This document shows positions 1-49,637 of a stretch of 49,637 nucleotides of DNA, in pieces (position 1 is the first letter of the stretch; each line of letters opens with the position of its first letter). This DNA is from a virus (Duplodnaviria > Caudoviricetes). Under the pieces are notes generated by a model. The model was given only the letters and a program-made list of their open reading frames with translations. It was not told the DNA's origin and searched no databases. The stretch spans positions 1 through 49,637 of IMG/VR virus record IMGVR_UViG_3300043173_000413; one strand, given 5' to 3'. A program made the position numbers and the translations under genes.

Positions 1-127
1 CCGAACCCTTTAATGCTCGTTACTGAACCCGGTTTACTTTCCATGCGCGGCTCGACTGTACCAGCATTCGAAGCGTTCGACGTTAAAGCGATAGACGAGT
101 TTTTCAAATGGCTTTTCGGCTCGACTG
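1..127. repeat. Terminal overlap identical to 49511-49637 (circular assembly overlap)
   Basis: Exact 127-nt match between the window start and end; an ORF reads in frame across the junction. Confidence 0.97.
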
Positions 128-603
128 AAACAAAAAAATTTGATACGATTTGCGTTGATTCGACTTCGCAAATGGCAGAAATCAATCTACTCGAAGCGGA
201 AGGAAAGTCAAAAGACGGACGGGCGGTCTACGGTATAATGTCGAAGGCCGTTATGAAGAACATCAACAAACTGTTTTTCATGGAAAACAAACATATCTTC
301 TTGATAGCCAAAGAAGGCACGATCGAGGAAACGGTATGGAATTTTACAGGCCCGATCCCGCAGAAAATGACGGTCATGAAAAAGGTGCCATACTTCCCGG
401 GGAGAGAACTTGGGGTTAAAATCCCCCACCTTTATGACGAAATACTTTATATGTCACAAGGTGTTGTACCGGGACAAATCGGTGAAATGAAGTACATCAG
501 AACCAACGGAAGTAGTGACGTTTCGGCAAGGGATCGAAGCGGAAAACTTGACAATTATGAACCGCAAGATCTAAATTATATATTCAACAAAATAAACCTC
601 TAA
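1..603 (+). CDS. Sak4-like/AAA_24 ATPase (ssDNA-annealing recombinase), C-terminal part
   Basis: Walker B-like TICVDS and C-terminal ARDRSGKL..EP.DL; lies just upstream of an SSB, as Sak4 genes typically do. Confidence 0.8.
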   Translation, partial: PNPLMLVTEPGLLSMRGSTVPAFEAFDVKAIDEFFKWLFGSTETKKFDTICVDSTSQMAEINLLEAEGKSKDGRAVYGIMSKAVMKNINKLFFMENKHIFLIAKEGTIEETVWNFTGPIPQKMTVMKKVPYFPGRELGVKIPHLYDEILYMSQGVVPGQIGEMKYIRTNGSSDVSARDRSGKLDNYEPQDLNYIFNKINL

Positions 604-618
604 CAGGAGATCACGATC

Positions 619-1251
619 ATGACCGAACTTCAATTCGATGCAACGAAAGTAAAACCCGCAACACCCGGCGTTTCACAGCTTCCCATTTCCGATGATATGG
701 GGCATTTGGTGGTAATTACCGAGTCACCTATTATTACCACGAAGGACGGGGAGTCTGGCATGGTGGTATTCACGCTCCATATCACCGAAGGGCCTCACGC
801 AGGAGCAAGCGGGCCTTATCGCCTGAACATCTACAACAAATCGGAAGCATCCGCAGAGATCGCGTTTTCTCAGCTTTCCGCCATCTGCCACGTTACCGGT
901 ATTTACCAGATCATCAACACCGAACAGCTCCATAACATCCCGTTCCGCGTCCTGGTTCGTGAGCAGGCAGGTAATGACGACAAGTACACCGAAGTATATG
1001 GTGTACTGGATGCTGCCGGGAATCTCCCTGGTCAAGCACCGACCCAAGCACCGACCCAGGCGCCGCCTGCCGCTCCTGCTGCCGCACCGGTCCAGGCATG
1101 GAAAGCTCCCGGCGCGGTTGCTGGCGTTCCGGCTCCTGCTGCCGCTCCTGCTGCCGCTCCTGCTGCCGCACCTGCTGCCGCACCGCCTGCCGCTCCTGCT
1201 ACTGGCCCGGCTGGTCCGGCACCATGGGCCAGCAGGGGTAATTTACAGTAA
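619..1251 (+). CDS. Phage single-stranded DNA-binding protein (DUF669-like) with Pro/Ala-rich C-terminal linker
   Basis: AGGAG RBS; N-terminal FDAT.V.P, LNI.N.S..A.EIA..QLSAIC, low-complexity PAAA repeats and terminal APW motif; position between Sak4 and the nuclease. Confidence 0.7.
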   Translation: MTELQFDATKVKPATPGVSQLPISDDMGHLVVITESPIITTKDGESGMVVFTLHITEGPHAGASGPYRLNIYNKSEASAEIAFSQLSAICHVTGIYQIINTEQLHNIPFRVLVREQAGNDDKYTEVYGVLDAAGNLPGQAPTQAPTQAPPAAPAAAPVQAWKAPGAVAGVPAPAAAPAAAPAAAPAAAPPAAPATGPAGPAPWASRGNLQ

Positions 1252-1266
1252 TCAGTAAGTGATATT

Positions 1267-1291
1267 AAAAGGGGGTTTCGGCCCCCTTTTC
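1267..1291 (+). terminator. Intrinsic terminator
   Basis: AAAAGGGGG-TTTCGG-CCCCCTTTT hairpin with a T tract after the SSB gene. Confidence 0.75.
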
Positions 1292-1304
1292 AATTTAAAA
1301 AAGG

Positions 1305-2186
1305 TTGATTATGAGTTTTTACGAAGACCAAAAAGAACTTTCTGAAATGCTCAAAAATAGCATTGACGAATACTGCTTTAGAAAACATCCCCCTAAGTTT
1401 AGAAAACATTTGGGCGGGTCGGTTATCGGTAACGAATGCTCAAGAGCGTTATGGTATGGCTTCCGATGGGCTAAACTTGTCAAGCACGATGCCAAAAAGT
1501 TACGAGTGTTCAACCGGGGTCACCGTGAAGAACCTGTCCTAATTGACTACTTGCGCGGAATCGGATGCGAGGTTCAAGAAGGGGACGTGTTCACAGGCAA
1601 TCAATTTCGAGTATCGCATTGTCAAGGTCATTTCGGCGGGTCACTTGACGGTAAAGTAGTACTGCCCGAACAGTTCGACAAATCAAGAACGCGACACATT
1701 TTAGAAATGAAGTTACTCGATCAAAAGTATTTCCTTCCGTATTTAAAAAAGCCTGTTCAGGAAATTAGCTCAAGGTATTACGATCAAACGTGCGTCTATG
1801 GGGTGCTGTCCGGTATTAGTTCTGCATTATTTGTAGTCGTCAATAAATCGTCAAATAAACAAAACGAAGATTTAGCGGTACAGATAGTGCAACTCGATAT
1901 GCAACGAGGTGAAGAGCTTTTAGTCAAGGCTGCTGAAGTTATTTATGCCGAAACTCCACCAAAAGGCGTAGGCTCCCGATCGTCAGACTATCGCTGTAAA
2001 ATGTGCGATTACTCCAATCTTTGTTGGACTGTAGCTGATTCGGATAGTCCTAAAAACTGCCGCTGTTGTAATTGTGCCGAACCTGCCGATGACGCGCAAT
2101 GGAAATGTGTTAAATATGGCATAATCCCCGATGACTTTATGTTAAAAGGCTGCTCTAAATTTCGAAATATCTGTTACGAATTATGA
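1305..2186 (+). CDS. Cas4-like PD-(D/E)xK exonuclease
   Basis: HLGGS.IG.EC.R.LWY, GH..E, G.LDG, LEMK, Q...Y motifs; one N-terminal Cys plus CKMCDYSNLC (Fe-S staple pattern). Confidence 0.8.
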   Translation: MIMSFYEDQKELSEMLKNSIDEYCFRKHPPKFRKHLGGSVIGNECSRALWYGFRWAKLVKHDAKKLRVFNRGHREEPVLIDYLRGIGCEVQEGDVFTGNQFRVSHCQGHFGGSLDGKVVLPEQFDKSRTRHILEMKLLDQKYFLPYLKKPVQEISSRYYDQTCVYGVLSGISSALFVVVNKSSNKQNEDLAVQIVQLDMQRGEELLVKAAEVIYAETPPKGVGSRSSDYRCKMCDYSNLCWTVADSDSPKNCRCCNCAEPADDAQWKCVKYGIIPDDFMLKGCSKFRNICYEL

Positions 2187-4861
2187 TTATTACACCCCGT
2201 GATTATCAACAATATGCGATCGATTCCGTTATAAATTACTTCTCCGAAGGTAATGTGGGCAATCCGATAATAGCAATGCCGACAGGGTGCCACGCGAAAG
2301 GTCATATGATACTGATGTTTGACGGTTCACTGAAGGCGGTTGAAACCGTTATCCTTGGCGACTTGCTAATGGGGCCGGATAGTCTCCCACGAACAGTCCT
2401 TTCGTTAGCAAGAGGTCGGCAGGAGATGCGCCTGATAACTCCCGTTAAAGGTGAATCTTTCATAGTTAATATTGACCATAAACTGAATGTTAAAAAAGTG
2501 AATGAAGGAGGGACTTTCCTCTGCCGACAACAACGGAACGAAACAATAACAGTTAGGGATTTTGAAGACGGAACGAAATGGTATAGACATTTACGGAAAC
2601 TACGACGGGTCGAGGTTTCTTTTTCTGAAAAGTCGCAGCCATTAGACTCTTATTTTGTCGGCTTGATGTTAGGTGACGGATCGTTAGCGCGGGGAGTTGT
2701 TAATTTTACTGGCTCTGAAAAAGAAACTTTATCGGCTATTAAATCTGAAGCTTTTCGGTTTGGCTGCACGGTAACTGAATCGGCCAAAAACAATAATCCT
2801 GTTACTAAAAATCTTCGGGTTGTTGACCCTTGTGCTAATCGGTCGACTCCAAATAAAATAACAAAAATATACAGAAATTTAGAATTAATGGGAACAAATT
2901 CTTACACAGTTTTCGTTCCAGATGTTTATAAATTAAGCAGCACAACACAACGCATGGAGGTGTTAGCCGGCTTATTAGATTCTGACGGATATTACGATAA
3001 AAAAGGAAACGTCTATGAGCACTCCACCGTCGGTAAGCAATTAGGCGACGACGTGCGGTTCATGGCACGGAGTTTAGGTTTAGCCGCTTATACTTGTGTA
3101 TGTGACGCCAAACTAAATAGTAGGGTGATAAGTAAAGTTTACCGCACCGTAATTAGTGGCGACATTGACAGAATACCTGTCAGGACACCCTACAAAAAAG
3201 CAAAAAAGCGATCGCAGATTAAAGACGTGCTTTGCACAGGTTTCAGCGTTGAAGTTTTACCAGTTGACGATTATTACGGATTTACACTTAACGGGGATCA
3301 TTTATATTTAGATGAAAATTTCATCGTCCATCACAATACCGGTAAATCGATTATTATAGGCGGTTTAATTCAACAAGTTTTGCAGAAATGGCCAAATCAA
3401 AGGTTTCTTATGCTCACTCATGTTAAAGAACTTATTGAGCAAAATCACCAACGACTTCTTGACATGTGGCCCACTGCACCCGTTGGCATTTACAGCGCCG
3501 GATTAAGAAGAAAAGATATAGCACAACCCATCGTTTTCGGCGGGTGCGGTTCAATAGTAAATAATATCGAAGCGTTCGGTCACAGGGATCTTGTTATAGT
3601 GGACGAATGCCATTTAATCTCACCGAAAGCAAATACTACTTATCAGAAGATAATCGACGGCCTAAAAGTCGCAAATCCCCACATTAAAGTAATCGGTTTG
3701 ACTGCTACACCTTACCGGTTGGGACAAGGGCTTTTGACCGACGGCGGCCTTTTCACTGACGTATGCTGTGATGCTTGCGGGGTCGATGAATTTAATTGGT
3801 TTATTGAGCAAGGTCACTTAGCACCGCTTATTCCGAAACCGACATTGACGGAATATGATATTGAAAAGGTTGGAATTCAAAACGGCGACTTTAAAAAGGC
3901 TGAACTTGAACAGGCAGTTAATGAGGATAAATTGACTTTTAAAATCCTCGAAGAAATGGTTGAGGCTGGTTATGATAGGAAGTCATGGTTAATTTTTGCT
4001 TCAGGGATAAAACATACCGAAAGAGTTGCTGAAGCACTCGCTTATTATGGAATAACCGCATCAACTATACATTCTAAAATCGAAGCATCTTGCAAAGGAT
4101 GGAGCGTAGCGAGGGAAAGATTGTACCGCATTGAAGCATTCAAGAACCGGGAATTTCGAGCGTTGGTTAATATGAACGTACTTACGACCGGCTTTGATCA
4201 CGGACCTATTGATTTGATCGGAAGCTTACGCCCTACAGTTTCCCCAGGGTTACACGTTCAAATGTTAGGAAGAGGTACGCGACCTTGTGAAGGGAAAGAG
4301 AACTGTCTGGTGTTAGATTTTGCCGGTAACGTAAAACGATTGGGTCCGATCAATGACCCTGTTCTACCGAAGAAGAAAGGAAAGACGCCCGGTGAAGCTC
4401 CTATTCGCATCTGTCCACAACCACACTGCGGGGTTTATAACCATGCTTCGGCTCGAATCTGTTTCAATTGCGGCTTCGAATTTCCTATAAAAGAAAAACT
4501 CACTAAAGAAGCCGGTACTGCTGAGATAATAAAAAGTAACAAAAAAGCACCTGAACCAATGAAGGTTAAAGTTTTCACGGTCAGCAAGGCGATTTACAAA
4601 AAACACCATAAAGCAGGTTCGAAACCCTCGTTGCAAGTCACATACTTTAGTTCAGGAGGAACATTTAAAGAGTTTGTTTGTCTGGAACATAAAGGTTACG
4701 CTCGAACAATGGCGATAAACTGGTGGAAGTCGCGGCATAACACACACGCGCCGTTGACAATAGATCAAAGTTTAGATATAGTTAGTTTTCTTAAAGTACC
4801 TGCATCAATTAGAATTTGGGTTAATAAAAAATATCCGGAGATAATGAGTTATGAATGGTAG
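2183..4861 (+). CDS. SF2 DEAD/DEAH-like (RadD/SSL2-type) helicase containing an intein
   Basis: PRDYQ Q-motif, Walker A PTG/TGKS split by the intein, DECH, TATP, TTGFD, QMLGRGTR, C-terminal Zn ribbon CPQPHC..CFNC. Confidence 0.92.
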   Translation: MIITPRDYQQYAIDSVINYFSEGNVGNPIIAMPTGCHAKGHMILMFDGSLKAVETVILGDLLMGPDSLPRTVLSLARGRQEMRLITPVKGESFIVNIDHKLNVKKVNEGGTFLCRQQRNETITVRDFEDGTKWYRHLRKLRRVEVSFSEKSQPLDSYFVGLMLGDGSLARGVVNFTGSEKETLSAIKSEAFRFGCTVTESAKNNNPVTKNLRVVDPCANRSTPNKITKIYRNLELMGTNSYTVFVPDVYKLSSTTQRMEVLAGLLDSDGYYDKKGNVYEHSTVGKQLGDDVRFMARSLGLAAYTCVCDAKLNSRVISKVYRTVISGDIDRIPVRTPYKKAKKRSQIKDVLCTGFSVEVLPVDDYYGFTLNGDHLYLDENFIVHHNTGKSIIIGGLIQQVLQKWPNQRFLMLTHVKELIEQNHQRLLDMWPTAPVGIYSAGLRRKDIAQPIVFGGCGSIVNNIEAFGHRDLVIVDECHLISPKANTTYQKIIDGLKVANPHIKVIGLTATPYRLGQGLLTDGGLFTDVCCDACGVDEFNWFIEQGHLAPLIPKPTLTEYDIEKVGIQNGDFKKAELEQAVNEDKLTFKILEEMVEAGYDRKSWLIFASGIKHTERVAEALAYYGITASTIHSKIEASCKGWSVARERLYRIEAFKNREFRALVNMNVLTTGFDHGPIDLIGSLRPTVSPGLHVQMLGRGTRPCEGKENCLVLDFAGNVKRLGPINDPVLPKKKGKTPGEAPIRICPQPHCGVYNHASARICFNCGFEFPIKEKLTKEAGTAEIIKSNKKAPEPMKVKVFTVSKAIYKKHHKAGSKPSLQVTYFSSGGTFKEFVCLEHKGYARTMAINWWKSRHNTHAPLTIDQSLDIVSFLKVPASIRIWVNKKYPEIMSYEW
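2288..3337 (+). mobile_element. Intein (350 aa) with LAGLIDADG homing endonuclease, inserted in the helicase Walker A motif
   Basis: Begins CHAKG, ends HHN followed by Thr; block B VNIDH; motifs VGLMLGDGS and LAGLLDSDG; removal restores MPTGTGKS. Confidence 0.93.
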
Positions 4862-4987
4862 CTATGATCAGTATGTAAAAGATTGCATAAAAGAAAACAA
4901 AAAACCAGTTTGTTACGAAAACTGGAAAATATTAATCGAAAGAACAGCAAATGCTTTAAAATGGTTCACGAAAGGAGTATTTAATAA

Positions 4988-5230
4988 ATGAAAAGCAACA
5001 TTAGTGATAAAGACGCTGAACAGGTAGCGAGCGTTATAAAAGGGATAAGTCAAGTTCTTCCTGATAAGATAGCCGCCGAAGTTTCATTACTGTTCGCTCG
5101 CTCTCGTCAACATTGCCTTGATTGTATAAAGTGGAATGCTCCCGGTGAATATTGCGAAAAATACAATCAAAAGCCACCGCTTGATGTTATTGTTAAAGGT
5201 TGCCGTGAATTTGACGACATACCTTTTTAA
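4988..5230 (+). CDS. Hypothetical Cys-rich protein ending in DDIPF
   Basis: AAGGAG RBS; CxxC...C...C pattern and an SSB-like acidic tail. Confidence 0.7.
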   Translation: MKSNISDKDAEQVASVIKGISQVLPDKIAAEVSLLFARSRQHCLDCIKWNAPGEYCEKYNQKPPLDVIVKGCREFDDIPF

Positions 5231-5242
5231 AAAGGAGCTTGT

Positions 5243-5381
5243 TATGGTCGAAATTGTTAAATATAGTATGCTCACTGGCGCAGGGCTTTATATTTTAGGC
5301 TACGCTTTGGACGACGAAATCCCGAAAGCTTTAGGGGCTGGTATTATAGCTATGTGTTTTATAAAGATGTTATCGGTATGA
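5243..5381 (+). CDS. Small hydrophobic (membrane) protein; start position approximate
   Basis: AAGGAG RBS before MVEIVKYSMLTGAGLYILGY...; C-terminal part of ORF 5136-5381. Confidence 0.45.
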
Positions 5382-6328
5382 AAACGTTAAAGGGTGCTTT
5401 AGAGTTCGTTCTCATCGCCCAGGGGAAAGGTGATAGAGAATTCCATAAGCATTGCCGCATTGAAAACGGAACGGTATCAGCTACTGACGGTATCGTTTCC
5501 GCAGGATGCCGAATTGAGGAAGATTTGTATTGCAAACCTAATACCGAACTTTTACTTGCTGCGCTTTCTAAATGTAAAAATGAAGTTAACTTTACCCAAG
5601 TTAGTGACTCAACTCTATCAATTAAAAGTGGCAGATTTAAGGCTTCAATCCCATGTTTCGAGCTTGATCTGCCCGAAATTGCTCCCGATGGTCCGTGCGT
5701 TACTGAAGTAAATAAAAATTTGTTGAAGAGTATTTCCAAACTTGTTTCAATAGCCGATAAAAGCCAGAATGAAAACTACAAGTCAGTGTTTATAAAAGGA
5801 GGATCTGTTTTCGCTACCGATGGGCGGCTTTTAGTTGAGATATGGCACGGTGGAGCATTTGATCAAAGATCAATCCCTATTGATTCCTGTAAAAGGCTTC
5901 TTAAAATAAAAGGCGATTTGTCATCAGTAGCATCGTCCGATGATTCTAACACATTTTACTTCACCGACGATTCATGGTTTAAGACTCCACTCGCTTCATC
6001 AGAATTCCCACATATCGACGAACTCTTAAATATTGAAACTTCCCCGACACCTTTGACTAAAGAAGTGATTGAAGGTTTCCGTTCAGTTGCTCCATTTTGT
6101 GAAACGTTTATAAAATTTGAAACCAATTTAATATCTTCAATCGGCCCAAATACTTCAGGCGAAAGTCAATATGAAATAGATACACCGTCTAACAATTGCT
6201 GTTTTTCAGCTGTTCTTTTTTCTTCAATAATGGGCGATATTAAAACGATTGATTTTAACACAAACGAAACTTTGATATATTTTTTTGGCGATAATATGCG
6301 CGGGGCTTTAGCGAAAGGGCGGGAATAA
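5378..6328 (+). CDS. DNA polymerase sliding clamp (beta-subunit-like)
   Basis: Repeated ATDG motifs (VSATDG, VFATDG), FP motif, ~316 aa, adjacent to the polymerase; ATG overlaps the upstream stop. Confidence 0.75.
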   Translation: MKTLKGALEFVLIAQGKGDREFHKHCRIENGTVSATDGIVSAGCRIEEDLYCKPNTELLLAALSKCKNEVNFTQVSDSTLSIKSGRFKASIPCFELDLPEIAPDGPCVTEVNKNLLKSISKLVSIADKSQNENYKSVFIKGGSVFATDGRLLVEIWHGGAFDQRSIPIDSCKRLLKIKGDLSSVASSDDSNTFYFTDDSWFKTPLASSEFPHIDELLNIETSPTPLTKEVIEGFRSVAPFCETFIKFETNLISSIGPNTSGESQYEIDTPSNNCCFSAVLFSSIMGDIKTIDFNTNETLIYFFGDNMRGALAKGRE

Positions 6329-6330
6329 TA

Positions 6331-6401
6331 ATATTGACAAATATATTGACAAACTAATATTATCGTGAGATAAAGGTTTCGATACTAACATTTAAAGGAG
6401 G
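6331..6401 (+). promoter_or_regulatory. Tandem-TTGACA promoter cassette and RBS
   Basis: TTGACAAA at 6334 and 6346, then CTAACATTTAAAGGAGG. Confidence 0.65.
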
Positions 6402-6409
6402 TTGAAACC

Positions 6410-6670
6410 ATGGATACTAAAGTTTGCACTGGATGCGGGGGAGAGTTTCCGGCAACTGTTGAGTTTTTTCATAGAAAGAAAAATGGGAAATTCGGCCTTA
6501 GATCTGTCTGTAAATCTTGCGCGCTCGAATATCAGAGAGAATACTGCAAAACTAACGGAGATAAATGTAACAAATACCAGAGCGAGTATAGGAATGATAA
6601 TAAAGACAAAATCAAGGAATACCAGAGCGAGTATAGGAAAAAGAAAAAGGTCGTTAATTCTAATGGCTAA
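6410..6670 (+). CDS. Small Zn-finger protein resembling the N-terminus of HNH/endonuclease VII-type homing endonucleases
   Basis: AAGGAGG RBS; K.CTGC..EFP...FF.RK...G.RS.CKSC followed by a repeated EYQ.EY helix; no nuclease domain visible. Confidence 0.7.
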   Translation: MDTKVCTGCGGEFPATVEFFHRKKNGKFGLRSVCKSCALEYQREYCKTNGDKCNKYQSEYRNDNKDKIKEYQSEYRKKKKVVNSNG

Positions 6671-8657
6671 TTTTTTCACAGACAATGAACTTTTAGAAGC
6701 TAAAGGCGGATGTTTAGTTTTCGATATTGAAAGTTTCCCAAACTATTTTCTTATAGTATGTAAATGTTTTCACACCGGAAGGCTTGTCACGTTTGAACGT
6801 TACGAAGGTGTTGATTTCAACATTCAAAAATTACTTTTCGTTTTGCATAACTTTACATGTGTAGGATTCAATTCAAATTCTTATGATATGCCGATGGCAT
6901 GGGCGTCATTAAAAGGCTTCACCGCTGAAGTATTAAACCGTATCACCCGCGATATAATAATAGGCGAAGAGCGGCCACGTGATATTGAAAAATCGTATGG
7001 TTTCAAAGTCGGCAATACTAAACATGTTGATTTAATCGAAGTTGCACCACTCAAAGCATCATTAAAACTATATGCCGGAAGGCTTCATGCTCCTTTGCTT
7101 CGAGATCTCCCATTTGCTCCAACCAAAAAACTAACGCTCGAAGAAATGAAAGAAGTTTTTGATTATTGTATTAACGATGTTGATAATACAGCTTTACTTT
7201 TGGCAAATTTGATAAAGCAACTTGACTTGCGACAAACTCTCGGTGCTGAATATAACATAGATTTGTTAAGCAAATCGGATGCTCAAATCGCGGAACATGT
7301 TTTAAGCAGTGAGATCGCAAAGCACATAGGAAGAGAAGTAAAGCGTCCAACTATCGCTCCTGGGACAATTTTTAAATATGACCCCCCTGCATTCTTATCA
7401 TTTAAAACAGAAGTGCTGAAAGACGCTTTCGAAAAGTGCAAATCCGCAATTTTCGAAATTCCCCGCGAGGGAAAGTTACTTCTTCCGCTTGAGCTTACTG
7501 GTGAGATAGTAAAAACTAAACGTAAGGGCATAAAAGTAAATGTGGGCAATTCCACGTATCAGATCGGCTTAGGCGGTTTACATAGCTGTGAAAAGTCAAT
7601 TTCACATGAAGCCGACGGAGATACTATACTTACCGAAAAGGACGTTACGAGCTATTATCCTTTTATTATTTTAAACAATAAGTATTTCCCGTTGCATATA
7701 GGGGAAGCGTTCTTAGACAGTTACGGTGATGTAGTACGCCAAAGGCTTAAAGCAAAACAACTCAATAAGCAAAGCAAATGTGAAAAGGAATCCCTTAGAA
7801 ATAGGTTAAACGAATTAGGCAAAAACGGTATTAAGAAGGAGTATTTACGTTTAGAATCAATAATAGATTTAAACACAACCATATCAGACTCATTAAAAAT
7901 TACAATTAACGGGTCGTTCGGTAAGTTTGGCTCGAAATGGTCGAAACTTTATTCGCCTCACCTTATGATTCAGGTTACACTTACCGGCCAACTTTCGCTT
8001 TTAATGTTAATCGAAATGATCGAATCTCAGGGAATCCCCGTGGTATCGGGCAATACCGACGGCATCGTCATAAAATGTCCCAAATCAAGATACCGAGATC
8101 TTGAGATGATCTGCTTAAAATGGGAATCCTTGACTGCATTTAATCTTGAGGAAACCCGATATTCGGCCCTTTATTCACGGGATGTGAACAACTACCTTGC
8201 TATCAAAGAGAAAGGTGGTCACAAGGGCAAAGGGGCGTTCTCTTTCCCGGATTTGGATGCCGGAAAGTTCAACCTTTCGAAAAATCCAGTGAACCAAATA
8301 TGTGTTGAGGCTGTGCTTGCCCACATTAAAACCGGAAAACCTCTACTCGAATTTATCCAGGCCAGCAAAGATGTTAGGAAGTTCGTAACAGTACGGAATG
8401 TTAAAGGCGGTGCTGTAAAGAACGGGGAATATTTGGGCAAAGCTATTCGGTGGTATTATAAGTTCGGTGAAATGGGAACAATAAATTATCAAAACACAGG
8501 AAATAAAGTCCCTAAAAGCGACGGCGCAAAACCTTTAATGATTCTGCCCAGTGAACTTCCAAAAGATATTGATTATAAAAGATACGAAACGGAAGCTGAA
8601 GATATTTTAAACGATATAGGATTTTATGAAAAGGCGAAGCAGCTTAACTTATTTTGA
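6663..8657 (+). CDS. Family B-type DNA polymerase with 3'-5' exonuclease
   Basis: ExoI FDIE, ExoII GFNS..YD, ExoIII YCIND; Pol motifs DVTSYYP, KITINGSFGK, NTDG; start reassigned to ATG 6663. Confidence 0.9.
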   Translation: MANFFTDNELLEAKGGCLVFDIESFPNYFLIVCKCFHTGRLVTFERYEGVDFNIQKLLFVLHNFTCVGFNSNSYDMPMAWASLKGFTAEVLNRITRDIIIGEERPRDIEKSYGFKVGNTKHVDLIEVAPLKASLKLYAGRLHAPLLRDLPFAPTKKLTLEEMKEVFDYCINDVDNTALLLANLIKQLDLRQTLGAEYNIDLLSKSDAQIAEHVLSSEIAKHIGREVKRPTIAPGTIFKYDPPAFLSFKTEVLKDAFEKCKSAIFEIPREGKLLLPLELTGEIVKTKRKGIKVNVGNSTYQIGLGGLHSCEKSISHEADGDTILTEKDVTSYYPFIILNNKYFPLHIGEAFLDSYGDVVRQRLKAKQLNKQSKCEKESLRNRLNELGKNGIKKEYLRLESIIDLNTTISDSLKITINGSFGKFGSKWSKLYSPHLMIQVTLTGQLSLLMLIEMIESQGIPVVSGNTDGIVIKCPKSRYRDLEMICLKWESLTAFNLEETRYSALYSRDVNNYLAIKEKGGHKGKGAFSFPDLDAGKFNLSKNPVNQICVEAVLAHIKTGKPLLEFIQASKDVRKFVTVRNVKGGAVKNGEYLGKAIRWYYKFGEMGTINYQNTGNKVPKSDGAKPLMILPSELPKDIDYKRYETEAEDILNDIGFYEKAKQLNLF

Positions 8658-8708
8658 ATTTCGTGATAAAATAGCATTCAAAACATAATCAAACCACAGG
8701 AGTCAATA

Positions 8709-8909
8709 ATGTGCGATGAGTTAGAAACAGCAGTTAAGTGCTTGATACGTTCCCGTGAATACATCAAACAAGCCCGTGATGAGGCGGAAGCAAGACACGA
8801 TAGTTATGGTGAATTTTATATGGACGGCGGCATGTTTGAAATTATGCAGGAGACGGAAAAGTTGCTTGGCGAAATAAACATTGCAGTCAACAACTTCAAA
8901 AAACTATAA
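8709..8909 (+). CDS. Hypothetical protein
   Basis: AGGAG RBS, co-oriented ORF. Confidence 0.65.
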   Translation: MCDELETAVKCLIRSREYIKQARDEAEARHDSYGEFYMDGGMFEIMQETEKLLGEINIAVNNFKKL

Positions 8910-8938
8910 GAATAAACTTATTTTGATTCTATGAAAGG

Positions 8939-9355
8939 ATGAATGGGATGTTTCATAATAAAATTCTCGAATTAATCCGGCTTGAAACCGGACATGAAGG
9001 AACTATCGGCGTTTTAAAAATCAACAAGCGAGTATTCTGCTCAACTTTGGAACCGCCGGATCTTCAGAACGCCCGGGGCGCATCCAATATTCCCGCAGGA
9101 CAGTATTGCTGCGGATTTGTTCTGAGTCCGAAATTTGGACCGGCGTATGAGGTCCAGAACGTCCCTGGGCGATCCTCTATCCTGTTTCACGCCGGCAATA
9201 CCGTGGACCATACTCAGGGTTGCATTTTGCTCGGGCAGTATCCTGGGAAGCTACGGGGCGACCGCGCCGTGTTGAACTCCGGTAAAACGTTTAAGCGATT
9301 CATGGACATTGTCGTCGATGAGCCTCAATATTTAACCGTATTAGAATGTTATTGA
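8939..9355 (+). CDS. DUF5675-like protein (candidate peptidoglycan-acting enzyme)
   Basis: TIG.L, TLEPP, IPAGQY, VPGRS.ILFHAGN...TQGCILLG motifs. Confidence 0.75.
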   Translation: MNGMFHNKILELIRLETGHEGTIGVLKINKRVFCSTLEPPDLQNARGASNIPAGQYCCGFVLSPKFGPAYEVQNVPGRSSILFHAGNTVDHTQGCILLGQYPGKLRGDRAVLNSGKTFKRFMDIVVDEPQYLTVLECY

Positions 9356-9372
9356 CTATCAAAGGAGATTTC

Positions 9373-9837
9373 ATGAATCAGCCCGATATTCGACCGATCA
9401 GCCCCGATGAATATCAACTCCAAATGCCATACATCTACACATGGCGCGATGCCGGCATCCTCAATCGGATCACCGTCCCTGCCGGATATATCAACGACGG
9501 AGCCAGTGTCCCCAGGCTCCTGTGGTCTATCGTGAGACCTGACGGGCTGATCCGAGCAGGCGCCCTGATACATGACTGGTTATGTGCTCACGCCGGACAT
9601 ATTCCGGTCGATTCCCACCAGATTCTCCGAAATGAGGAATGGATACCTGCTGGCAAGATCTGGGCTCGTGCCGAAGGTGACGCCATGTTCCGCAGGATAA
9701 ACATCGAAGCGAAGATGTCCGGATGGAAGGTTCATGCGACCTATATCGCAATAAGGGCCTGTGGCTGGGTAGGGTGGAAAGATCGTGGAGATGAAGTTGC
9801 TGCGAGAATCAAAGAGCAGCGAATCTCAAATCGTTAA
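9373..9837 (+). CDS. DUF1353-like protein
   Basis: AAGGAG RBS; ITVPAG...DGASVP, A.IHDWL, R.E.D.MF motifs. Confidence 0.75.
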   Translation: MNQPDIRPISPDEYQLQMPYIYTWRDAGILNRITVPAGYINDGASVPRLLWSIVRPDGLIRAGALIHDWLCAHAGHIPVDSHQILRNEEWIPAGKIWARAEGDAMFRRINIEAKMSGWKVHATYIAIRACGWVGWKDRGDEVAARIKEQRISNR

Positions 9838-9847
9838 GCGGCATATA

Positions 9848-9880
9848 AAAAGGAGCCTTACGCGGCTCCTTTTTTATTTT
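9848..9880 (+). terminator. Intrinsic terminator
   Basis: AAAAAGGAGCC-TTACGC-GGCTCCTTTTTT. Confidence 0.85.
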
Positions 9881-9885
9881 CAGTA

Positions 9886-9965
9886 ATGTTGACAAACTCG
9901 TTGACAAACTAATTAAACAGTGCGATAAAGAACTTGAAACTAACATTTAACGAAAGGAAAACAAA
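9886..9965 (+). promoter_or_regulatory. Tandem-TTGACA promoter cassette
   Basis: TTGACAAA at 9889 and 9901; downstream CTAACATTTAACGAAAGGA leader. Confidence 0.7.
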
Positions 9966-10322
9966 GTGATGAAAAAATCAGATGTTAAAGATGATTTAGT
10001 AACGGTTCAGAAAAAAGGTAACTCTCCTGGTTTTACGATCCCGAAAGCACCGGCAGAAAAATTCAGAATTAAAGAGATGAACGAAATTATACCAAACAGA
10101 TTAAGCGACAACCTTTACGATGCTATTGAAAAAATGAAATACACCATTGACGACAAAGGTCAAAAACTACCGAACGGGCTTGCTTCAACTGTTTGGATAC
10201 ATTTAGCTGATGCTGTTTCGCGGGGTCACATCACGCCAATGGAAGCATGGGATACTTTATCATTAGGATATGTCGCCGAACATTTACTTGTTAGAGAAAG
10301 TGCATATTCACATTTGATTTAA
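9966..10322 (+). CDS. Hypothetical protein
   Basis: ORF after a promoter and RBS, followed by a GCCCCT-TTCG-AGGGGC hairpin. Confidence 0.7.
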   Translation: MMKKSDVKDDLVTVQKKGNSPGFTIPKAPAEKFRIKEMNEIIPNRLSDNLYDAIEKMKYTIDDKGQKLPNGLASTVWIHLADAVSRGHITPMEAWDTLSLGYVAEHLLVRESAYSHLI

Positions 10323-10365
10323 ACCGGAGCACGCCCCTTTCGAGGGGCAAACGAAAGGAATTAAA

Positions 10366-10527
10366 ATGCCAGCTTCAAGAAAAGTCAACGTAAGAAAAGT
10401 CAACGGCGAACTGCATTTTATCACCGACGGCATCAACGCGATCCCCACAGGTTGCAGATCGAAAAATGAACTTCTTGATCAACTTGATATCAGATATAAT
10501 TACGCCATCGAAATTGTATCTGATTGA
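10366..10527 (+). CDS. Small hypothetical protein (53 aa; below the ORF-track cutoff)
   Basis: AAAGGA RBS; MPASRKVNVRKVNGELHF...VSD; fills the gap between neighbouring ORFs. Confidence 0.6.
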   Translation: MPASRKVNVRKVNGELHFITDGINAIPTGCRSKNELLDQLDIRYNYAIEIVSD

Positions 10528-10530
10528 CGT

Positions 10531-10974
10531 ATGAAAGACTATTTAAAACCTACCAGATCACGCGGGGCTTTAATCGAAAAATGTTACAAAGTCATAAATT
10601 TCGCGTTAAGTCGAAACACCTTCACGGCAAAGGATATTCAAGACCATCTTCAATGTTCAAAGCAAACAGCACAGAAGCACATTGAAGCAATGAGCTTATA
10701 TTTTGAGCTTTCTGAAGATCCTGAAACCGGCAGGAATGGACAAATTACTTACCTAATGATTATTGATTGGGAAAAGAAAGATGAAAGGAAACCCGGAAAC
10801 AGATTAAAATATCCATTTGATAAATTGGCTATCGGGGGGTTTGAGTTATATAATAAAAAGTGCATATCTGTTAATGCTTTACGATGTGCTGCTATAAGAT
10901 ACGGCGTAAGGCACGATAAACGATTCGGGGTTTACACATATAGTGAAGTTTACAAGGTGGTAAGGTTACGTTAA
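10531..10974 (+). CDS. Putative DNA-binding protein: N-terminal wHTH plus C-terminal KYPF domain
   Basis: FTAKDIQDHLQCSKQTAQKHI HTH-like segment; KYPFDKLAIGG...VVR C-terminal domain. Confidence 0.65.
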   Translation: MKDYLKPTRSRGALIEKCYKVINFALSRNTFTAKDIQDHLQCSKQTAQKHIEAMSLYFELSEDPETGRNGQITYLMIIDWEKKDERKPGNRLKYPFDKLAIGGFELYNKKCISVNALRCAAIRYGVRHDKRFGVYTYSEVYKVVRLR

Positions 10975-10997
10975 CAATAACGCAAGAGAGGTTTGAA

Positions 10998-11213
10998 ATG
11001 AACACCCAATATAATGTGTTAGATTTAGCTCGCTTAGCATCTAACATAACCGGCCATCCTTTGTGCTTCATGCTTGAAGCAGCAGACTTTACCTTCACTG
11101 TCATTTTCCCTAAAAATAAAGACGGTATAAGCGGCCTTAAAGTGTCCAGGGGATTGGGTGACGGTAAGGCGCTTGAAGTGTTATTTGAAAGAATGGATCA
11201 TTACACAAAATAA
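10998..11213 (+). CDS. Hypothetical protein
   Basis: GAGG RBS, co-oriented ORF. Confidence 0.6.
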   Translation: MNTQYNVLDLARLASNITGHPLCFMLEAADFTFTVIFPKNKDGISGLKVSRGLGDGKALEVLFERMDHYTK

Positions 11214-11225
11214 AGGTTTCGTCCA

Positions 11226-11459
11226 ATGAGTGATGTATTTAAAAGTACCGAAAAAGTTAAACTGTCGTCTAAATACACAGGCCGCCCCGCGATCTATAAT
11301 TTTAAAGAACTTAAAATCGGCGAATCATTAAGACTTGATAAAAATAGTGTAAAGGCGTCAAGATTGCGAAGTGCCGCGAGTCACTATGGAAAACGGCATG
11401 GAAAACAGTTTAGTGTCGTGACCCATGACGAGTTTTACGAAGTTGCAAGGGTTGATTAA
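11226..11459 (+). CDS. Small KYPF-like domain protein (paralog of the 10531 C-terminus)
   Basis: YNFKELKIGES...LRSAASHYGKRHGKQFSV...YEVARV. Confidence 0.7.
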   Translation: MSDVFKSTEKVKLSSKYTGRPAIYNFKELKIGESLRLDKNSVKASRLRSAASHYGKRHGKQFSVVTHDEFYEVARVD

Positions 11460-11460
11460 A

Positions 11461-11541
11461 ATATTGATAAAGGGTTGACAAAGTTTTCATTGAACGTTAT
11501 GTTCTATTTAACTTTAACGCAAAACGAAAGGGAATAAAGAG
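11461..11541 (+). promoter_or_regulatory. Tandem TTGA(T/C)AA promoter cassette
   Basis: TTGATAA at 11464, TTGACAAA at 11475, TATGTT -10-like element, ACGAAAGGGA leader. Confidence 0.65.
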
Positions 11542-11965
<424 letters not shown>

Positions 11966-11977
11966 AGGGGAACGATA

Positions 11978-12142
11978 ATGGCATCGAGTATAAAGACAGA
12001 TACTTTTGACAAAAACGAAGCATTGAAAACTTTCAATAATTGCGGCTCATGCCGTCATAGGATCGGCAAAGCCGAGCGTAAAAAGCGTAAAAAGCGTAAA
12101 CGTCGCGCATCAGCACAATGGAACCAAAGAGACGCTAAATAA
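11978..12142 (+). CDS. Small basic protein (54 aa) with CxxC and RKK repeats
   Basis: AAGGGG RBS; MASSIKTD...CGSC...RKKRKKRKRR. Confidence 0.6.
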   Translation: MASSIKTDTFDKNEALKTFNNCGSCRHRIGKAERKKRKKRKRRASAQWNQRDAK

Positions 12143-12177
12143 ATTTTATAAACCACCGTAATGATAAGAGGTATAAA

Positions 12178-13200
12178 ATGTATCCGGAAAAACAGTCTTT
12201 CAAAAGGTCGCATGTTATTGTAGATACACCCACATACGCGTTCCATAAGTTTCATGACGATAATGCTTCCGGCGCTCCCATTTTCGTTGTCGGACCCCAC
12301 GCAGGTAGGCACGTCAACATCATTCAGCGGCTCGTTGATACTTGCGTAGCAGAGGGGCGGCCCGTGTACTCCTACGAGCTGAAGAGTGCGAACGACGAGA
12401 ACAAAAGCACAACCATCGAAGACCTTGTACAAATTCTTTACGATTGCGTTACTCTCATCGGCGAGCCTGTTGACCTTATCGGGGTATGCCAAGGGGCGTG
12501 GCTTGGCGGCCTCTTCGCCGCAAGGTTTCCTGATCTGGTTACAAAGTACGCCAATATCGTCGGCCCGATCAATACCCGCACCGGGCAGGATAATGCCATC
12601 GAAAAATATATGAAACATCCGGGCATTGTCGAATATCATCAGAAGAAATTCGATGCCAACGGTGGCATCCAGAAGGGGGATGATCAATGGTTCGCATTCA
12701 GCATGCTGGACCCTTGGGAAACTTATTTAGGCAGGTTCTTTACTCAACAGCAGAACCTTTTCTTCGGCCTCTTCACTGATAAGAGCAAAGCGATTGAGAA
12801 GTGGGAGCATAACAATAGCTGGCACGATGACCAGCAGGATCTCGGCGCGTGGTTCATGGAAGTGATGAAGTGGCATTTCAAGGACAATAGGATATATGAA
12901 GGTACATTCCCCAAGATTCTTGGGGAGGATGTGAACTTCAAGAACATAACCTGCCCTGTCTTCCTCTTCGCGGGAGGTACGGATAATATCACAAGTACCC
13001 GTCAAGTTTTGGACATGGCAAATATTGTGGGATCAACGGAAATACATAGTGTAATATTCGAGAAGGATGGTCACACAAACGCTTTCAATCGTGAAAAATC
13101 ACTCAAAATTTTCAGAAAAATGTTTTTCGAAAATAAAACCTTTGAAGTTGCCACGGATGAAACGGAAAGGGAGATGGAAGAGGCGACGGCAACAGCTTAA
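12178..13200 (+). CDS. Alpha/beta hydrolase of the PHA depolymerase / PhaC / DUF3141-like group
   Basis: Lipase-box variant GVCQG (Cys nucleophile), PHAGRH oxyanion region, GPI.T, I.CPVFL.AG..DNIT (Asp), GH (His). Confidence 0.8.
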   Translation: MYPEKQSFKRSHVIVDTPTYAFHKFHDDNASGAPIFVVGPHAGRHVNIIQRLVDTCVAEGRPVYSYELKSANDENKSTTIEDLVQILYDCVTLIGEPVDLIGVCQGAWLGGLFAARFPDLVTKYANIVGPINTRTGQDNAIEKYMKHPGIVEYHQKKFDANGGIQKGDDQWFAFSMLDPWETYLGRFFTQQQNLFFGLFTDKSKAIEKWEHNNSWHDDQQDLGAWFMEVMKWHFKDNRIYEGTFPKILGEDVNFKNITCPVFLFAGGTDNITSTRQVLDMANIVGSTEIHSVIFEKDGHTNAFNREKSLKIFRKMFFENKTFEVATDETEREMEEATATA

Positions 13201-13269
13201 ATTGACACGGGAGATTTTCTCTCTGATATTTATGAAGATTGCATAATTCGCTGAGATAAGCGAAGGGGT

Positions 13270-13467
13270 TTGGAAATGAACAGTTACGATGCAACTTTGA
13301 ATTTAGTTGAGTTTTGCGGAAATTCTCAGTCTAAGGTGTTGAGTTGGGAGGATTTGAGAAAAATGCGCAATCGCAAAGAACGTACTGAACGCAAAAGGCG
13401 CAATCGCATTAAACAGAGTGTGTCCGCAGCATGGGAAAGAAAGGCGATGCTCAAAAATGACTCCTGA
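13270..13467 (+). CDS. Small basic hypothetical protein
   Basis: ORF after TTGACA (13202) and a GAAGGGG RBS. Confidence 0.55.
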   Translation: MEMNSYDATLNLVEFCGNSQSKVLSWEDLRKMRNRKERTERKRRNRIKQSVSAAWERKAMLKNDS

Positions 13468-13852
13468 ACAAATAGCAAAAAGCGGGACGGAATCGGCCCA
13501 TCAAAGAGCTGTCTTTGCATGGGCCGCGCTTAACCGGGAAAAATACCCTGAGCTCGAAAAATTTATGTTCCATATTCCCAACGGCGGTTCGAGGGGCGGG
13601 ACTACCCGCTCCAGGAAAATCAGGGGCGGTAACCTCAAAGCAGAAGGGGTAAAGCCGCACGTTCCCGATATCTTTATTTCTGTGGCCCGTCACGACGTCC
13701 ACGGGCTATATATCGAGATGAAAAAGCCGGGTGAAAAGCCAAGGAAAGGTCAAAGAGAATGGGGTGAAGCCGTCAAAAAACAGGGCTACGGTTGGATGTA
13801 TTGCGATAATTGGGGATCAGCCATTGAAGCCATCACCTTATATATGGGGTGA
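13457..13852 (+). CDS. VRR-NUC domain nuclease (putative Holliday junction resolvase)
   Basis: E..HQ, FHIPNGG, GVK..VPD, LYIEMK, Q motifs. Confidence 0.88.
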   Translation: MTPEQIAKSGTESAHQRAVFAWAALNREKYPELEKFMFHIPNGGSRGGTTRSRKIRGGNLKAEGVKPHVPDIFISVARHDVHGLYIEMKKPGEKPRKGQREWGEAVKKQGYGWMYCDNWGSAIEAITLYMG

Positions 13853-14073
13853 GAATCTGCAAAATGAACTTTTTAAAAATTTGATTATCAATTATGAAAA
13901 ACTTTATTTTACGAAATATACCGAACGACGTTCACATGGGGATAATCGAATATTGCGAACGAGTCAATGCCGATCCATGGCGACTTTCCGTCAAGCAACC
14001 TAAATTCACAATGAGAGCTTTTATACTGGCGGCAATACGGGAAAAATTAAACATTACACGAAAGGACGGCTGA

Positions 14074-14214
14074 ATGCTGAGATTATTTCAAACTATTCTA
14101 TTTGTAACGGTACTCATTACATTCGGCATCGTCGGAACGTCCGATTATAATGACGCTGTTGCATACAATGAACATCGACAAATGCAAACCATCAAATACA
14201 ATTTGCCTAAATAG
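14074..14214 (+). CDS. Small membrane protein (46 aa)
   Basis: AAAGGA RBS; MLRLFQTILFVTVLITFGIVGTSDY hydrophobic helix. Confidence 0.6.
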   Translation: MLRLFQTILFVTVLITFGIVGTSDYNDAVAYNEHRQMQTIKYNLPK

Positions 14215-14217
14215 TTA

Positions 14218-14247
14218 TTGACAAGTTGCTAAGCAACGTGCAATAAT
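14218..14247 (+). promoter_or_regulatory. Sigma70-like promoter with a palindromic operator-like spacer
   Basis: TTGACA-17/18 nt-(C)AATAAT; GTTGC-TAA-GCAAC at 14225-14237. Confidence 0.6.
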
Positions 14248-14290
14248 TAGAAACTTTAAAAACGGAACGAATGATTAACAAAACGGAGAT

Positions 14291-15001
14291 TTGAAAATGA
14301 CTTACAATGAATTGAAAACAGCAGCCGCCCTGCTCAATGCGGAATGCAAGGCGGGAATCAAGTGCGTGGGCATCAAGTCCGACGTTCTCGAAAGCGAGTT
14401 TGTTGAGGCGTCAAGATATTTTGCCGGGGAAGCTGAGAAAACCGGAACCCATCTTTCTGAAGAGCTTCAGGCGTTTTTCAGAGATATTACCGGCGAGGAA
14501 CTGCACAGTTGCGAAATTGACCCCCTGCCTACCCCTGCGGCTGCGGCTACTCCTGTTCCGACCTCTTCGGGCACAGGATACTCCAGGACGGTTACCGCAG
14601 AGACACCCTCTTCGGTCGTTGCTGCAAACGTTCCCGTACCCAAAAGAGCAGCCAAGCGTAAGGCTTCTGCCCGGCATCCGTTCGCTGATATGGAACTGGG
14701 ACATTCCTTTTTCGTCCCCTGCACCGAAGACCGCCCTGATCCTGCGAAATTCATGAAGAGTACAGTCGCAAGTGTTGTGCGTAAGCATTCGATCCCCGAC
14801 GCTTCAGGAGCCACAAGGACCGTTACCAGGGGGCCGAACAAAGGTAACACTGTGCCAGTCATGGTCCCCACAAAGGACTTTGTTTGTTGCGCAATCGATT
14901 CCGAACACCCTATCCCCGTTCCCGATGCCGATCCGATCACGGACGGTACACCATGGGGTTTCCCTGGCGTTGCTGGTGCCGGTATCTGGCGAATTGCTTA
15001 G
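14291..15001 (+). CDS. Two-domain protein with Pro/Thr/Ala linker and C-terminal KYPF-like (RHPF) domain
   Basis: GGAG RBS; RHPFADMELGHSFFVP...GIWRIA. Confidence 0.75.
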   Translation: MKMTYNELKTAAALLNAECKAGIKCVGIKSDVLESEFVEASRYFAGEAEKTGTHLSEELQAFFRDITGEELHSCEIDPLPTPAAAATPVPTSSGTGYSRTVTAETPSSVVAANVPVPKRAAKRKASARHPFADMELGHSFFVPCTEDRPDPAKFMKSTVASVVRKHSIPDASGATRTVTRGPNKGNTVPVMVPTKDFVCCAIDSEHPIPVPDADPITDGTPWGFPGVAGAGIWRIA

Positions 15002-15514
15002 GTTTCTCCGTTCCTGAGCTGTAACGTTCGCCGCCATTCGGCATCCTGCCCGGCCCTGCAAAACCCTTACTGGGAATTGTAGTACGATCGGGCAAGATGT
15101 CGAATCTAAAAACATCAATCCTTCTCACGGGCCGTTGTTAACCGGCACAAACCAAATCAGCTTGGTGGTTAATGACGATCCGAAAGAAGGATTGATTGAA
15201 ATTGGAGGTAATTTGTTATTCTTCATAATTCTGTCTTATGAACATTGGTGGCCTGTTATTAAGTTTATCAGAAACCCAATCTTCAAACGAACGGAAAACA
15301 TCAACCTGCATCGCTTTGCGCCGGAAGTCCACGGTAAACCCGGAAACCGCACCGTCGAGGCCGGTGTATGGAATCATGGAATGATAAGCCCGGCAAAATT
15401 CAGAAACCGCCAATCTGTGGGGATTAGTATGGATCTGATTTAAAAATCATTGCATAAAAACCCGTACTTCAAAAACCCGCCTAACGCAACGAGCGTCAAG
15501 CGGGTTTTTATTTT
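15002..15514 (+). ncRNA. Candidate large structured non-coding RNA (~500 nt)
   Basis: Many nested long helices, more G-U than C-A appositions on the + strand, a long-range closing helix 15002-15013/15289-15299 and a terminal hairpin with T tract; no convincing ORF. Confidence 0.6.
15471..15514 (+). terminator. Terminator of the + strand arm
   Basis: AAAAACCCGC...GCGGGTTTTT followed by ATTTT. Confidence 0.75.
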
Positions 15515-15525
15515 GGAATAAATTG

Positions 15526-15562
15526 TAAAGCCCGGTTTCAGGAAATTGAAAACCGGGCTTTA
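15526..15562 (-). terminator. Hairpin at the convergence point; probable terminator of the late operon
   Basis: TAAAGCCCGGTTT...AAACCGGGCTTTA inverted repeat. Confidence 0.65.
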
Positions 15563-15672
15563 ATCATCCCCAAGGCGTTATTATTGGGATTTAACAATTT
15601 TTTGTAACAAAATTACATAGCGCAGCCTCCTTTCAGTTATAGTCCTATTTTCACCATAAATCCCTTCCCTTT

Positions 15673-16455
15673 TTATATAAATAAATCCGTGTATTCACAC
15701 CGAACAACGTTCTCATGGCCCGGTTCGGCCTCGTCAAGGCCCCAAATCCAGTCCTCCGACTGAGGCTCGCCCAAGCATGCGGCAAGGGTTCCGTCCTCGT
15801 TACGGTAAATAAAGAGGATTACCGCATGATGCTGAACAAGTTCGTCGGCCGCATTGTATCCTTTGAAGAAGCAGGTTTTTGCGGTAAGATTTCCTATCCC
15901 CTGTTCTGCCAACCACCCAACAGTGATAGAGCAGGAGTCGTCGCAGTCCCTCTCGTTGGGTATGTGCTTATACCTGTGAGACGGAGACGCTTTCAGTATC
16001 TCATAACACTGAGCCTTCGTTGGAACCAGATATGCTGAATCCGTGATTTCGATGTCGGCCAGTCCCAGGTAATCGTTTGAATACAAGAAGCCGGTTATCT
16101 GGGACTGGCTATATTCGATCGGTGCCGGGTCAAGGATGAGTTTCGGTTCCAGCAGTTCAAGGAAGTATTTTCCGCCAGCCGACCCCATGAGTGCCAGCCA
16201 TGTTTCGAGATCTTCGAGCATTGGGGATCCAGCATACTTTTCTGCGACCTCTGCGACCCGGTCAGGGTGCCATGGGCTTTTACCCCCTGACAACTCACGA
16301 TCACATAGCACATAGAAAAACGGCCACCCGTTGCCCTGTTTTGATTCCAGGTCGATCCTGAGCAACTCGTTTTTCTCTGCCTGTAGATTAGGAAACAGGA
16401 TCCCCATTGGATGGTAATACCCCTGAGCGGCCAAAGCTTCTTTTACTGTCATCAT
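15673..16455 (-). CDS. Putative papain/transglutaminase-like Cys protease (lectin MOA C-terminal-like)
   Basis: Y....RDCDD, HAV and EPQ motifs consistent with a Cys-His-Glu triad. Confidence 0.55.
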   Translation of the reverse strand: MMTVKEALAAQGYYHPMGILFPNLQAEKNELLRIDLESKQGNGWPFFYVLCDRELSGGKSPWHPDRVAEVAEKYAGSPMLEDLETWLALMGSAGGKYFLELLEPKLILDPAPIEYSQSQITGFLYSNDYLGLADIEITDSAYLVPTKAQCYEILKASPSHRYKHIPNERDCDDSCSITVGWLAEQGIGNLTAKTCFFKGYNAADELVQHHAVILFIYRNEDGTLAACLGEPQSEDWIWGLDEAEPGHENVVRCEYTDLFI

Positions 16456-16473
16456 AATTTACAATCACCTTCC

Positions 16474-17022
16474 TTACTTTAAGATTTCCCGAAGACTTTT
16501 ACGATAGTCAATCTTGGCTTTAATCGAAGAATGGAAATCGGCATCGGAAATGAAGCCCTTAGCCTTGAGAACATCGATGAGATCTTCCGTTATCCTCGCC
16601 ATATCTTTATCGGTTGCGTCGAGGCCATGCAAGGCTTCGATTGCATCAGAAGACAAACCAGGGTCATCCATTTTGTCGGGGTGCTTACCTGTCCAGGGGA
16701 TCTTCGTGATCACCACAGTGGTTTCATTTCCGTCAGAGTCCAATACCGGAATATGATGACCAGAGACAATCCACGCCTCGAAAGCTTTAAGAGGAGTAAG
16801 GTTTTCCGAAGGGGGTATAATTGCGCCCGGATACATGTCTTTCAAGATGTCCAGCTTGTAAAAGTCTTCTTTGCTGTCGAGGAAGGCCTCAAGTTCCGAT
16901 CCGGACAAGTCAACAGGAGCAACGTGGGTAAACTCGCAATCAGTACCATCCACATCCGGGATAATTGCGAATACCCACTTCTTTTTGTCATCTATTGGTA
17001 GTGTTCCGTTTAAAACGATCAA
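16474..17022 (-). CDS. Hypothetical tail-fiber-associated protein
   Basis: Directly follows the tail fiber gene; probable TTG start overlapping the upstream stop; C-terminal helical segment. Confidence 0.55.
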   Translation of the reverse strand: MIVLNGTLPIDDKKKWVFAIIPDVDGTDCEFTHVAPVDLSGSELEAFLDSKEDFYKLDILKDMYPGAIIPPSENLTPLKAFEAWIVSGHHIPVLDSDGNETTVVITKIPWTGKHPDKMDDPGLSSDAIEALHGLDATDKDMARITEDLIDVLKAKGFISDADFHSSIKAKIDYRKSLREILK

Positions 17023-19106
17023 CCTAATCGCCCCCCTTGAATAAAAAGATTTACATTTGTCCATGTCCCACCCCGGGTCAGGGACACTAAGCCATCCAAC
17101 ACTTTGGTCGTCCCGTTATTTGAGGCACCCACACCAGCAACGGTGCAATGCAGATTCGTTCCTACAGGGGAGGTATACAGCGTGTCATTCACGTTTACGC
17201 TGGTGCCAGTGAGCCATGTATTAATACGTTTCATGCTTGCAGGTAGCTTACCCTTAGAGAGTAGGTGGAGGTCGTAGCTGGTATTGGCACTAATGGTTTC
17301 AGAGGACAGAAGCGTAACATAGCTATCGAACATAATTTCTTCTTGCGGAATAGGCGCGTAATTGCCTTTGCCAATGTGGTCACCAAAGACGAGCATGGGC
17401 TTGTGGAACTGAACCGCTTCACCTGAAATGTATCCCCATAATCCAAAACTTACTTCAGTGGCATCTATTGGTATATCGACGGTAACTTCCATCCACTGCT
17501 CTGCCCCATCACCAGAATGCTCGGCGTCTGTGAAACCCGCGCTTGTTAGTATAGCAACAGCCGCGCTTGACGCCGCTGTTGCCGTTGCATAGGCCGCAAA
17601 CGTTACGGTTCTACCACGGAACCTTTTTAAATGGCTCTCCGCAGATGGGTCTAAAGGCCATGATACACGCTTGTTAGCGCCCTGGGGGGTAAAGTTAAGC
17701 CCGCCATCAATAATGTGTAAGGGTAGTGACGCTGCACGGATCCACCCGTCTGGACCAAATGCAGTAGCCCCGAAGTATCCAGGCACCATCCTATATCCTG
17801 TACCAGGGGCACCGGAGTCCGTCAAAGACGTGTCGGTGAGCGTGAAAGAAACATTCTCCACTACGCTATCAACCCTTGCGATAGTCCCGCTGAAATCCCC
17901 GGAGTCAAAAGTAAACAGATCGCCTTCTTTAAGGCCTTGAGTATTCGCGGTAAGGCACACTCCGAATGTGACATCAGTAAGGGTTATCTGCGTGCCGTAC
18001 TCCTCAAGCGTCGATTGGGGGTTAACCGAAAATTTGCTATTGTCGAGGAGGTTGTGAGACCGATATAAATTACCCGTTAGCAGAGTATGTTGTGCAGAAG
18101 TTAAATGGTAATATTCATCTGTAGTTCCGCCTTGAATGGATATCGTGTCATTGTGGGGTATGATAACAGATGGTGTAAAAACAACGTCAAAAGCGCTGTG
18201 AAGCTCTGTAAAAGACGTAGCGCTCTTATAGATAATAACCTTCCCGACCACGAATGCGAAAGTTGATAGTCTGGTTGGTAGTATTAGTGGGGGCTGTGCA
18301 TCATTTGCTTCGGCCAATTTGTAAGAGCCTTGACCGTATAACACATGAACATCACCATCGAATTCCTGATATAGCCAAGCGACTCCGTATCTGTTATTTC
18401 CGATCTCTGCGAGCGTACCACTATCGTCGTCATAATAAAAGTTGTCGATTTGTGATTGATCTGCAACCTCAGTCCATCCGGTGCCGGCGTCACGATAAAG
18501 ATATGTAAATGTATCAGCTCCAGAACTGTCAAACTCAGCCAACGTGTGTTTGTCAGAGATGTAATAAAATGAACCTTCAGAGATATTGAAATTTCTCGTT
18601 CCAGTTTCATTGACAATTAACCCGTCGGACCTTTGGAATCCGTTGACCTCAAAATCCTGAATTAAAATCCGGTGAGCAAAATCAAACCTCCTGCTCCCGG
18701 CTTCAAGGATATGGAGCGTTGTATCTTCACGATAAATAAGCCCAATAATAAATTGTGTCGTGAAATCCACTGTGCTGAAATCATCAGTTGAACTGACTAC
18801 AGGAGCCCCTCCGTTATAATCAATATATGCGTAATTGATAGCATTGTTAGTAAGAGTGACGTTTATATTTTCCGGCCAATCAAAAAAGATTGTATCGCCA
18901 AGGATGTTATCGGTTGTTTTTACTATTCCGCATCCAGCAGCAACAGTTATTGACCCATCAGTGTTATCGGCAAACTCGCCACCGCAAATAAGACCGGACG
19001 ATTGAGTAATGTTAAACCAATCCTGCAAGTTCTCATATGTCGGGATTCCAACAGTATTGAAATTGACATAATCAGCATCGTTAAGTTCTGATTCCCAAAC
19101 AGCCAT
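17019..19106 (-). CDS. Tail fiber / receptor-binding protein
   Basis: 695 aa, beta-rich; QGG..DEYYHLT motif and NLLDNS.F carbohydrate-binding-like C-terminal domain; distal position in the tail module. Confidence 0.7.
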   Translation of the reverse strand: MAVWESELNDADYVNFNTVGIPTYENLQDWFNITQSSGLICGGEFADNTDGSITVAAGCGIVKTTDNILGDTIFFDWPENINVTLTNNAINYAYIDYNGGAPVVSSTDDFSTVDFTTQFIIGLIYREDTTLHILEAGSRRFDFAHRILIQDFEVNGFQRSDGLIVNETGTRNFNISEGSFYYISDKHTLAEFDSSGADTFTYLYRDAGTGWTEVADQSQIDNFYYDDDSGTLAEIGNNRYGVAWLYQEFDGDVHVLYGQGSYKLAEANDAQPPLILPTRLSTFAFVVGKVIIYKSATSFTELHSAFDVVFTPSVIIPHNDTISIQGGTTDEYYHLTSAQHTLLTGNLYRSHNLLDNSKFSVNPQSTLEEYGTQITLTDVTFGVCLTANTQGLKEGDLFTFDSGDFSGTIARVDSVVENVSFTLTDTSLTDSGAPGTGYRMVPGYFGATAFGPDGWIRAASLPLHIIDGGLNFTPQGANKRVSWPLDPSAESHLKRFRGRTVTFAAYATATAASSAAVAILTSAGFTDAEHSGDGAEQWMEVTVDIPIDATEVSFGLWGYISGEAVQFHKPMLVFGDHIGKGNYAPIPQEEIMFDSYVTLLSSETISANTSYDLHLLSKGKLPASMKRINTWLTGTSVNVNDTLYTSPVGTNLHCTVAGVGASNNGTTKVLDGLVSLTRGGTWTNVNLFIQGGRLG

Positions 19107-19114
19107 ATAACCCC

Positions 19115-19438
19115 CTAAATTACGATCTCAAAATCAATTTCACCAGATATAGAAACACCTCGGACAGCTGTGACTGGGGAAATAATCGAATCGGAAAAAG
19201 TGCCTGTTTTATCGCCTTGCGGCCAATCCTGCCACGTTGCCGTGTCAGCTACGACATCGGCGTCAGACGATGTCGTGTATTGAATTTTAGCCGTGTTTGC
19301 CCCTGCAATGACCGTGCACGTTACCCGGCCCCCAGGCGGCAAAGGCGGAATCGCAATAGCATCTGACGTGATTCCGTCTGCCAAAGTTTCCGTATATGTA
19401 AACCCGTTGTATCGACCTTCTCTTGGTGTCATTACCAT
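19115..19438 (-). CDS. Small virion/tail protein
   Basis: Beta-rich ORF in the tail module with RBS. Confidence 0.6.
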   Translation of the reverse strand: MVMTPREGRYNGFTYTETLADGITSDAIAIPPLPPGGRVTCTVIAGANTAKIQYTTSSDADVVADTATWQDWPQGDKTGTFSDSIISPVTAVRGVSISGEIDFEIVI

Positions 19439-19466
19439 AATTTTGTCCTTTCAAATAAAGTAAACT

Positions 19467-21167
19467 TTACATTCTAAAGCCCATAGATATCGTTCGAACT
19501 ACTTCATCACGATTTGTCACAATTTGTTTTATTGCATCAGATAGAGCCTCATTTAATGTGCCGGTTTTTGGATCATATTCACCTTCAATTATCCCATCCT
19601 CTGCAACACCAATAGAACAAGCTACTTCGAGAAACCGCTCACCCGGTTGTCCGTCATCAAATATAGTAGCCTGAACAAAATATATTTGGCATAGAGTCGT
19701 TTTCGTATGCACAACTATATGCTCGAACTTATTTATAAAATACAATATCACTTCATCATCATTAATTGAGAATACTTCGAGGGCACCTATTGGAGTTTCA
19801 AACGTTAGAGTTGTGCTGTACTGCCAATCGGAATCAGCGTCACTCGATATGGCGTGGTATTCTGTATGTGTCGGGCTGGTTTGGATCTCACGGGTAACAT
19901 CATTCGACCACCAGTCCACAGTGTCCCCGCCTCCAATGCTGAGATAGGCTTTAAAGTCTAAATAAGTGTTAGTTTTTGACCGATAACAACTACTCATGAG
20001 ATAGTTAGCAATCGCTATGTAAAAATCTATAACTCTGTTACTCTCGCGAAGCACAGTGTGATACCTTTCACGAGGATAAACGTCAGGAGGATCTAACGCC
20101 ACCCATTCGGTGTATTCGTGAGTGACCACCCTTTCCGACACCTCAAGTGAAAAATAACTATACATAGAATCGCCGCAAGAAGAATCAGTATCGTCATCGT
20201 AATACGAAGTACCGTGCTCAAATGTGTCCAGAGGTTCAACTTCCACAGGATCTAAATACGAACTGTCCCAATGACGAGTTATCGCAGCGCTTATTGTCTT
20301 ACTGAGCCAATATGACAAATCGTCATGTTGGCAAGGCATGCTAACGAATCCGCCAATCCCATCGGGAATGGTTGTGGCAAAAGCGTTTGTTTCAATATCC
20401 CAAACGAATGACGTAATGTCACTACTCCCATACCATCCTATTTCGACAATTAACCAAGTATAACACGACTTAGGATTATCTTTAAAACCTATGATCTTCG
20501 GCGATTCCCAATCTTGATTATCAAACATGATAAGCACTTCATCATCGGCCTCAAAAGCTCCGCCGTCACAAGACATGTATTCGATAGGGACACTTGATAA
20601 ATCAGTTGTTTGATTAACGTCTATGTTTTGTTGACTACTTGAGGCGGCTTCTAATGTAACGTCCGCTTCATTTCCGTTACGAGAGTTAATAACACCGAAA
20701 CGAAATGTGGGCTTCCATTTCTGCCATCCCGGTAACATTGCCAAATTGTAAAAAAATTGTTCAGCTGTAGTTGCGATGACAGGAAGTAATTGACCGTCAC
20801 GACTTGTTGAATATGCAGCATTCTCCTCATATCCAGGTTGAATTAACAGAACCCCTCGTTCGCCAGGAACCTCGACAGTACCCACATTGCCGGTCAACTC
20901 TTCAGATAAATCAGCACACCATGCTGATACCGTTTCATCTTCAGGGATATTATTCTCAAGAAAATCTTTCCGTTTTTCAAGTCCGGTTCTTTGTAATTTA
21001 ACAACATTTCTTTCAGGTCCATCAGGGAGCAATGCAATTCGTTCGGTTAAAGTGACGATTCTAATTTCGAGCGCGGCTATTTCAGCGTTAATTTTGTCAC
21101 GATAAAAATTAACTTCAACCTGATACTGCCCATCTGTTCCGCCACTTATGATCGCGCCTTTACCCAT
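19467..21167 (-). CDS. Tail tip/baseplate-region protein
   Basis: 566 aa in the tail module; N-terminal coiled coil and VPIEYM.C...AF...DEV motif. Confidence 0.6.
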   Translation of the reverse strand: MGKGAIISGGTDGQYQVEVNFYRDKINAEIAALEIRIVTLTERIALLPDGPERNVVKLQRTGLEKRKDFLENNIPEDETVSAWCADLSEELTGNVGTVEVPGERGVLLIQPGYEENAAYSTSRDGQLLPVIATTAEQFFYNLAMLPGWQKWKPTFRFGVINSRNGNEADVTLEAASSSQQNIDVNQTTDLSSVPIEYMSCDGGAFEADDEVLIMFDNQDWESPKIIGFKDNPKSCYTWLIVEIGWYGSSDITSFVWDIETNAFATTIPDGIGGFVSMPCQHDDLSYWLSKTISAAITRHWDSSYLDPVEVEPLDTFEHGTSYYDDDTDSSCGDSMYSYFSLEVSERVVTHEYTEWVALDPPDVYPRERYHTVLRESNRVIDFYIAIANYLMSSCYRSKTNTYLDFKAYLSIGGGDTVDWWSNDVTREIQTSPTHTEYHAISSDADSDWQYSTTLTFETPIGALEVFSINDDEVILYFINKFEHIVVHTKTTLCQIYFVQATIFDDGQPGERFLEVACSIGVAEDGIIEGEYDPKTGTLNEALSDAIKQIVTNRDEVVRTISMGFRM

Positions 21168-22831
21168 TACGCTTCCGCCACCTCCATCTGTTGTGATCCA
21201 CCGCCAATAACGTGAGTGATCAAACCGACTTCGAACACATCAGACCCTACTGTGAAACTATCTCCCGGATTGAGATCAAAGTCAGCCCTTGGGAAACGAT
21301 ATCTTGCTTTTGCATTTGCTGATAGCGTGTAATAAAAAGGACTTTGCCTCGTCCTAAAACCCTTTGTAGAATAAGTATTAGTTCTGTGACCCGATAGAGT
21401 TATTGATTGTTTGTTTGCACCCTGATGAATAACGACATTTTCAAGCGTAACTCTCGCGATCTCCTCTCTTTGGATATAGGAATCATTTTGCCTATATGCC
21501 ATTTCAACTACCATGTCAGCATCCGCTCGAACCGAGATGGCACCTGAGTAATCAAGCCCAGGAATAACAACGGATAAATACGACGGGTCACCGTTTCTCA
21601 GTCTGCTTTGAAACGATGATATAGGAATCTCAATATCTGGTATTCCCGGAACTTTCGTTAGCGAAAATAGGTAACAAATATACGCACGTTCAGTTGTGAA
21701 TGTCACGGCGGCAGGATCTTCAGGATCTTCAGGATCACCTGTCGTGATAGAAAATCCTATGATTATTTCAGGTGACGCTAAAAGAATTGCTAAATCAGAA
21801 TCGTGATCGCTTGTGACTGTGATTTCAGGCGATGCTAAAAATAAACTGATATTAGTTGCCATACTCGACGATATTAAAATTTCAGGCGTCTGAATAAGCG
21901 CACCGGTAAATATTTCACCAATTGAATGAGAGGAATTAATTATTGCTTCAGGTGACGAAAGCTGAATCTGTATATCTGATGACGCTCCGATCACAATTTG
22001 GGCTTCCGGTTGAGCCACTGATATCTGAGTATCTGACGAGTTTGATAACGCCACAACAATTTCAGGCGTTTCAATTCCGACCCCAATGAATAAATCCCCA
22101 GACGATTGTATGACTACAATTGACGCTTCAGGCGAACCAATGTCGATTTGTATATCTGCTGAATTTGATAACTCTATAATAATTTCGGGCGTTTGAATTG
22201 TACCATCCCAGGGGAGAGGATCTTCATAGGGCGCCGTAGGTGGAGTGAAGTCAGATGACCATGCAGCTTCCCCCTTGAGGATTCGGAACTCGTCTATGAA
22301 TCCCACAAGGCTATACGTAATGAGGTTACCCGCGTTACCAATGGTTAAATCATCAGCGGAACCAATTGCTACGGTATTTGTGGTGGATGCCTGCTCGACC
22401 CCGTTATAATATAAAGTGGTTGTACCTGAAAGCTTTACTAAAGCAATATGAACTTGCTGACTTGTTGGCGGAGGGGATGTCTCAATGAGAGTTACCCCGC
22501 CTACTCGCCATTGCAGCACACCGCCAATGGTTCGAATGTAGTAATCACGATCCCCGATATCGAACTGATAATTAGTAGCCGAAAAACTCGACTTCCACAC
22601 CCAATAGTCGATAGTGAAGTCACCCGTTCCTAAATCGAAGTCGCCGTCATTGGTAACAACCAGGCCGCCACTACCCTCAAATCGAATACTTGTCGCGCCG
22701 AATTTTTGTTGGTTAGTCGAATGGTACGCAGTACCACTTTTAGCCATCGGATGATCATTGCCCGAACTATCGACAAAGGTCGTCGATTCGTGCGTGGTGT
22801 CAGAATGGATTAATAGAACGGGGTCACCCAT
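21167..22831 (-). CDS. Tail protein with LamG/concanavalin-like domain, SPE repeats and a hub-like C-terminus
   Basis: LLIH.D, KFG..SI.F.G, DFTID.W, HIALV, GFIDEFRI.KG.A....FTPPT.PY; (S/T/Q)PE repeats. Confidence 0.75.
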   Translation of the reverse strand: MGDPVLLIHSDTTHESTTFVDSSGNDHPMAKSGTAYHSTNQQKFGATSIRFEGSGGLVVTNDGDFDLGTGDFTIDYWVWKSSFSATNYQFDIGDRDYYIRTIGGVLQWRVGGVTLIETSPPPTSQQVHIALVKLSGTTTLYYNGVEQASTTNTVAIGSADDLTIGNAGNLITYSLVGFIDEFRILKGEAAWSSDFTPPTAPYEDPLPWDGTIQTPEIIIELSNSADIQIDIGSPEASIVVIQSSGDLFIGVGIETPEIVVALSNSSDTQISVAQPEAQIVIGASSDIQIQLSSPEAIINSSHSIGEIFTGALIQTPEILISSSMATNISLFLASPEITVTSDHDSDLAILLASPEIIIGFSITTGDPEDPEDPAAVTFTTERAYICYLFSLTKVPGIPDIEIPISSFQSRLRNGDPSYLSVVIPGLDYSGAISVRADADMVVEMAYRQNDSYIQREEIARVTLENVVIHQGANKQSITLSGHRTNTYSTKGFRTRQSPFYYTLSANAKARYRFPRADFDLNPGDSFTVGSDVFEVGLITHVIGGGSQQMEVAEA

Positions 22832-22858
22832 ACTTACATTCCTCCTGCTTTGGGGAAA

Positions 22859-23305
22859 TTAGGTAAGGCTCACTGCAATATTCTGAAGCTGAATACTTGA
22901 GGCGTCATTGATTGTGTAGTCAGTCCCGAAATCAACACACGCAATGACTGTATCATCGGCAGTGGTGTCATCATAAATGATATACGCCCCTGTCGGCCCG
23001 ATAGCGCCCCCTGAAGCCGTCCATGTGGCGTTGTCCCAAGTTACAGCAGCCTTGTCGTTTGTATCGTCTTCCACAAGGCTAACGCCGGTTAGCACTTTAG
23101 CATCCTGCGTATACCCGTACTCTGTAGCGAGTTGATCAGAAGTAACGTCGGAAAGTGTAGCGTGACTGTCTTTGTCAAAGGTAAAAGTTGCGTTCATCAG
23201 GATCACTTTGAAAACATCACCCCCACTACCAAAGTTAACATCACCACTTGCAATTTTAAATTTAGCATGGTTTGAAACTGTCGCCACTACTGCCATTTTA
23301 TCCAT
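22859..23305 (-). CDS. Minor tail structural protein
   Basis: FKVILM, GYT.....LT, WTASGG.IGP, IYDDT..D motifs common in phage tail proteins. Confidence 0.7.
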   Translation of the reverse strand: MDKMAVVATVSNHAKFKIASGDVNFGSGGDVFKVILMNATFTFDKDSHATLSDVTSDQLATEYGYTQDAKVLTGVSLVEDDTNDKAAVTWDNATWTASGGAIGPTGAYIIYDDTTADDTVIACVDFGTDYTINDASSIQLQNIAVSLT

Positions 23306-23645
23306 CCTCTCTATTTTTAATTAAAATTGTCATCGACAAGTCACCGTTATCAATTCTGACCCTCTGTATTGAAGAGTAGAAAAGACCATCGGAAATCGAA
23401 ACTAAAACAAAAGTTTCATTTTTAAATATACCCCATAAAAGATCAGATTGCGCTTTATTGAGTCGTGCATAAACTGAAAGAGTCCTGTCACCATCTGAAT
23501 ATCCGCTATGAGTAATTACACTGCCGCCGTCAAGGGTCACCACTCTGCTAATTCTCACAGTATTGCTTTTGAGTACTGAAGTTAACGTTTCGTTAATAAT
23601 GACAGCGCCCGTAATGTTTTGAACAATAGATGAAATAGATATCAT
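23298..23645 (-). CDS. Putative distal tail protein (Dit-like)
   Basis: Immediately after the tape measure gene; R..TLDGG motif. Confidence 0.55.
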   Translation of the reverse strand: MISISSIVQNITGAVIINETLTSVLKSNTVRISRVVTLDGGSVITHSGYSDGDRTLSVYARLNKAQSDLLWGIFKNETFVLVSISDGLFYSSIQRVRIDNGDLSMTILIKNREDG

Positions 23646-26227
23646 GTCGGTATTCCTAATAAAAATTCAGCAGCGGATTCGGACGCCCTGGCTTGAACTT
23701 TTTGAATTATTTCCCACATTACAAGTTCAAGCGACGGCTCTAAACCAGTTGAATCAATTTTTATTTCCATCTCTCCACCAGTTTCTTCAAACGCTTTGTT
23801 TTTTAATTCAAGATATTTCGTTTGCTGTTCAACTAAACTTTTTTGTAAATTGAATTCTTGCTCTCTAAACTCCTGCTCTTGCCTTAAAACGTCTTGAGCC
23901 GCCCATTTTTCAATAAAACCTTCACCCTGTCCCATAGCCCCTAATGCCACACCTATTAAATCGCCTGTGCTTTTAATACCCACATTTACAGAATCGAACG
24001 CTGACTCGACTTTGCGCATATCCGATTCAAATTCTGCTATTTCAATTTTCGCGGTCCATTCAACGGCAGTCTGTAAATTCTCAGCATTGGCTTTGATCTG
24101 CGCAATATTTTGATCAACCTCTTTGATATCAAGTTTAGTTAAGATTTCAAGAGTCTTTAACGGGTCAAGATTTTTTGCAAGTTCTTCGGCGCTTTTCTCA
24201 GCTTTTGATGTATCAATTTCCGCTTCAATTGGAATTTTAATAGTTTGCCAGCCGCCGGATTCTGTCCAGAATGCAAGTTCACTGAATGCCTGTTTTGCTT
24301 CTGAAGTATCGGCCTTAATTTCAACCACGACAGGATCGGCAATTAATCCGGCGATAATGTTTTTGACTTCGTCAAAATCACCTCTTTCAATAGCGGCTGT
24401 TATTTTGGTTGAAATGTCCGGCGGAATCTCTTCAAACAAACTTGTGTATTCTAATATTTCTTCCGAAGGCGTATCAGCGGAAACAGTCGTTAATGCTTCA
24501 TCGGGAATTGCATCAATTAACTCCCCGGCCTTTATAAAATCCCCTGCATCTAACGCGGCCGAGATAGGTATCGATATCTCGTCAGGAAGTTCTAAGGAAG
24601 CAAGAACTTCGTTCATTTCTTTGATTTTTGCGGCGGAATCTTCTTCAGCTTTTGTAATGCCGAGTAACGATTTAATAGCAGTATCAGCAGCGACACCGAT
24701 GGCCCCTAAACCTACAACAAGACCAACAGGGCCGGTTATTAACGCCACAAGCGAACCTATACCGCTTATCAATGCCCCGCCTGTTGAAACGATACCTCCA
24801 AGTACAGCAAGTTGAGTACCTATGGCTATAACATTCCCAACAAGTGATTTTGACCCCTCGTCAAGATCGTTAAACCATTTCACCATGTTTGAAATTGCAG
24901 TAATCGCCGGAGAAAAAGCATCGACCATTCCACCTGTTACCGTAACAACACTTTCGATCGAATCTATTATTGTTTGGATTGCGTTTTTAAGACCTTCGAG
25001 TGTAGTTAAGTCAAAATCTTCACGGGCAAAAATGTCGCCTATTTGGTTCCATATTTCATCGGCGGCATCAACAAGTCCTGAGAAGTCAGCACCTTCAAAA
25101 GCTCCAGGTATATCTTCGGCAATATCAGCAAAAAGTGAAGCGATTCTTTTTTTCGCAGTATCCCATATTGTAAGGTCACCAAAGCTTATTGCGACTGTTC
25201 GCCAAGCTGATTCGATTCGTTTCGAAAAGTCTTCTATCTTTACCGTTTCAGTAGCTTTTACAAAATCTTTAATTGAAGTTGTGGCCGTAGAAATTGACAG
25301 GGCAGCTTTAGTCCCTAACTCTTCAAATTGCGTTCCGAGCAAGCCCACACCAGCTTGCATTTTTATGGATTCTTTGTCAGTTTCATTAAGCTTCTTTATG
25401 ACGAGGTTGAATGCTTCAATTATCGTCGTTTTACCTGAATCGATATTAGCCGTTAGTGTAGCGTTATCGAGACCTATAAGTGAGAGAGCGTCTTTCGTTG
25501 TTTTGCTGTCGTCAAGAATTCGCTTGCGGAATTCACCGAAAGCATCGGCAGCCTTATCTACTCCGAGCCAACCTTCTTGAAAACCTGTTTCAAGAACTGA
25601 AAAGAACTGCCCGGCATCAGCACCACCGTTTGCAAATTGAACCGAATATTCCCCTATTGATTCCAAGAAATCGCCCGAACCGTCTAAACCGTCTTGAAAG
25701 CCTTTAGCAACAAACCCGAAAGCTGTTTCGGAATCTATTCCGAAATTTTTGGTTAAAGTGCTTATCGCTGATAACGATTGCTCATACTCAACCCCGAAAA
25801 CCTCTTGAAGTTTAAGGGCTTGTTCTGTAACTTTCCCAATATCAACGGACGCGTCGTCCCCGAATTTCTTTTGGGCAAGGGTAACGGCTTCAAATGCTGA
25901 AGCAAGATCATCCGCGTATCCAGTAGTATAAACTTCCTTTGCGATCTTTTCGAAACGTTCAACTTCCTCGACGGGTAAGCCAAGTGAAGCTTGCATTTTT
26001 AACGATGCGGTTTCTATGTCGGATGACATTTTAATTCCAGCAATGGCTATTCCAGCAATGGCCGTGTTTAAAGCCGCCACATATCCCGCAGCGTCAGCAA
26101 ACGGCGCGCCGATGTCACCAATGCTGTCACCGAAGGCCTCCGCGTTCCCGCCTATGGTTTTCAGCGTTCCTGAAACGTTGTCAACACCGGCAAAGATGAT
26201 TTCAATTGTCTTCTTAACGTCTGGCAT
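23642..26227 (-). CDS. Tail tape measure protein
   Basis: 861 aa, Ala/Gly-rich helical; D.LESI.EYS.QF, DKAADAF.EF, GTQFE.LG motifs; follows the chaperone gene. Confidence 0.9.
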   Translation of the reverse strand: MPDVKKTIEIIFAGVDNVSGTLKTIGGNAEAFGDSIGDIGAPFADAAGYVAALNTAIAGIAIAGIKMSSDIETASLKMQASLGLPVEEVERFEKIAKEVYTTGYADDLASAFEAVTLAQKKFGDDASVDIGKVTEQALKLQEVFGVEYEQSLSAISTLTKNFGIDSETAFGFVAKGFQDGLDGSGDFLESIGEYSVQFANGGADAGQFFSVLETGFQEGWLGVDKAADAFGEFRKRILDDSKTTKDALSLIGLDNATLTANIDSGKTTIIEAFNLVIKKLNETDKESIKMQAGVGLLGTQFEELGTKAALSISTATTSIKDFVKATETVKIEDFSKRIESAWRTVAISFGDLTIWDTAKKRIASLFADIAEDIPGAFEGADFSGLVDAADEIWNQIGDIFAREDFDLTTLEGLKNAIQTIIDSIESVVTVTGGMVDAFSPAITAISNMVKWFNDLDEGSKSLVGNVIAIGTQLAVLGGIVSTGGALISGIGSLVALITGPVGLVVGLGAIGVAADTAIKSLLGITKAEEDSAAKIKEMNEVLASLELPDEISIPISAALDAGDFIKAGELIDAIPDEALTTVSADTPSEEILEYTSLFEEIPPDISTKITAAIERGDFDEVKNIIAGLIADPVVVEIKADTSEAKQAFSELAFWTESGGWQTIKIPIEAEIDTSKAEKSAEELAKNLDPLKTLEILTKLDIKEVDQNIAQIKANAENLQTAVEWTAKIEIAEFESDMRKVESAFDSVNVGIKSTGDLIGVALGAMGQGEGFIEKWAAQDVLRQEQEFREQEFNLQKSLVEQQTKYLELKNKAFEETGGEMEIKIDSTGLEPSLELVMWEIIQKVQARASESAAEFLLGIPT

Positions 26228-26399
26228 TTCGTTCCTTCATTTCAGAAAAAAAGCGGTCCCAAAGTTCAATTTCAATATCCGCCAATCGGCCATACGGGAA
26301 CATATCAGGTAATACTTGAAATAGAAATGCCTTATTGTGGAAGCACAGGGCCAATGCCGTTTTGACCCTGTTGTCTTTCCACAGGCGATCTACTCCCCC
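26214..26399 (-). CDS. -1 frameshift extension of the tail chaperone (gpGT-like)
   Basis: The -1 frame from GGGGGAG (26393-26399) is open: GVDRLWKD...DIEIELWDRFFSEMKERNARR*. Confidence 0.7.
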   Translation of the reverse strand, partial: GGVDRLWKDNRVKTALALCFHNKAFLFQVLPDMFPYGRLADIEIELWDRFFSEMKERNARR

Positions 26400-26824
26400 A
26401 AGCGGCCCTGCCCCGTAAGTGAAATAATCTTATTTGTCAGTTTGTAAAACGTTGTCGGGAAGTTATGAGCCAACTTTACCGCTATATTCTGCGGACACTT
26501 CGGAGAAACCGAACCTGAAACCAGCAAAGAAAACCGGCGCACAAGTTCACCAGGAGCTTTACTCGTAGGTAAACCGAGAGTTTCTTTAACAGCTTCAATT
26601 TTCTCTTTACCTGAACCGGCAGCAAGGGCGCCGATTAAACCGTCGATGTTCCGGTTATTCTCCACGGCATCGTTTGCTTCCGCAAGTTCACTACCTGACA
26701 AACATTTAACGACCCATACCGGCTTTTCATTTTCACCGAAAAATTTCGCAAGTTCGGGAACCGGAATATCGGCGGTCCTGTCCTTGAACTGTTTCTGCTC
26801 GAATTTTGAGATATCGAAAGCCAT
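26390..26824 (-). CDS. Tail assembly chaperone (gpG-like)
   Basis: Between the major tail and tape measure genes; ends at slippery GGGGGAG. Confidence 0.75.
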   Translation of the reverse strand: MAFDISKFEQKQFKDRTADIPVPELAKFFGENEKPVWVVKCLSGSELAEANDAVENNRNIDGLIGALAAGSGKEKIEAVKETLGLPTSKAPGELVRRFSLLVSGSVSPKCPQNIAVKLAHNFPTTFYKLTNKIISLTGQGRLGE

Positions 26825-27843
26825 TAGTTAGCGAACCCCGCGCTTGAGGTTTCAGATGAAATTGTAACGGCGGCCTGATTCTGATCCGCAACAGGGAACG
26901 TCCGAGCGACACCGATAGTTCCCTGCGTGAGAATAAACGGGGTTTTATTCCGGTCGGGATAATGCCGAACAGTAGTCACCTGATCCTGTTCGGCCAACAG
27001 GGCATCGGTTACGTTGTCATCCATCAAGGCGACAAAACTTCCCTGGCCCAGGGATGTTGACACGGCGCCAATGGTACCGTCGTAGAACTGCGTTGACGCC
27101 ACAGAATGACTGTTTTCAGCCGGTGTGAAGTCAAGGGTCCGGGAAATCTCTGTGAAAATTGGAGCGTAATATCTGACATACACCTGTTTGTATGTTGCAC
27201 TCGCATGGATGGGCGGCAATGCGGATCCGAGTTTGATATAAGCGTTTTTCTTCGCCGATACCGCCGCTTTGTCACCCTCGCCGATAGGGTTAACCGACCA
27301 TGTGGGGAAGTCATATCTTTCCGTATGCTGCCCTACCACCTGGAAGATCTCATCGGCTGAAATAGCCGCCGCCGTCTCAGTGATAACCCTGACCTGTCCA
27401 ACCTCGACTGAATCAGCAGGGATTTCAGGAGGACCGCCGGGATCGCCGCGAACCACAGAGAATGTCTGATCGGCACTATCATCCCCGGCAACGACTGCAA
27501 CGGCGCCCGCACTGGTCATCGTGATGGAATTGATTTTTGCCTTATCACCGGTGGGTCTGGTGATTGTATCGGTCGTTGCTGATACCGATTTGAGTATTCC
27601 GATTGAATACGCCGTGAACGCCGCGATGGTTACGGTATCATTTGTGGCGTGGGTTGAAAGAACACCACGACCCGTCACGATGCCGTTAGGCCGGATGATC
27701 GGAGCAAAACCTGATTTGCCTGAATAGATTGTTCCGCCTGAAATTGTATGAACGATGTGATCGCCACTATCAGCCATTGCCGCGTAATCATAAAGCGTTT
27801 GGCCCGATTCAAAATCGATTTTTGCGTTTTTGCTTGTTGCCAT
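26824..27843 (-). CDS. Major tail (tube) protein
   Basis: 339 aa, Thr/Ser/Ala-rich; position between the tail terminator and chaperone genes. Confidence 0.7.
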   Translation of the reverse strand: MATSKNAKIDFESGQTLYDYAAMADSGDHIVHTISGGTIYSGKSGFAPIIRPNGIVTGRGVLSTHATNDTVTIAAFTAYSIGILKSVSATTDTITRPTGDKAKINSITMTSAGAVAVVAGDDSADQTFSVVRGDPGGPPEIPADSVEVGQVRVITETAAAISADEIFQVVGQHTERYDFPTWSVNPIGEGDKAAVSAKKNAYIKLGSALPPIHASATYKQVYVRYYAPIFTEISRTLDFTPAENSHSVASTQFYDGTIGAVSTSLGQGSFVALMDDNVTDALLAEQDQVTTVRHYPDRNKTPFILTQGTIGVARTFPVADQNQAAVTISSETSSAGFAN

Positions 27844-27852
27844 TTTTTACCT

Positions 27853-28347
27853 CTATGCTGTATAAGTTGACATGTTATTAATATCCGCCGCATAAATGAC
27901 AGAAAATCTGACTAACGCCCCACACCAGGGGGTTTGCCCCTCTCCTATTTCATAATCGAATCCGTTAAAAACTAAATCGGAAACTGTGCCTCCAAGGTCA
28001 ATACTTTCATCATCCGATACTTTAGGCGCCGAAGTTGACCTATTAAGCGCAACTACTATATCAGCCGCAAGTTTTTCGGCTATTGTCGAAAAAGGTTTAT
28101 CTCTTGTTTTGCTGTGAATCTCAACAAATAAAGACAATTCCCGAATGTCCTTACCGTAGTTTCTTGAATTCGAAACGCCCGACGGCCAGAAATTAACAGC
28201 AGGAAGATCATGCCCTTGGAATGGGGTGAGCTTCGCCCTGGCGATTGATGACGGTTTCACAGTAACATTATACCCGTTTTCAGTAGTAATATTACCGAGT
28301 CGAGCTTCAACCTCATCGAGTATGGTTGTAATTGCTACAGTCATCAA
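27853..28347 (-). CDS. Tail terminator/completion protein
   Basis: I...NGY, DLPA, DLGG motifs and synteny. Confidence 0.65.
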   Translation of the reverse strand: MMTVAITTILDEVEARLGNITTENGYNVTVKPSSIARAKLTPFQGHDLPAVNFWPSGVSNSRNYGKDIRELSLFVEIHSKTRDKPFSTIAEKLAADIVVALNRSTSAPKVSDDESIDLGGTVSDLVFNGFDYEIGEGQTPWCGALVRFSVIYAADINNMSTYTA

Positions 28348-28937
28348 TCCTCACCTATCAAATTCGCAAGCCGACTCAACATTGTGGGTACTTCGTCTTC
28401 AGCCGCCTTTATCATACCTAATCTGGCGGGAATTACCACTTGTTTTTTGAGAATGAACATCATTTGCCCATTTAAAAGAATCCCGTATTTTCCAGATTTG
28501 GTTTTGATGACGGTCCCGCCCTGACTGAAGACCTCCCGTGCCTGAAGACGAGTGACCCCCGCTGCCGTTTTATTGGAAGGTAATGGGATGTTGAGGTATG
28601 GACCCCCAGGAACTCTTTTATATGCTTTTTTCGCCCGTACCGTGCCGCCGAATTCGTGAATAGGGGCATACACAAGTTCAAGACCGCCGACTTTTGAAGC
28701 ACTGCCCACACTTGCACGTAAGATGTCGAGATCTGAACCAGATACAACAGAAACAATTGACCGCCGTAACGCTCCTGTTCTCACTTTCAACTTGTCAGTT
28801 GCGTTATCTTTGATCTTCTTATCAGCTTTAAAAACAGCTTCGGAAAACACTTTCTTAGCGTCTTTAAAAGTTCTTTCCGGTAACCGTTTCAAATACGCTT
28901 TAACTTCCGCAAGGTTTTTAACTTCGACGTTAAGCAT
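28344..28937 (-). CDS. Neck/tail completion protein (HK97 gp10-like)
   Basis: RTGALRRSI, YAPIHEFGG, V.IPAR motifs. Confidence 0.75.
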   Translation of the reverse strand: MLNVEVKNLAEVKAYLKRLPERTFKDAKKVFSEAVFKADKKIKDNATDKLKVRTGALRRSIVSVVSGSDLDILRASVGSASKVGGLELVYAPIHEFGGTVRAKKAYKRVPGGPYLNIPLPSNKTAAGVTRLQAREVFSQGGTVIKTKSGKYGILLNGQMMFILKKQVVIPARLGMIKAAEDEVPTMLSRLANLIGED

Positions 28938-28938
28938 A

Positions 28939-29487
28939 TCACCACCTCAACGGATGCCGTTCGGAGTTTAACATTCTTTTAACTTCTTTAAGCAAGCCAA
29001 GGGCCGGGCGCGAAACAAAACCGCCTTCTGTTGATACTGATTCAGCTCCGATCTGCTCCTTCGATTGATACTCATAAGCTGTTTGAAGTAAAGCTGCGCG
29101 ATTGATTGCGTCCGGTGCTTCGGAAACCCCGCCCGTGTAAGTGATTTCAATTTTAGCGTTGCTGACTTTTCCGTAAAGTTTTACACCGTAATTCGTAATT
29201 TCATAATCATTGGTGCCGTACTCTTCAGCGTTAGCACCTATCGTTACCGTTAAAGCCGAAACACTTGTTACGGGAACAGCTTTAAGGTGTATCATTTGCG
29301 TTGCGACATTTGAAGTGTAAATGGTAACGGTTCGTTCCGCACTTTCAAGCGCTCTTCCGAGATAATTTTCGATTGCAGCGGTAACGGACTCTCGTAAAAG
29401 GTTAAGGGCCGGATAATCCGTTATTGCTGCATCTCCGAGCCCAAGTAAAGCTTTAAGGTCAGCATATGTTACCAATTCAATTGCCAT
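28939..29487 (-). CDS. Head-tail connector (adaptor) protein
   Basis: LVT...LK..L, IENYLGR, ITYTGG...P..I..A motifs. Confidence 0.75.
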   Translation of the reverse strand: MAIELVTYADLKALLGLGDAAITDYPALNLLRESVTAAIENYLGRALESAERTVTIYTSNVATQMIHLKAVPVTSVSALTVTIGANAEEYGTNDYEITNYGVKLYGKVSNAKIEITYTGGVSEAPDAINRAALLQTAYEYQSKEQIGAESVSTEGGFVSRPALGLLKEVKRMLNSERHPLRW

Positions 29488-29531
29488 AGTTTAACCTCAC
29501 GATCCCCTATTATCAATTTACCATCATCGAG

Positions 29532-29828
29532 CTAATCTTCTAATCCTTTAATCGGCTGAACCACAAATCCAAGTATGCGTTCACGCCGCGCCGCTCGCCG
29601 TCGGCCGATCACCTTTATCATCCTTGCCTTTCGGAAAGCTTCCGGGTCGATGGGGAACTTCTCGTCGTAGAGGATACCTTCAGGGTCGCTTCGATAGTCC
29701 CATATATCAACAAGCGATTCTTCGCCGTCTTCGCCGACGTTAATCTCAAGAGCCAATCCGAGAGGATGAAGGAATTGCCTGTTCAATTCCTGGAGATATC
29801 CTATTTTCCTGAACTCCCCGATATTCAT
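29532..29828 (-). CDS. Hypothetical protein within the head-neck module
   Basis: GYLQELNRQFLHPLGLAL...WDYR.DPEG. Confidence 0.7.
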   Translation of the reverse strand: MNIGEFRKIGYLQELNRQFLHPLGLALEINVGEDGEESLVDIWDYRSDPEGILYDEKFPIDPEAFRKARMIKVIGRRRAARRERILGFVVQPIKGLED

Positions 29829-30088
29829 TATTTACGCCACCCTTTTTTTGGCTTTTCGGGAGTTTCGATCACCTCTTCCGCTTCCTCTTCTCCTTCCAAT
29901 ATTTCGGGCGTTTCAACTGGCTCCGGTTCGATTCTGTTTTCTTTGACGGCTTCAGCCGCCCCTATTGAAATAAACACTTTTGCGAGATCTTCAGGAAGAT
30001 TGACTTCCGAACCGACTTCATAAACGTTAACTGTGAAGCCGTCAATGCTACCTTTTTCAGTTCTTAGCATTTTGATTTTCATGTCCAC
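29828..30088 (-). CDS. Small head-associated protein
   Basis: Y.VG....LP..LA..FI..G.A.. motif typical of genes after HK97-type capsids; acidic/basic tail. Confidence 0.65.
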   Translation of the reverse strand: MDMKIKMLRTEKGSIDGFTVNVYEVGSEVNLPEDLAKVFISIGAAEAVKENRIEPEPVETPEILEGEEEAEEVIETPEKPKKGWRK

Positions 30089-30098
30089 CTCTTTATTT

Positions 30099-30125
30099 AA
30101 GCGGGGCCATTGATGACCCCGCTTT
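30099..30125 (-). terminator. Hairpin/terminator after the head genes
   Basis: AAGCGGGG-CCATTGATGA-CCCCGCTT. Confidence 0.6.
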
Positions 30126-30159
30126 CAACTCATATCGTTACATCGCTAAGTCTTACTTT

Positions 30160-30534
30160 TTACGGCGCAACACTCCGCAGCGGCCCGAGTATCGATGTGA
30201 CACCGAAAACGCAAGTGCCGCCGATAACCACGCTAAGGCGGCTATACCTTGCACGGGGATTCGGAACCTTGATAAGACCGCTCCCGGCTTCCGTAAGAGT
30301 CACAGAAACGGTGTTTCCGGCTGTCGCATCAGGTTCGGCTGTCCAGTCAACGTTGTTGTCGGAATACTGAAGCGTAGCAACAAACGAAGTCGCGAATGTT
30401 CCGCACGAAACGGGAAAGGCAGCTGATCCGCCATTGGCATGATCGACGGCAGCTGTGGTATATGTTGCAGCAGCTCTTGAAAGTGCCGAAAGTGCTTCTG
30501 CAATAGTATAATTTGTTCCGGGGTCCTGCCTCAT
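30160..30534 (-). CDS. Putative capsid decoration protein
   Basis: Beta-rich, LQYSD...WT and RY.RL motifs; GAGGAG RBS. Confidence 0.65.
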   Translation of the reverse strand: MRQDPGTNYTIAEALSALSRAAATYTTAAVDHANGGSAAFPVSCGTFATSFVATLQYSDNNVDWTAEPDATAGNTVSVTLTEAGSGLIKVPNPRARYSRLSVVIGGTCVFGVTSILGPLRSVAP

Positions 30535-30569
30535 GTTTCTTACTCCTCTTTTTTACAATTTGATAACAC

Positions 30570-31031
30570 TTACGTTGCCGACAACGCAACGCTTCCGACA
30601 TTTTCAAGAATAGTGCCGTTCCCGGCGCTATCGAAATAAACGGCGAGAGCATCATTGACATCGGCAAACGTCGCAATATCGTTAGTGCCGTCGAAGGTTC
30701 CCACAGTAAGGGTCAAAGTATGATCGCCACTGCCGCCCGGTTCCGTGGTGGCTTTGGCGATAAAAATACCCTGATGAGCCACCGAAGTGGCGATAGTCGC
30801 CGCAATTGTTACCGAAGTATGATTCAGTTCAATCGACTGCACACCGGCAGTCACTGCGCCGGAAACAGTAAGTTCCTGCGTCCTGGCGGATACATCAGCA
30901 GAGTTGTTGATTTCAGCAGCAGCTGCCGTGTTGCCGTCCATGGCATTAAGTTCAGCAGCTGTCGCCGTAACTTTAACGCCGTTGATACGAAGCACCTGTG
31001 TTTTTACTGAAGGTCTGTTATAATCACCCAT
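30570..31031 (-). CDS. Putative head fiber/decoration protein
   Basis: VTATAAELN.MDG.TA.AAEIN repeat; directly after the capsid gene. Confidence 0.65.
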   Translation of the reverse strand: MGDYNRPSVKTQVLRINGVKVTATAAELNAMDGNTAAAAEINNSADVSARTQELTVSGAVTAGVQSIELNHTSVTIAATIATSVAHQGIFIAKATTEPGGSGDHTLTLTVGTFDGTNDIATFADVNDALAVYFDSAGNGTILENVGSVALSAT

Positions 31032-31044
31032 TGATCATCCCTCC

Positions 31045-32262
31045 TTATGATGCCGCAATCTTGACACAAGCAAACGCTTCGGCCAATGTGACCTGACCAC
31101 CCACCCGTTTTTTGATGATGAAACCGGTCTGATCGTATTCCGCGTAACGCTCAACGAGCCGCTGAACAGTAATGCCGGAACGATCCCTGATCTTGTAACC
31201 GGCCATGAGATCAGCGAAAACGACGGGGAAAGAACCTGCTGCAATATCGGGCATACCTTCAGGGTTTATGATGCCTTTTCCGAGAAGGGTTGCAGGTTCA
31301 CCGGCAATAACCGAAGGCTGCCACAGATACCGTCCTTCACCGTCTTTCAGCTTCCGGATAACTGCCTCGGTGGTGGAGTTGAAGGCCCATCTGCCGTTTT
31401 TCCGGTAAGTCTTTTTCAGGCTGTAGAAACAACTGATGAGAGCGTCGACCCCGTTGTTCGTTTCATCGGAAAGGGCGTCAGCGACCCCGGATGCGGCATA
31501 ATTCGCCTGAACCCTGGAGTCAGCAACAAACCCTTTCGGGGAATCGTCACCGGGAGCGGTTGAAAACCCGTCGTCTTCCGCTTCCGCGATGGCCCTGGCG
31601 AAAGCATCGGTCATTTCCCCGACGATATTCGCATCGGTATCATCCAATGTGTTGTTGGAAACCAGGGTGAGTGCCCGGAGATCGAAAATGGTGATCCGCT
31701 CACCGCCGGTTGTCAAATCCTGTGCAGTAACGGCGATATTTGCCCGGCCCCAGGCGACCGACGGCTTTGAAAGAGCACCCAACACAACGACATCCCTGCC
31801 GGTTGATCCGACCTGGCAGGCCGGGCGGACTTCAGCGAGGTTATAGGCGTTCATGATGATTCCGGACTCAAAGGAGGGAGGAATCAGGAAGCCACCGTCG
31901 GCATCCGACGTGCCGCCCAGGGCGCGTTTTTCGTCCGGGGTAAACACTGCCTGCCCGGTTTCCCCGATGCCGTGCCTGATATATTTTTCAAAAGCCGATG
32001 ATCGGAGTTCTTCTTCCGGGCTCTGCTCTTTGTCCGTCTGGTTCTCGAAGTTGGGCCGGTTCAGGCGTTTGGATAATTCCGTAATTTCCTTGCGCATTTC
32101 AGTGACCGAGTTGTTTGCAGCTTCGACTTTTTCGAGCGTTTCAGTGGACGCTTCGCCGTGTCTCTTTTCCGCCTCTTCGATGGCCCGGTCATTGTACTTT
32201 TTCACTTCCTCAAAAGTGCGCCCTATTTCTTCCTGGAGTTCTTTGATCTTTTCCGCTGACAT
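31045..32262 (-). CDS. Major capsid protein, HK97 family
   Basis: N-terminal coiled-coil delta domain; DGGFLIP, LKD..GRYLWQP, TLLG, R.GG motifs. Confidence 0.95.
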   Translation of the reverse strand: MSAEKIKELQEEIGRTFEEVKKYNDRAIEEAEKRHGEASTETLEKVEAANNSVTEMRKEITELSKRLNRPNFENQTDKEQSPEEELRSSAFEKYIRHGIGETGQAVFTPDEKRALGGTSDADGGFLIPPSFESGIIMNAYNLAEVRPACQVGSTGRDVVVLGALSKPSVAWGRANIAVTAQDLTTGGERITIFDLRALTLVSNNTLDDTDANIVGEMTDAFARAIAEAEDDGFSTAPGDDSPKGFVADSRVQANYAASGVADALSDETNNGVDALISCFYSLKKTYRKNGRWAFNSTTEAVIRKLKDGEGRYLWQPSVIAGEPATLLGKGIINPEGMPDIAAGSFPVVFADLMAGYKIRDRSGITVQRLVERYAEYDQTGFIIKKRVGGQVTLAEAFACVKIAAS

Positions 32263-32266
32263 ATTT

Positions 32267-33325
32267 TCACCTCAAATTACTTCTAAAGTTTTTCATAAAA
32301 TCGATGCTTTTACCGATTTCGTCCGGCTCCTGGGTAATCCCGAGAAGTGTCGAAAACCGCATCTTTTCGGCGTCTGAAAAACCGCCGCTTCTGAACTCAT
32401 CGCAAAGTGTATCAACGGCTTTGCGTCTTTCCGTCTGGTGAGCTTCCCTGATTTCTTCAGGAAGTTCGGCCAGCTTACTTCGTGATTCCTTAACGAGTAG
32501 TTTGCCGGACCGCAAGAGTTTGATATCGCCTTCGGTCAATGACGTGGTTTTGGTCACATCGGCGTCAAGCTTTGATCGAACCTGAAAGGAAAGATCATTT
32601 ACACTTGAAATTGACCGTATCGAATCCGCGTTGACCGCTCCCGTAACTTCCCGCAACCAGTCGAGGTAATGGCCGTGAAAGGAAGCAATTGCAGCATCCG
32701 ATTTGGAAAGAATATCGTCTGCTGAGTTATTTGCCCACATTATATCGTCTAATGTTTCACTGAGCGAATACCTCAGTTTCCAGCCTCGTTCCCGCAAATC
32801 TCTTTCTTTGACGGTTTCGTCAAAATCTTCAGCTCTCACATCCACGATCTTTGCTGCTCCATTTGCTTCAAAGATCACCGGACCACATTCCATGCACCGA
32901 ACTTCTGAAATTTCACGTACACCGTTAACGATTTTATCATTGACGACGTTGAAGCCGAATGAAAAAGAATCCACATCACCACCTTTTACATGGGCGAAGG
33001 ATTCTTTGCCTGATCGGGTGTCAAGATTGAATTGGCAGCGAACAAACGGACCGTAATCATCTTCGCGGGCTTCGATGATTTTACCAGCCAGCGCTTCATG
33101 GTTCCATAAAAGCCTGATTTTATCGGCGCGTTCGCCAAACGTCTTTTTAAACGATCCGCGCTTGAATGTTGACTTGTAACTGTCAACGGTGCCCCATGCT
33201 GTTAAATATGCTTCGACGATACCCTCATCCGTAGTTTCCCGGATTTCACCGATAGACCGGATTTCAAGCGATTTGTCATCGGCGCGTTTATTGATTCGTT
33301 TAGCCATATTATCCCTCGACTTCAT
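32267..33325 (-). CDS. HK97-family prohead protease with C-terminal extension
   Basis: VDSY...F..GSF..T, LLWNH, SFSFGF, E...V..AN..A motifs; likely start is the second Met (MAKR). Confidence 0.88.
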   Translation of the reverse strand: MKSRDNMAKRINKRADDKSLEIRSIGEIRETTDEGIVEAYLTAWGTVDSYKSTFKRGSFKKTFGERADKIRLLWNHEALAGKIIEAREDDYGPFVRCQFNLDTRSGKESFAHVKGGDVDSFSFGFNVVNDKIVNGVREISEVRCMECGPVIFEANGAAKIVDVRAEDFDETVKERDLRERGWKLRYSLSETLDDIMWANNSADDILSKSDAAIASFHGHYLDWLREVTGAVNADSIRSISSVNDLSFQVRSKLDADVTKTTSLTEGDIKLLRSGKLLVKESRSKLAELPEEIREAHQTERRKAVDTLCDEFRSGGFSDAEKMRFSTLLGITQEPDEIGKSIDFMKNFRSNLR

Positions 33326-35237
33326 AAGTTAAAGTACATCTACAGTTTACTCTGTTCCCTGGTGATAACCGATTGTCAAGTGGATACCGCGCCTTTTCCT
33401 TACCGACTGTAAAATCTTCATCGATCTTGACGGTTTTACCGTTCATCTTTTTGTGGGAATCCCGCACTTCAAATCCTGCTGTGGCCCATGTTTTATGGGT
33501 TGCGCCTGATAATTGTGCCGACTTCCATTGTCCCAAATTCGCCGCGTTACCCGTAATTGTCCTTGCAAGCATTAACGCCCGCGCCGGTGAAAACGTACCT
33601 ACATCAATAATCGCTTGCTGAAGATCTTTGGTTGCCCATCCCTGGTCGAGTCCTTCTTCCATCTGCTGAAGGATTAAAGAAACCGTTGTGTCTGAAATGA
33701 AACTAACTTCAGTTAGAATTAACTTTTCCTCTTCAAGATACTCTTCGAGCAATGCGGTTATTTCGTCTTCAGCTTGCCTTTTTTCAACAGTGATATCGGA
33801 ACCGAACTTTGCACCGATGGTGAGATAGAACCCCGTTAGTGTCTTTTCCCAATCATCGCTTGAATCTTCGATAATCTCCGTTACATTCCCCCCGCCTGTT
33901 TTCTCAATATCAGCAAAGATTGCTTTTCGTTGCTTTTCGAAAAGTTCTTCAAACACCGGTTTCATGATATTTTCGGCGGTTTCATCGATCTCTTTTTGTT
34001 CGTCGCCAACCGATCTCTTTTCAATTAGCGTTAAGAGTTTACGTTTTACCGGTGTTTCTGTCGGTATTGATTGCGATGGCAGGGAATCTTCCCAACCTGG
34101 AAATTCACTAAAGCCAAACTTGAAAACCGCATTGAGTTGTTTAAAAGGAACGCCCATTTTAAACAACTTTTCGGCAGTTTCGGATTTAGTGAAAAGAGCA
34201 GCACGAAGAACGGAAACATTAGAAATATCATATTGAATTTTTTCGCCTGGATTCAATTCATTATGAAACGAGTGGTTGAATGTATCGGCAAGGTCATCAA
34301 GTAGCGGAATAACCGTTGATAGCCAGAAAATAAGTTCAGATGTCGAATAGTTGTTGTACGTGCTGGATTCCTGCGCACCCGCGTACTGCGGAGGAACACC
34401 AAAGATTATGAATATCTCATCGCGGTTATATTTCCGCGAAACGCCGAAGTCCATTTCGACAGGCGTTAATGACGTTCGATGATACTTCGCGTTCGATCCG
34501 ACAACGGCTATGCGTCGAGCATTTTTCGGCCCGGCATGACGTTCATTTAAACTATCAGCTACGACATCGGCATCCTTTTGATCTTCGAACTCCCGTTCAA
34601 ACGTCATGACACCGTCAACGACTCCTCTGTTCTGCATTGCCGCTTTGTTAAAGTCCTGCTGCTCATTATCACAATCAACAGTTCTTGCAGCAGCTTCTAA
34701 AGGGGCGATACCCAGGAGAGGATTAGCCGGATTAAAAAACTTGTGATGAATGACATCCTGGGGTTCATAAGCTACCCTTGGAGATTCGTCAAGAGCATAT
34801 CCCGCAAGCCATTCAGAGATATCTTTTGTCGGAACAGGGTGTAACCTATCCGGGGAAATGGGCCACAGCTCCGCCGTTCGTTCACCGACATGGACCTTTT
34901 TTAGATACGAATTACCGGAAAGCTCAAGCCACGATATGATTAATTCAAAGAGATCCTGACGTGAAATGTGGGGGTTTGGTCTGTCAAGTAATACGCTGAT
35001 ATGATGCTTAGGTAAAGATTCCCCATCTTCGTTGACGACCTCCCAAGGAACGGACGCGGCTGCTTTTGTTATCAGATTGACGGCCCTATAAACCCAACCG
35101 TTAGCCCGGTAACCTTCTTTAACGGCCTTTTCGATAGTCCACGACGTGTATATCGGTTGGCCTATTTTAGTTTGCCACGAATCGGCCACCGCATAATTAC
35201 GCTTCTCTTGCTTTTTTTTAAACCAGGGAAATTTCAT
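33309..35237 (-). CDS. Portal protein fused to a Mu gpF/SPP1 gp7-like minor head domain
   Basis: HK97-type portal motifs (G.APL, FGVPP, Y.N); C-terminal K.W...VRDSH..MNG...NCRC. Confidence 0.9.
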   Translation of the reverse strand: MKFPWFKKKQEKRNYAVADSWQTKIGQPIYTSWTIEKAVKEGYRANGWVYRAVNLITKAAASVPWEVVNEDGESLPKHHISVLLDRPNPHISRQDLFELIISWLELSGNSYLKKVHVGERTAELWPISPDRLHPVPTKDISEWLAGYALDESPRVAYEPQDVIHHKFFNPANPLLGIAPLEAAARTVDCDNEQQDFNKAAMQNRGVVDGVMTFEREFEDQKDADVVADSLNERHAGPKNARRIAVVGSNAKYHRTSLTPVEMDFGVSRKYNRDEIFIIFGVPPQYAGAQESSTYNNYSTSELIFWLSTVIPLLDDLADTFNHSFHNELNPGEKIQYDISNVSVLRAALFTKSETAEKLFKMGVPFKQLNAVFKFGFSEFPGWEDSLPSQSIPTETPVKRKLLTLIEKRSVGDEQKEIDETAENIMKPVFEELFEKQRKAIFADIEKTGGGNVTEIIEDSSDDWEKTLTGFYLTIGAKFGSDITVEKRQAEDEITALLEEYLEEEKLILTEVSFISDTTVSLILQQMEEGLDQGWATKDLQQAIIDVGTFSPARALMLARTITGNAANLGQWKSAQLSGATHKTWATAGFEVRDSHKKMNGKTVKIDEDFTVGKEKARYPLDNRLSPGNRVNCRCTLTYEVEG

Positions 35238-36787
35238 TATGATGTAAATACCATCCTTGGGGGTGTTGATGCAAGCAAAAAACCGTCCGCGTAATTCGGC
35301 GACGGGATTCCACGCCTTTTCATTTTTTCTTTCGACTCAATTTTAATTTTACCGGCATCGTTAAATTCGACTTTAGGCTGTGACAATTCAGCGATCAATT
35401 CGGCATGATTAGGTATCGAAATACAGTCGTCATCAGGCCAGTGTTTCAGACCGTTTAATCTTTCGTATGTTCGTTCAAATCGCCTTCTCATTGTCCACCA
35501 CATTTGAGCTTTTTTATTAGCGAACATATCCTTATTCAATTTGCCTTTTGAATAAAATCCCGGTAATTTCGTCGAGCCCACATTTATACCCGTCACAATA
35601 TAATCAACAGAGTTCGCCCCCTCAGCTTTTTCATCAATCGATTTCATTTCCCCTTTGACTCCTGCCCCAACCCCTATCGAATCATAGTTAAGAGCATCAA
35701 TGCCAAATTCAACCGCTAATCTGTGAGCTTTCCGGGCAGTGTCGGTTGTTGTTCCAAGTAACCACCCGTCTATATAAACACATACATTACCGTGAATAAT
35801 AAAGAAAGTGTTTTTATCACCACCTTCATCTGCAACGTCGAGCCCTCCCATTTTACGACCTGAAGGTTCGAGCGGAAAGTCAATAGCTGCTTTGACATAT
35901 TTTGCAGGAATGCAAATCCCTTCAACTGAGGCATTGTAATCTCTATCAACTTCCTGCGCGAGTATCCACGGTTCAAGCGTTTCCTGCTGTTTCTTATACC
36001 ATTCGGCATCTTTCCTTGGATCATCACGCCAATCAAACACAAATACCGGAATCTTACCACCGAAACGTTTTTTATAAAAAGGATTGCCGTTTCCATTAGG
36101 TGTTGAAACATCTATCTTTACATCACTATTCTGTGATAACGCCGCCTCTATTCGCTCCGGTCTTTCGTAAAATGCCGACTCATCTTTCAGATAGATGGTG
36201 TTTCGCCCACCTCGCCCGATATTGTCCCCGGCTTCACCTGTGATAGTGGCGCCCGTATCGTGATTCATGATTTTCATAAACGGTGCAGTATAATTAGGTT
36301 TGAATTCCCTTGGAAGTTTTGTGAGAATCAATCGGCCTTTTTCAAAAAGGGAATCGGGGTCACCTATGCAGTCAACATATTTTTCTTTACGTGAACCGAA
36401 ACCGACTTTTACCCCAGGCATATAACAAAGGGCCCATATTGCAAAAGCCATATTTAACCACGATGCACCCACGTCTCTTGATTTTTCCATCAAACCGTCC
36501 GATTTAATTTCTATTAAATTAGACAGCCAGTAAATATATTCTTTTTGTTTCGGGAAAAGAATAAACGGAATGAACGGCATTTTTAAACGGGGATCATAGG
36601 TCAGCATCCAGTCCTGAATAAAGGCGCACGGGTCCGATTTATAAATGACGTGGTGAGCTTTAAGAAACATTCCCGTTTTATCAGCTCTTATTTTCGAAAG
36701 TCGTTTACTACGATTGACAAAAATAGGCCGGTAATCGGGGTTTTTGAAATCGAAATTTAGATAAACGTCGCTCATTCCGTCGCTCAT
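35237..36787 (-). CDS. terL: Terminase large subunit
   Basis: KSRDVGASW Walker A variant, DE Walker B, STPNG, GLDVA.EG.D, SPN.AD. Confidence 0.92.
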   Translation of the reverse strand: MSDGMSDVYLNFDFKNPDYRPIFVNRSKRLSKIRADKTGMFLKAHHVIYKSDPCAFIQDWMLTYDPRLKMPFIPFILFPKQKEYIYWLSNLIEIKSDGLMEKSRDVGASWLNMAFAIWALCYMPGVKVGFGSRKEKYVDCIGDPDSLFEKGRLILTKLPREFKPNYTAPFMKIMNHDTGATITGEAGDNIGRGGRNTIYLKDESAFYERPERIEAALSQNSDVKIDVSTPNGNGNPFYKKRFGGKIPVFVFDWRDDPRKDAEWYKKQQETLEPWILAQEVDRDYNASVEGICIPAKYVKAAIDFPLEPSGRKMGGLDVADEGGDKNTFFIIHGNVCVYIDGWLLGTTTDTARKAHRLAVEFGIDALNYDSIGVGAGVKGEMKSIDEKAEGANSVDYIVTGINVGSTKLPGFYSKGKLNKDMFANKKAQMWWTMRRRFERTYERLNGLKHWPDDDCISIPNHAELIAELSQPKVEFNDAGKIKIESKEKMKRRGIPSPNYADGFLLASTPPRMVFTS

Positions 36788-36791
36788 TCCG

Positions 36792-37283
36792 TTACTCTTC
36801 GCTTACAATTTTTTCATAAAGCGCTTGCGCTTCAGTTAACGATATATCGGCGTCAATTTTTATTTCCTGTTCAATAGGTCCACCGTCAGGCCCTGAATGT
36901 TCAAACTGCTGTCTATCTCTCCACCTTTGAGGCCCTCTATTCTTCAAGAAAAATTTTGTTGCAGTTACGTTCGCAGGGGTATGTTTTTCAACAACTTTAA
37001 TGATTTTAAGCTCACCATCCTTATTCGGCTCCATAGTCTTTTCTGTGAACGTATAACCAAAGCACTGTTTCAATAACGACTCTTCAACCGCCATAGTGTC
37101 AAAATCGTCTTTGCCTCTTTTTACAGCATCTGAAAATGAAGAATAGTTTCTTTTCCAGTTAGTTATGGTCGATATTGAAACGTCAAAAAGTCGCCCCAAC
37201 TTCCAATCTGTGAACCCTCCTTCCCGGCAAGCCACTTCAGCCATATAATCAAATCGCTCTTCATATTTTATAGGTCTTGCCAT
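36792..37283 (-). CDS. terS: Terminase small subunit
   Basis: MARP.KY, HTH, A..FFLKNR....WRD, EHSG.DGGPI. Confidence 0.88.
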   Translation of the reverse strand: MARPIKYEERFDYMAEVACREGGFTDWKLGRLFDVSISTITNWKRNYSSFSDAVKRGKDDFDTMAVEESLLKQCFGYTFTEKTMEPNKDGELKIIKVVEKHTPANVTATKFFLKNRGPQRWRDRQQFEHSGPDGGPIEQEIKIDADISLTEAQALYEKIVSEE

Positions 37284-37290
37284 ATTTGAA

Positions 37291-37491
37291 TCACTTTCTT
37301 TTCAATGCCTTATATATGTTGATTGTCACAAGAATAGCTGCGCCAACCATACCGTATATTTTAAGGGTTGCTTCAAGCTGATTAGCGGTTGGAATGTACG
37401 GCATTAACAATGCGAGGGCCGCCGACCCCAAAGATTTAACATGGTGGTAATTATCGTTTGACGGAAGGCTTATCATTGCCATTTGCCACAA
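37291..37491 (-). CDS. Small membrane protein (holin-like)
   Basis: Two hydrophobic segments and a basic C-terminus. Confidence 0.5.
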   Translation of the reverse strand: MWQMAMISLPSNDNYHHVKSLGSAALALLMPYIPTANQLEATLKIYGMVGAAILVTINIYKALKRK

Positions 37492-37615
37492 CCCTCATAA
37501 GTTTTCCCAACAGTTGCAGCCATGAATTTTCCTTGACCGGCAGTTGTGCAATAACTTCAGAACCGATAAGAAGAACCCCACTTGCAATTGCAATATACAA
37601 TTCGATGTTTTCCAT
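37451..37615 (-). CDS. Small membrane protein (holin-like)
   Basis: GGTGG RBS; SE....P.KENS.LQL motif after a hydrophobic helix. Confidence 0.6.
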   Translation of the reverse strand: MENIELYIAIASGVLLIGSEVIAQLPVKENSWLQLLGKLMRVVANGNDKPSVKR

Positions 37616-37673
37616 ATAACCACCATTTAGAATATAATTTAAAATATTAATGATGCAACAGAATACGAACAAA

Positions 37674-37712
37674 ACAAGGCAATGTCAATTGATAATGTCG
37701 ACATTGCCTTGT
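37674..37712 (-). terminator. Hairpin separating the early/middle cluster from the late operon
   Basis: ACAAGGCAATGTC...GACATTGCCTTGT, 13-bp stem. Confidence 0.7.
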
Positions 37713-37726
37713 ATACAACTCACTGA

Positions 37727-38239
37727 CTACACCCTATACATATTGTATTTATCCGATTCCCCGTTAACATCACGTAACCGCTCAATAAGCAATCGCCTAT
37801 CATATTTCGGTGTCGCATCGGGCTTGCGCCCCATCTTATCCCATCGGCAAAGCTTCACAAGATCAGCGAACCATTCATTCCCTGACAGCTCGTTCACCTT
37901 AGATAGTTTTTTCATATCGCCCAAGGCGTAATTCCAGAACCTCATATGGTTACCAACAAGCCATAGAGTTTTCGGGCTTACGTGATTCTTCAGCAGATCA
38001 ACTGAATATTTCTCGTGACCGAGTTTTGATATCTGCTTTCCGGCATCGTGAAGCATTGCGGCAACGATCAAATCAATGTCATCAGTTTCTCGAAGGGCGC
38101 ATTTTAACGTCTGGAGAGAATGATTGAAAACATCACCTTCGGGATGCCATTCAGGATGCTGCTCAACTCCTCTGCACCTTTCTAATATATTGAACAAGGG
38201 AGAGGAATTGGATATTTTTGTGAAATTATAGAACTTCAT
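37727..38239 (-). CDS. HD-domain phosphohydrolase (similar to the HD domain of multifunctional CCA enzymes)
   Basis: Q.P.WHPEGDVFNH, AAMLHDAGK, GHE, HM, D..GR. Confidence 0.85.
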   Translation of the reverse strand: MKFYNFTKISNSSPLFNILERCRGVEQHPEWHPEGDVFNHSLQTLKCALRETDDIDLIVAAMLHDAGKQISKLGHEKYSVDLLKNHVSPKTLWLVGNHMRFWNYALGDMKKLSKVNELSGNEWFADLVKLCRWDKMGRKPDATPKYDRRLLIERLRDVNGESDKYNMYRV

Positions 38240-39161
38240 TCGTCACAACCCCCACCAAAAAATTCTCCCAGAATTCAGCATTCACTTTATCGGGGAGTGT
38301 GCTTTTTACGGACAAATCTTCAACCTCGTCCATTAAATTCTCAAGGGTCGGGGCGGCATCGGTTAGATAATCAACCTTGCCACATTTAACAGCTGTAAGA
38401 TATTCACAATCTTTCAGTGGGAAGGTGATGGTGTTGTCGATCAATATTTCTCTGACTTGATATGCGGCCCGCAAAGCATGAGAAACAGCTTTCCAGTCGA
38501 TACCCTTGTTCTGCTCGGCCAGCTTTGCGCGGGCTCCATAGCCCTCTATGAATTTATTCAAAATTCCTGTGGCATAGAAAACGGTTATTGTTGACTGAAG
38601 GGTCCTTCCGCATACCTGATATTGCTTGACCAGCCCGGCGTCAGGCAGGTTGTGAAGGTGTTCACCCGCAGGGAGATCTGCCCACAATTTAGCAAGTCGA
38701 GTTTCTGGCGAGTATCCGTCAAGGACCTTGACAACGGCTTTTGCGGCATGGAGCCTACTTCCTCGAATTCCATATTTCGAAGCCTGACGTCTTGCGTATC
38801 CGATAAAAGATTTCAGATTCTTGGTATAGAATAGCTCCCGGTTGGCAACGATAGAATCCCAAACCGGAGAACCGGAGAGAATGAATTCGGATGGAGCGTG
38901 GAGCATATCAAATGCAACTGTTTGCCCCTCAATTGCGAGTTTCATGAAATGATGCAGGCTAAACAATTCAGTATCAACATCGTCTGCTCCGTTTTTCGAA
39001 AAATGATCCCCCGTGGAATGATTGATACTTTTCGGGATATTGCCGAGAATAATATCCCGTCTGCTCGGGAGGAAAACCCCCTTGAAGTCGCGATCAGAAT
39101 CCGGTGTACTTGTCCCATAAAGATGCGAACCGAATAGTATCTTCACAACGGTTGTTTTCAT
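38226..39161 (-). CDS. Pol-beta superfamily nucleotidyltransferase (T4 NrdC.11/RlaP-like)
   Basis: GSHLYG..TPDSDRDFKGVF, GYA..QA.KY, DWKA.SHA.R, LP motifs; AAGGAGG RBS. Confidence 0.85.
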   Translation of the reverse strand: MKTTVVKILFGSHLYGTSTPDSDRDFKGVFLPSRRDIILGNIPKSINHSTGDHFSKNGADDVDTELFSLHHFMKLAIEGQTVAFDMLHAPSEFILSGSPVWDSIVANRELFYTKNLKSFIGYARRQASKYGIRGSRLHAAKAVVKVLDGYSPETRLAKLWADLPAGEHLHNLPDAGLVKQYQVCGRTLQSTITVFYATGILNKFIEGYGARAKLAEQNKGIDWKAVSHALRAAYQVREILIDNTITFPLKDCEYLTAVKCGKVDYLTDAAPTLENLMDEVEDLSVKSTLPDKVNAEFWENFLVGVVTNEVL

Positions 39162-39324
39162 TTATTAAACCTCCTTTAATGTGGGTATATGCTCCCTTGA
39201 TAACCATACACGGCAAGTCGAGCCGTTGACGGACCGCTCAACTTACCTAATACGGGTTATCATCCCAATGACGCGCCGCTTAATTTGTGGAACTTATCAC
39301 CCCCTTATGTTGTACAGTTAAAAT

Positions 39325-39627
39325 TTACAACTTCACCTCTTTATACTTTTCACCGACCGCTGAAATAGACGCCCATTCAGAATTACTAAAAGCCACCTTT
39401 TTTCCGTTTGAAAATTCAAAAACAATTAAAATGTTACTCCAATCAAGATCACCGACACGGGAAACGGTTATCGCTTCGGAAGATTCATATATCGCTTCAA
39501 TGGCTGCTGACCGTCCTAATATAAGGTCATCAGCTACCCAGGCGTTAACCACCACATCACCGAAAATGGTTTTGGCGTATTTTAAAAGCTTGTCGCTTTG
39601 TATCATGATGTATCCGTCGTTACTCAT
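39325..39627 (-). CDS. Hypothetical protein
   Basis: Translationally coupled ORF in the - strand cluster. Confidence 0.65.
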   Translation of the reverse strand: MSNDGYIMIQSDKLLKYAKTIFGDVVVNAWVADDLILGRSAAIEAIYESSEAITVSRVGDLDWSNILIVFEFSNGKKVAFSNSEWASISAVGEKYKEVKL

Positions 39628-40088
39628 TATATCAGCTCCCCTTTCAGTGCGCTTTCTTTCATGCAGTTAAAGCAAATCGGTTCACATATTATATCGCGGC
39701 TTCCGTCAACTTCACCCTTTGAATTAAGGGAAACAATGCTGAACTTACGGAATGTTTCCGTTGAATCACAGAACCGGCATTTTTCATGCTTTTCACTTGA
39801 CGCTTCCCATTCTTGTTCTTTAGACGCTTTAGGATGATAAATCTGTTCGTTCTCTTCGTCGAGCAAGTCTTTCAAATCGTTTAAGCATTGGTAGTATTCT
39901 TTAGCCCCTACAATTGCTGCGTTATCTCCAAGAGTTTTGATCGTCTCTTCACTTATCAGTTTAAACACTTTAGGCTGAAAACTTTCCCCATTCCTTTTAC
40001 AGTATTCGCGATAACCTTCGCTAAGTTTGCAATAACCGTCATCCCATAATTTACATTTTTCTTCCTTGCAACCATTCCAGTCATACAT
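39627..40088 (-). CDS. Hypothetical Cys-rich protein
   Basis: AAGGA RBS; two Cys clusters. Confidence 0.65.
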   Translation of the reverse strand: MYDWNGCKEEKCKLWDDGYCKLSEGYREYCKRNGESFQPKVFKLISEETIKTLGDNAAIVGAKEYYQCLNDLKDLLDEENEQIYHPKASKEQEWEASSEKHEKCRFCDSTETFRKFSIVSLNSKGEVDGSRDIICEPICFNCMKESALKGELI

Positions 40089-40127
40089 TATCTCAATTCC
40101 TTTTTAATATAGAAAAAATTTACATTA

Positions 40128-40406
40128 TCATCTCTCTAAATTCTGTTTCCGCCATTCCATCACAAATACCTCTGTTGATCCCCACAAATGCTCATCCGGC
40201 ACAATTATCGGTTTCCCTTCGCAGTCATAAACTATACCGGATTCACCCTGAATTTTGAAAAGTTTCACGTTTCCTCCCAAGAAAATACCTTGCCTTGCAT
40301 CCAGTTTAGTGCCGATTTGATTTGCTGTTATAAGTGTTCCGATGGGTATCATCAATCCCTTTTCTTCCTTGCAAGCATTCCATTTATCCGTTTTGATCGT
40401 GTTCAT
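40128..40406 (-). CDS. Hypothetical protein
   Basis: AGGGAG RBS. Confidence 0.65.
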   Translation of the reverse strand: MNTIKTDKWNACKEEKGLMIPIGTLITANQIGTKLDARQGIFLGGNVKLFKIQGESGIVYDCEGKPIIVPDEHLWGSTEVFVMEWRKQNLER

Positions 40407-40577
40407 TAAGATCTCCCTTATCGGTTGATGTTATAGTTTTAGCGAAAGATACAGGCAACTCAATCGTCGCCTGTATCTTTCTAAAAAACCATAACGGTAA
40501 ACGAGGTTGGTTAAAAAGCCGGGTTATCATGCCAAGGCTATATTACCTCGTTAATATTTCATAAGCGGCCCTCCTTT

Positions 40578-40850
40578 TTAGTATGGAAGAAATTTACTTT
40601 GGATACTTCCATAAGCGCAGTAAGCGATTGAAACTTTGCAGTTTTTACATATGATTTCCGCTTCGCATACGATGCCACTTATTGTATCTATGGTAACGCT
40701 TTCGAATTCAGTTGAAAAGCAAGCATCACACTTCAATGGCAAACCTTCTTTAGTTATGAAACCACTATCGACCGCTTCCGAATATGTCTTAAGCGCTACG
40801 CTCCAACACCTGTCAGGGTCTAACATTTCAAAAGCTAATCTGCTGCCCAT
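40578..40850 (-). CDS. Hypothetical Zn-ribbon protein
   Basis: AAGGAGG RBS; CxxC..CxxC. Confidence 0.7.
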   Translation of the reverse strand: MGSRLAFEMLDPDRCWSVALKTYSEAVDSGFITKEGLPLKCDACFSTEFESVTIDTISGIVCEAEIICKNCKVSIAYCAYGSIQSKFLPY

Positions 40851-41069
40851 TAGTTACGCCTCCTTTTAATGTATCTCGACAAATTCTTCAGCCGGCTCCA
40901 ATTTAGTTTCAAAAATCTCAACAGTACATCCAGATAAAAAACCACTTTCAACTCGCATACCACCAGGTAATAGCCGTAAAATCTTGATGAGATCTTCAAC
41001 GGTCTTAACAACTAAGCCGCGTTCGTAAAGTTCAGCAGGAATCATTAGTTATATACCTCCGAACTTTAA

Positions 41070-41453
41070 TTATCTTTCGATATTACATGGGTTCCTTGGA
41101 ACCGACTCCACAAAGTGATCCCCGCAATTTTCGCACGGAAAATAAACATACTTTTCACCCCATGCTATAAACCGCCAGCTTTCCCAACTGTCCACTTTAT
41201 GACCAGGATTAATTATTTGGCTGATCTGCATCACGTCAATATCATCCCCGTTGTCATCAAAGGATTCTTTGAGACGCGCCATCCATTGCGCAGGTATTAT
41301 TGAAGCCGGATCTGGCGCCCCAGGCCCACGCTCATACGAGGGGCAACCTTGACCTTTCTTACCATAGCTACTGCAAGAGACATACGCGCAATTCGCGCAA
41401 CTTTCCCCGGCAAATCTAACCGTTTTAGTCTGGCCTTCACAGTTACTTCCCAT
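41070..41453 (-). CDS. Hypothetical protein
   Basis: AGGAGG RBS; F.AWGEKYVYFP...V.SVPRNP motif. Confidence 0.7.
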   Translation of the reverse strand: MGSNCEGQTKTVRFAGESCANCAYVSCSSYGKKGQGCPSYERGPGAPDPASIIPAQWMARLKESFDDNGDDIDVMQISQIINPGHKVDSWESWRFIAWGEKYVYFPCENCGDHFVESVPRNPCNIER

Positions 41454-41635
41454 CAGTTACGCCTCCTGGTTCTCCATGAAAAGTTGCGGCTTCTCCGGTA
41501 AGGTTGCCATCCTTTAGGTTCGGGATCACGGCATTCTTCTTTTCTAAGCATCAAACCATTACACTTTTTATCGCGACATCCTTCAAACTTAGACCCTTCC
41601 TTAGCGCACTTTGTGCATTTGTATTTCATCATCAC
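41453..41635 (-). CDS. Small Zn-ribbon protein
   Basis: First ORF after a promoter cassette; CxxC...CxxxxC. Confidence 0.6.
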   Translation of the reverse strand: MMMKYKCTKCAKEGSKFEGCRDKKCNGLMLRKEECRDPEPKGWQPYRRSRNFSWRTRRRN

Positions 41636-41707
41636 CCCTTTTCGTTTCGGTTATGTTAAACACAACTTACATCGGATAGCTTTATTTGTCAACAAGTTTA
41701 TCAATAT
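41636..41707 (-). promoter_or_regulatory. Tandem TTGA(T/C)AAA promoter cassette
   Basis: The - strand reads ATATTGATAAACTTGTTGACAAATAAAG...TAAGTT...TTTAACA...ACGAAAAGGGG. Confidence 0.7.
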
Positions 41708-42024
41708 CGTATAGTATGCCCACATTTACCATTATTAAAATCGAGAGGATAAACAACTTTATTAAAGCCGGTATGGGTAACTTTAAGCGCTATATCAAGT
41801 AAATCGTTAATTTTATTAATCTCATCCTCTAAAACTTCAAACGTCCGCTCATATTCAGCAAGCTGTTTTTTAAGATCTTTAATCTCAAGACTCAAAATGG
41901 TTATGCTATCCATTATGTAATTATCCTTTATCTTACAAGCCCCATACCCATCATCCACAGAGTCGTTGTTATTATGGACAAGGTCGTTGTTATTATCAGT
42001 GTCGCAGTCGTATTGTGTGTCCAT
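41701..42024 (-). CDS. Hypothetical protein with coiled coil
   Basis: ORF in the - strand cluster. Confidence 0.5.
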   Translation of the reverse strand: MDTQYDCDTDNNNDLVHNNNDSVDDGYGACKIKDNYIMDSITILSLEIKDLKKQLAEYERTFEVLEDEINKINDLLDIALKVTHTGFNKVVYPLDFNNGKCGHTIRY

Positions 42025-42137
42025 CCGTTATTTCTGAGATCAACAGGATTTGTTATCAACATGTACCACGACGTTGCACTTATCAAGACTCCCACGACTG
42101 GCGATATCAACACAAGAAAGTTAAGCATGTTTCTCAC
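41928..42137 (-). CDS. Small membrane protein
   Basis: GGGGAG RBS; two hydrophobic segments. Confidence 0.5.
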   Translation of the reverse strand: MRNMLNFLVLISPVVGVLISATSWYMLITNPVDLRNNGWTHNTTATLIITTTLSIITTTLWMMGMGLVR

Positions 42138-42295
42138 TCCCCATTATCTAATCATCCCTATTATAGCGTCGTTAAACTCATCAAGCAAATCTTCGAATCC
42201 TTTTGACCTTTTGTCTAAAGTTTCGATTAAATCGCGCAATGTTTTTTCAAGATTAAAAATTCGCTTTTCAATATTTTTAATCTGATCATCATCCA

Positions 42296-42847
42296 TTATT
42301 TAACCCTCCCGACTTCACATCGACCATCGTTATGAATTGTCATTATGAACTTTCGATTGAGAGATTTACCGAAACGACTACATAAAACTGTAACGCTTCT
42401 TTTATTAAGGATTTCTGCCGGAATTATAAATGATTCGCCCACATTTAACTTTGTGAAAGGATATTTTGTTTTAGGCGCCTTATCCACGGCCTTATTCATT
42501 TCAATTAACGCTTCCGGTGAACACGGCCCGCACTGGTACATTTCCCCAACGTCAACATCCTCTTCAAGACCATCTGATATCATCCCTATTTCGTAAAGTC
42601 CTGGTGTCGTTTTGCTATGGTTAACAATAATATATGCCCCAGGCCCTTTGCGGTTCTGATAGGCGAGCGCATTATTCAACGAAACAACTTCAGGGCCAGT
42701 CGATGCGATGATACCGAAAGAGTATCCTACAGTTAACTTTTTAAAAGGATACTTCGAAGAGAGTTTACCTTCAGTCGCTTTTTCCCCTTTCATTTTCATA
42801 TCATCACTACTCGGCAAAACTTGCACATCATTATTGATTAAATTCAC
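42296..42847 (-). CDS. Protein with two tandem KYPF domains
   Basis: KYPFKKLTVGYSF and KYPFTKLNVGESF..VGRV. Confidence 0.75.
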   Translation of the reverse strand: MNLINNDVQVLPSSDDMKMKGEKATEGKLSSKYPFKKLTVGYSFGIIASTGPEVVSLNNALAYQNRKGPGAYIIVNHSKTTPGLYEIGMISDGLEEDVDVGEMYQCGPCSPEALIEMNKAVDKAPKTKYPFTKLNVGESFIIPAEILNKRSVTVLCSRFGKSLNRKFIMTIHNDGRCEVGRVK

Positions 42848-42864
42848 ATCATCACCCTTTTGCG

Positions 42865-43255
42865 TATTATTGAATTGATCAATTCACAACTAATCTCTAA
42901 GATATAATTAGTTGATCAATCACAAAATGTCAATTGATTTTAATGAATTAATTAATTCATTAGCCGAACAACATACCGGAGTGAGTTTGGAGTGAGTGTA
43001 AGTTGTTTATATCTATATATATATGTTAGTATGTTATTATATGTTATATATACAGAGAATAGTCTTTTTTAATGAATTGATCAATTCATTAGTTTTATCA
43101 ATTCATTAGTTTGTGTGTTTCTCTCTATATTAACATACCAACATTTTTCTCTCTAACCTATTGAATTTATTACAAATAATCGGTATGATTAGCAACATAC
43201 AAACATCATACTTTTCATAAGTGCTTGAAATCATTCACTTTTGTATAACATACAA
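42865..43255. other. AT-rich non-coding region with palindromes and short repeats; candidate replication origin or regulatory hub
   Basis: Perfect palindromes at 42871-42886, 42941-42962 and 43070-43091; AACATAC repeats in both orientations; TA tracts. Confidence 0.55.
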
Positions 43256-43280
43256 AAAAGGCGGCTTAATTGCCGCCTTT
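43254..43280 (-). terminator. Intrinsic terminator
   Basis: AAAGGCGGC-TTAATT-GCCGCCTTT with an A tract on the + strand (T tract on -). Confidence 0.8.
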
Positions 43281-43297
43281 CAAATCACTATCGTCAA

Positions 43298-43549
43298 TTA
43301 TGTCACTTCTTGTTGTGTAACTGTTATGGGTTCAATTGACACATAACTCTCCGATCCGCGACATTTCCAAGCACAAAGAAATAACCCGTCGTCGGTTTTG
43401 TAAACGAAAGGATTAAAAGTTTCCCCGTCCCCGTGTATGTTTAACATACCCTGTTCGCACCGTATAAGTTCGTCTTCGATCGCCAAACGCAGTTCTGTAA
43501 TTCGTTGAAGTTCTTTGTTCAGTTCAATCAATCGGTCAATGTGTTTCAT
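43298..43549 (-). CDS. Hypothetical protein
   Basis: AAGGAG RBS. Confidence 0.7.
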   Translation of the reverse strand: MKHIDRLIELNKELQRITELRLAIEDELIRCEQGMLNIHGDGETFNPFVYKTDDGLFLCAWKCRGSESYVSIEPITVTQQEVT

Positions 43550-43600
43550 TTGTTGAGTCTCCTTTAATTATTTAATCATTTCATATGACGTTTACGATTA

Positions 43601-43825
43601 TTATCGCGCAACCCTACCCCTTAACGTAATAGCCCTTTCAAGCGCCCATGCCGCGAACTCAAGCCGCTCATCACTGTAATCCGGTTTCTCGCTTTCAATA
43701 ACTGCCTTCCAACATTCTTCAACCGCCTGTTTAATTCCCGTGCTCTTTGAGCATATGTTGAAACCTTGAATCGCTACAGCCAACTGCATTGGATTAAAAC
43801 CGTACATTCCTATAATCCGTTTCAT
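43601..43825 (-). CDS. Hypothetical protein, paralog of 43859-44104
   Basis: Shared GMYGF, GI.QA...W.A.IE.E.P and AW.LERAITL. Confidence 0.75.
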   Translation of the reverse strand: MKRIIGMYGFNPMQLAVAIQGFNICSKSTGIKQAVEECWKAVIESEKPDYSDERLEFAAWALERAITLRGRVAR

Positions 43826-43858
43826 TTGTTGAGCCTCCTTTAATTATTCAAATCGTTA

Positions 43859-44104
43859 TTATATAACGATTTGTGATTTCTTTCCTAATGTTATGGCCCT
43901 TTCAAGCTTCCACGCTGTAAGTTCAGCATATCTTACATTGAATTTAGGATCTTCTCTTTCGATAGCGGCGCGCCAATAATTTTTGATAGCCTGTTCGATT
44001 CCCACGGCGGACAAATGAAGATTGAAACGATAAATCATATACTTGCAAATATCTTCACCGAATTCACCAAATCCATACATCCCTTTAATTTTATACGTTT
44101 TCAT
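43859..44104 (-). CDS. Hypothetical protein, paralog of 43601-43825
   Basis: Same shared motifs. Confidence 0.75.
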   Translation of the reverse strand: MKTYKIKGMYGFGEFGEDICKYMIYRFNLHLSAVGIEQAIKNYWRAAIEREDPKFNVRYAELTAWKLERAITLGKKSQIVI

Positions 44105-44134
44105 AATTTTCCAGTCCTTTTCAATGTGGGCAAA

Positions 44135-44464
44135 TTATTCGCTTAAACCTAACGCTCGCCTATGATCATCGTAAAGAATGTAATTACCGATGAACGAAAA
44201 GTTACGGCAAAAGTTACAATCCATTTTAAACAGATCATCTTTCGTTTCGATGTTATGTGAATGTATCACCTTGACGACCGACTGAGCAACTTTCAATTCA
44301 ACTGTTAAAAAATGTGTTCCGTCATTTAGATATAATTCAGCATCGTTCCCGGTCAACACAACATAAGCGCTTTTTACTTTGCCGACGTTACGGCTGAAAT
44401 CATGATCAACTGTAGCCTTCTTACTTTCAAGTCTATACATATCTTCATTTCCTGGACTCATCAT
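44135..44464 (-). CDS. Hypothetical protein
   Basis: AAGGAG RBS. Confidence 0.65.
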   Translation of the reverse strand: MMSPGNEDMYRLESKKATVDHDFSRNVGKVKSAYVVLTGNDAELYLNDGTHFLTVELKVAQSVVKVIHSHNIETKDDLFKMDCNFCRNFSFIGNYILYDDHRRALGLSE

Positions 44465-44512
44465 ATTTCAACTCCTTGCCCCGGTTTCCCAGGGTAGTCT
44501 TTATATTTACCG

Positions 44513-44782
44513 CTAAGCGTCAACGCTTGCGTCTTTGTTTATGATAAAATTGCCGTCTAAATCCTGGGTTATCACCTCAACGTGACCTTGGCGCGCTCCA
44601 AAAAAATCCCCACATTCACATCCGAATGGATGAGGACATAAGCGGAGTTTGCATGCCCTTGCGGATTTGAAGGTCACACCATACATCCCCTGATACTCTC
44701 CATCCTTGATTAATGTCGGCATGATTGACGTTTTAGTGCCATGTAAATCATTGGCCAATTTGATTTTAATCCGTTTTCCCAT
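44513..44782 (-). CDS. Hypothetical protein
   Basis: AAGGAG RBS; LC....CECG. Confidence 0.65.
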   Translation of the reverse strand: MGKRIKIKLANDLHGTKTSIMPTLIKDGEYQGMYGVTFKSARACKLRLCPHPFGCECGDFFGARQGHVEVITQDLDGNFIINKDASVDA

Positions 44783-44834
44783 TTCGATCTCCTTTCATGC
44801 CGCCCGACGGAGCATGGTTTATTTTGTTGTGGTA

Positions 44835-45092
44835 TTAAACAAGCTCGATATATTCGGCAGCAACCCAAATGTTGCGGCCGTCGTCGTTGGTTATCAAATA
44901 ATGATTTTCAAAAGAATAACGTCCATTGACCGCTTTAATGTCAAGGATTTGATACTCTTTTTTATTAGTGAGCTTCCGGCGCCAAACATAATCACCGACA
45001 ACTTTTAAAACAAGCTCGATGTTCATTGCTTCCGTCATTGTAAGTGCTGTATCGATATCGATATCGATAATTTTAAAAGTTTCAGTTTTCAT
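44835..45092 (-). CDS. Hypothetical protein
   Basis: AAGGTG RBS. Confidence 0.65.
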   Translation of the reverse strand: MKTETFKIIDIDIDTALTMTEAMNIELVLKVVGDYVWRRKLTNKKEYQILDIKAVNGRYSFENHYLITNDDGRNIWVAAEYIELV

Positions 45093-45138
45093 TTTTCACC
45101 TTATGTTTAAAGCCGCCAGGAAGCGGCTCGCTGGTTAA

Positions 45139-45360
45139 TTAGAAGCCGTAACGGGTATCGAAGTTTTCGCCGTCAATAATGAGCATTCTTTCGCCGGAAG
45201 CGTAAATAAACTCGTCGTGGTCGTGAATAACGTCAACTACATCGTTATCACAAAGATCTTCAACCGACATCCCTTCGGGGTAATCACATCGAAATTCGTC
45301 AATGTTAGTTTGATTGGATGTAAATTCGTCAATGAAATTTTCTGCTATAATCTTTTTCAT
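45139..45360 (-). CDS. Small acidic hypothetical protein
   Basis: First ORF after a promoter cassette; start reassigned to MKKIIAE; very Asp/Glu-rich. Confidence 0.65.
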   Translation of the reverse strand: MKKIIAENFIDEFTSNQTNIDEFRCDYPEGMSVEDLCDNDVVDVIHDHDEFIYASGERMLIIDGENFDTRYGF

Positions 45361-45437
45361 TTTGTTTTCCCTTTTCGTTAGTGTTAAATACAACTTAACT
45401 CTTTTTAATTAGTTTGTCAACAAGTTTGTCAATATTG
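45361..45437 (-). promoter_or_regulatory. Tandem-TTGACA promoter cassette
   Basis: The - strand reads AATATTGACAAACTTGTTGACAAACTAATTAAA...TAAGTT...TTTAACACTAACGAAAAGGGA. Confidence 0.72.
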
Positions 45438-45482
45438 TTAAACAAAAATTAAGGTGACGGTAAGTCACCTTATAATAAAACG

Positions 45483-47816
45483 TTAATTTAAAAATGAATC
45501 GACATTCGTTACGATAAACGCTTTTTGTCTGGTTCCATACTGGTCTTTCATTTGTGTTGTTGGCACCTCCTGCAATTCGCCATAGTCGATTAAAACACTG
45601 AGCGTCTTTTTTAACGCGTTAGTTGCTCCGGTCCTATCCTTTTTAAACGCGGCTATTTGCACCAAATTGTTTTGCAAATATTTATAAGGTAAAACTTTAT
45701 CGGCGTGCATTTGACGGTTTGTCTCTTTCCACTTCGCTTTCATATCAACCGGGCTAAGCGTTACGTACTTCTTAACAACTTTGCGAACTGCTTTTATTTG
45801 TTCGTCGTCCTGGGATTTTTCACCAACTTCTCCTTTTTCAAATTTACCCATAAGATTGTTAACGTCTTCAACACATATTTTAATGGCCCATTCGGAATGT
45901 TCTTCAGTGATAACAGGATTATAAGGATTAACTCCGACAGCCACAAGTGCTGCCAATTTCATTGCCTTTAGCGCCGATCTGTTCCATAAATGCCTCCCTA
46001 TTTCGTTTCCAGAATTGTTAATTTCATTAGTGCAGTGTATTTCAAAACCTTCAAACATTGCCTCTGCGCCTGGATTAGTACTCACGTCGCAAACTTCACC
46101 TGAATTATTCAGCATCAAGGAATGGGCACAGAGCGCAGATAATGAAACGATAAGATTCGAATTATAATCAATTTCGAGTATGTTTTTATTTAATAACGGA
46201 CGTTTTCCTGTATATTCAAGTATCGTAAAACGCGGCAATAAACCTTCCGTAATCATGGATTCGTCAAGCGCTTCGTAGAATCCTTCAGGGGTTGACTCGC
46301 CCACAATTGAAAAGGCCGGTGATGCTACCGGGGCGGTATTCTTTGCATATTCAGAATAAACGAGCGATCCTAAAACGTCGCCTTTACCTGATCTATTATA
46401 AAGGAGTAAATAAGCACGGCGTAAGCCCCTTTCGTTTGTGGTGGCGTTCCATGCTGATAATCTTTTTAATTCTAATCCAAATTCACCCGCCATTGAAACT
46501 ATCGAAGGGTATTTGGCTAAATATTTAATAAGAGCTTGTGGACTTGCTATTTCACCGGGCCCGATAAAATCCATACACGCCGGAACTGTTCGTTTGACAG
46601 CGCTCATCAATTTATTAATACCGCTTATGATGCTTTCCTTACCGACTCCTGTATTCGCCAATAACAAAACGTACTGATTTACACCTGTTTTCGAAATGTT
46701 GAACGCTCTGCCACATATTCCCGACATAAGCCCGATTGCACCGGTCATGGCGATTTTCCGAACCGGGCGAGGTGAAGAGTGATATATATAATCGGCGATT
46801 TCTCCAAGGAGTCCTGGCACAGGTTCGAATGTATCGGCATCGGACATGATAGGGGTAAGGGGCGGGACGGATCGTTCAACAGGGGTGATTTTTGGCGGTT
46901 CAGGTTCCGGGGGATTCAGGATTTTTTCAGCTCGTGCGGCTAAACCTGAAATGTCAACCTGCGGAATCACCCGGTCAAACCCTTTGTTAATTGTCCAGGT
47001 GACATAATCGGCACGGCTCATCTTTTGTTGACGGCTCATTGCATGAGGTGACATTTTCCATAATCGCTCTACTTGTTCCCGATTTTGCGTGTAATATGCA
47101 ATAATATTGACGATCACTTGATCAATAGCGCTCCCGCTCCTATCGACGATTCCGTTTTTATTGACAGTATCTAAAAGTGATCCGTCGCCATTCCAAACAG
47201 ATTGAAACTTTTCCCCGTTCGAAGCGTTCCACGCCATACTCATTATATCATCGTCGGTTTTGGTTTGTTCTGCGGAATACCCTTCAGGAACTGTCGCTTT
47301 TTGTTTAGCACGATTTCCCCTCAGATAATCCGCTAAACTCGAAACTATGTCATGAGCCTCTATTATCTCACCTGCGCGGCAAACGTTACCCGTCATAGTC
47401 ATGAAGCGCCCATGTGGGTAAATTTCAATCCCTCCTGCGTTAATGCCTTCGGGAATAGCGGCCCTGCACCAAAGATGTGCGCCTTCGCCTGACGGGGATA
47501 TCTCGCTGTATCCTTGGATGGAGTTGTATATTTGAGTTTGTAATTCCTGCTTTGCTTCGTCGTCGGTGGCGTCTAAATCGATACAGCAAAAAGGATCATC
47601 GGCGGTTATGACAAAACCGATACCTTCGTAGTCATCTGATCCAGCCACAGCCTCTTCGAACGATACCCACGTTCTCGGATCGTTCGATTTTGCTTTAAAA
47701 CCTGTTCTGTGATCAAATAGAACTTTAATCGGCTTCCCTTTGGCGTCGACCCCGTCGAACTTCCATACCACGAACTGATTATAGTCTTTTAATTCGTTGG
47801 GTATATTGTTAATCAT
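45483..47816 (-). CDS. Primase-polymerase (AEP) fused to a DUF3987-like helicase
   Basis: IP.EL....QFVVW, DP.TW, GIGF, IDLD, SEISPSG.G.H, EIY...RFMTMTGN; C-terminal P-loop A.TG.GK. Confidence 0.85.
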   Translation of the reverse strand: MINNIPNELKDYNQFVVWKFDGVDAKGKPIKVLFDHRTGFKAKSNDPRTWVSFEEAVAGSDDYEGIGFVITADDPFCCIDLDATDDEAKQELQTQIYNSIQGYSEISPSGEGAHLWCRAAIPEGINAGGIEIYPHGRFMTMTGNVCRAGEIIEAHDIVSSLADYLRGNRAKQKATVPEGYSAEQTKTDDDIMSMAWNASNGEKFQSVWNGDGSLLDTVNKNGIVDRSGSAIDQVIVNIIAYYTQNREQVERLWKMSPHAMSRQQKMSRADYVTWTINKGFDRVIPQVDISGLAARAEKILNPPEPEPPKITPVERSVPPLTPIMSDADTFEPVPGLLGEIADYIYHSSPRPVRKIAMTGAIGLMSGICGRAFNISKTGVNQYVLLLANTGVGKESIISGINKLMSAVKRTVPACMDFIGPGEIASPQALIKYLAKYPSIVSMAGEFGLELKRLSAWNATTNERGLRRAYLLLYNRSGKGDVLGSLVYSEYAKNTAPVASPAFSIVGESTPEGFYEALDESMITEGLLPRFTILEYTGKRPLLNKNILEIDYNSNLIVSLSALCAHSLMLNNSGEVCDVSTNPGAEAMFEGFEIHCTNEINNSGNEIGRHLWNRSALKAMKLAALVAVGVNPYNPVITEEHSEWAIKICVEDVNNLMGKFEKGEVGEKSQDDEQIKAVRKVVKKYVTLSPVDMKAKWKETNRQMHADKVLPYKYLQNNLVQIAAFKKDRTGATNALKKTLSVLIDYGELQEVPTTQMKDQYGTRQKAFIVTNVDSFLN

Positions 47817-48022
47817 AATTTTATTGTCCGGCCGCTCAAATATGTGTATAAAGTTTCGATTCTATTGACGGCGGGATCTACACTTTGACCATTAGCAAAT
47901 GATTTTAGCCATCCTTCAGGCAAACCGGTTTCAGTTTGAATAACCCTATATGTTTTGGTCACAGGCCTATTGCGTAATAATTTAAGGGTTGTATCTCTCA
48001 GTGAGGTATTCATTATTAGCAC
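47813..48022 (-). CDS. Small XRE/Cro-like HTH protein
   Basis: I..ETGL...WL..FA.G...DP....IE.L pattern; first gene of a divergent unit. Confidence 0.65.
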   Translation of the reverse strand: MLIMNTSLRDTTLKLLRNRPVTKTYRVIQTETGLPEGWLKSFANGQSVDPAVNRIETLYTYLSGRTIKL

Positions 48023-48055
48023 CTTTATATGTTAATATCAAAAATTTATGACCGA

Positions 48056-48127
48056 ACTATACCGAAAATAAATTTATTATGCAAGACAAAATATTTTCTT
48101 GACATGTTCGGATTTGACGTGTAGATT
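48056..48127. promoter_or_regulatory. Divergent sigma70-type promoter pair
   Basis: + strand TTGACA(48099)-17-TAGATT with an extended TG; - strand TTGCAT(48084)-17-TATAGT. Confidence 0.7.
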
Positions 48128-48163
48128 TCAAATCAAATTAACGGAAAAGGAAGGAGGTTTGAG

Positions 48164-48643
48164 ATGGTAGATGTAACCGAAGTAACACAAGAAGAGAAAG
48201 ATTCGCTTTTGTTAGCGCTTATTGAAGTTAGGAAGTTAAAAGATAACACAAACGATTTAATCAAAGCGGCAATCGAACCATATGCGAAAGATCTTTCGAA
48301 ATATGTAAGTCATGAAGCTACCCTTGTTGAAGAGATCTTAACAGTCTTTTACCCCGATCACGATTTGGAAGGGGTTCAAAAACAAGATCTTGGCAACGGA
48401 TGGTTTTTGAAAGCGACATTTGTAAAAAAGATCAAAATTGACGAAAAGAAAGTTGAAGGTGTTGTTGCCGAACTTTCAAACATGGATAGTGTAAAACCTG
48501 ACGATATTTTCCCTCAGGTTCGCAAATTTGCAAAACGGGGTTATACCGATTTGCACGATTCGGTAAAGATCATTGCTGATAAAGCTCTGATCGTCAAACC
48601 CGGTAATCATAGTATCGAAATCGTACCGCCAAAGGAGAGTTAA
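48164..48643 (+). CDS. Hypothetical protein (Gam/gp157-like position and helical N-terminus)
   Basis: AAGGAGG RBS; EG....LGNGW.LK and KPG motifs seen in phage recombination modules. Confidence 0.65.
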   Translation: MVDVTEVTQEEKDSLLLALIEVRKLKDNTNDLIKAAIEPYAKDLSKYVSHEATLVEEILTVFYPDHDLEGVQKQDLGNGWFLKATFVKKIKIDEKKVEGVVAELSNMDSVKPDDIFPQVRKFAKRGYTDLHDSVKIIADKALIVKPGNHSIEIVPPKES

Positions 48644-48644
48644 A

Positions 48645-48803
48645 ATGATTATAGACGATTTTACAAAAAATTCAGCATCCATCGAGTGGTCGGGGAGTCG
48701 CGCCAAGGCAGCACAGTTTGTGATCGAAATGGTGTACGCCAACTGCTACGACTGTTACAACTGTCTCGACTGTTACAACTGCCGCGACTGTCACAACATA
48801 TAG
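48645..48803 (+). CDS. 52-aa protein with (Cxx)6 repeat
   Basis: AAGGAG RBS; ...ANCYDCYNCLDCYNCRDCHNI*. Confidence 0.6.
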   Translation: MIIDDFTKNSASIEWSGSRAKAAQFVIEMVYANCYDCYNCLDCYNCRDCHNI

Positions 48804-48857
48804 CCCGCAATATGAAACGTACCATTGAAATCGTACCGCCAAAGGAGGCTTAACATC

Positions 48858-49130
48858 ATGATCAAAGTCACATTATACGCTCCAAAAAATAAAATCACAG
48901 CTCTCAAGATAGCCCTTGAAACTGAGAGTGCTAAGGTGCCGCCCGAACCCTTTAATGCTCCCCCTGCTCCTCCTCCCCCTCCCTTTACTCCTCCTGTTCC
49001 GGTTCCGGTTCCGTGCGGGGAAATAATGCTCGCAATAAGACCTGCCCCCGGTAAGGAATCTGAATTTTTAGAATTAGTTTTGAATTCAGATATATTTCGA
49101 GTCGATGATGTTAAGCTGAACCTCGAATAA
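48858..49130 (+). CDS. Pro-rich hypothetical protein, paralog of 49155-49403
   Basis: AAGGAGG RBS; KI.AL.IAL, poly-Pro linker, GKE.EFLE.VL.S. Confidence 0.7.
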   Translation: MIKVTLYAPKNKITALKIALETESAKVPPEPFNAPPAPPPPPFTPPVPVPVPCGEIMLAIRPAPGKESEFLELVLNSDIFRVDDVKLNLE

Positions 49131-49154
49131 TCGTACCACCAAAGGAGAGTTGAA

Positions 49155-49403
49155 ATGAAGATAGTTTTTCGAGACAACAGAAGTAAAATTGCAGCACTTG
49201 AAATTGCGCTCAAACATGCAATGGTGAAAGAACTGCCTCCAACCCCTCCCGCCACAACCGCCACAACCCCTCCCGCTCCTAACGGTGTGATCAGTTTTGG
49301 ATTAGCTGTTAAGTTAGGTAAAGAGTGCGAGTTTTTAGAATTCGTTTTGAAATCCGGGATCGTCTCAGTCATCGGACCTGAAATCAGCACAGACAAATCA
49401 TGA
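49155..49403 (+). CDS. Pro-rich hypothetical protein, paralog of 48858-49130
   Basis: Same motifs; AAGGAG RBS. Confidence 0.7.
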   Translation: MKIVFRDNRSKIAALEIALKHAMVKELPPTPPATTATTPPAPNGVISFGLAVKLGKECEFLEFVLKSGIVSVIGPEISTDKS

Positions 49404-49637
49404 AACTTTCCGATCTCAGACCAGCCGGAACCCTGGCGCAAAAGTTCGGCGTCAAGTGTCTCGGCTATGGACCGCCGGGAAGCGGTAAGACGCCGATTAT
49501 TAACACGGCCCCGAACCCTTTAATGCTCGTTACTGAACCCGGTTTACTTTCCATGCGCGGCTCGACTGTACCAGCATTCGAAGCGTTCGACGTTAAAGCG
49601 ATAGACGAGTTTTTCAAATGGCTTTTCGGCTCGACTG
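49400..49637 (+). CDS. Sak4-like/AAA_24 ATPase, N-terminal part (continues through the junction into 1-603)
   Basis: ATG at 49400 overlaps the upstream stop; MKLSDLRPAGTLAQKFGVKCLGYGPPGSGKT contains a Walker A motif and is in frame with ORF 13-603. Confidence 0.85.
   Translation, partial: MKLSDLRPAGTLAQKFGVKCLGYGPPGSGKTPIINTAPNPLMLVTEPGLLSMRGSTVPAFEAFDVKAIDEFFKWLFGST
49511..49637. repeat. Terminal overlap identical to 1-127
   Basis: Exact match to the window start. Confidence 0.97.

Follow-up and report, generated by a model that had tools for sequence, protein, structure and literature searches.

The DNA analysed here, referred to below as the window, is a complete virus record of 49,637 bp with direct terminal repeats. 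Its DNA polymerase is nearest to those of Loki-like phages (47-48%), and its capsid protein resembles nothing cultured by more than about 31%. On the plus strand, a gene of the DUF7303 family is followed, from the first base after its stop codon, by about 460 non-coding bases that separate the stop from a predicted terminator, and the first 300 of these are predicted to form a branched RNA (Table 1). Its end is marked by a bidirectional terminator-like hairpin, at the point of convergence between the plus-strand genes and a minus-strand block of structural genes. The promoter located 79 nt upstream of the DUF7303 gene is the only strong one nearby on the plus strand. No tRNA genes were detected in the window genome with ARAGORN. 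The search of sequencing runs returned one DNA run (marine sediment) containing the window sequence, which may be its source, and listed no RNA run, a result with no bearing on expression.

Table 1. The DUF7303 transcription unit, the element downstream of the gene and the adjoining convergent region (window coordinates)
Feature	Position	Strand	Remarks
Sigma-70-type promoter, extended -10 (11/12)	14218..14247	+	likely start of the transcript with gene and RNA
DUF7303 gene (PF23978, phrog_7597)	14297..15001	+	234 aa from ATG
Domain 1, a branched fold with P1 and P2 as closing helices	15002..15299	+	predicted
P1	15002-15013/15289-15299	+	closing helix of domain 1
P2	15015-15035/15247-15267	+	long, irregular; six G-U among 18 pairs
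Arm (i), long irregular hairpin	15036..15105	+	z -5.8; pairing kept in related strain
Arm (ii), long hairpin	15114..15196	+	z -8.0; 5' strand diverged in related strain
Small 7-bp hairpin (iii)	15222..15242	+	weak support (p 0.30-0.45)
Repeat module 1: GAAACCGC-hairpin-GTATGGA	15343..15372	+	
Repeat module 2 with closing stem	15400..15438	+	flanks of module 1, different hairpin
Intrinsic terminator-like hairpin	15470..15512		A and U tracts on both sides; z -5.9 (+), -9.7 (-)
Two more hairpins in the zone where plus and minus blocks converge	15526..15590		read from sequence
Convergent gene, last of the minus-strand structural block	15673..16455	-	4 relatives, 48-81% identity

Several features elsewhere in the genome were noted as well. 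An alpha/beta hydrolase encoded at 12178-13200 (plus strand) shows a weak likeness to the PHA synthase PhaC and to a depolymerase, which is unusual for a small phage. The long dinucleotide repeat at about 11580-11670, odd in a phage, yields Val-Cys runs in two shadow ORFs and is perhaps an assembly feature. A promoter-like motif with a doubled TTGACA on both strands recurs at 6329-6395, 9884-9950, 41645-41710 and 45373-45438 and is likely to be a shared phage promoter or operator. The AT-rich stretch at 42850-43250 carries three 20-nt palindromic repeats and is a candidate replication origin; at 48605-49162, a motif is present three times, each copy joined to the ribosome site of one of successive small genes; and a 39-nt inverted repeat with a 6-nt loop lies between small genes at 40421-40504 (window z -3.7).

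The initial annotation had proposed that the region downstream of the DUF7303 gene is a large, highly structured non-coding RNA, possibly of a new class. This interpretation is partly supported. The non-coding, structured, plus-strand nature of the region and its lack of an Rfam family are borne out by the folding statistics, a broken ORF and pairing-preserving changes in a relative. The promoter scan found no plus-strand promoter inside the region. A more fitting description of the locus is that the 3' UTR of the DUF7303 gene contains a folded domain of 300 bases and a 100-base tail of repeat modules. ORF 15135-15443, which the initial annotation had named, appears to be non-coding: its start and frame are lost in the relative, it has neither a Shine-Dalgarno site nor a family match, and its codon score of -0.02 is shadow-like (training genes, -0.01 to 0.19).

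For domain 1, the shuffling comparison that had been proposed gives a clear excess of folding. The segment 15002-15300 folds at -110 kcal/mol vs -71 for shuffles (z -7.7 on the plus strand and -5.2 on the minus strand; 40 shuffles), and both arms are significant on their own. When the plus strand of the whole genome was scanned in 248 windows of 200 bases, 15001-15200 came out on top (z -6.9, 100 shuffles), and the next two windows reached -4.5 and -4.1. The helices described earlier are present with few exceptions. P1 consists of 11 pairs with C15006 bulged; its inner seven pairs have p 0.60-0.72, and the outer four have a competing partner in the fold of the whole region. The stem 15036-15052/15089-15105 of arm (i), together with its extensions, was found as described (15 Watson-Crick pairs, one G-U and one mismatch), with core pairs at p 0.98-1.0 and the two outermost ones lower. 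Arm (ii) contains the perfect 11-bp stem 15114-15124/15186-15196 and the 15-position stem 15129-15143/15167-15181 (11 Watson-Crick pairs, three G-U, one mismatch), and the two small hairpins claimed for the domain are also there (p 0.3-0.6). The earlier description lacked P2, which continues P1 inward and adds 15 kcal/mol. The ATTGG/CCAAT pairing claimed around hairpin (iii) crosses this stronger helix (model energy -104.5 with P2 vs -88.9 with the claimed pairing) and is therefore excluded from a nested model that contains P2.

The only relative found for the element is a second, low-depth contig from the same sequencing run and sample as the window, and it is partly visible. This contig aligns to 14975-15167, 15343-15374 and 15375-15530, and the element is non-coding there; 154 letters stand in place of 15168-15342, and 65 letters are inserted directly behind module 1. 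Substitutions were compared by eye with the table of predicted pairs, 21 of the 25 in the first aligned piece being listed. Arm (i) accounts for eight of the listed substitutions: two lie in loops and six at paired or opposed positions, of which five retain or gain pairing. The changes at 15054, 15094 and 15097 convert Watson-Crick pairs to G-U, that at 15088 converts G-U to G-C, and that at 15095 turns a C.A mismatch into C-G; the change at 15072 opens the loop-closing pair. Positions 15006-15027 and 15036-15053 are identical. No two-sided compensatory change was found in the visible part of domain 1 in this one relative, and the changes in P2 (15033, 15035) and in the 5' strand of arm (ii) face partner strands outside the visible part. 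The terminator stem is more fully paired in the relative, where its internal loop closes (15483 with 15497, and 15499) and its outermost pair is lost.

These substitutions bear on the question of which strand, and which nucleic acid, is folded. The initial annotation had argued for a plus-strand RNA from an excess of G-T over C-A appositions, but inside the single sequence this bias is slight (13 of 102 pairs on the plus strand vs 9 of 90 on the minus strand). With the terminator included, the minus strand folds better (z -5.85 vs -5.00), and the DNA folding energies of the two strands are nearly equal (-51.5 and -49.6). The good folding of both strands and the similar DNA energies would fit a DNA element (cruciforms, an origin or a packaging site), or else inverted duplications that survive as a neutral relic. 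This explanation is improbable, given that the changes in the relative produce G-U pairs on the plus strand and would leave A.C mismatches on the other, that the AT-rich repeat region is a better origin candidate, and that the terminase genes lie 20 kb away. The outcome of three G-U and no A.C changes, a comparison of two sequences that would come out this way by chance 1 time in 8, appears to favour a plus-strand RNA. The structural observations of the initial annotation are, as a whole, partly confirmed, and we consider it probable that the element is a functional structured RNA of the plus strand.

The second domain fared differently. The earlier proposal of a second structured domain (about 15307-15454) finds no support in a folding excess (15300-15460, z +0.6 and +0.4; +0.8 in a repeat calculation). 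What this stretch does contain is a pair of modules separated by 60 nt, in which identical flanks of 8 and 7 bases surround unlike hairpins; the modules share nothing beyond these flanks, and no other copy occurs in the genome. A bipartite repeat of this kind arose in 19 of 2000 shuffles, a statistic picked post hoc, after the motif had been seen; five of 106 genome windows pass the same test, four of them elsewhere in the genome. In the relative, module 1 has three differences in 32 bases, and module 2 gains one pair in its closing stem (15433), has an apparently disturbed apical stem (15423, 15425) and carries GGU in place of GGA. By eye, the loop of module 2 could also pair with 15461-15466, an interaction that is partly lost in the relative. 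The terminator claimed to follow is present, and this hairpin is likely to form the 3' end of the RNA.

The region around the modules is rich in GGA, with seven copies within 150 nt at about 15290-15435, in the top 1% of the genome, and one of them lies in a hairpin loop (15373-15385). This local enrichment could point to a sponge for CsrA comparable to CsrB or RsmZ, an idea that we regard as highly improbable: the model has the majority of the GGAs base-paired, the one in module 2 is lost in the relative, and domain 1 would be left unexplained.

Database searches returned no homolog of the RNA. Neither ROOL, GOLLD, OLE nor any other Rfam covariance model has a match at gathering score in the window, in line with the earlier impression that the region belongs to no known class; at E values up to 10, the best Rfam hit (28 bits, E 0.21) falls on the terminator hairpins. 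Rfam and ARAGORN revealed no tRNA- or tmRNA-like domain in the RNA. No homolog was found in phages and plasmids (blastn), in viral contigs (exact-pattern search) or in the collected DUF7303 loci (nhmmer and blastn), and a single-sequence covariance model run over 75 sources gave only self matches below E 0.9. Viral, metagenome and genome scans found no DNA of the close clade; six close DUF7303 proteins exist (55-82% identity). Homologs of the two flanking genes (P0003 and P0011) each come from a JGI contig 12,849 nt long, which suggests that a further phage may have the same arrangement. Among the candidates considered and rejected are 14 nt complementary to the sliding-clamp mRNA (5501-5514), a match expected about 0.17 times by chance (an estimate). 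Resemblances to RNase P RNA (over 10 bases) and to hammerhead, loop E and Y RNA motifs lack Rfam support and were likewise discarded. No reverse transcriptase, the test for a retron or DRT, was found among 52 ORFs scanned against PHROGs. The literature search found no paper naming DUF7303, phrog_7597 or PF23978, and one 12-base motif is absent from three supplements of the catalogue PMC10690425.

The position of the element can be compared with the corresponding slot behind other DUF7303 genes. We gathered 112 distant DUF7303 loci and called terminators with a simple script, which succeeded in 101; in the other 11 none was called, in several because the locus ends. The distance from stop codon to terminator has a median of 61 nt in 75 distinct relatives vs 503 in the window: 63 of the 75 fall within 100 nt, eight at 101-200 and four beyond, one of the latter (L080) probably being a missed weak terminator. 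Of 34 relatives scanned, 19 have a promoter match of at least 10 of 12 positions 65-97 nt upstream of the ATG, a count that stands without a shuffle control. Most relatives inspected have one or two hairpins ahead of the terminator.

Such hairpins are what would be expected of a cis-acting 3' UTR, which would protect or process the DUF7303 message through RNase III-type stems or blocks to exonucleases and buffer it against convergent transcription of the structural genes, with nothing acting in trans. The element indeed begins at the stop codon without a promoter of its own, it lies where the plus and minus gene blocks converge, and phage RNase III sites are about the size of its arms, 70-85 nt. 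Nevertheless, about 60 nt suffice in the relatives, a nested 300-nt domain with end-joining helices and modules exceeds what a stabiliser needs, and tRNAs occupy the slot elsewhere; a purely cis-acting role is, on balance, somewhat unlikely, though still a serious rival.

The loaded slots are few and diverse. In Erwinia phage AH03 (MZ501266.1; L109:1764-1851), a tRNA-Ser starts 8 nt after the DUF7303 stop and is followed by the terminator. The IMG/VR contig L029, from the same phage as L072 and L073, has about 1,050 non-coding bases after the stop (2768-3830), with, in order, a long hairpin, a branched domain, a folded stretch ending in CCACCA, a tRNA-Gln (3311-3385), more structure and the terminator; its folded domain reaches z -3.6 over 541 nt, and no Rfam family other than tRNA was found in the region. 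In L096 (MTEU01004736.1), a branched RNA of 300 nt (2765-3100, z -6.2) occupies the same slot, with no Rfam or phage match and no relative returned. About 200 nt with several long hairpins separate the DUF7303 stop from the terminator in L071 (1222-1430). ARAGORN found a tRNA in one of 42 and one of 48 loci, in one and the same phage, and loading of the slot is therefore rare. Because tRNAs occupy it in two distantly related phages, the RNA of the window is itself likely to be a stable RNA cut from the message. L029 and L096 add two further undescribed RNAs, and the slot provides a simple rule for finding more.

The DUF7303 protein itself was considered as a partner of the RNA, either in a ribonucleoprotein or through an autoregulatory site. 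The two are likely co-transcribed, the N-terminal part of the protein has relatives only within the close, small clade that holds the RNA, and the genome encodes three paralogs with small domains related to the DUF7303 core (phrog_10287; 10531-10974, 11226-11459 and 42296-42847); an HTH is present in one of them, and another carries the domain twice. The model of the full-length protein is poor (pLDDT 53) and matches no fold; the C-domain is modelled confidently (pLDDT 90) and has no significant Foldseek match among solved structures; these models speak neither for nor against RNA binding by DUF7303. Given also that most DUF7303 genes have no large RNA behind them, such a partnership is very unlikely.

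Taken together, the DUF7303 slot of this phage is likely to express a new orphan RNA, with expression, ends and function all predicted. Whether this RNA acts in trans as a stable RNA is, in our estimate, evenly balanced. Judging from the motifs, host RNA polymerase would start at the strong 14218 promoter and transcribe first the gene, then the RNA, up to the terminator near 15510. Domain 1 would then fold behind the stop codon with its ends joined by P1 and P2, as computed and, for one arm, backed by the relative, and host RNases could release it, as with the tRNAs in the same slot elsewhere. In the weakest step, the tail modules, with their constant flanks and variable hairpins and spacing, may serve as binding sites. 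Among possible jobs we prefer that of a decoy, for two reasons: the modular build of the tail, in which the flanks are retained, and the precedent of pseudo-ToxI, a phage RNA decoy that works through repeat expansion (PMC3475682). That the RNA is a decoy is nonetheless doubtful, and the full account, in which it is co-transcribed with DUF7303, cut out, kept stable and used in trans against a host RNA-binding protein or nuclease, is likewise a tentative one that may well fail. The lack of a large RNA in the slot of most relatives and the lack of a folding excess in domain 2 both speak against it.

An RlaP-family nucleotidyltransferase gene adjoins that of an HD-domain protein on the minus strand (37727-39161), and the two may form an RNA repair pair in a phage free of tRNAs. 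Damaged RNA ends are extended by RlaP through the addition of nucleotides (PMC12776372). The pair hints at conflict over RNA and does not tie such conflict to the element.

In a broader and rather unlikely version of the decoy account, the 3' end of the DUF7303 unit would be a plug-in cassette for stable RNAs in Loki- and PA73-like phages, and the RNA of the window would found a class of modular decoys. Lineages would then have loaded the slot with tRNAs or unrelated large folded RNAs, and the decoys would act alongside the RlaP-type RNA repair enzyme by disarming a host defence protein that binds RNA. To our knowledge, phages have few large structured RNAs, and a job is known for none of them. 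The setting is testable, since the promoter-gene-terminator unit is conserved in the cultured phages PA73, Loki and AH03 and the RNA could be moved into it.

Among the RNAs of the slot, the tRNA-Ser of AH03 resembles the window RNA in lying directly after the DUF7303 stop and before an intrinsic terminator, but the window RNA lacks the cloverleaf, the T-arm and the CCA end. The RNA of L096 likewise has two long arms and a small hairpin enclosed by a long, irregular helix, and the first 14 bases of that closing helix resemble window 15001-15014; nevertheless, the RNAs of L096 and L029 are not detectably homologous to that of the window, with no significant similarity by nhmmer or an unfiltered covariance model (best scores 5.6 and 8.2 bits, short fragments only). 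With pseudo-ToxI of PhiTE and type III antitoxins, the window RNA shares the nature of a phage non-coding RNA with repeated modules (PMC3475682), and the 65 extra bases in the relative lie at a module boundary. It differs in having only two modules with unlike hairpins rather than near-identical tandem repeats, no supported pseudoknot, no Rfam antitoxin match, and a large domain that precedes the modules.

The closest comparison in kind is with ROOL and GOLLD, large ornate phage RNAs that are associated with tRNAs and self-assemble (PMC12286853). Like them, the window RNA is phage-encoded, several hundred bases long, multi-branched and of unknown function, and it is associated with a tRNA expression site, in its case only through relatives that have a tRNA in the same slot. 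A scaffold or cage of their kind, built of RNA alone and with arms and modules making contacts between copies, would suit its size, phage origin and long coaxial arms, and the CC/AUGG half of the module may resemble one side of the 11-nt tetraloop receptor. We consider a scaffold quite unlikely, though still a rival account, in view of the missing Rfam match, a genome free of tRNAs, the instability of domain 2 alone, and the failure to find by eye a convincing GNRA loop or loop-loop complement. The window RNA further differs from ROOL and GOLLD in being shorter, in lying in the 3' UTR of a protein gene without a promoter of its own or a tRNA island in its genome, and in being confined to a rare clade. 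At most, it works like these orphan large phage RNAs; it is a member of none of their families, and the instance appears to be new.
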